Of a stretch of 25,160 nt of DNA, positions 1 through 25,160 are shown in pieces. Positions within the stretch are counted from its first letter, which is position 1; every line of letters begins with the position of its first letter. The notes beneath the pieces were generated by a model that made no database searches, was not told the origin of the DNA, and was given only the letters and a program-made list of their open reading frames with translations. Position numbers and translations under genes: made by a program. This stretch comes from a virus (lineage: Duplodnaviria; Caudoviricetes): IMG/VR virus record IMGVR_UViG_3300032216_000888, positions 1 through 25,160 of that record; one strand, written 5' to 3'.

Positions 1-49
1 GGTGTATTCGAACCGCGCAAATCAGCTAGCGTCAGAAAATTTCAACCGG

Positions 50-74
50 TTTATTGACAGCCTTTCTCAATAAA
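50..74. promoter_or_regulatory. Inverted repeat / putative operator (Fur-box-like) containing a TTGACA hexamer
   Basis: TTTATTGA-cagcctttc-TCAATAAA: 8-bp arms with a 9-bp spacer, ending 2 nt before the first ATG. TTGACA at 54-59, with no convincing -10. Confidence 0.4.
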
Positions 75-76
75 GC

Positions 77-1348
77 ATGACTATGGAAGCAAAGCTCAAC
101 GTTCAGATGGCGCAGCGCATCGAGCTGTGGCCGGTGGACCGTCTCAAGCCTTATGAGCGCAATGCGCGAACGCACAGCCCGGAACAGATCGCGCAGATCT
201 GTGCGTCGATTGCGGAGTTTGGTTTTACCAACCCGATCCTGGTTGATTCGAGCGATGGCATCATTGCCGGGCACGGCCGGCTAAATGCTGCGTACGCCAT
301 GGGGCTAAGCACGGTGCCTGTGGTGGTGCTGGATCACCTCAGCGAACGGCAGCGGCGGGCGTACATCTTGGCGGACAACCAGCTTGCGCTGAACGCTGGG
401 TGGGACACCGAGCTGCTGCGGATGGAGCTGACGGATCTTCAGGATGAAGATTTCGATCTGAGCGTGATCGGCTTTAGCGATGACGAACTGGCGGATCTGC
501 TGCCGGATGTAGAGGAACTGCCGCCGGAGGATGCGGACGCTGATGAGGTGCCTGAGCCACCCGTTGAGCCGGTCAGCAAGCCAGGGGACGTGTGGCTGCT
601 GGGAAAGCATCGGGTGATGTGCGGTGACAGCTTGAAGATGAAAGACACACGCCGATTGATGGGCAATACCCAAGCGGATGTGGCGTTCTGCTCCATGTCA
701 TTCACCGACCCACCTTGGAACGTGGATTATGGCGACAAGATTGAAGGCAGGGAGATTCTGAACGACAGCCAGCCAGAGAAACAATGGCGACAGTTTATAT
801 CCGACTTTGCGGCGAGCTTGTTTGATGTGACCCATCCAGGGGCAGCGGTCTACGTGGTGATGGGATCACAAGAATGGCCTGTTGTCGACGCCGCGCTTCG
901 CGCCGCTTCATTTCACTGGTCCAGCACCCTCGTGTGGGTAAAGGACCGCTTCGTGATGACTCGCAAGGACTATCACGCGCAGTTCGAGCCGATCTGGTAC
1001 GGCTGGAATGGCACAGCCCCGCGTTTAATGCCGTTGACTGACCGCACGCAGTCGGATGTTTGGGAGTTCCCTCGACCCAAGGTGTCGCCACTGCACCCGA
1101 TGACGAAGCCCGTAGAGTTGATTAAACGCGCGCTGACCAACAGCAGCAAGAAGAATGCGGTGGTAACGGACTTGTTTGGCGGCAGTGGCAGCACCCTGAT
1201 TGCGTGCGAGGAGACCGGACGCCAAGCGCGGCTGATGGAACTGGATCCGCGCTACTGCGACGTGATCGTGAAGCGATGGCAGCAGTTCACGGGCAAGCGC
1301 GCCACGCTCGAGGCAACGGGCAAACCGTTTCCTGAGGTTGCAACATGA
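77..1348 (+). CDS. ParB-like N-terminal domain fused to an N4/N6 DNA methyltransferase (beta class)
   Basis: ParB-like YERNARTHS..QI..SIAEFGFTNPILVD..IIAGHGRL. Catalytic DPPW precedes HPMTKP and the SAM-binding DLFGGSGST motif. Position upstream of terminase is typical. Confidence 0.9.
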   Translation: MTMEAKLNVQMAQRIELWPVDRLKPYERNARTHSPEQIAQICASIAEFGFTNPILVDSSDGIIAGHGRLNAAYAMGLSTVPVVVLDHLSERQRRAYILADNQLALNAGWDTELLRMELTDLQDEDFDLSVIGFSDDELADLLPDVEELPPEDADADEVPEPPVEPVSKPGDVWLLGKHRVMCGDSLKMKDTRRLMGNTQADVAFCSMSFTDPPWNVDYGDKIEGREILNDSQPEKQWRQFISDFAASLFDVTHPGAAVYVVMGSQEWPVVDAALRAASFHWSSTLVWVKDRFVMTRKDYHAQFEPIWYGWNGTAPRLMPLTDRTQSDVWEFPRPKVSPLHPMTKPVELIKRALTNSSKKNAVVTDLFGGSGSTLIACEETGRQARLMELDPRYCDVIVKRWQQFTGKRATLEATGKPFPEVAT

Positions 1349-1854
1349 ACCTCCAGGACTACGCCGAAAGCAGGGGCGAGTCGTACCAGACGCTGGCGCG
1401 ATGGGCAAAGCAAGGGCGGTTTAAAAGCATCCAGAAGAAAGGCCGCGCTTATGACATCTCTGATCCGCAGGCGCTTGATCGTGAGATAGCAGCGGGCAAA
1501 GCGCCGGATCGTGGTGGTCGAGGCGGTGCGCCGCCGATTGATGACGCGCTGCGCCGTAAGCAGGCGGATGAGCAAGCGGTGCCGTCGTTCGCACGAAGTC
1601 GCGCAATCCGCGAGGCCTATTCAGCGCAGATCACAAAACTGGAGTTCCAGCAAAAAACGGGCAAGCTGGTCGATAAAAGCGAGCTAAAGATGAAGCTTGT
1701 CAAGCTGCACATGGCAGTGCGCGATAGCCTGCGAACAATTCCTGACAGGGTGGCGCCGATTGTTGCTGCTGAAAATGACCAGGCCAAAATCCATGCGTTG
1801 CTGCTCAAGGAAATCGGGCAGGCGCTGGAGGGCTTGAGTGGCGCAGTCGATTGA
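1345..1854 (+). CDS. Terminase small subunit (Nu1-like)
   Basis: N-terminal HTH-like segment and helical C-terminus (GKLVDK..VRDSLRTIPDRVAP). Overlaps the start of the large terminase. Confidence 0.75.
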   Translation: MNLQDYAESRGESYQTLARWAKQGRFKSIQKKGRAYDISDPQALDREIAAGKAPDRGGRGGAPPIDDALRRKQADEQAVPSFARSRAIREAYSAQITKLEFQQKTGKLVDKSELKMKLVKLHMAVRDSLRTIPDRVAPIVAAENDQAKIHALLLKEIGQALEGLSGAVD

Positions 1855-3706
1855 TGATCTGTTGCAGGTATGCCGCGAGGCGCTGCGGTTTGAGGCTGAT
1901 CTAACGGTCAGCGAATGGGCTGATGCGCATCGAGTGCTGAGCGGCAAGGCATCGGCTGAGCCTGGACCGTGGCGCACGGATCGAACGCCATACCTGAAAG
2001 AGGTTATGGATTGCCTGAGCACCACCAACCCAATGCAGCGGGTGGTGCTGATGGCTGGAGCGCAGTTGGGGAAGACCGAGGCCGGTTCGAACTGGCTGGG
2101 GTACGTGATCGCGCACGCTCCTGGTCCGATGCTGATGGTGCAGCCGACCGTGGACATGGCAAAGCGGCTATCGAAGCAGCGGCTGGAGAGTTTGATCACC
2201 GAAACGCCATGCCTGAGTGAGCGGATTGCGCCAGCCAGGAGCCGGGATTCGGGAAACACGATGTTCTCGAAAGAGTTTCCGGGAGGAATGATGATCCTCA
2301 CGGGCGCCAACAGCGCGACGGGTCTGCGCTCTACTCCGTGCCGTTACATCTTCCTGGATGAGGTGGATGCGTTCCCGACCGATGTGGACGGCGAGGGCGA
2401 CCCGGTGACGCTGGCCGAACGGCGCAGCACGACGTTCAGTAGGCGGAAGATCTTTATGACTTCAACGCCGACGGTGAAAGATTTTAGTCGAATCGAATCG
2501 GAGTTCCTGCTGAGTGATCAGCGCCGGTATCACGTCCCATGCCCGCACTGTGGAGTGATGCAGTGGCTGAAGTGGGCGCAGTTGAAGTGGGAAGACAACG
2601 AACCGAGCACGGTGTTGTACGAGTGCGAGCACTGCAACGAACGGTTTGCTGAATCTCATAAGACTCAAATGTTGACAGCAGGGCAATGGGTGGCCACCGC
2701 GCCGGGCGATGGCAAGACGGCAGGCTTTCATCTGTCGTCGCTTTACAGCCCGCTGGGGTGGAAGTCGTGGGAAGAGGTGGTCGAAGATTTCCTACGCGCC
2801 AAGGGTGATGCTCCGCGCCTTAAGACATGGGTCAACACCGTGCTGGGTGAGACCTGGGAGGACGACTACAGCAGCAAGGTGGACGCTGCTGGCTTGATGG
2901 AGCGTTGCGAGCACTACGAACCGGCGATGCTGCCCGAGGGTGCGGTGGCGCTGACGGTTGGCGTGGACGTTCAGGACAACCGGCTGGCGGTGAGCGTGTG
3001 GGGCTGGGGACGTGATGAAGAAGGTTGGCTGCTGGATCACCAGGAGATTTTTGGCGACCCATCACGGCCGGAGCTGTGGAAGCAGTTGGATGAAGTGGTG
3101 CTGCGCGAGTGGCCGCACGCGCTGGGTGGGAAGCTGCGGCCTGACGTGGTGGCGATCGACTCAGGTGGCCACTACACCGCGGAGACTTACCAGTACGCAC
3201 GCGAGCGTGGGCGCCAGGGCGTGGTGGCGATTAAGGGGCAAAGCCAGCGGGGCAAGCCACCGATCGGCAAAGCAACGAAGGTGGATGTGAACCACAAGGG
3301 CAAGACGCTGAAGCGTGGCGCGCTGCTCTATCCGGTGGGTGGCGACACGATCAAGACAACGCTGTTCGGCAGGTTGAAGCACAACGAACCTGGCGCCGGC
3401 TACTTGCACTTTCACATGAAAACGACGGCTGACTATTTTGAGCAGCTCACGGCTGAGAAGCAGGTCCTGAGGTACAGCCGCGGCGGCTTCCCAACGCGCG
3501 AATGGGTGAAGAAACCAAGCGCACGGAACGAGGCGCTGGATTGCGTGGTCTACGCATACGCTGCGCTTAATCTGATGTACCAGCGATACGACCGCAGAAC
3601 GATCTGGGACCAGTTGGAGAAGAGGATCGAAACCCCTGTGGAGCGAAGCAGTGCCCCGCTGCTAAGATCAGGGAAAGCCACGACATCGTTCGCTAGCAAC
3701 TGGTAG
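1838..3706 (+). CDS. Terminase large subunit, lambda GpA family
   Basis: GPWRTDRTPYL, Walker A GAQLGKTE, Walker B YIFLDEVD, STPT, CPHC/CEHC, GVDVQ nuclease motif, RNEALDC. Confidence 0.96.
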   Translation: MAQSIDDLLQVCREALRFEADLTVSEWADAHRVLSGKASAEPGPWRTDRTPYLKEVMDCLSTTNPMQRVVLMAGAQLGKTEAGSNWLGYVIAHAPGPMLMVQPTVDMAKRLSKQRLESLITETPCLSERIAPARSRDSGNTMFSKEFPGGMMILTGANSATGLRSTPCRYIFLDEVDAFPTDVDGEGDPVTLAERRSTTFSRRKIFMTSTPTVKDFSRIESEFLLSDQRRYHVPCPHCGVMQWLKWAQLKWEDNEPSTVLYECEHCNERFAESHKTQMLTAGQWVATAPGDGKTAGFHLSSLYSPLGWKSWEEVVEDFLRAKGDAPRLKTWVNTVLGETWEDDYSSKVDAAGLMERCEHYEPAMLPEGAVALTVGVDVQDNRLAVSVWGWGRDEEGWLLDHQEIFGDPSRPELWKQLDEVVLREWPHALGGKLRPDVVAIDSGGHYTAETYQYARERGRQGVVAIKGQSQRGKPPIGKATKVDVNHKGKTLKRGALLYPVGGDTIKTTLFGRLKHNEPGAGYLHFHMKTTADYFEQLTAEKQVLRYSRGGFPTREWVKKPSARNEALDCVVYAYAALNLMYQRYDRRTIWDQLEKRIETPVERSSAPLLRSGKATTSFASNW

Positions 3707-3709
3707 GCC

Positions 3710-4279
3710 GTGAACATCCCTGCACAGATCACTGCTGGCGACACCGTGAAATGGCGGGACGTTGCGACCAAGGACAACCTTGGCAACGTGATCGATAGCA
3801 GCGCCTGGACGCTGACCTATTACCTGCGGACCAATACAGCAAGCGAAGGCGCGACGGCAGTGGCCGCGGCCTATGGCTCCGGCTGGGAAACAACGTTGAG
3901 CGCGGCGACGACAGCAGCTTTTGATGCTGGGCATTGGTTTTGGCAAGCGATCGCAACCAAGGCAAGCGAAAAGCTGACCCTTGGTGCTGGTCAACTGGAT
4001 GTCAGCGCTGCGCTCAATTACACGGGCACTCCCGGTGCATTTGACGGTCGGACTCAAGCGCACAAAGATTTGGACGCGGTGGACGCTGCAATCCGCGCCA
4101 TCGTCAGTGGTGGCGTGGTTCAGGAATACACGATCGGCAATCGACGGCTGAAGAAATACGATCTGACCGAGTTGCAGGTGCTGCGCTCTAGGCTGATTGC
4201 TGAGGTGAAGCGTGAACAGGCCGCGGCTTCGGTTGCGCAAGGTCTCGGCAACCCCCACAACCTCTTCGTTCGGTTCTAA
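3710..4279 (+). CDS. Head-tail adaptor (gpW-like C-terminal domain) with extra N-terminal domain
   Basis: Sits between terminase and portal. C-terminal helix-hairpin-helix pattern (AIRAIVSGGVVQEYTIGNRRLKKYDLTEL) resembles gpW. Confidence 0.7.
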   Translation: MNIPAQITAGDTVKWRDVATKDNLGNVIDSSAWTLTYYLRTNTASEGATAVAAAYGSGWETTLSAATTAAFDAGHWFWQAIATKASEKLTLGAGQLDVSAALNYTGTPGAFDGRTQAHKDLDAVDAAIRAIVSGGVVQEYTIGNRRLKKYDLTELQVLRSRLIAEVKREQAAASVAQGLGNPHNLFVRF

Positions 4280-5790
4280 TGGGCGTCCGATCTGCTATTC
4301 GCGAGCTGTTCAGCCGCACCGAAACGCCGATGCCAGCGCCACGGCGGCGGATGTTTGAAGGTGCCCGCACCAGCCGACTGACGGCTGACTGGGTGACAAG
4401 CGCCAGCAGCGTTGACGCTGAGATCCGATCGAGCCTGTATGCGCTGCGCAATAGGGCGCGGCAACTCTGCCGGGATTCGGACTATGCCAAACAGGCGCTG
4501 CGGGCAATTGCCAGCAACGTGGTTGGCCAAGGGATTCCGTTTCAGGCGCAGGTCAAACAGCAGCGCGGCAACCGTCTGAATACGCCGGTCAACGATCAGA
4601 TAGAGCAGCTTTGGGCGAAATGGAGCCGCGCTAAGTATTGCCACACGGCTGGCAAGCTTGGCTTTGCGGATATTGAGCGCCTGCTGGTGCGCAGCGTGGC
4701 CGAGAGCGGCGAGGTGCTGGTGCGAATGGTGAAGCAGCCATTTGCAGACTCCCCGGTGCCGATGGCTTTGGAGGTGCTTGAGGCTGATCTGCTTGATGAT
4801 CGGTACAACGGCAAGGTGGCCAGCAACGGCAACGAAGTTCGCATGGGCGTCGAGCTGGATAAGTGGCACCGGCCGGTGGCGTACTACTTCCTGCCGCGTC
4901 ATCCGGGCGACTACACCTTCAGCAACTCGACGCCGGACAATTATCTGCCGCGCACGCGGGTGCCGGCGGATGAAGTGATCCATCTATTTCTGACGGAGCG
5001 GCCTGGTCAGACCCGTGGCGTGAGCTGGTTTGCGTCGGCTATCAAGCGGCTGCATCACCTGAGCGGATATGAAGAGGCCGAGGTGATCCGCGCTCGGGCA
5101 TCGTCGGCGCTCATGGGTTTTATCACCAGCCCAGAGGGCGAGCTGCAAGGCGATGAGGTGCTCGATGGTGAGCGCGTCAGTTCGTTTGAGCCTGGTGTCT
5201 TCAAGTACCTGGCGCCTGGCGAGTCGGTCAGCGTGCCCCAGTTGGATGCTCCTGATGGGCAGTTCGAGCCGTTCATACGCGCCATGCTGCGTGCGGTTTC
5301 GGCTGGCCTTGGTGTTTCGTATGAATCAGTCAGCCATGATTTCAGTTCAACCAACTACAGCAGCAGCCGATTGAGCTTGCTGGAAGAGCGCGATACCTAC
5401 CGCCAGCTTCAGGCATGGATGATCGAAAGCTTCCACCAGCGCGTGTTTGAAGCATGGCTCGACATGGCGGTGCTGAGCGGCTCATTGGATCTGCCCCTCT
5501 ATGACCTGGACCCCGATCGCTACCGGCAGGTGCGGTGGATGCCGCGTGGCTGGGCATGGGTTGATCCGCAAAAAGAGGTGGAGGCGTACAAGGCCGCCGA
5601 GCTTGCTGGCTACATCACTAAAGCCGAGGTCATCGCTGAAAACGGTGGCGACATCGAAGATGTCTTCACGCAGCGACGCCGCGAGCTGGATATGGCCGAG
5701 CAGTTGCAGCTCTACTTCGACACCAACTTCCAGCAGCCTCAAATACCGGCGCCCCAGCCGGATCAACCCCCAGCTGGTTCTGCGCCATGA
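4279..5790 (+). CDS. Portal protein, lambda family
   Basis: LRNRARQL, SGEVLVR, GVELDKWHRPVAYY, RPGQTRGV, NYSSSR and WVDPQKE motifs. Confidence 0.96.
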   Translation: MGVRSAIRELFSRTETPMPAPRRRMFEGARTSRLTADWVTSASSVDAEIRSSLYALRNRARQLCRDSDYAKQALRAIASNVVGQGIPFQAQVKQQRGNRLNTPVNDQIEQLWAKWSRAKYCHTAGKLGFADIERLLVRSVAESGEVLVRMVKQPFADSPVPMALEVLEADLLDDRYNGKVASNGNEVRMGVELDKWHRPVAYYFLPRHPGDYTFSNSTPDNYLPRTRVPADEVIHLFLTERPGQTRGVSWFASAIKRLHHLSGYEEAEVIRARASSALMGFITSPEGELQGDEVLDGERVSSFEPGVFKYLAPGESVSVPQLDAPDGQFEPFIRAMLRAVSAGLGVSYESVSHDFSSTNYSSSRLSLLEERDTYRQLQAWMIESFHQRVFEAWLDMAVLSGSLDLPLYDLDPDRYRQVRWMPRGWAWVDPQKEVEAYKAAELAGYITKAEVIAENGGDIEDVFTQRRRELDMAEQLQLYFDTNFQQPQIPAPQPDQPPAGSAP

Positions 5791-6170
5791 TTCCCCCCGA
5801 CCGTTCTACCAATCCGGCCGCAGCCGAGTTTTTTATTACGCTGCTTCATGCCGCCACCAGCGGCCATGTCCTGCATTTGCAGACCCGGAGCTTTGCGCAG
5901 CACAAGACGCTGGATGATTTCTACAGCTCGCTGCCCGGCTTGGTCGATGATGTGATCGAGGCGTACCAGGGCAAGTACGGCTTGGTGCTGGATTATCCCA
6001 GCGGTTACACGGTGCCGATCACGGCGCCGATCGATTTCGTCAGTGCGCTCAGCGATTACGTCATGAGCACTCGCGCTAGCGTGGCATCAGATTCCGAAAT
6101 CCAGAATCTCGTCGATGAGATTCAGGATCTGATCGACTCGACCCTTTACAAGCTGAGGTTCCTGGCATGA
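5787..6170 (+). CDS. Dps/ferritin-like four-helix protein (DUF5856-like)
   Basis: HLQT.SFAQHKTLDDFY..L..LVDDVIEAYQG. H39/D43/D54/E58 have the +4/+11/+4 spacing of Dps ferroxidase ligands. ATGA overlaps at both ends. Confidence 0.8.
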   Translation: MIPPDRSTNPAAAEFFITLLHAATSGHVLHLQTRSFAQHKTLDDFYSSLPGLVDDVIEAYQGKYGLVLDYPSGYTVPITAPIDFVSALSDYVMSTRASVASDSEIQNLVDEIQDLIDSTLYKLRFLA

Positions 6171-8317
6171 ACCCGACCGGAGTGAACCAACGGGATCTCA
6201 ACGATGACATGGGTGCCCGTCAAACATTGATGCACCAGGCCCTTGAGGACGTGGTGGATGAGCTGGGGCAGTTTGACCAAACCATCGGAGACGACGGCGC
6301 TCACTACATGGGCCCGGATAAAAACGTTTTTGCTGCCCAAGGAATGCAGTGCTCGAACTGCGTGTTCTTCGAGGGTGGTCGCGCATGCGAATTGGTGCAG
6401 GGTGACATTGATCCGGCGGGGCTTTGTAAGCTTTGGATTATTCCCGAGACATTGCTTCCCGCTGACATGACGGAACCTGCTGGCGAACTTCCAGAGCGTG
6501 CCGCCAAGGCAAAGACCTTACGCCGCAATGAGGCGGTGTTGTTCGAGCGTGCCGCCGATGGCGAGGACAACCTCACTTACACCTTCCCGTTCAGCTCCGA
6601 GTATCCGGTGCAGCGGTACTTCGGCAACGAAGTCCTGAGTCACGACCTTGGCGCTGCTGATCTCAGCCGCATGAACGATGCCGCGCCGCTTCTTTGGAAT
6701 CACGACACCAACAAGGTCATCGGTGTTGTTGAGCGTGCTTGGATTGATGAGCAACAAAAGCGCGGTTACACAACTGTGCGGTTCAGTCGTAATGCGTTCG
6801 CCCAGGAAATCCTGGCGGACGTGCGTGATGGCGTACTGCGCAACGTCTCGTTCGCGTACTCTGTGGATAACATGGAGGAGCGCAGCGGCAACTTCGTGGT
6901 GACCAAATGGACGCCTTACGAAGCTTCAATCGTGAGCGTGCCCGCCGACAACTCTGTCGGAATTGGGCGTTCTCTCGACGCTGAACCCGCGGCCACCGCC
7001 GCAACACAACCCCAACCAGAACCAGAGGTTCACATGGAATCCACCCCTGATTTGTCAGTGGTGCGGGCTGAAGCGGCTGAGGCCGAGCGCAGCCGCATCT
7101 CCGGCATCACTGCCCTTTGCAGCAAGCACGGCATGTCTGATCTTGCTGGCGAACTCGTTCGCGGCGGCAAAGACATTGACGCAGCCCGCGCTGCTGTGCT
7201 GGAGCGCATCGGCTCCAAGCAACAGCCTGTGCGCGAGGTTTCTGACCTCGGCATGAACGAAAAGGAAGTTCGTGACTTCTCCTTCGTTCGCGCCATCAAC
7301 GCTCTCGCCAACCCCACCGATCGCGCTGCCCAGCGGGCTGCTGCTTTCGAGTTCGAGGTGAGCGAAGCTGCTGCTGCTCATTACGGCAAGGACAACCGCG
7401 GCATTACCGTGCCGATGGATGTGCTCAAGCGTGACTTGACGGTTGGCACCGCCACTGCTGGTGGTAACACCGTTGCAACCGACCTGCTGGCTGGCGATTT
7501 CATTACGCTGCTGCGTAACCGCGCCGTGATCATGGGTCTTGGCACCCGCGTCATGACCGGCCTGCAAGGCAACGTGGCTATCCCCCGCGCCACGGCCGCT
7601 GCAACCGCTTACTGGGTTGCTGAGTCCGGCGCACCTACCGAAAGCCAGCAGGCTTTTGATCAGGTGACCCTGAGCCCCAAAACTGTTGGTGCTTACACGG
7701 ACATCAGCCGCAAGCTGCTGCTCCAGTCGTCCCTCGACGTGGAAAGCTTCGTGCGTGATGACCTTGCCACCGTGCTTGGTCTGGAAATCGACCGCGCTGC
7801 CATCAACGGCTCCGGTTCTTCCAACCAGCCCACCGGCATTCTTCAGACCTCAGGCATCGGCTCCGTGGCCGGCGGCACCAACGGTGCTGCTCCCAGCTAC
7901 GCCAACATCATCGACCTGGAATCCCAAGTCGCTGTGGCCAACGCTGACATGGGCAGCCTCAGCTATCTGACAAACCCCAAGGTTCGCGGCAAGCTGAAGG
8001 GCACCTTCACCAACAGCACCTACGGTGAGATCCCCATCTACGGCGCTGACAACACCCTGAATGGCTACGGCGTCGCCGTGACCAACCAGGTGCCTTACAA
8101 CCTTACCAAGGGTTCTGCCTCCGGTGTTTGCTCCGCCATCATCTTCGGCAACTTCGCCGACCTGATGATCGGCATGTGGGGTTCGATCAGCCTGATGGTT
8201 GATCCTTACACCTCCAGCACCAGCGGCACCGTCCGCGTGGTCGCTCTCCAGGACATCGACATTGCGGTTCGGAACGCTGTTTCCTTCGCCGCCATGAAGG
8301 ACGCCCTGACCACCTGA
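6167..8317 (+). CDS. Capsid polyprotein: HiPIP-like Cys4 domain + HK97-type prohead protease + scaffold/delta domain + major capsid protein
   Basis: C62/C65/C74/C87 motif, protease signatures (FSSEYPV, LLWNHD, RNVSFAY, YEASIVSVPAD), helical scaffold region, then HK97-fold MCP motifs (AYWVAES, ISRKLLLQS, IIFGNFAD). Confidence 0.93.
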   Translation: MNPTGVNQRDLNDDMGARQTLMHQALEDVVDELGQFDQTIGDDGAHYMGPDKNVFAAQGMQCSNCVFFEGGRACELVQGDIDPAGLCKLWIIPETLLPADMTEPAGELPERAAKAKTLRRNEAVLFERAADGEDNLTYTFPFSSEYPVQRYFGNEVLSHDLGAADLSRMNDAAPLLWNHDTNKVIGVVERAWIDEQQKRGYTTVRFSRNAFAQEILADVRDGVLRNVSFAYSVDNMEERSGNFVVTKWTPYEASIVSVPADNSVGIGRSLDAEPAATAATQPQPEPEVHMESTPDLSVVRAEAAEAERSRISGITALCSKHGMSDLAGELVRGGKDIDAARAAVLERIGSKQQPVREVSDLGMNEKEVRDFSFVRAINALANPTDRAAQRAAAFEFEVSEAAAAHYGKDNRGITVPMDVLKRDLTVGTATAGGNTVATDLLAGDFITLLRNRAVIMGLGTRVMTGLQGNVAIPRATAAATAYWVAESGAPTESQQAFDQVTLSPKTVGAYTDISRKLLLQSSLDVESFVRDDLATVLGLEIDRAAINGSGSSNQPTGILQTSGIGSVAGGTNGAAPSYANIIDLESQVAVANADMGSLSYLTNPKVRGKLKGTFTNSTYGEIPIYGADNTLNGYGVAVTNQVPYNLTKGSASGVCSAIIFGNFADLMIGMWGSISLMVDPYTSSTSGTVRVVALQDIDIAVRNAVSFAAMKDALTT

Positions 8318-8326
8318 TAAGGAGCC

Positions 8327-8354
8327 GGGGGCGGGCAACCGCCCCCCTTTTTTT
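8327..8354 (+). terminator. Rho-independent terminator after the major capsid gene
   Basis: GGGGGCGG-GCAA-CCGCCCCC hairpin (GNRA loop) followed by T7. Confidence 0.9.
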
Positions 8355-8357
8355 CTC

Positions 8358-8534
8358 ATGATCAAAGTTCTCTTTTTACGCGACACCGTTGCCGCCTTCC
8401 AGGATGTGGAAGCTGGCCAGGTGATGGAGCTTCCTGATCAGGAGGCGAAGTATCTGATTGCGATCGGCAAGGCGACTGCTGAGCTGCCAGCACCCAAGCC
8501 TGCCCGAAAGGTGAAGGCCGATGGCGCTGAGTGA
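8358..8534 (+). CDS. Small 58-aa head-associated protein (not in ORF track)
   Basis: MIKVLFLRDTVAAFQDVEAGQVMELPDQEAKYLIAIGKA...KPARKVKADGAE. Fills the gap after the capsid gene (the gpFI position) and overlaps the next start. Confidence 0.75.
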   Translation: MIKVLFLRDTVAAFQDVEAGQVMELPDQEAKYLIAIGKATAELPAPKPARKVKADGAE

Positions 8535-8799
8535 AGACCTGACAATCTTTCTTCAGGATTTCGGCGTCACTTGCACGGCTGGAGCAGTGACGGCATTGGG
8601 CATCCTGGACATGCCCACGCAGGTGCTGGCTGGCGACATGGTCCTCAGCACTGACTACTCGTTGACAGCCCGCACAGCGGACTTTGGCGGGCTTTCCTAC
8701 GGCGACAGCATCACGGTTGCCGGCACGGCTTACCAAGTGCGTGAGGTGCGCAAGGTTGACGATGGTGCGTTCGTTGAAATCGGATTGCAAAAACCATGA
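8521..8799 (+). CDS. Head closure / head-tail joining protein (gpFII-like)
   Basis: Beta-rich 92 aa with GDSITVAGTAYQVREVRKVDDG. Synteny supports the call. Confidence 0.75.
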   Translation: MALSEDLTIFLQDFGVTCTAGAVTALGILDMPTQVLAGDMVLSTDYSLTARTADFGGLSYGDSITVAGTAYQVREVRKVDDGAFVEIGLQKP

Positions 8800-9224
8800 C
8801 GACCCGCCGCGAAACAATCCTGGCCGGCATCAAGACGGCACTTACCGGCACCACTGGCGTGGCCACGCGGATCTACCGCAGCCGGGTCGAGCCGATCGCG
8901 CGCGAGGAAAGCCCGGCCATCGTGGTTGAGCCGTTAAATGACACGGCAACCATCGAAACCAACCTGGCCACGTTGACCTGGAACATGACCGTGCGCGTTT
9001 CGGTGATCGTGCGTGGCACCATTCCTGACCAGCAGGCCGACACCATTGTTGAAAGCCTGCACAGCAAGCTGATGGCTGATTACACCTTCGGTGGCTATGC
9101 AATGGACATCCTGCCCATTGGTGTAACCTTCAACATGACCGAAGCCGATGGTCCTGCTGGAGAAATCCAGTGCGATTATCGTGTGATGTATCGGACCTCC
9201 CTCACTAACCTGGCGAGTGCCTAA
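8796..9224 (+). CDS. Tail terminator / completion protein (gpU-like)
   Basis: RRETILAGIK..RIYRSRVEPI..PAIVV. Lies between head closure and tail tube genes. Confidence 0.7.
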   Translation: MTTRRETILAGIKTALTGTTGVATRIYRSRVEPIAREESPAIVVEPLNDTATIETNLATLTWNMTVRVSVIVRGTIPDQQADTIVESLHSKLMADYTFGGYAMDILPIGVTFNMTEADGPAGEIQCDYRVMYRTSLTNLASA

Positions 9225-9400
9225 TGGCTACGATGATGGATGAATACTGGGGCCAGGGCGGCACCTACCTCCTGGACCCCAAAACCGGCAACAGAAAGCT
9301 CATTGAGCGGACAGAGCCGGCCCAACCCTCCGAACCCGAACCCGAGGAATTGAGCAATGGCACTTCTGAGCCGCAAGCGTCTGATCCTGGTCAAAACTGA
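9224..9400 (+). CDS. Small 58-aa hypothetical protein (not in ORF track)
   Basis: MATMMDEYWGQGGTYLLDPKTGNRKLIERTEPAQP... TAATG coupling to the upstream stop, and it fills the gap before the tail tube. Confidence 0.6.
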   Translation: MATMMDEYWGQGGTYLLDPKTGNRKLIERTEPAQPSEPEPEELSNGTSEPQASDPGQN

Positions 9401-10289
9401 GACCACCTACGGAACAGACGCTACCCCTGTTGGCACCGACGCCCTGCTGGTGCGCAACCTTGACATCACCCCGCTGTCCGGTGAGCTGGTCAGCCGTGAT
9501 TTGATTCGTCCGTATCTTGGCAATTACGACAACTTGATCGCGAAAACCAGCGTTGCAATCTCATTCGAGGTTGAGCTTGCTGGTTCCGGCACTGCTGGTA
9601 CTGCGCCCAAGTACGGCGCGATCCTCAAGGCCTGCGGCATGTCCGAGACAGTGGTGGCATCCACATCAGTGACCTATGCGCCGGTTTCAAGCAGCTTCAG
9701 CTCCGCCACGATCTACTTCAACGTGGATGGGGTCCTGCACAAGCTCACCGGTTGCCGTGGCGATATGTCGATGAGCTGTGCTGTGGGCCAAATTCCCACG
9801 CTGAAGTTCAATCTCACCGGCGTCTACAACAGCCCAACGGATACGGCGCAACCTTCCGTGACCTATTCGGCCCAGGCAACCCCGCTGATTTTTCGCCAGG
9901 GCAATACCAGCAGCTTCTCCTTCTTCTCCTACAGCGGCGTGCTGCAGTCGGTCGAGTTCAACCTCGCCAACTCGCTGGTCTACCGCGAGCTTGTAGGCGG
10001 CACCAAGGAAACCTTGCTGACCGATCGCAAGCCTGCCGGCACGGTGATGATCGAGGCCGTTGCAATTGGCACCAAGGACTTCTTCACCGCCGCCCTTGGC
10101 ACCGCTACAGGGAACCTGACCTTCCTGCATGGCACCACAGCAGGCAACCGGGTGACCTTCACCGCATCACAAGCAGATGTTTTGAATCCGACCTATCAGG
10201 ATCAGGATTCTGTTATGATGCTTTCAATTCCCTATGTGGCCACACCGACCACTGCCGGGAACGATGAGTTCAGCCTCGCTTTCACCTGA
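9357..10289 (+). CDS. Major tail tube protein
   Basis: 310 aa, Thr/Ser- and beta-rich (ETTYGTD, RDLIRPYLG, GSGTAGTAP). GAGGA RBS, directly upstream of the chaperones. Confidence 0.85.
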   Translation: MALLSRKRLILVKTETTYGTDATPVGTDALLVRNLDITPLSGELVSRDLIRPYLGNYDNLIAKTSVAISFEVELAGSGTAGTAPKYGAILKACGMSETVVASTSVTYAPVSSSFSSATIYFNVDGVLHKLTGCRGDMSMSCAVGQIPTLKFNLTGVYNSPTDTAQPSVTYSAQATPLIFRQGNTSSFSFFSYSGVLQSVEFNLANSLVYRELVGGTKETLLTDRKPAGTVMIEAVAIGTKDFFTAALGTATGNLTFLHGTTAGNRVTFTASQADVLNPTYQDQDSVMMLSIPYVATPTTAGNDEFSLAFT

Positions 10290-10300
10290 TAGGACCTTGC

Positions 10301-10660
10301 ATGGCTTTTGTCTTAAAGCAAACCGACACCTACAGCTGGCCGGTCACTTTTGACATTCCCGTCGATGGTGGCCGGCATGAGCGCCAAACGTTTGATGGCG
10401 AGTTCAAGCGCCTCCCGCAGAGCAAGGTAGGTCCAATGGTCTCCGAGCTGAATAGGCTCGAAGACGGCGGAGAAATGGAACGCATCACCGAACTGGCTTG
10501 CGAGGTTCTCGTGGGCTGGTCTGGTGTGACTGATGATTCCGGCAAGGACATCCCATTCAGCCAAAAGGCGCTGGAGCAATTGCTCGAAGTGCCTTTACTG
10601 GCGGCAGCGGTGCTGCGCTCCTACTTTGACAGCTTGAAGGGAGCCAAGCGAAAAAACTGA
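10301..10660 (+). CDS. Tail assembly chaperone (gpG analogue)
   Basis: LVGWSGVTDDSGKDIPFS motif. Ends ..KRKN* on a slippery sequence. Confidence 0.85.
   Translation: MAFVLKQTDTYSWPVTFDIPVDGGRHERQTFDGEFKRLPQSKVGPMVSELNRLEDGGEMERITELACEVLVGWSGVTDDSGKDIPFSQKALEQLLEVPLLAAAVLRSYFDSLKGAKRKN
10651..10657 (+). promoter_or_regulatory. -1 programmed ribosomal frameshift site A AAA AAC
   Basis: X XXY YYZ heptamer in the correct phase just before the stop. The -1 frame is open 10657-10977. Confidence 0.85.
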
Positions 10661-10977
10661 TCGAGGCCGCTGAGTATTGGGTCAGCGGCGGCGTCAGAGA
10701 TGACAGCCAGAGTGATGCAGCGGTGCTGGGCGTGGCACTACCGGACCAGCCCGAGGAAAACTTCGAGGTCTGGGAAGAAAACTGGGATGTCCTGCTGATG
10801 TGGTCTCGCGTCCAGACCCAATGGCGCACCAGCATGGGCGGCGTAATCGGCTTGGACTATGGGACCCTTGCATGGGTCTTTAGACTGTACGAAGTGGAGG
10901 ACCAGCGTTCACTCCTGGAGGATCTACAGGTGATGGAAGCAGCGGCGCTGGCCAAGCTCAACGAGCGGAGCGCGTGA
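10657..10977 (+). CDS. Frameshift-extended chaperone segment (gpT analogue, DUF1799-like)
   Basis: LIEAAEYW...FEVWEENW..TQWR..GLDY..LQVMEAAAL. The open frame extends upstream of the track's GTG at 10723 to the slippery site. Confidence 0.8.
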   Translation: MIEAAEYWVSGGVRDDSQSDAAVLGVALPDQPEENFEVWEENWDVLLMWSRVQTQWRTSMGGVIGLDYGTLAWVFRLYEVEDQRSLLEDLQVMEAAALAKLNERSA

Positions 10978-10978
10978 C

Positions 10979-13174
10979 ATGGCTATGAACATGGACGCCA
11001 TGCTCCGCATCAAGGCGGACGTTCAAGGCGAAAACAATATCCGCAGGCTTGGCAACTCCATGCAGGGGTTGCAAGGGCAGGTTAAAAACGCTCAGCTGAG
11101 TTTCAACAACCTGAAGGGTGCCGTTGCTGGGTTTGGTGCAGCAATTGCCGGTTCAGCCATTGTGGGCGGTTTGACCGCCATCGTGAAGCAAAGCATTGAT
11201 GCAGGCGATTCGCTCAATCGCTTGCAGATGATCACCGGCATCAGTGCCAAATCACTAACTGGCATTGCCAACGAAGCCAAACTGGCCGACGTTGACATGG
11301 AATCGCTTGGCAAGGGATTGACCAAGTTGAATGTGAGCATTGCCAAAGCCGCCAACGGCAATGCAGACCTGGCACAAAAGTTCAAAGATCTTGGCATTAA
11401 TGTCCGCGATGCCGGTGGCAACGTAAAACCCACTGATGCAATCCTGAAAGAACTTGCAAATCGTTTTGCCGATATGCCTGATGGCGCGCAAAAGGCCGCT
11501 GCCGCCGTTGCGCTGTTTGGCAAATCCGGCGCGCAGTTGATCCCGATGCTGAATGATGGCGCAGCAGCGATGGAAAAGTTTACCTATAAGGTGAGCGATG
11601 ATTTTGCGGCGCGATCGGATTTGTTCAATGATACGGTTACGGAGCTAGGCATTAAAACAAAGGGCTTTGGGCTGGAGCTTACCGATGCCTTGCTACCTGC
11701 GCTGCAATCAATTCTAAATGAATTTGGCAAGCTGTTCGACAGCAAAAACGATTGGACGGCTTTATTTGAAGTCATCAAGTTTGGGTTGCGAGCTGTTGCA
11801 ACGGTTATTTATGCCACCATCAAACTTGTTGATCAGTTGGCAAAAACTGTTGTTTACACTTTTGATGCTGTTGGCAAGGCGTTGCGTGGCGATTTTAACG
11901 GAGCCGGGCAGGCAATCAGCAAAGGTTTTGGCGCTGGCATCGAGCAAGCCAAGCAAGACTTTGCATCAATCGGGCGCATGTGGACTGATGCGCCATCACC
12001 TGGCACGGGGCGCCGCACTAGCGGGCGAGAGTTCAACCCAACCGATTTGAATGCTCAACGCGAAAACGAACGCGCAGCTAATGAGCACGCACGTGCATTA
12101 GAGCGTGAGCAGCGCATCCTTGAAAAACGCAATGAATTGCAAGATCGCGGCCGGCAACTCCTGGATGATCTCAAACGTTCACAGGAAGACGTAAACGGCG
12201 AAATCAAAAAGATTGGCGCCAGCGGCGTGCAGCAAATTTATTTGGATTGGGATGACGCCATTGAAAAGGCAAAGCGCGGCCAAGAAGATATGACACAAAA
12301 GCTGGCTGACTTCATTAAAGAAGTCAAAAAAGCTGGCGGCACCATTGATTTGGGTTGGCTCAAGAACGCGACCGGCACGATTGATTCCATCACCAGCGGG
12401 CGGATGACGGCAGCAGATCAAGCCCGCGACAAACGTCTAAATGATAAGGCAGCCAACGACAACACTTTCATGGACCAGCTCCGCATAAGTTCCGGCACTT
12501 TGGGCAGCGATGAAGAGCGACGGTTGCGGATTGCCGAGCGCTTGGCGCAGATTCAGAAAGATATGCCCGACCTCTATGCAAAGCAGGGCGATGAAATCCG
12601 CAAGCTGGTCACCGCATCCGAAGGCCTCACTGAAGCGCAACAGCGCAACAAGGAAATTGTGCAAGGCATTGCCGAAAGCATTGGCGGTGCGCTCAAGTCT
12701 TCCTTTGATCTCATTATTGATGGCACCAAAGACTGGGCAAACAGTCTGCGCGAAATTGGCGCCAATCTGCTCAAAAGCATTGCCGATCAACTTTTGCAGA
12801 TCATGGTGATCAAACCAATTGTCAATGCGATCAGCAGCATCAAGTTTGCAGGCGGCGGCATCATGACCGCGCAGGGTGAAATGCCCTTGCGCAAATATGC
12901 AGGCGGCGGCATTGCCAACAGCCCACAATTGGCGATGTTTGGCGAAGGCAGCATGAACGAAGCATACGTTCCGTTGCCTGACGGTCGCCGGATCCCAGTT
13001 GCCATGAAGGGCGGCGGCGGCGGTGGCACCACGGTCAACGTAAGCGTCGATGCCAACGGCACCAGCGTCCAAGGCAACGGCGGCCAAAGCGCTGCGCTGG
13101 GCCGCGCCATTGCTGCTAGCGTGCAGGCTGAGCTGATCAAGCAGAAGCGCCCTGGCGGGCTGTTGGCAGCATAA
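10979..13174 (+). CDS. Tape measure protein
   Basis: 731 aa, Ala/Gly-rich and helical. LFGKSG, FGEG..EAYVPL and C-terminal QKRPGGLL motifs. Synteny supports the call. Confidence 0.92.
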   Translation: MAMNMDAMLRIKADVQGENNIRRLGNSMQGLQGQVKNAQLSFNNLKGAVAGFGAAIAGSAIVGGLTAIVKQSIDAGDSLNRLQMITGISAKSLTGIANEAKLADVDMESLGKGLTKLNVSIAKAANGNADLAQKFKDLGINVRDAGGNVKPTDAILKELANRFADMPDGAQKAAAAVALFGKSGAQLIPMLNDGAAAMEKFTYKVSDDFAARSDLFNDTVTELGIKTKGFGLELTDALLPALQSILNEFGKLFDSKNDWTALFEVIKFGLRAVATVIYATIKLVDQLAKTVVYTFDAVGKALRGDFNGAGQAISKGFGAGIEQAKQDFASIGRMWTDAPSPGTGRRTSGREFNPTDLNAQRENERAANEHARALEREQRILEKRNELQDRGRQLLDDLKRSQEDVNGEIKKIGASGVQQIYLDWDDAIEKAKRGQEDMTQKLADFIKEVKKAGGTIDLGWLKNATGTIDSITSGRMTAADQARDKRLNDKAANDNTFMDQLRISSGTLGSDEERRLRIAERLAQIQKDMPDLYAKQGDEIRKLVTASEGLTEAQQRNKEIVQGIAESIGGALKSSFDLIIDGTKDWANSLREIGANLLKSIADQLLQIMVIKPIVNAISSIKFAGGGIMTAQGEMPLRKYAGGGIANSPQLAMFGEGSMNEAYVPLPDGRRIPVAMKGGGGGGTTVNVSVDANGTSVQGNGGQSAALGRAIAASVQAELIKQKRPGGLLAA

Positions 13175-13176
13175 CG

Positions 13177-13512
13177 ATGGCGACCTTCACCTACACACCC
13201 AGCTTTGAAGCCACCGAGAGCAGCAAGCCTCGGGCGCATAAGTTCCAGGCCGGCGATGGCTACGAACAGCGCGTGCGGTTCGGGCTTAATACGGACCCAA
13301 AGGAATGGACGCTGACCTTTTCGGAGCGCACCAACACTGAGCGTGACAACATCCTGGCTTTTCTGGAAGCGCGTGCCGCCGTTGAGAGTTTCGATTGGAC
13401 CCCGCCGCGTGGCAGTGCTGGCAAATACTTATGCGAGGAATGGCAGGTGACCATGCGGGCTTACAACTTCAACACAATTCAAGCGACGTTTAGGCAGGTC
13501 TTTGAGCCATGA
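13177..13512 (+). CDS. Minor tail protein M (distal tail)
   Basis: [35 protein letters not shown]. Confidence 0.92.
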   Translation: MATFTYTPSFEATESSKPRAHKFQAGDGYEQRVRFGLNTDPKEWTLTFSERTNTERDNILAFLEARAAVESFDWTPPRGSAGKYLCEEWQVTMRAYNFNTIQATFRQVFEP

Positions 13513-14225
13513 GCGTTCCGGTTTCAGAGCTTCAGTCAATTGCACCCAGCGCGATCATCGAGCTGTTTGAGTTGCAGCTCAATACGGCGATCCAGGGGAC
13601 CAATACGCTTTACCGTTTCCATGCTGGCGTCAATCTCACGGGCAGCAACGGTGATGTTGTGTGGGCCGGCAATACCTACGCCAAGTTTCCGATTGAGGCC
13701 GAGGGCTTCGAGTACAGCGGCAACGGCCAGCTGCCGCGGCCAAAAGTCAAGGTTTCAAACATTCTGGGCACTATCACAGCGATCATCCTGACGACGCCTC
13801 TGGAAGGCGCAAAGGTGACCCGGATCCGCACCATGGCGCGGTATTTGGATGCTGTGAACTTTTCGGGTGGTGTAAACCCGTATGGAACGCCAGACCCTAC
13901 AGCTAGTTTTCCCGCCGAAATTTTTTATATCGACCGCAAGTCTGCCGAAACCCGCGACGTGGTGGAGTTTGAGCTTGCGGCTGCATTTGATTTGCAAGGC
14001 GTCAGGGCACCAAAGCGCCAGTGCATTTCCAACATTTGCCAGTGGGTCTATCGCTCAACCGAATGCAGCTATACCGGCACCAACTACTTCACCGAGAACG
14101 ACGTGGCCACCACCTTGGCTAATGACGTTTGCGGCAAGAAACTAAGCAGCTGCAAAGCTCGGTTTGGCTCAACGGCGCAATTGCCTTTTGGCTCCTACCC
14201 AGGCGTGGGCACTTATTTCACATGA
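13509..14225 (+). CDS. Minor tail protein L
   Basis: [24 protein letters not shown], and the C-terminal Cys cluster [18 protein letters not shown]. Confidence 0.94.
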
Positions 14226-14935
14226 ACGACACCACCCGCGCTGCTGCACTGGAACACGCCAAGGCCGAAGACCCACGCGAATGCTGCGGCCTGGTGGTGG
14301 TGGTCAAGGGAAAGGAAAGGTACTGGCCCTGCCGCAACCTCAGCAGTGAGCCGGGCGAGTTCTTTTCCATGGACCCTGACGACTACGCCAAGGCTGAAGA
14401 CGCCGGCGAGATCATGGCGATTGTCCACAGCCACCCGGTCACCCCGCCAACACCCAGCCAGGCTGATCTGGTGGCCTGCGAAAACTCTGGGCTGCCCTGG
14501 TTCATCGTCAACCCCAAAACCGAGGCGTGGGGCCAATGCAGGCCCTCTGGATTCAAGGCTCCGCTGATCGGCCGCGAATGGGTTTGGGGTGTCCAGGACT
14601 GCTGGACGCTGGTCCGCGATTACTACGCCGAGCAAGGGATCACCCTGCCCGACTGGGAGCGGCCGGCGACGGCTGCTGAGTTTGAGGCGGCGCCCATGTT
14701 TGCTGACTGCTGGCGGGCGGCAGGATTTGAGCAGGTGTCAGAAACTGACATCCAACCTGGCGACGCGGTGTTGATGAACATTTCAGGCCAGGGGTTAAAC
14801 CACGTTGGCATCTACCTTGGTGACCAGCTTTTGCTGCATCACATCCGCGGGCGGCTGTCTTCCCGAGATCTCTACGGTGGCTGGCTCCAAAAATGCAGCG
14901 GCTGGGTCGGAAGACTTACTATGGCGAAAGGCTAG
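14222..14935 (+). CDS. Tail assembly protein K (JAB + NlpC/P60)
   Basis: PRECCG and HSHP..PSQAD (JAB), [10 protein letters not shown] and NHVGIY (NlpC/P60). Start moved to ATG 14222, an ATGA overlap with L. Confidence 0.92.
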
Positions 14936-14943
14936 GCGGTTTC

Positions 14944-15528
14944 ATGCGCGAGATCAGGCTCTACGGGAAGCTGGCTAAGTTCATCGGCAAGCGTGTGTTC
15001 CGCGCTGATGTCGCAAACGCCGCTGAAGCAGTGCGGTTTTTGCTGGTCAACTTTCCGCAGGCTGAAAAGCACATGGCCGACCAGCACTACCGCGTCAGCC
15101 TGGGTGAGCGTGATCTGGAGCTTGATGAGATCCACCATCCTGCTGGTCACCAGGTCATTAAGATCGTGCCGGTGATCGCTGGCGCTGGATCCGTTGGGCG
15201 GATTTTGTTGGGCGCAGCGTTGATTGCGGTCGCATCCATTTTCACTTTGGGCACTTTGACAATTGGCGCCGCTGCAATTGGTCTCAATGGAGTGGTGTTT
15301 GGCCTTGGCGCCAGTCTGGTGCTTGGCGGCGTTGCTCAACTGCTGACCCCAGTTCCACAAACGCCAACCGGCTCAAATTCCAACAACGACCCTCGCAAGT
15401 CCTACAGCTTCAGTTCAATTCAAAACACCAGCCGCCAGGGCACGCCGGTTCCGGTCGTCTATGGCGAGACGATCGTTGGCTCGGTGGTAATCAGCGCCGG
15501 AATTGACATTGCGCAGGTGGCAGCATGA
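14944..15528 (+). CDS. Tail assembly protein I
   Basis: IRLYGKL, IVPVIAGAG, a hydrophobic stretch, then SYSFS..QGTPVPVVYGE..GSVVISA. Start moved to ATG 14944. Confidence 0.9.
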   Translation: MREIRLYGKLAKFIGKRVFRADVANAAEAVRFLLVNFPQAEKHMADQHYRVSLGERDLELDEIHHPAGHQVIKIVPVIAGAGSVGRILLGAALIAVASIFTLGTLTIGAAAIGLNGVVFGLGASLVLGGVAQLLTPVPQTPTGSNSNNDPRKSYSFSSIQNTSRQGTPVPVVYGETIVGSVVISAGIDIAQVAA

Positions 15529-18500
15529 GCAACTTGATTCGAGGCGCAGGTGGTGGTGGTGATGGCGGCGGCGGTAAAGGCGGCGATTCTGGTGGTGGCT
15601 CACAGCACACACCAACCGAAGCAGCCAACAGCCTGTTTTCAACGTCCTACGCCAAACTGATCGACCTGATCAGCGAAGGCGAAATCTATGGCTTAGTAAA
15701 TGGCCTGAAATCAATTTACGTTGATAACACTCCACTTCAAAATCCAGACGGATCCTACAATTTTCAAAATGTCACTGTTTACACTAAAACAGGCACCCAA
15801 GCGCAAACATACATACCAGGCTTTGATGACGTAGCCAATGAAGTCAGCGTAGGAACGACGGTAACGGCATCAACGCCAATTGTCCGAACAATTACAAACA
15901 CAGCCATCAATGCCGCCAAGGTAACGATTTCGGTTCCTCAACTTCAACAGTTTACCGATCAAGGGGACATTAATGGCACTAGCATACAATTGCAAATTGC
16001 CGTGCAATACAACGGCGGCGGTTTTACTACGGTCATTGATGACATAATTAGTGGCCGCACAGGGCAGCAATATCAAAAACAATATCTAGTTAATTTTTCG
16101 GGTGCGTTTCCGGTTGACATCAGGGTCACCCGCGTCACAGCGGATAGCGGCAGCTCAAAACTGATCAATGCCTTCAATTGGAGCAGCTATACAGAAGTCA
16201 CTTACGCCAAGCTGGCTTATCCAAACTCGGCGTTGGTTGGTGTTCGCATTGATGCCGAGCAATTTAGTAACATTCCCAGCCGAGCTTATCGCGTTCGTGG
16301 CATTAAGGTCAAAATTCCCAGCAACGGCACGGTCAACAGCACCACCGGAGCGATTACTTACACCGGTACATGGGACGGCACATTCGGTGCAGCGCAGTGG
16401 ACCTCAGACCCTGCCTGGTGTTTGTGGGATTTGCTGACATCGACGCGCTACGGATTTGGCAATCACATTGACACCACCCAGCTCGACAAATGGGCTTTCT
16501 ATTCCGCCTCGCAATATTGCGGCACAAGCGTGCCTGATGGCTTTGGCGGGACCGAGCCGCGCTTTAGCTGCAACGTCAACATTCAAACGGCTGACGATGC
16601 CTACAAACTGATCAATGATATGTCCTCAGTGTTCCGGGCAATGCCCTATTGGAGCACCGGGGCACTTACTGTTGCGCAGGATAAACCATCAGATCCGGCT
16701 TACCTGTTCACCTACGCCAACGTTTCAGAGGAAGGTTTTAGTTATTCGGGGTCCAGCCTGAAGACCAGGCCCACGGTGGCAGTGGTCCAATACATGGATT
16801 TGTCGCTCAGAAATGCGGCTTTTGAAGTTGTTGAAGATCAAAAGGCAATCAGCAAATACGGTGTTATAAAAACTGAGATTACGGCCTTTGCTTGCACGTC
16901 TCGGGGCCAAGCGCATCGGATCGGTGAATGGCTGCTTTATTCCAGCCAGTACGAAACCGAGACCGTAAGCTTCATGGCATCGATTGATGCTGGCGTTTTG
17001 GTTCGGCCCGGCCAGATCATTGAGATTAGCGACCCGGTTAGGGCAGGGTCGAGGCGTGGCGGGCGGATTAAGTCGGCCACCACAACGGCGATCACCGTCG
17101 ATGATGCCACCGGCCTTAGCGCCACCAACACGCCCACCCTGTCAGTGATCCTGAGCGATGGCACTGTTCAGGCTCGATCGGTTTCGACGGTGGTTGGCAA
17201 CGTCATCACCGTCAGCTCTGCCTTCAGTTCCGCGCCAAATGCCAACAGCGTTTGGATTTTTGAGACCTCCAACATTCAAACCACCACCTGGCGGGTGCTG
17301 GGAATTCAGGAACAGGATCAATGCAAATATGCCATCACGGCCCTCAGCTACAACAGCTCAAAATATGACTACATCGAGCGCGGCGTAACGCTTCAAACTC
17401 GCACGGTCAGCAGCCTTAATGCTGTCCCTGCTGCGCCAACAAACATCAGCCTTACCGAAGCGCTTTACAGCTACCAATCACAAGTCAGATCCAAGATCAT
17501 CGTCAGTTGGAAAGGCGTATCAGGCGTTAATCAATACTTGGTCAAATACCGCAAGGATTATAGCAACTGGACCACTGTCACGCGCCAAAACGCAGATTAC
17601 GAAATCCTCGATACAACGCCCGGTTATTTCGAGGTCAACGTCTACAGCCTGAGTGCTGGCGGTCAATCGTCCGCCACGGCATTGACTGGCACGATCACGG
17701 CATTGGGCAAGACTGCGCCACCTCGCGATGTCACCAACTTCAGTTACGCGATCGATACCGATCTGGGCCTGCTGCTCACTTGGAGCCCGGTCCCAGACAT
17801 TGACGTTGCGGGCTATGAAATCAGGCGCGGCACCAGCTGGTCAACGGCCACAGTGGTGACCACCGTCACGGCAAGCACCTACAAGGTGGGGTATCTGGAC
17901 GACGGCAATTACACCTACCTGATCAAGGCGATCGACACGTCGGGCAGCTACAGCACTAATGCCGTGAGCACAACAGCGACGTTCACCAGCGCTGCAGCGC
18001 CAACGGTGGCGGCCACGCTGAACGGCAGCAACGTCATCATCAACTGGACCAGCGTCAGCGGCTCGCTAACCACCAAGGTCTATGAGCTGCGCTACGGCGC
18101 AACCTATGCGACCGCATCGGTGCTGGCAACGATTCAGGGCACGACCTTCACCCTGCGCAGCAACTGGACTGGCACGCGCACGTTCTGGGTGGCGGCCATC
18201 GATCCACGAGGGCGCTATGGAACGGCCGGATCAACATCGTTCACGGTCAACGCACCGCCCCAACCGTCCATCACCAGCACGATCACAGGCACCACGCTGG
18301 TGATGACATGGGCTGCAGTGAAGGGCACGATCGAAACGGGCTATTACGAGGTGCGTCGCGGTTCGACGTTTGCAACCGCCACATCATTGGGCAAAATAAA
18401 TAGCACCAGCTACAGGGTGACAACCAACTGGGTTGGCGCTCAGACCTTCTGGGTTGTCGCCTATGACGTGAACGACACGATCGGCACTGAAGCATCAGCC

Positions 18501-19502
18501 ACCATCACAATCACAGCGCCATCGCAGCCGACAGTCACGCAGCAGGTGATCGATAACAACGTGCTGTTGCGCTGGACCGATGCCACGCAGACATTGCCAA
18601 TTGTCAACTATGAAGTGCGCCGGGGCAGCACCTGGGCCACCGCCACCGTGATCGGCCTCAAGCAAGGTGGTTTCACAACTGTTTTTGAGACGGCGTCCGG
18701 GACCTACACCTATTGGATTGCAGGCATCGATGCAGCAGGAAATTACGGCACACCTGGCAGTATATCTGCGCTTGTAAATCAACCGCCTGATTACGTTCTC
18801 AAATACAATTTTGACAGCACTTTTTCAGGCACCAAGACCAATACTGTCATTGACACCGGCGGCTTGGTTGCATCCGTCAGCGCAACCGAAACATGGCAAT
18901 CGCACTTCACAAGTCGCAGCTGGACGACACCGCAGGATCAGATCAACGCAGGCTTCCCCTATTACGGGATGCCATCGCAAACCAGCGGCTCCTATGAGGA
19001 AACGATCGACTACGGCACCGTGCTGGCTGCAACCAAGATCACTGCAACGATGACGAGCACCAACGTTGCTGGTTCAAGCGTGGTGACGCCAACCATCAGC
19101 GTGCGCAAGCTCTCGACCGATCCATGGACCGACTACGCCGGCCTGAGCCAGGTCTACGCCACGCAGTTCCAGTATTTCAAAATCAAGTACACCTTCACCA
19201 GTGCTGGCGGCGACGACCTGCTGCTGGTAACGGGCCTGAACTATCGCTTGGATGCCAAGCTCCGCAATGACTCTGGCAATGCCACCGCGAATTCGGGTGA
19301 CAGCGGCGGGACGGTGGTGAACTTCAACATCGCTTTCGTGGATGTGGATTCAATTTCGGTGACGCCGCTTACTACCGCTGCTGTCATAGCAGTCTATGAT
19401 TTCACTGATGTCCCCAACCCCACAAGCTTCAAGGTGCTGCTGTTCAACACATCAGGCACGCGAGTGAGTGGGGCTTTCAGCTGGAGCGCTAGAGGCGTCT
19501 AA
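15525..19502 (+). CDS. Tail tip / host specificity protein J with FnIII-like repeats
   Basis: DLISEGEIYG, YPNSALVG, WTSDPAWCLWDLL, EPRFSCN, CTSRGQAHRIGEW, PGQIIEISDP. Confidence 0.94.
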   Translation: MSNLIRGAGGGGDGGGGKGGDSGGGSQHTPTEAANSLFSTSYAKLIDLISEGEIYGLVNGLKSIYVDNTPLQNPDGSYNFQNVTVYTKTGTQAQTYIPGFDDVANEVSVGTTVTASTPIVRTITNTAINAAKVTISVPQLQQFTDQGDINGTSIQLQIAVQYNGGGFTTVIDDIISGRTGQQYQKQYLVNFSGAFPVDIRVTRVTADSGSSKLINAFNWSSYTEVTYAKLAYPNSALVGVRIDAEQFSNIPSRAYRVRGIKVKIPSNGTVNSTTGAITYTGTWDGTFGAAQWTSDPAWCLWDLLTSTRYGFGNHIDTTQLDKWAFYSASQYCGTSVPDGFGGTEPRFSCNVNIQTADDAYKLINDMSSVFRAMPYWSTGALTVAQDKPSDPAYLFTYANVSEEGFSYSGSSLKTRPTVAVVQYMDLSLRNAAFEVVEDQKAISKYGVIKTEITAFACTSRGQAHRIGEWLLYSSQYETETVSFMASIDAGVLVRPGQIIEISDPVRAGSRRGGRIKSATTTAITVDDATGLSATNTPTLSVILSDGTVQARSVSTVVGNVITVSSAFSSAPNANSVWIFETSNIQTTTWRVLGIQEQDQCKYAITALSYNSSKYDYIERGVTLQTRTVSSLNAVPAAPTNISLTEALYSYQSQVRSKIIVSWKGVSGVNQYLVKYRKDYSNWTTVTRQNADYEILDTTPGYFEVNVYSLSAGGQSSATALTGTITALGKTAPPRDVTNFSYAIDTDLGLLLTWSPVPDIDVAGYEIRRGTSWSTATVVTTVTASTYKVGYLDDGNYTYLIKAIDTSGSYSTNAVSTTATFTSAAAPTVAATLNGSNVIINWTSVSGSLTTKVYELRYGATYATASVLATIQGTTFTLRSNWTGTRTFWVAAIDPRGRYGTAGSTSFTVNAPPQPSITSTITGTTLVMTWAAVKGTIETGYYEVRRGSTFATATSLGKINSTSYRVTTNWVGAQTFWVVAYDVNDTIGTEASATITITAPSQPTVTQQVIDNNVLLRWTDATQTLPIVNYEVRRGSTWATATVIGLKQGGFTTVFETASGTYTYWIAGIDAAGNYGTPGSISALVNQPPDYVLKYNFDSTFSGTKTNTVIDTGGLVASVSATETWQSHFTSRSWTTPQDQINAGFPYYGMPSQTSGSYEETIDYGTVLAATKITATMTSTNVAGSSVVTPTISVRKLSTDPWTDYAGLSQVYATQFQYFKIKYTFTSAGGDDLLLVTGLNYRLDAKLRNDSGNATANSGDSGGTVVNFNIAFVDVDSISVTPLTTAAVIAVYDFTDVPNPTSFKVLLFNTSGTRVSGAFSWSARGV
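17716..18780 (+). repeat. Four tandem ~88-aa FnIII-like repeats in gpJ
   Basis: YE[IVL]R[RY]G motifs start at 17814, 18081, 18345 and 18609 (spacing 267, 264, 264 nt). Each unit has W..YE.R.G..(F/Y)(W/L).. A/G-(I/Y)-D. Confidence 0.85.
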
Positions 19503-21880
19503 TGGCAAACGCAAACTGGAGCAACCCACAGCTCACCAGTACTTACACCAACTTCGTGTCGGAGGTGAAGAACCGAGACGAGGACCTGGCGCTGCAGTTT
19601 GACGGGACCACCAGCACCAACATCCCAACCAACGCCATCCGCTGGGATAGCACCGCTAACCGGTGGAAGAAATGGTCTGGCACAGCATGGGGTGAACTGA
19701 CCAGCACCTACGCGCTGACGGGCCTGACCACCACGGGTGCAGCAACGATCGGCACCACGTTGGGTGTGACAGGTGCCATCACTGGCAGCAGCACGATCAC
19801 CGGCACAGCCTTGATCCCATCGGGCAGCAGTGCGCCGACGAATGGGATCTATCTGCCGAGTGCTAACAACGTTGCGATTGCAACAAATAGCAATGGGCGG
19901 TTGTTTGTGGATGCTAGCGGGAAAGTTGGCATCAATAATGGTTCTCCGCAAGGCAGGTTTGAATCTGCTGCTGGCGACTCAACGGATTACGCTATCGTTG
20001 CAAACAATAATTATTCAAGCGGCGATCAAAATTACATTCGTTTCAATGCGTCTACTACCGCAATTGGAAGCATCAACCGCGTAACAAATGATATTGCCAT
20101 TAAGGCTAACTATGCTGGCGTTTCTTTCTGGACAGGTACTGGCGGAACTGCAACTCAAAAGGCGCTTATCGACAGCAGCGGCAACCTTGGGCTTGGGGTG
20201 ACGCCGAGTGTTTCTTATGGAAAAGAGCTTTCAATCAGTGCTGACACCGCCAGCGGAGTTGGCGGCCTTGGTGTTCGCAATTTTGCAACAGGCAATAATG
20301 TTATCTATCTATCTAATAACGTCAAGAATGCTGGGGCCTTTAGCAATTCCTATTGGACTACTGCGCCGGCCAGCAAATATGAGCAGAACCAAGGTATTCA
20401 TTCTTGGTACAACGCCCCCTCCGGCACCGCAGGTAACACCATCAGCTTCACGCAGGCGATGACGTTGGATGCCTCGGGGCGATTAGGCTTGGGGACTATG
20501 AGCCCAAGCCAGCCTCTGCATGTTGTGGGAGCCATTGCTTCAACAGGGCAAGCAAGTTCACTTACGGCTTCTTCGGCTTTCATTGATTTTAATTCCTCTT
20601 TTAATGGGACAAGGGTTGGCTCGGTAGGCAACACTACAGGAGCTGCTGGTCCAATTTATTTCTCCCAGTATTCTTCCAACGCTTCAATTGGACGTGATGC
20701 TGTAATCATTGACTCCAGCGGCCGCTTAGGGATTGGCACTACGAGCCCTAGCCAGCTTTTGCACGTAAGCGGTGGGTATTCCTTGCTCAACGGCTTACGG
20801 ATAAGTGGTGCCGATACTTCAAATAGTATTTATCAAGCCACTGCCTTTGGGTTAAGCAGTGGTGACTACATTACTTTTTCAACTAGTTCTGGTGGCCCTT
20901 TCGAGCGCATGCGCATCGACAGCAGTGGCAAAGTAGGGATTGGCACAATTGGGCCGCTTGCGAAATTGGATATTACGGGAAGCATTGCTCCTTTAATTCT
21001 TCAATCTACAACTTCTGCTACAAATTATATCACCCATAAACATCCAAGCAGTGGAGATATTGCATATTTGGGAGGCGGCGGGGGCGGTGCTCTTACAGGT
21101 GGAACAACGTCGGATTATGGTATTCGCGCAAATTTAGGATCGATAATTTTTGCTTGCAATGGAGACAATGAACGCGCCCGCATCATTGCCAGCGGTTTCA
21201 CCAAACACGCCGACGATGGCGCTTACATTGGCGCCAGCGCCAGTTACCACGAGTTTAACAGCTCGGTTAACAACGACGTTCTTAAGGTCCGTGCAACCAA
21301 CGCCAGCTACACCTCATCCTGCATAGCCACATCAACTAGCCTTGCTGCTGGTACTGCTAGCTATTTCGTTTATGGCACCGCCAACGCCGTCAACACTTTC
21401 CAGGTGCTCAACAACGGCAACGTCAAAAACATCAACAACAGCTACACCGCAATTTCAGACCAAAAACTGAAAGAAAGCATCGTTGATGCCAAATCACAAT
21501 GGGCAGACATCAAAGCCCTGCGCATCGTCAATTTCAAATTCAAAGAAGAAACCGGCCTTGAAACCTACAAGCAGATTGGCCTCATCGCTCAAGAGGTAGA
21601 AGCCATCAGCCCCGGCCTGGTGGATGAAACACCCGAGTTTGAAGAAGTTGAGGTTTCAACCGAAGTCGAAAAGACCCGGCCGGTACTCGATGAAGACGGC
21701 AACGAGACCACCGAGACCTACACCGAAATCGAAACCAGCATCGAGCGCCAGCTCACTGGTGAAACCATCAAGGGCGTCAAATACTCAATTCTTTACATGA
21801 AAGCCATCAAGGCATTGCAAGAGGCGATGCAGCGCATTGAGCAACTTGAGGCTAAAGTCACCGCACTGGAGGCTAACTAA
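19502..21880 (+). CDS. Tail fibre with C-terminal intramolecular chaperone (peptidase S74)
   Basis: Repeated D[AS]SG.[VL]G[IL] motifs, ISDQKLKESI autocleavage motif, GLIAQEVE, and a terminal coiled coil. Confidence 0.9.
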   Translation: MANANWSNPQLTSTYTNFVSEVKNRDEDLALQFDGTTSTNIPTNAIRWDSTANRWKKWSGTAWGELTSTYALTGLTTTGAATIGTTLGVTGAITGSSTITGTALIPSGSSAPTNGIYLPSANNVAIATNSNGRLFVDASGKVGINNGSPQGRFESAAGDSTDYAIVANNNYSSGDQNYIRFNASTTAIGSINRVTNDIAIKANYAGVSFWTGTGGTATQKALIDSSGNLGLGVTPSVSYGKELSISADTASGVGGLGVRNFATGNNVIYLSNNVKNAGAFSNSYWTTAPASKYEQNQGIHSWYNAPSGTAGNTISFTQAMTLDASGRLGLGTMSPSQPLHVVGAIASTGQASSLTASSAFIDFNSSFNGTRVGSVGNTTGAAGPIYFSQYSSNASIGRDAVIIDSSGRLGIGTTSPSQLLHVSGGYSLLNGLRISGADTSNSIYQATAFGLSSGDYITFSTSSGGPFERMRIDSSGKVGIGTIGPLAKLDITGSIAPLILQSTTSATNYITHKHPSSGDIAYLGGGGGGALTGGTTSDYGIRANLGSIIFACNGDNERARIIASGFTKHADDGAYIGASASYHEFNSSVNNDVLKVRATNASYTSSCIATSTSLAAGTASYFVYGTANAVNTFQVLNNGNVKNINNSYTAISDQKLKESIVDAKSQWADIKALRIVNFKFKEETGLETYKQIGLIAQEVEAISPGLVDETPEFEEVEVSTEVEKTRPVLDEDGNETTETYTEIETSIERQLTGETIKGVKYSILYMKAIKALQEAMQRIEQLEAKVTALEAN

Positions 21881-22047
21881 TGCCCTGCACCAAGGAACAG
21901 CTCGTCACCGCCATCAACAGCTACGCCGCAGCGCGTGCTACTGGCGATGGTCCGTTGGTTCAAATGGCCGCCGCAGTCCTGACACAAGCGGTGGACAGCC
22001 TGGAGTTCACCGAGCCCGCACCCGAGGAAGATGGCGGTCAAGAGTAA
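21880..22047 (+). CDS. Small 55-aa hypothetical protein (not in ORF track)
   Basis: MPCTKEQLVTAINSYAAARATGDGPLVQMAA... TAATG coupling to the fibre stop. Confidence 0.7.
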   Translation: MPCTKEQLVTAINSYAAARATGDGPLVQMAAAVLTQAVDSLEFTEPAPEEDGGQE

Positions 22048-22168
22048 GGTCGGCGCCGCCCGCGTTGATCACCAACCGGGCCGACCCAAAACCACCAGCC
22101 AAGGCCAAGGCCAAAACTCCCGCCCACGTCGCCGTGGTCATAAGCCCATGCGCGGGCAAGGGCGTTAG
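22031..22168 (+). CDS. Small 45-aa basic protein ending RGQGR (not in ORF track)
   Basis: GAGGA RBS. MAVKSKVGAARVDHQPGRPKTTSQGQGQNSRPRRRGHKPMRGQGR. Confidence 0.7.
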   Translation: MAVKSKVGAARVDHQPGRPKTTSQGQGQNSRPRRRGHKPMRGQGR

Positions 22169-22308
22169 TGGACCAACAAACTCGGGCAAACTGGCAACGC
22201 ATCAAGGATCACCTTGAAGCCGTGGGCCGCACCGATAACTGGTACTACCGCCGTGCCCTTGCCATCCTGGCCGGATCACCTGATCCTCTCGATAGACTGA
22301 ATAAGTGA
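22168..22308 (+). CDS. Small 46-aa hypothetical protein (not in ORF track)
   Basis: TAGTG coupling. MDQQTRANWQRIKDHLEAVGRTDNWYYRRALAILAGSPDPLDRLNK resembles, from recollection, a small cyanophage/picocyanobacterial family. Confidence 0.7.
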   Translation: MDQQTRANWQRIKDHLEAVGRTDNWYYRRALAILAGSPDPLDRLNK

Positions 22309-22320
22309 TCAGCTCCTGCC

Positions 22321-22560
22321 ATGGGCGGCGACCAGGAAAAAACTGTCGGTGAGCTGCTCGCGGAAGCACTGCCGCAAGTGATGGCTGTCGGCCTGATCGC
22401 CATTGGCGGTTTGTTGTTCAGTATGCAGATCAGTTTTACGCGCATTGATGCCAACGTGCAGCAACTGGTCAAAGCAATGGAAGAGTTGCGCACCGATACC
22501 AAATCCCATTTAGACGATTTGGAGCAACGTGTTCGCTCTTTGGAGATCAATCGGAAGTAA
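22321..22560 (+). CDS. Membrane protein, 1 TM + coiled coil (lysis accessory, holin/antiholin-like)
   Basis: Hydrophobic VMAVGLIAIGGLLFSM, then heptads ending LEQRVRSLE. Lies upstream of the lysozyme. Confidence 0.6.
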   Translation: MGGDQEKTVGELLAEALPQVMAVGLIAIGGLLFSMQISFTRIDANVQQLVKAMEELRTDTKSHLDDLEQRVRSLEINRK

Positions 22561-22578
22561 GATCAGGAGCATCCACCC

Positions 22579-22728
22579 ATGGATTTCATGGACCACAACA
22601 CCGCAACAGCGATCGCCATCGGCGTTGCTGCTACCAGCGAGATCCTTGCTTACACCCCACTCAAAGCCAACAGCGTGCTCCAGCTGGCCCTTCAGGTGCT
22701 GGGCGTCGTGTTTCCCCGTCGCCGCTGA
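22579..22728 (+). CDS. Putative small holin, 49 aa (not in ORF track)
   Basis: MDFMDHNTATAIAIGVAATSEILAYTPLKANSVLQLALQVLGVVFPRRR: two hydrophobic segments and a basic C-terminus. AGGAG upstream, directly before the endolysin. Confidence 0.65.
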   Translation: MDFMDHNTATAIAIGVAATSEILAYTPLKANSVLQLALQVLGVVFPRRR

Positions 22729-22740
22729 CTGGAACCCCAA

Positions 22741-23361
22741 ATGCAACTCCTTGACTTTTTCCGCTACTACCGCAGCGGAACGCCTCACCAGGACGCGGCC
22801 ATTGCTGAGCTGGAAGCCGCGATCAACAAAGCCGATGCCGCAATCCTTGACCGGAACGCCAACTGGTACAAGACCTGGCAAACCGCCGGCAAAACCACCG
22901 GCGCCGATGACCTCGGGCCAGCTTTAGCGCTGATCAGGGAATTCGAGGGCTGCAACCTCCACGCATACGACGATGGCGTCGGCGTGGTCACGATCGGCTG
23001 GGGCACCGCTCGCAGGTATCCCGATGGCCGTGCAATCGGCTGGCATGACACCATCACCCAAGCGCAGGCCGACGAGTACCTGGCCCATGAGGTCAATGGC
23101 ACCTACGGCACGTTGGCCAAAACGATCCCCTGTTGGGGTGAGATGAACGCCAACCAGCGCGGCTGCCTGACCAGCTTTGCCTACAACCTCGGCGCCTATT
23201 TCTATGGCAGCGATGGATTTGGCACGATCAGCCGAGCGTTGAAAGACAAGCGCTGGAAGGATGTCCCGGATGCGCTCAAGCTTTACCGCAACCCTGGCAG
23301 CAACGTCGAGGCTGGCTTGCTCAGGCGTAGAGTTGCCGAAGGTGTCGTCTGGTCTAAGTGA
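22741..23361 (+). CDS. Endolysin, GH24 lysozyme with N-terminal extra domain
   Basis: FEGCNLHAYDDGVGVVTIGWG (E-x8-D-x5-T triad), SFAYNLG, GLLRRRVAE. Confidence 0.92.
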   Translation: MQLLDFFRYYRSGTPHQDAAIAELEAAINKADAAILDRNANWYKTWQTAGKTTGADDLGPALALIREFEGCNLHAYDDGVGVVTIGWGTARRYPDGRAIGWHDTITQAQADEYLAHEVNGTYGTLAKTIPCWGEMNANQRGCLTSFAYNLGAYFYGSDGFGTISRALKDKRWKDVPDALKLYRNPGSNVEAGLLRRRVAEGVVWSK

Positions 23362-23873
23362 TCATTCCTGATTTCGAGATCCGCCGCTATTGCCAAGAGG
23401 AGGCAATGGTGGTGCCGTTCAATCCTGAGCTGTTGAACCCGGCGTCACTTGACCTGACGCTGGGTGATCGCCTGATGATCGAAACGGAAGAGCATTCCAA
23501 CCTCCAAATCCACGGCATCAGCCACCACACGCAGGCCGATCCTTTCCGGCTTCAACCGGGCGAATTTTGTTTGGCGGAAACGGCGGAAATTTTTAACCTG
23601 CCCGACGACATCGCCGCTCAGTTTGTGCTCAAGTCCAGCCGGGCACGCGAAGGCCTCGAACACCTCCTAGCCGGTTACTGCGACCCCGGCTGGCATGGCA
23701 GCCGCCTGACGCTGGAGCTGCAATGCGCACGGCGCCACCATCCGGTTGCCCTATGGCCAGGGATGAAGATTGGCCAGATGGTGTTTCACCTCATGGCCGC
23801 AACGCCTGAACGGACCTACGCTGTAACAGGACGTTACAATCGGGACGAACAGGTAACCGCCAGTAAAGGGTAG
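23358..23873 (+). CDS. dcd: dCTP deaminase
   Basis: LNPASLDLTLG, LQPGEFCLAET, KSSRAREGL, AGYCDPGW.G.LTLE, GMKIGQMVF. Confidence 0.9.
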   Translation: MIIPDFEIRRYCQEEAMVVPFNPELLNPASLDLTLGDRLMIETEEHSNLQIHGISHHTQADPFRLQPGEFCLAETAEIFNLPDDIAAQFVLKSSRAREGLEHLLAGYCDPGWHGSRLTLELQCARRHHPVALWPGMKIGQMVFHLMAATPERTYAVTGRYNRDEQVTASKG

Positions 23874-23895
23874 GCTTAAGAACGAGGAGAGACCC

Positions 23896-23926
23896 GACCC
23901 CGGTCATGGCTGGGGTCTTTTTATTT
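23896..23926 (+). terminator. Rho-independent terminator of the late operon, overlapping the integrase 3' end
   Basis: GACCCCGG-TCATGG-CTGGGGTC stem (one G-U pair) followed by TTTTTATTT. Confidence 0.7.
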
Positions 23927-25067
23927 GCGCCGCCACCAGCGCCACGTTGGCCGCGGCCGCTTCATCGATCAGGTGCGCGTACCTGGCAGTGGTCTGAGTG
24001 CTGGCATGACCAAGCTGGCCGCCGATCTGGGCCAACGTCAACCCAGCGCTGACGGCCATCGATGCCCACTGATGGCGCAGGTCATGCACCCGCAAGTTTT
24101 CGATCTGCGCACGTTCCAACAAACGCGCCCACAATTCGCTGTATGCAACAAGCGGCCGATCACCACGCCCATGAATCACCCAGCCACCATTGGTGCGTTG
24201 CCGGAGCTGCCGCAAGATTTCAACCGCTGCGGGCGGCAGATGCACCACGCGGTCATTGCCATCGCCGCCTGTCTTATGTTCAGCGGCAGGTATCACCAGG
24301 ATTGCGGCATCCAGGTTGACCCATTCCCAACGCGCTCGGATGATTTCGCCTACGCGGCAACCGGTGAGCAGCAGCAACCGGATCATTTGCGCAAATCGCA
24401 GCTGGTTGGCAGTGACAGTGAAATCATCAAGCGCCAGCAGCAGTCGTTCCAGTTCATCGCGGCTCAGGTAGCGGCGCCGCTTGCGTTCGCGGTTGGCGGC
24501 GATATGGCGGCATGGGTTCTGGCCCTGCGGCCTGAGGTTCCACAGCTCGGCCAGGTTCATCGCCTTGCTTAGCACCTCCAGCGCACGATTAGCGGTGATC
24601 GCCCTGCCGGCGCTGATTTGATGGAACCAGCGGGCGACCTCATCGGATGACAGCGCGGCAACTTTTGTACGGCCAAATGCCGGCAATAGATAAAGGCGCC
24701 AGAGCAGTTCCTGCTGCCGCAATGTGCTGGGCCGCAGCTTGGGCCAGTGCTCGCGTTTGATCCGATCAAGCAAGCTGACAATCGTGGCGCAATGCCGGAC
24801 CTGATGCTGGTGTTCGCCCTTCAAGGCAGATGCCAAAACCTGAAGCGCTATTTCACGTGCAACGATCGCGCCCAACACATTGCGCCGCCCGATCCGGTGC
24901 ATCACCTGGCGGCCATCGCGCAACCTAAAGCGCAGATACCAAGTGGCGACGCCGGAGGGCAATTCCAGCACCCCGAGGCCTTGCACTTTTGGATCCGGCA
25001 GCCATCGCCTCGTTATCACGCCATTTTCCCAGAAAGCCAGGAACGGGCGTGACTCTGTAGGAATCAC
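23904..25067 (-). CDS. int: Tyrosine integrase with N-terminal arm-binding domain
   Basis: TGCRVGE (R), HKT (K), HDLRH, LGH and RYAH (Y) catalytic set. N-terminal GLGVLELPSGVATWYLRFR. Start codon uncertain. Confidence 0.93.
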   Translation of the reverse strand: MIPTESRPFLAFWENGVITRRWLPDPKVQGLGVLELPSGVATWYLRFRLRDGRQVMHRIGRRNVLGAIVAREIALQVLASALKGEHQHQVRHCATIVSLLDRIKREHWPKLRPSTLRQQELLWRLYLLPAFGRTKVAALSSDEVARWFHQISAGRAITANRALEVLSKAMNLAELWNLRPQGQNPCRHIAANRERKRRRYLSRDELERLLLALDDFTVTANQLRFAQMIRLLLLTGCRVGEIIRARWEWVNLDAAILVIPAAEHKTGGDGNDRVVHLPPAAVEILRQLRQRTNGGWVIHGRGDRPLVAYSELWARLLERAQIENLRVHDLRHQWASMAVSAGLTLAQIGGQLGHASTQTTARYAHLIDEAAAANVALVAAQIKRPQP

Positions 25068-25160
25068 CGTGAGCTGTAAACCCCCGGAATCATTGGATTC
25101 CGTGAGCTATCAGGACGCAGCGTGAACCGGGCTGGAGGGTATATCTGGTGGCGAAGAACC

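Follow-up and report, generated by a model that had tools for sequence, protein, structure and literature searches.

Comparison with described systems

In encapsulins with ferritin-like cargo, the gene of an HK97-fold shell adjoins that of a ferritin-fold protein. The same adjacency is found in the window, by which we mean the whole 25,160-nucleotide stretch of viral DNA analyzed here, but this belongs to a tailed phage whose shell encloses DNA, and most of its relatives lack the ferritin-fold gene. The encapsulin-like arrangement proposed in the initial annotation had to be abandoned: besides the portal, a profile search found terminase, tail tube, tape measure and lysozyme genes, a complete tailed-phage set that rules out an encapsulin-like compartment, and the head operons of 134 of 143 relatives carry neither of the two parts described below. 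The Synechococcus siphoviruses S-LBS1, S-CBS1 and S-CBS3 share with the window the gene order and a protease-scaffold-capsid fusion (phrog_617; 46 to 49% identity), although S-LBS1 has neither the Dps-like gene nor the HiPIP-like domain. The virus of the window is cyanophage-like, and its host is probably cyanobacterial.

The ferritin-fold protein is a member of the DUF5856/PHROG 858 family. T4 RI.-1 (MobD.6) is encoded in the rI operon and the DUF5856 genes of Ackermannviridae are near the primase, whereas the window gene lies between the portal and protease-capsid genes and holds the ribosome-binding site of the latter. With the Dps mini-ferritins (1ji4; Listeria, 1qgh) it has in common a four-helix bundle and a His/His/Asp/Glu set, but its family is small (about 120 to 127 aa), lacks the BC helix and the basic tail, has a shorter AB loop and has mostly lost the Trp after the first His. 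The Cys4 domain has the C-x2-C-x8-C-x12-C-x2-W spacing and upstream Tyr of short HiPIPs (PioC 6xyv, 3h31, 1isu, Iro NF041615), from which window-type domains differ in having no Tat signal, an extra N-terminal helix, an aliphatic instead of an aromatic residue before the last Cys, and a fusion to phage head proteins. Like head-packaged effector proteins, the window domain is likely processed by the prohead protease. Variable small domains on a head-interior protein are also found in T4 Alt, internal proteins, MuF fusions and polyvalent proteins (PMC5512222, the accessible part of which mentions no iron-sulfur or ferritin domain in the latter), but here the carrier is the protease-scaffold-capsid polyprotein itself.

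Organization of the head locus and the polyprotein

The features of the locus are listed in Table 1. As initially annotated, a Dps-like ORF (by its DUF5856/phrog_858 match) is located between the portal and capsid genes, and the overlap reads ATGA at both of its junctions. The GAGGT site at the end of the Dps-like gene is kept in all eight portal-Dps loci examined. The hairpin downstream of the capsid gene is supported by its position alone, because intrinsic-terminator-like sites were about as frequent (4) as expected by chance (4.9). No sigma-70-type promoter was found between positions 3600 and 9500.

Table 1. Features of the portal-capsid region of the window
Feature	Coordinates	Strand	Evidence
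Lambda-type portal	4279..5790	+	PF05136 E 1e-108, TIGR01539
DUF5856/PHROG 858 Dps-like protein, 127 aa	5787..6170	+	Profile matches
Shine-Dalgarno-like GAGGT of the polyprotein, within the final codons of the Dps-like gene	6155..6159	+	
716-aa polyprotein: HiPIP-like domain, S78 protease, scaffold, HK97 major capsid protein (phrog_617 type)	6167..8317	+	
HiPIP-like domain, about residues 10-100 of the polyprotein	6194..6466	+	
Prohead serine protease S78	6542..6970	+	PF04586 residues 151-262, TIGR01543
Candidate internal start and scaffold/delta region	7025..7432	+	Inferred
Mature major capsid protein, predicted start after KR422	7433..8317	+	PF05065
Intrinsic-terminator-like hairpin (8 G-C pairs, T-run) 3' of the capsid gene	8327..8356	+	

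The polyprotein fuses an S78 protease (E 9e-11), a scaffold and an HK97 capsid domain (E 8e-51) in one ORF behind the portal (phrog_617, E 1e-166), and its H179 and S228 match what we take to be the S78 catalytic motif. The in-frame fusion of a HiPIP-like Cys4 domain to protease, scaffold and capsid, also noted initially, was confirmed: the Cys spacing is that of PioC, and an assembly artefact is ruled out because the same HiPIP-protease-capsid fusion recurs in four relatives (L001, L002, P0002 and P0003). A candidate internal start (GAGGT at 7025-7029, ATG at 7034, that is, M290) would yield a scaffold-capsid product without HiPIP domain and protease, so we doubt that there is one HiPIP domain per capsid subunit. 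Of 14 relatives, 13 have a Met where the scaffold begins and three have an SD-like site there.

The cleavage pattern at KR422 (KR/DL) is the same as that at QR9/DL, and the site pattern is present in 16 fused relatives. R9 and R111, which flank the HiPIP-like domain, are candidate protease sites. In the related set, Arg is found at the N-terminal boundary of the domain in all 27 S78 carriers and in none of the four XkdF carriers; among 124 scorable diverse representatives, it occurs in 17/30 with S78 against 3/20 with other proteases (p 0.004; p 0.058 relative to background), within a range of positions chosen after the data were seen. Judging from these sequence patterns, the HiPIP-like domain is probably cut free at arginine sites. 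A literature search found nothing relevant on the processing of the S-CBS1 polyprotein.

The Dps-like protein

The Dps-like ORF matches DUF5856 (PF19174) with an E of 3e-21 (76.6 bits, curated cut-off 34.6) and phrog_858 with 5e-26, and is modelled as a four-helix bundle (pLDDT 96.7; helices 10-31, 36-64, 81-99 and 103-125). H30, H39, D54 and E58 are invariant in the 59 homologues and align, at E 0.065 or weaker, with the His/His/Asp/Glu of the neutrophil-activating protein/Dps (1ji4), presumably the ligands of the Dps inter-subunit ferroxidase site. The position of D43 is not conserved in the family. The protein is Dps-like but not a canonical Dps: it is acidic, and its model has no helix at residues 65-80, where the short BC helix is missing. 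The Ferritin/Dps Pfam profile was not among the matches listed for the 59 homologues at E<=0.1 (25 of 30 families). A basic DNA-binding tail is a feature of only some Dps; here it is absent, the net charge being -9 (none of the 59 homologues is positive), and the charge rules out DNA binding through such a tail. As for a cargo-loading peptide of the encapsulin kind, helix 4 extends to residue 125 of 127 and leaves no C-terminal tail.

T4 RI.-1, LIMEstone1 ORF78 and Sajous1 gp217 are homologues (36 to 39% identity; T4 rI.-1, 39% over 61 aa), and another homologue is fused to a ClpP-type head protease. Of 38 Dps clusters, 19 lie in or at most two genes away from portal, protease or terminase genes, and about half do not adjoin head genes. 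The predicted ferroxidase site makes DUF5856, present even in T4, a testable family, with T4 rI.-1 as an immediate laboratory subject.

The HiPIP-like domain

The pattern in the polyprotein is C62-x2-C65-x8-C74-x12-C87, accompanied by an N-terminal helix, Y47 and W90. The family profile matches the HiPIP 3h31 (E 3e-4), and the alignment to PioC (6xyv) is ungapped. Pfam HIPIP (PF01355) matches 33 of 39 members at E<=0.1 (best, 1.7e-4); the window domain reaches 13.6 bits, below the gathering score of 22, and that of P0010 reaches 23. The four Cys are kept in 147 of 150 diverse representatives, with the x2-x8-x12 spacing in 131; in the family the upstream Tyr is invariant and the terminal aromatic residue (Trp) is present. 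Before the last Cys, in what we take to be the G-[YW]-C motif of HiPIPs, the alignment shows an aromatic residue in 3h31, 6xyv, 1isu and 1hpi, which is replaced by an aliphatic one or Lys in all 39 rows of the phage family. A twin-Arg motif, as in a Tat signal, was found in none of the 150 representatives and not in the window.

Structure prediction was less informative: the best model had a pLDDT of 78 and the other four 51-57, with a low-confidence Cys loop, and the small, metal-free, partly low-confidence model had no structural match at Z>=2 among 48,161 chains. Single-sequence PDB searches gave nothing significant, and matches to disintegrins and copper-ATPases were discarded as chance Cys matches.

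The domain forms 881 clusters at 50% identity and shares its ORF with a head protease in 26 of 30 locus clusters and in 53 of the 150 diverse representatives, where three protease types are involved. Other carriers among these 150 are portal (1), ADP-ribosyltransferase (4) and Zeta-family (6) proteins. It can be placed 5' or 3' of the protease, and sometimes occurs twice. We found no paper on a phage HiPIP-like domain, and an iron-sulfur-type domain carried so widely on head proteases would represent a metal-cluster component of virions. In phage DSL-LC01, the GenBank label "high potential iron-sulfur protein" belongs to another ORF, and the 126-aa gene preceding the labelled ORF is not Dps-like.

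Distribution of the two parts

An unbiased set of relatives was selected on the portal or the protease (n = 143): both parts are absent from 134 of them, six have only the HiPIP-like domain, one has only the Dps-like gene and two have both. The latter two are near-copies of the window and form with it a single clade of >85% identity. A Dps-like gene was found in 2/86 HiPIP loci and a HiPIP-like domain in 1/88 Dps loci, again only in near-copies; the partner was present in none of 80 metagenome Dps loci (many of them short) or nine genome-contig HiPIP loci, and the Dps profile had no match among the 150 diverse HiPIP-bearing proteins. The DNA pattern of the Dps/polyprotein junction retrieved 35 stretches, of which three were relevant, namely the two near-copies and L011.

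The nearest neighbors of the window in the tree are L011, with the Dps-like gene only, and L027 and L192, with the HiPIP-like domain only. The capsid of the window is 80% identical to that of L027 and 55% to that of L011, and its Dps-like protein is 80% identical to that of L011. Four interchangeable modules, the HiPIP-like domain among them, precede the protease in nine or more combinations. Since related phages carry either part alone, the Dps-like gene and the HiPIP-like domain likely represent independent additions and not one coupled iron system. Their pairing looks like a coincidence of genome mosaicism, and the separate parts still matter.

The initial annotation had joined both parts in an iron/redox capsid module, to be checked by co-occurrence and adjacency. 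Both fold assignments remain likely, but the coupling does not hold up, because the two parts occur independently, the very observation named beforehand as evidence against it, and were found together only in near-copies of the window. A coupled module, in which the HiPIP domain might for example accept electrons from Fe(II) oxidation by the Dps-like protein in the procapsid, could draw on the direct adjacency and ATGA coupling of the parts and on their nominal enrichment in the unbiased set (p 0.008), but the latter disappears (p 1) without the two near-copies. The closest relatives and nearly all loci have one part without its partner, and the two proteins share a strong negative charge (-9 and -11); we consider such a module very unlikely. 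The HiPIP carriers P0004 and P0005 may be additional members of the lineage with both parts, as their first six residues are the same as in the Dps-adjacent lineage, and would then favor coupling. Equally doubtful is the broader idea that many phages build iron chemistry into their heads by repeatedly recruiting a protease-freed [4Fe-4S] HiPIP and a stripped-down Dps as internal proteins, which, where together, would act as a ferroxidase and electron-acceptor pair shielding packaged DNA or resetting the iron/redox state of the new host.

Possible roles in the virion

The reading that we favor, with somewhat better than even confidence, is that two independently gained and lost head-operon accessories came together only in this mosaic lineage, each being likely a separately packaged metal-binding passenger. 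It builds on the observed anatomy of the locus, the independent distribution of the parts and the swappable modules at the protease N-terminus. Packaging of each part is plausible, given the Dps-like homologues in virion mass spectrometry and the presence of the HiPIP-like domain on head-interior proteins. LIMEstone1 ORF78 (36% identity) was detected in purified virions with three peptides and 28% coverage, and Sajous1 gp217, modelled as a ferritin, was found in virions with 10 spectra, although such low peptide counts may reflect contamination (PMC10892097).

Synthesis of the Dps-like protein would be coupled translationally to that of portal and capsid. Its inter-subunit His/His/Asp/Glu sites would bind Fe(II), and it would probably be packaged in low copy, protecting the DNA or the cell just infected from free iron. 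The HiPIP-like domain would take a [4Fe-4S] cluster from the cytoplasm of the host and reach the prohead at the N-terminal end of full-length polyprotein chains, which are probably in the minority if most capsid protein comes from the M290 start. Cleavage by the S78 protease at R9 and R111 would release an acidic internal protein of ~100 aa, which could remain in the head or accompany the DNA into the next host and act there as a redox-active effector. Any benefit shared by the two parts would be parallel control of iron or oxidative stress in the host, without physical or catalytic partnership. If either part holds iron in virions, this has implications for how stable virions are under oxidative stress and for the debated fraction of aquatic iron held by phages.

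It is also conceivable, but rather unlikely, that neither part is in the virion, the Dps-like protein being a late cytoplasmic iron/oxidative-stress buffer or infection-prolonger and the HiPIP-like domain a pro-domain that tunes protease folding or activation to host iron/redox and is removed with the scaffold. Overexpression of T4 rI.-1 prolonged lysis inhibition, an effect on lysis timing that suggests a cytoplasmic role (PMC2962797), and phage Dps genes are usually interpreted as host-protecting (PMC8008677, PMC6669764); the many Dps clusters away from head genes and the protease as commonest carrier of the HiPIP-like domain point in the same direction. The two homologues detected in virions argue against it. 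Considering that the HiPIP-like domain is found on three protease types, portals and effectors, in varied positions, and is interchangeable with unrelated modules, cargo fits better than a dedicated regulator. It seems less likely still that the Cys4 domain has no role in iron or redox chemistry, being instead a zinc-type structural module or a near-neutral hitchhiker at a permissive protease N-terminus. The subthreshold profile score in the window, the replaced aromatic residue, the missing fold match and the absence of the domain from 134/143 relatives would agree with this, but the Cys spacing identical to that of PioC, the invariant Tyr, the terminal Trp and the retention of all four Cys across a family of such diversity favor a HiPIP.

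The Dps-like gene

The 127-aa ORF at 5787-6170 shares an ATGA overlap with the portal gene at one end and with the capsid polyprotein at the other, which confirms its placement in the initial annotation, and profile searches assigned it to DUF5856 (phrog_858). Structure prediction gave, with confidence, a four-helix bundle that lacks the short BC helix. Residues H30, H39, D54 and E58 are invariant (59/59 homologues). In alignments no stronger than E 0.065 they pair with a His/His/Asp/Glu set in structures of the Dps family, residues that we take to be the iron ligands. Net positive charge is absent in the same 59 homologues, and no ferritin profile was among the Pfam families listed for them (25 of 30); the protein is Dps-like, not a Dps.

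The gene matches 1,156 phage records and by sequence comparison is homologous to RI.-1 of T4, where overexpression of rI.-1 prolonged lysis inhibition (PMC2962797). Two homologues, both 36% identical to the protein studied here, have been found in virions. LIMEstone1 ORF78 was detected with 3 peptides (28% coverage) (PMC3296691), and Sajous1 gp217, modelled as a ferritin by its authors, gave 10 spectra in CsCl-purified virions; they propose an iron-mediated entry route, report that dependence on such a route was not found and caution that low spectral counts may reflect contamination (PMC10892097). Dps and ferritin-like genes are known from phages, and their interpreted role is to shield the host against oxidative stress (PMC8008677, PMC6669764).

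In a hand-counted tally covering 90 of 144 listed neighbours, mostly on the same strand, 19/38 Dps clusters were placed inside a portal, head protease or terminase gene or no more than two genes away from one. One of these 19 is a fusion to a ClpP-type head protease (Table), and five adjoin podovirus-type portals (L108, L109, L139, L110 and L175), which represent an independent recruitment to the head operon. Since the SD-like site of the polyprotein sits at the end of the Dps-like gene in all eight portal-Dps loci examined, the link between this gene and the head operon predates the HiPIP insertion and is also the more widespread of the two.

The HiPIP-like domain and its carriers

Profile searches agree with the initial annotation that one 716-aa ORF joins a Cys4 HiPIP-like domain to an S78 protease, and these in turn to scaffold and HK97 capsid domains. 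Against known structures, the Cys4 family profile matched HiPIP 3h31 (E 3e-4) and aligned without gaps to PioC. PF01355 matched 33/39 members at E<=0.1, with the match of our own sequence under the cut-off, and the ESM Atlas yielded viral clusters labelled HiPIP (0.87-0.91). The domain model was confident only in part, and a structure search gave no matches among 48,161 chains. We consider the domain HiPIP-like and its iron-sulfur cluster putative.

At E<=0.001 the profile recovered 881 clusters (50% identity), and at 1e-10 it recovered 420. The carrier ORF is usually immediately 3' of the portal and also encodes a head protease in 26/30 locus clusters. Among the best 150 HiPIP-bearing representatives, 138 exceed 140 aa; their proteases are S78 (33), XkdF-type (11) or ClpP/S49 (9), and other domains are Zeta-family (6), ADP-ribosyltransferase (4) and portal (1). 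In the window's relatives, four modules replace one another in series ahead of the protease: HiPIP, a Tudor-like domain, a phrog_2859-type domain and a 75-aa domain that has no name. They occur in nine or more combinations, and 74/143 relatives have none of the four. Several of the non-HiPIP modules seem to begin directly after an Arg. Some proteins carry two HiPIP-like copies (Table), and the cultured DSL-LC01, with two different domains, is a possible subject for virion proteomics. Among the papers listed by a literature search that covered few subscription journals, none dealt with a HiPIP-like domain in phages or with the Dps-HiPIP pair; GenBank already carries the label HiPIP for one head-region ORF of DSL-LC01.

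Probable independence of the two parts and possible roles

The initial annotation had proposed that both parts may form one coupled iron/redox head module. The Cys4 domain was used to fetch 86 loci, 72 of them with 1 kb or more of upstream sequence; two had the Dps-like gene, the same two being the only ones among the 44 with a visible portal end; conversely, the Cys4 domain occurred in 1/88 loci fetched by the Dps-like gene. Two contigs account for the loci with both, and their portal and polyprotein share 93-98% identity with those of the window. The HiPIP-like domain was found in 0/80 metagenome-contig Dps loci (many short), the Dps-like gene in 0/9 genome-contig HiPIP loci, and the Dps profile matched 0/150 diverse HiPIP-bearing proteins. 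An unbiased set of 160 loci was fetched by protease or portal; 146 held the full portal-protease interval, leaving 143 after removal of three same-contig duplicates. Neither part was present in 134, HiPIP only in six, Dps only in one and both in two. Because the Fisher p for co-occurrence goes from 0.008 to 1 when the two near-copies are excluded, the signal amounts to one event. Co-occurrence thus gives no support to a coupled module, which we regard as very improbable.

In a protease tree built from 39 of 159 rows after dereplication, the window lineage groups (support 94/87) with L011, which has Dps only, and with L027/L192, which have HiPIP only; the HiPIP-only label requires at least four changes. 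At the capsid the window shares 80% identity with L027 and 55% with L011; in its Dps gene and the opening six residues of the polyprotein it goes with L011. This pattern is consistent with a mosaic, or with an ancestor having both parts and separate losses, and under either history each part works without the other. Two HiPIP carriers, P0004 and P0005, may count against independence, since they share the six start residues of the Dps-adjacent lineage and so may sit behind a Dps gene.

Both parts are real and probably head-associated. We somewhat favor their being independent internal-head passengers, a reading whose functional steps we infer throughout: the Dps-like protein would be packed inside the head independently of the HiPIP-like domain, itself a passenger in its own right. 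Head-packaged multidomain effectors are an established kind, and the passages covered here mention neither ferritin nor iron-sulfur (PMC5512222). An Arg marks the N-boundary of the HiPIP-like domain in 27/27 S78 carriers, 0/4 XkdF carriers and 1/5 others, and the boundary pattern QR/DL matches the predicted capsid maturation site KR/DL. In the diverse set, leaving out 26/150 representatives without a scorable boundary, the Arg boundary occurred in 17/30 S78 carriers versus 3/20 carriers of other proteases (p 0.004); as its p against background was only 0.058, these data go no further than suggesting that the protease cuts the domain free. A Met kept at the scaffold start in 13/14 relatives, with an SD-like site in the window and 3/14, suggests a nested start, by which the HiPIP-bearing product would be a minority. 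A cytoplasmic Dps-like protein combined with a HiPIP-like regulatory pro-domain seems unlikely, and a zinc or neutral Cys4 module decidedly doubtful.

Genome context and likely host

The 25-kb record is about 65% complete and by profile encodes a terminase, lambda-type portal, head, tail, lysozyme, dCTP deaminase and integrase. The best cultured matches of the head polyprotein are the Synechococcus siphoviruses S-LBS1, S-CBS1 and S-CBS3 (46-49% identity), so the host is likely cyanobacterial; the integrase-bearing end suggests a temperate phage.

Table. Features of the window, related loci (L) and HiPIP-bearing proteins (P)
Location	Feature	Context
Window 77-1348	ParB-N domain and N6/N4 DNA methylase in one fusion	Immediately 5' of small terminase
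Window 9224-9400	58-aa ORF, no family match	44-base overlap with listed tail tube ORF
Window 10650-10660	Six-A run before stop of tail chaperone gene	Upstream of DUF1799
Window 23358-25067	dCTP deaminase gene and tyrosine integrase	After lysozyme; integrase on opposite strand
L001:611-2467	Terminase, 55% identical to window 1838-3706	Portal 98% identical
L107:3999-5375	DUF5856 Dps-like domain at C-terminus of ClpP-type head maturation protease	Directly 3' of portal gene
L020:1164-1898 and 3724-6279	Two different Cys4 HiPIP-like domains	Phage DSL-LC01, head region
L095:4215-5669, L099:4239-5684; P0009-P0011, P0020	Two HiPIP-like copies per protein	
P0069, P0073, P0083, P0087	HiPIP-like and ADP-ribosyltransferase	
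P0046, P0058, P0084, P0086, P0090, P0137	HiPIP-like and Zeta-family	
P0061	HiPIP-like and portal	
L208, L255, L195, L225, L250	Uncharacterised modules other than HiPIP (phrog_2859-type, 75-aa, Tudor-like)	N-terminus of protease ORF

The A run is a candidate programmed frameshift of the usual G/GT type. Although the portals are nearly identical, the drop in terminase identity to L001 marks a recombination boundary immediately upstream of the portal.

Follow-up and report, generated by a model that had tools for sequence, protein, structure and literature searches.

The 25,160-base stretch of tailed-phage DNA analyzed here (the window) encodes a head polyprotein that opens with a small four-cysteine domain, the cassette, which, as judged from sequence profiles and a predicted structure, is a remote homologue of HiPIPs with a HiPIP-derived fold. 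We put at about one in two the probability that it is a mobile domain that binds a cluster, is borne into the procapsid, is cut free at arginine sites and is delivered with the DNA as an internal passenger. The parts of this reading documented below are the HiPIP homology, the invariant cysteines and tyrosine, purifying selection, shuffling, the arginine junctions and the fusion to head proteins.

Genome setting and extent of the cassette

The window carries a lambda-like late operon in which a terminase, the portal gene (4279-5790) and a DUF5856 gene (5787-6170) precede the ORF of interest (6167-8317, + strand), and a connector, lambda-type tail genes, a lysozyme, a dCTP deaminase and an integrase follow it. 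The ORF encodes 716 aa and reads over its whole length as a cassette-protease-scaffold-capsid polyprotein: ~110 residues that fall in no family are followed by an S78 protease, a scaffold and an HK97 capsid protein, with phrog_617 matching from aa 113. The S78 (HK97-type) prohead protease spans 6527-6970 (+; aa 151-262; Pfam PF04586, E 8.7e-11), and H179, S228 and E252, which we take to be its catalytic residues, are invariant in all 21 aligned relatives. The delta-like scaffold region (7034-7432, +) begins at Met290, and the HK97-fold major capsid protein (7430-8317, +; aa 432-711; PF05065, E 7.9e-51) is preceded by a predicted maturation site, R422/D423-L, at 7430 (+). The first-pass annotation had called the product a capsid maturation protease; the protease assignment agrees with PF04586, and the name is too narrow for an ORF that also holds the scaffold and a PF05065 capsid protein. 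The same cassette-to-capsid fusion is found on two independent contigs (L001 and L002) and in two further proteins (P0003 and P0004). All 33 locus polyproteins have a Met-Glu pair 135-149 aa ahead of the point where the capsid begins, and Met290 may be an internal start that yields the scaffold-capsid portion alone. This candidate start, at window position 7034, has no Shine-Dalgarno sequence, nor is one conserved ahead of the internal Met among the locus polyproteins compared; the DNA upstream of it is pyrimidine-rich in relatives. Among cultured phages, the nearest protease-capsid proteins come from Synechococcus phages S-LBS1 (49.7%) and S-CBS1/S-CBS3, which hints weakly at a picocyanobacterial host.

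The cysteine codons start at 6350, 6359, 6386 and 6425, giving C62-x2-C65-x8-C74-x12-C87 of the ORF, with the Tyr47 codon at 6305 and the Trp90 codon at 6434; the peptide first quoted for 6299-6448 (+) matches this translation exactly. A loose pattern, C-x2-C-x6..17-C-x11..15-C, matches only the cassette among the 21 window proteins, and this pattern arose in one of 2000 shuffles of those proteins; the arrangement is not due to chance. The four cysteines of the original motif stand, and its extent does not: the conserved domain begins ~35 residues earlier, with an N-terminal helix. From sequence, alignment, model and homology, we place the cassette at 6200-6457 (+; aa ~12-97), comprising the helix (aa ~17-33), G34, Y47, the four cysteines and W90. 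Two further features had been described correctly, namely the missing signal peptide (none was found in the N terminus of the ORF) and the P/E/A-rich linker between cassette and protease (6458-6526, +), in which R111 and R119-R120 are predicted cut sites separating the two. Ahead of the cassette, R9-D10-L11 (6191-6199, +) is a predicted protease cut site whose tripeptide is identical to that of the capsid junction. Comparison with the two independent contigs gives 30 synonymous and four nonsynonymous changes in the cassette (dN 0.02, dS 1.0), and the domain is under purifying selection. The cassette family is acidic, with a median net charge of -5.5.

Relation to HiPIPs and spread of the family

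HiPIPs are bacterial electron shuttles that Tat exports to the periplasm and that use a [4Fe-4S]3+/2+ couple at +50 to +500 mV. A profile built from 33 domain sequences (A1), run against PDB sequences, placed HiPIPs in the top four positions (PioC, E 7.4e-4; 3h31, 0.0026; 1hpi, 0.011; 1isu, 0.043), and hhalign against four cellular HiPIPs gave 97.3% (E 2.4e-11) with the tyrosine in register; MAFFT aligned Y47 with the HiPIP tyrosine for only two of the four. The AF2 model of the cassette has a pLDDT of 88. In a VIA structure search of 48,161 chains with this model, eight reached Z ≥ 2. The top seven are HiPIPs (PioC best, at Z 4.9 with an rmsd of 2.4 over 49 aa), and the eighth is a benzylsuccinate synthase small subunit, itself HiPIP-like. 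Foldseek against the PDB returned HiPIPs in 15 of 17 rows, the best at E 0.41 and none at E ≤ 0.001. The Pfam HIPIP model (PF01355) scores the window domain at 13.8 bits against a gathering cut-off of 22 bits; it matched 18 of the 33 profile members, and its gathering score was passed by only two of 106 carriers, both double-copy proteins, by summing. No single homology score is strong, and the ranking is consistent across weak scores. The HiPIP likeness proposed at first pass is thus upheld by sequence-profile, profile-profile and structure comparison alike, the structural match being one of consistent identity and weak scores. Disintegrins, level with 3h31 in a nonsignificant single-sequence PDB search, and a copper-ATPase were considered and rejected as having only a Cys pair in common with the cassette.

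The short HiPIPs (PioC of Rhodopseudomonas palustris, 6xyv; R. tenuis, 1isu; R. marinus, 3h31; and Iro, NF041615) share with the cassette the C-x2-C-x8-C-x12-C spacing, which in PioC is identical (Cys 22/25/34/47; PMC7462912), as well as the upstream Tyr, an aromatic residue after Cys2, V/I-x-G-x-I-x-P-x-G before Cys4, Trp at Cys4+3 (in the subfamily of the window only) and the predicted fold. Unlike them, the cassette lacks a Tat signal and the Trp at Cys4-1, falls beneath the Pfam cut-off, and has an extra N-terminal helix, an invariant Gly and a fusion into phage head proteins. A twin-arginine pattern occurred in none of 148 representatives and none of 120 short proteins, and no hydrophobic stretch was seen in them; a Tat signal can be made out by simple inspection in cellular HiPIPs from two loci (L261 and L262). 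The Trp at Cys4-1, described as well conserved among HiPIPs (PMC7462912), is absent from all 152 sampled copies and replaced by Leu in the window cassette. This residue helps shield HiPIP clusters, and its loss counts against a canonical HiPIP; taken with the missing Tat signal, it points to a HiPIP fold that is not a canonical HiPIP. We nonetheless consider that the cassette probably binds a [4Fe-4S] cluster.

The domain belongs to a large family that is almost only viral. With the window domain as query, 269 of 273 IMG/VR candidates were related stretches; a divergent family member as query gave 435 of 439, and another member 15 of 18. By the A1 profile, the domain is carried by 873 short proteins among 4838 candidates, and the family comprises 872 clusters at 50% identity. 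A pattern-based scan of 185,579 prokaryote genomes yielded three hits, all from short MAG contigs, plus a partial match of 20 residues, while a single record among 50,697 GenBank phage records has the domain, within a capsid maturation protease; the four ESM Atlas clusters listed are 95-100% viral. PHROGs, when searched, had no family for the cassette domain, and in UniProt one family member, A0A6J5M9J5, bears an automatic HiPIP-profile label.

Conservation was assessed on 365 domain hits, reduced to 152 at 90% identity with few gaps. The four cysteines (whose conservation in homologues had been set beforehand as a test of the motif), one glycine and the HiPIP tyrosine (Y47) are kept in 152 of 152 copies and the 2-8-12 cysteine spacing is exact in 149, in a sample from which degenerate copies could be missed because it was selected by a Cys-rewarding profile. 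Two subfamilies are distinguished by their tryptophan: the first, to which the window belongs, has Trp at Cys4+3 (50/50), and the second has Ala there and Trp three residues ahead of the Tyr (102/102). Both co-occur in 29 of 186 loci. For the second subfamily, the AF2 model is poor (pLDDT 53), the profile search of the PDB ranked PioC (E 0.12) beneath chance proteasome rows, and hhalign against cellular HiPIPs gave 94.2% over the Cys core only. Of the 56 branches in a domain tree by host type, two were starred; most of that tree lacks resolution. Tandem stand-alone genes, one per subfamily, occur in L042 and L046-L056 (e.g., L053:5535-6252); a Y/N-W-L-x-E leader opens both tandem genes and is present in 72 of 120 short members. 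Possibly this is a capsid-targeting leader and the tandem pair a heterodimer.

The conservation data also bear on whether a HiPIP-derived fold might now bind a single metal such as zinc, forming a structural knuckle that supports a binding surface and has no redox role. C-x2-C pairs often bind zinc, the Trp before Cys4 has been lost in 152 of 152 copies, and no redox partner was seen in the inspected loci. We regard this alternative as unlikely, given a cysteine spacing that equals that of PioC in 149 of 152 copies, the invariant HiPIP tyrosine, the aromatic residue after Cys2, a Trp that is always at one of two positions, and strong fold neighbors that are all [4Fe-4S] proteins.

Shuffling, arginine junctions and carrier proteins

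The best 150 of the 872 clusters gave 148 new identifiers, 117 of them at least 200 aa long, and 106 of these long carriers were scanned. A head protease is present in 48 (32 S78, 10 XkdF and 6 ClpP/S49), the domain lying before S78 in 18 carriers and after it in 14. Other partners are a portal protein (one), zeta-toxin-like proteins (five) and ADP-ribosyltransferases (five, one beneath the cut-off); 29 of the 106 had no Pfam match, and MuF was not found among them. BFVD shows the same range of partners. Carriers that are not proteases adjoin portal or terminase genes in four loci (L057, L072, L212 and L215). The domain also occurs alone, in short stand-alone genes, and in the inspected loci L049, L053, L202 and L224 such copies lie outside recognizable head genes.

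These data weaken the first-pass suggestion of a redox sensor on the protease. A redox or Fe-S sensor, or a pro-domain controlling the protease, would fit the head protease found in 48 of 106 long carriers, and T4 gp21 is reported to be blocked by its own N terminus (PMC9958956). However, the domain occurs in only nine of the 74 loci listed among the 80 closest by protease and is absent from most close relatives whose protease is 66-74% identical; roughly half of the scanned long carriers have no protease domain, and the cassette is also found on nonproteases and alone. Moreover, it can lie on either side of S78 and also accompanies ClpP/S49 proteases, whose fold is different; in all it is joined to three protease kinds of two unrelated folds, and other cassettes often intervene before the protease. 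We rank protease control as the least likely of the explanations weighed here, and very improbable.

Shuffling is most evident in the region ahead of the protease, compared in 41 nonredundant polyproteins (from 103, in a collection enriched for carriers). This region holds four unrelated cassettes in 15 arrangements, and none in five of the 41; the HiPIP-like cassette is present in 18. On a protease-plus-capsid tree of 37 rows, four polyproteins having been dropped for a short capsid, well-supported branches force at least four gains or losses. The other pre-protease cassettes, seen across L087-L160, are a W-A-A-W-G-G-D module (phrog_2859-like), a P-Y-P-N-E-H module with no Pfam name and an Hva1-type TUDOR. 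A second Cys-rich cassette, of C-G-N-C type, is found at L081:1164-1898 and in the C-terminal parts of the L169 and L186 carriers and seems to co-occur with the HiPIP-like domain. In GenBank, the C-G-N-C cassette of phage DSL-LC01 (WJZ48512) is labeled "high potential iron-sulfur protein"; we rejected WJZ48512 as a family member, since it is a different Cys-rich protein, with no Pfam, PHROG, NCBIfam or PDB match, and the paper on this phage makes no mention of a HiPIP-like domain.

Arginine recurs at the cassette borders. R-[ED]-[LM] precedes the HiPIP-like cassette in 18 of 18 polyproteins, Arg precedes two other cassettes in 19 of 19 and 18 of 18, and the capsid start has R-D-L in 38 of 41 and Arg in 41 of 41, against an Arg background of 7.7%. 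Among unrelated carriers, the choice of Lys or Arg before the HiPIP-like cassette agrees with that before a second cassette in 22 of 31 pairs (p 0.033); TUDOR junctions gave no signal (6 of 10 pairs agree), and a version of the first test over a narrowed interval gave 21 of 24 (p 2e-4), with the interval chosen post hoc and 20 of 44 proteins dropped. The junction counts share ancestry and are not independent, and the cut sites are predictions from sequence. The HK97 capsid protein is cleaved at K103/S104 (PMC10275583), which would be the equivalent of the capsid junction in the window. The proposal that cleavage leaves a cargo domain behind in the head thus gains indirect support, from a shuffled cassette with arginine junctions like that of the capsid, its cleavage step being a prediction.

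Proposed fate of the cassette in the head

According to the favored passenger reading, the [4Fe-4S] cluster would be loaded in the cytoplasm by the host ISC/SUF machinery, much as HiPIP clusters are described as being loaded there before export (PMC7462912). The polyprotein would then co-assemble into the procapsid, the cassette being carried in by the capsid fusion, and the head protease would cut at R9, R111 and R119-120 to release an acidic protein of ~11 kDa (pI ~4). The freed cassette would be retained in the head, ejected with the DNA, and act early in the next host; our working guess is an electron-exchanging or host-protein-binding accessory, like other head-borne effectors. The Met that is conserved where the scaffold begins points to a scaffold-capsid product made separately. 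The copy number of the cassette could then be close to that of the protease, reported as ~60-90 per HK97 and D3 head (PMC12749128), rather than one per capsid subunit.

Retention and delivery are favored because fellow cassettes include enzymes that act in cells and because T4 and polyvalent proteins provide precedents. In T4, the internal proteins IPI-III and Alt are nonessential passengers of the prohead that gp21 processes by trimming, and IPI is injected (PMC9958956). They share with the cassette its nonessential character and the processing predicted for it, and they differ in having a capsid-targeting leader and separate genes, whereas the cassette is fused to the protease-capsid chain, has a predicted Arg/Lys site and is an acidic fold that probably holds a metal cluster. 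A link to interior head proteins (48 proteases and one portal among 106 carriers) and variability among relatives, by which a passenger may be recognized, are both found for the cassette. Effector domains on portal, MuF and head peptidase proteins have been proposed to be packaged (PMC9503650, PMC5512222), and these polyvalent and MuF-, portal- or protease-fused systems consist, as here, of shuffled head-protein domains (PMC5512222, PMC9503650, PMC5576092), with ADP-ribosyltransferase and zeta-toxin-like kinase partners common to both. In contrast to those effectors, the HiPIP-like cassette is not an enzyme, and the scanned carriers include no MuF. HiPIP or iron-sulfur terms do not appear in the main text of PMC5512222 or PMC9503650, and our search of titles and abstract openings, mostly outside subscription journals, found no published HiPIP-like phage-head domain.

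Against the favored reading are the acidity of the domain and the stand-alone copies away from head genes in four inspected loci. The heads of HK97 and D3 shed their scaffold, and Prohead 2, once purified, is described as cleaved capsid protein only (PMC12749128), so that freed cassette pieces may likewise leave the head. The cassette might then be cut off and lost or degraded with the scaffold, acting late in the producing cell as an iron sink or electron carrier, the fusion serving only high late expression. The release of scaffold and protease in HK97 and D3 (PMC12749128) and the existence of stand-alone genes, some away from head genes, are consistent with this scenario; the partners, however, are overwhelmingly interior head proteins, low-copy ones such as the portal included, and not just abundant late proteins, and we judge it rather improbable. 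Another alternative keeps the freed Fe-S domain in the head as a redox sink that shields the packaged DNA against oxidative damage in sunlit, oxygenated water, with no delivery. HiPIP clusters are described as buried and shielded (PMC10879576), the best cultured capsid matches are Synechococcus phages, and a ferritin/Dps-like gene lies directly upstream in the window. That gene accompanies the domain in only four of 186 loci, on two contigs, though, an acidic domain would be a poor DNA binder, and fellow cassettes include enzymes meaningful only inside a cell; a protective sink therefore seems unlikely.

A more specific form of the passenger reading, which we hold as doubtful, has tailed phages of aquatic habitats turning the HiPIP electron carrier into a redox-active [4Fe-4S] miniprotein. 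Tens to hundreds of copies would enter the head, be released by the protease and reach the host along with the genome. The virion would in that case supply the infected cell with an electron carrier of its own as well as iron, and the two subfamilies that differ by the Trp swap, which often stand in tandem, would serve as carriers with different potentials. A large virus-specific HiPIP branch that lacks export and is fused to capsid proteins would, if the passenger reading is true, be the first head-interior Fe-S passenger that we found in print, adding a redox cofactor to the list of virion cargo; the known virion cluster, that of gpL, sits at the tail tip. For annotators, "HiPIP" labels in viromes are likely to denote structural-module cassettes rather than genes for iron oxidation or photosynthesis.

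Lambda gpL carries a [4Fe-4S] cluster in the virion (PMC10721106). It resembles the cassette, as proposed here, in being an Fe-S protein of unknown function in a siphovirus particle (PMC10721106) and differs as a fixed tail-tip protein of another fold, the cassette being optional, mobile and head-linked. The window phage encodes a gpL homologue (13509-14225, +) with C-terminal cysteines (177, 186, 208 and 215) spaced like the lambda ligands, so that Fe-S proteins of two kinds may be present in its virion.

Several other features of the window lie close to the head genes. The ferritin- or Dps-like gene at 5787-6170 (+; DUF5856/phrog_858), between the portal and protease-capsid genes, is present in only the two nearest contigs, which suggests a recent insertion; a coupling of the cassette to this gene was rejected on the basis of the four co-occurrences in 186 loci. 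Right behind the capsid stop, a GC-rich hairpin followed by a T-run (8320-8352) resembles a terminator, and a short unlisted ORF (~8358-8530) lies between this hairpin and the head-closure gene. Just ahead of the small terminase, a ParB-like domain is fused to an N6/N4 DNA methylase (77-1348, +).
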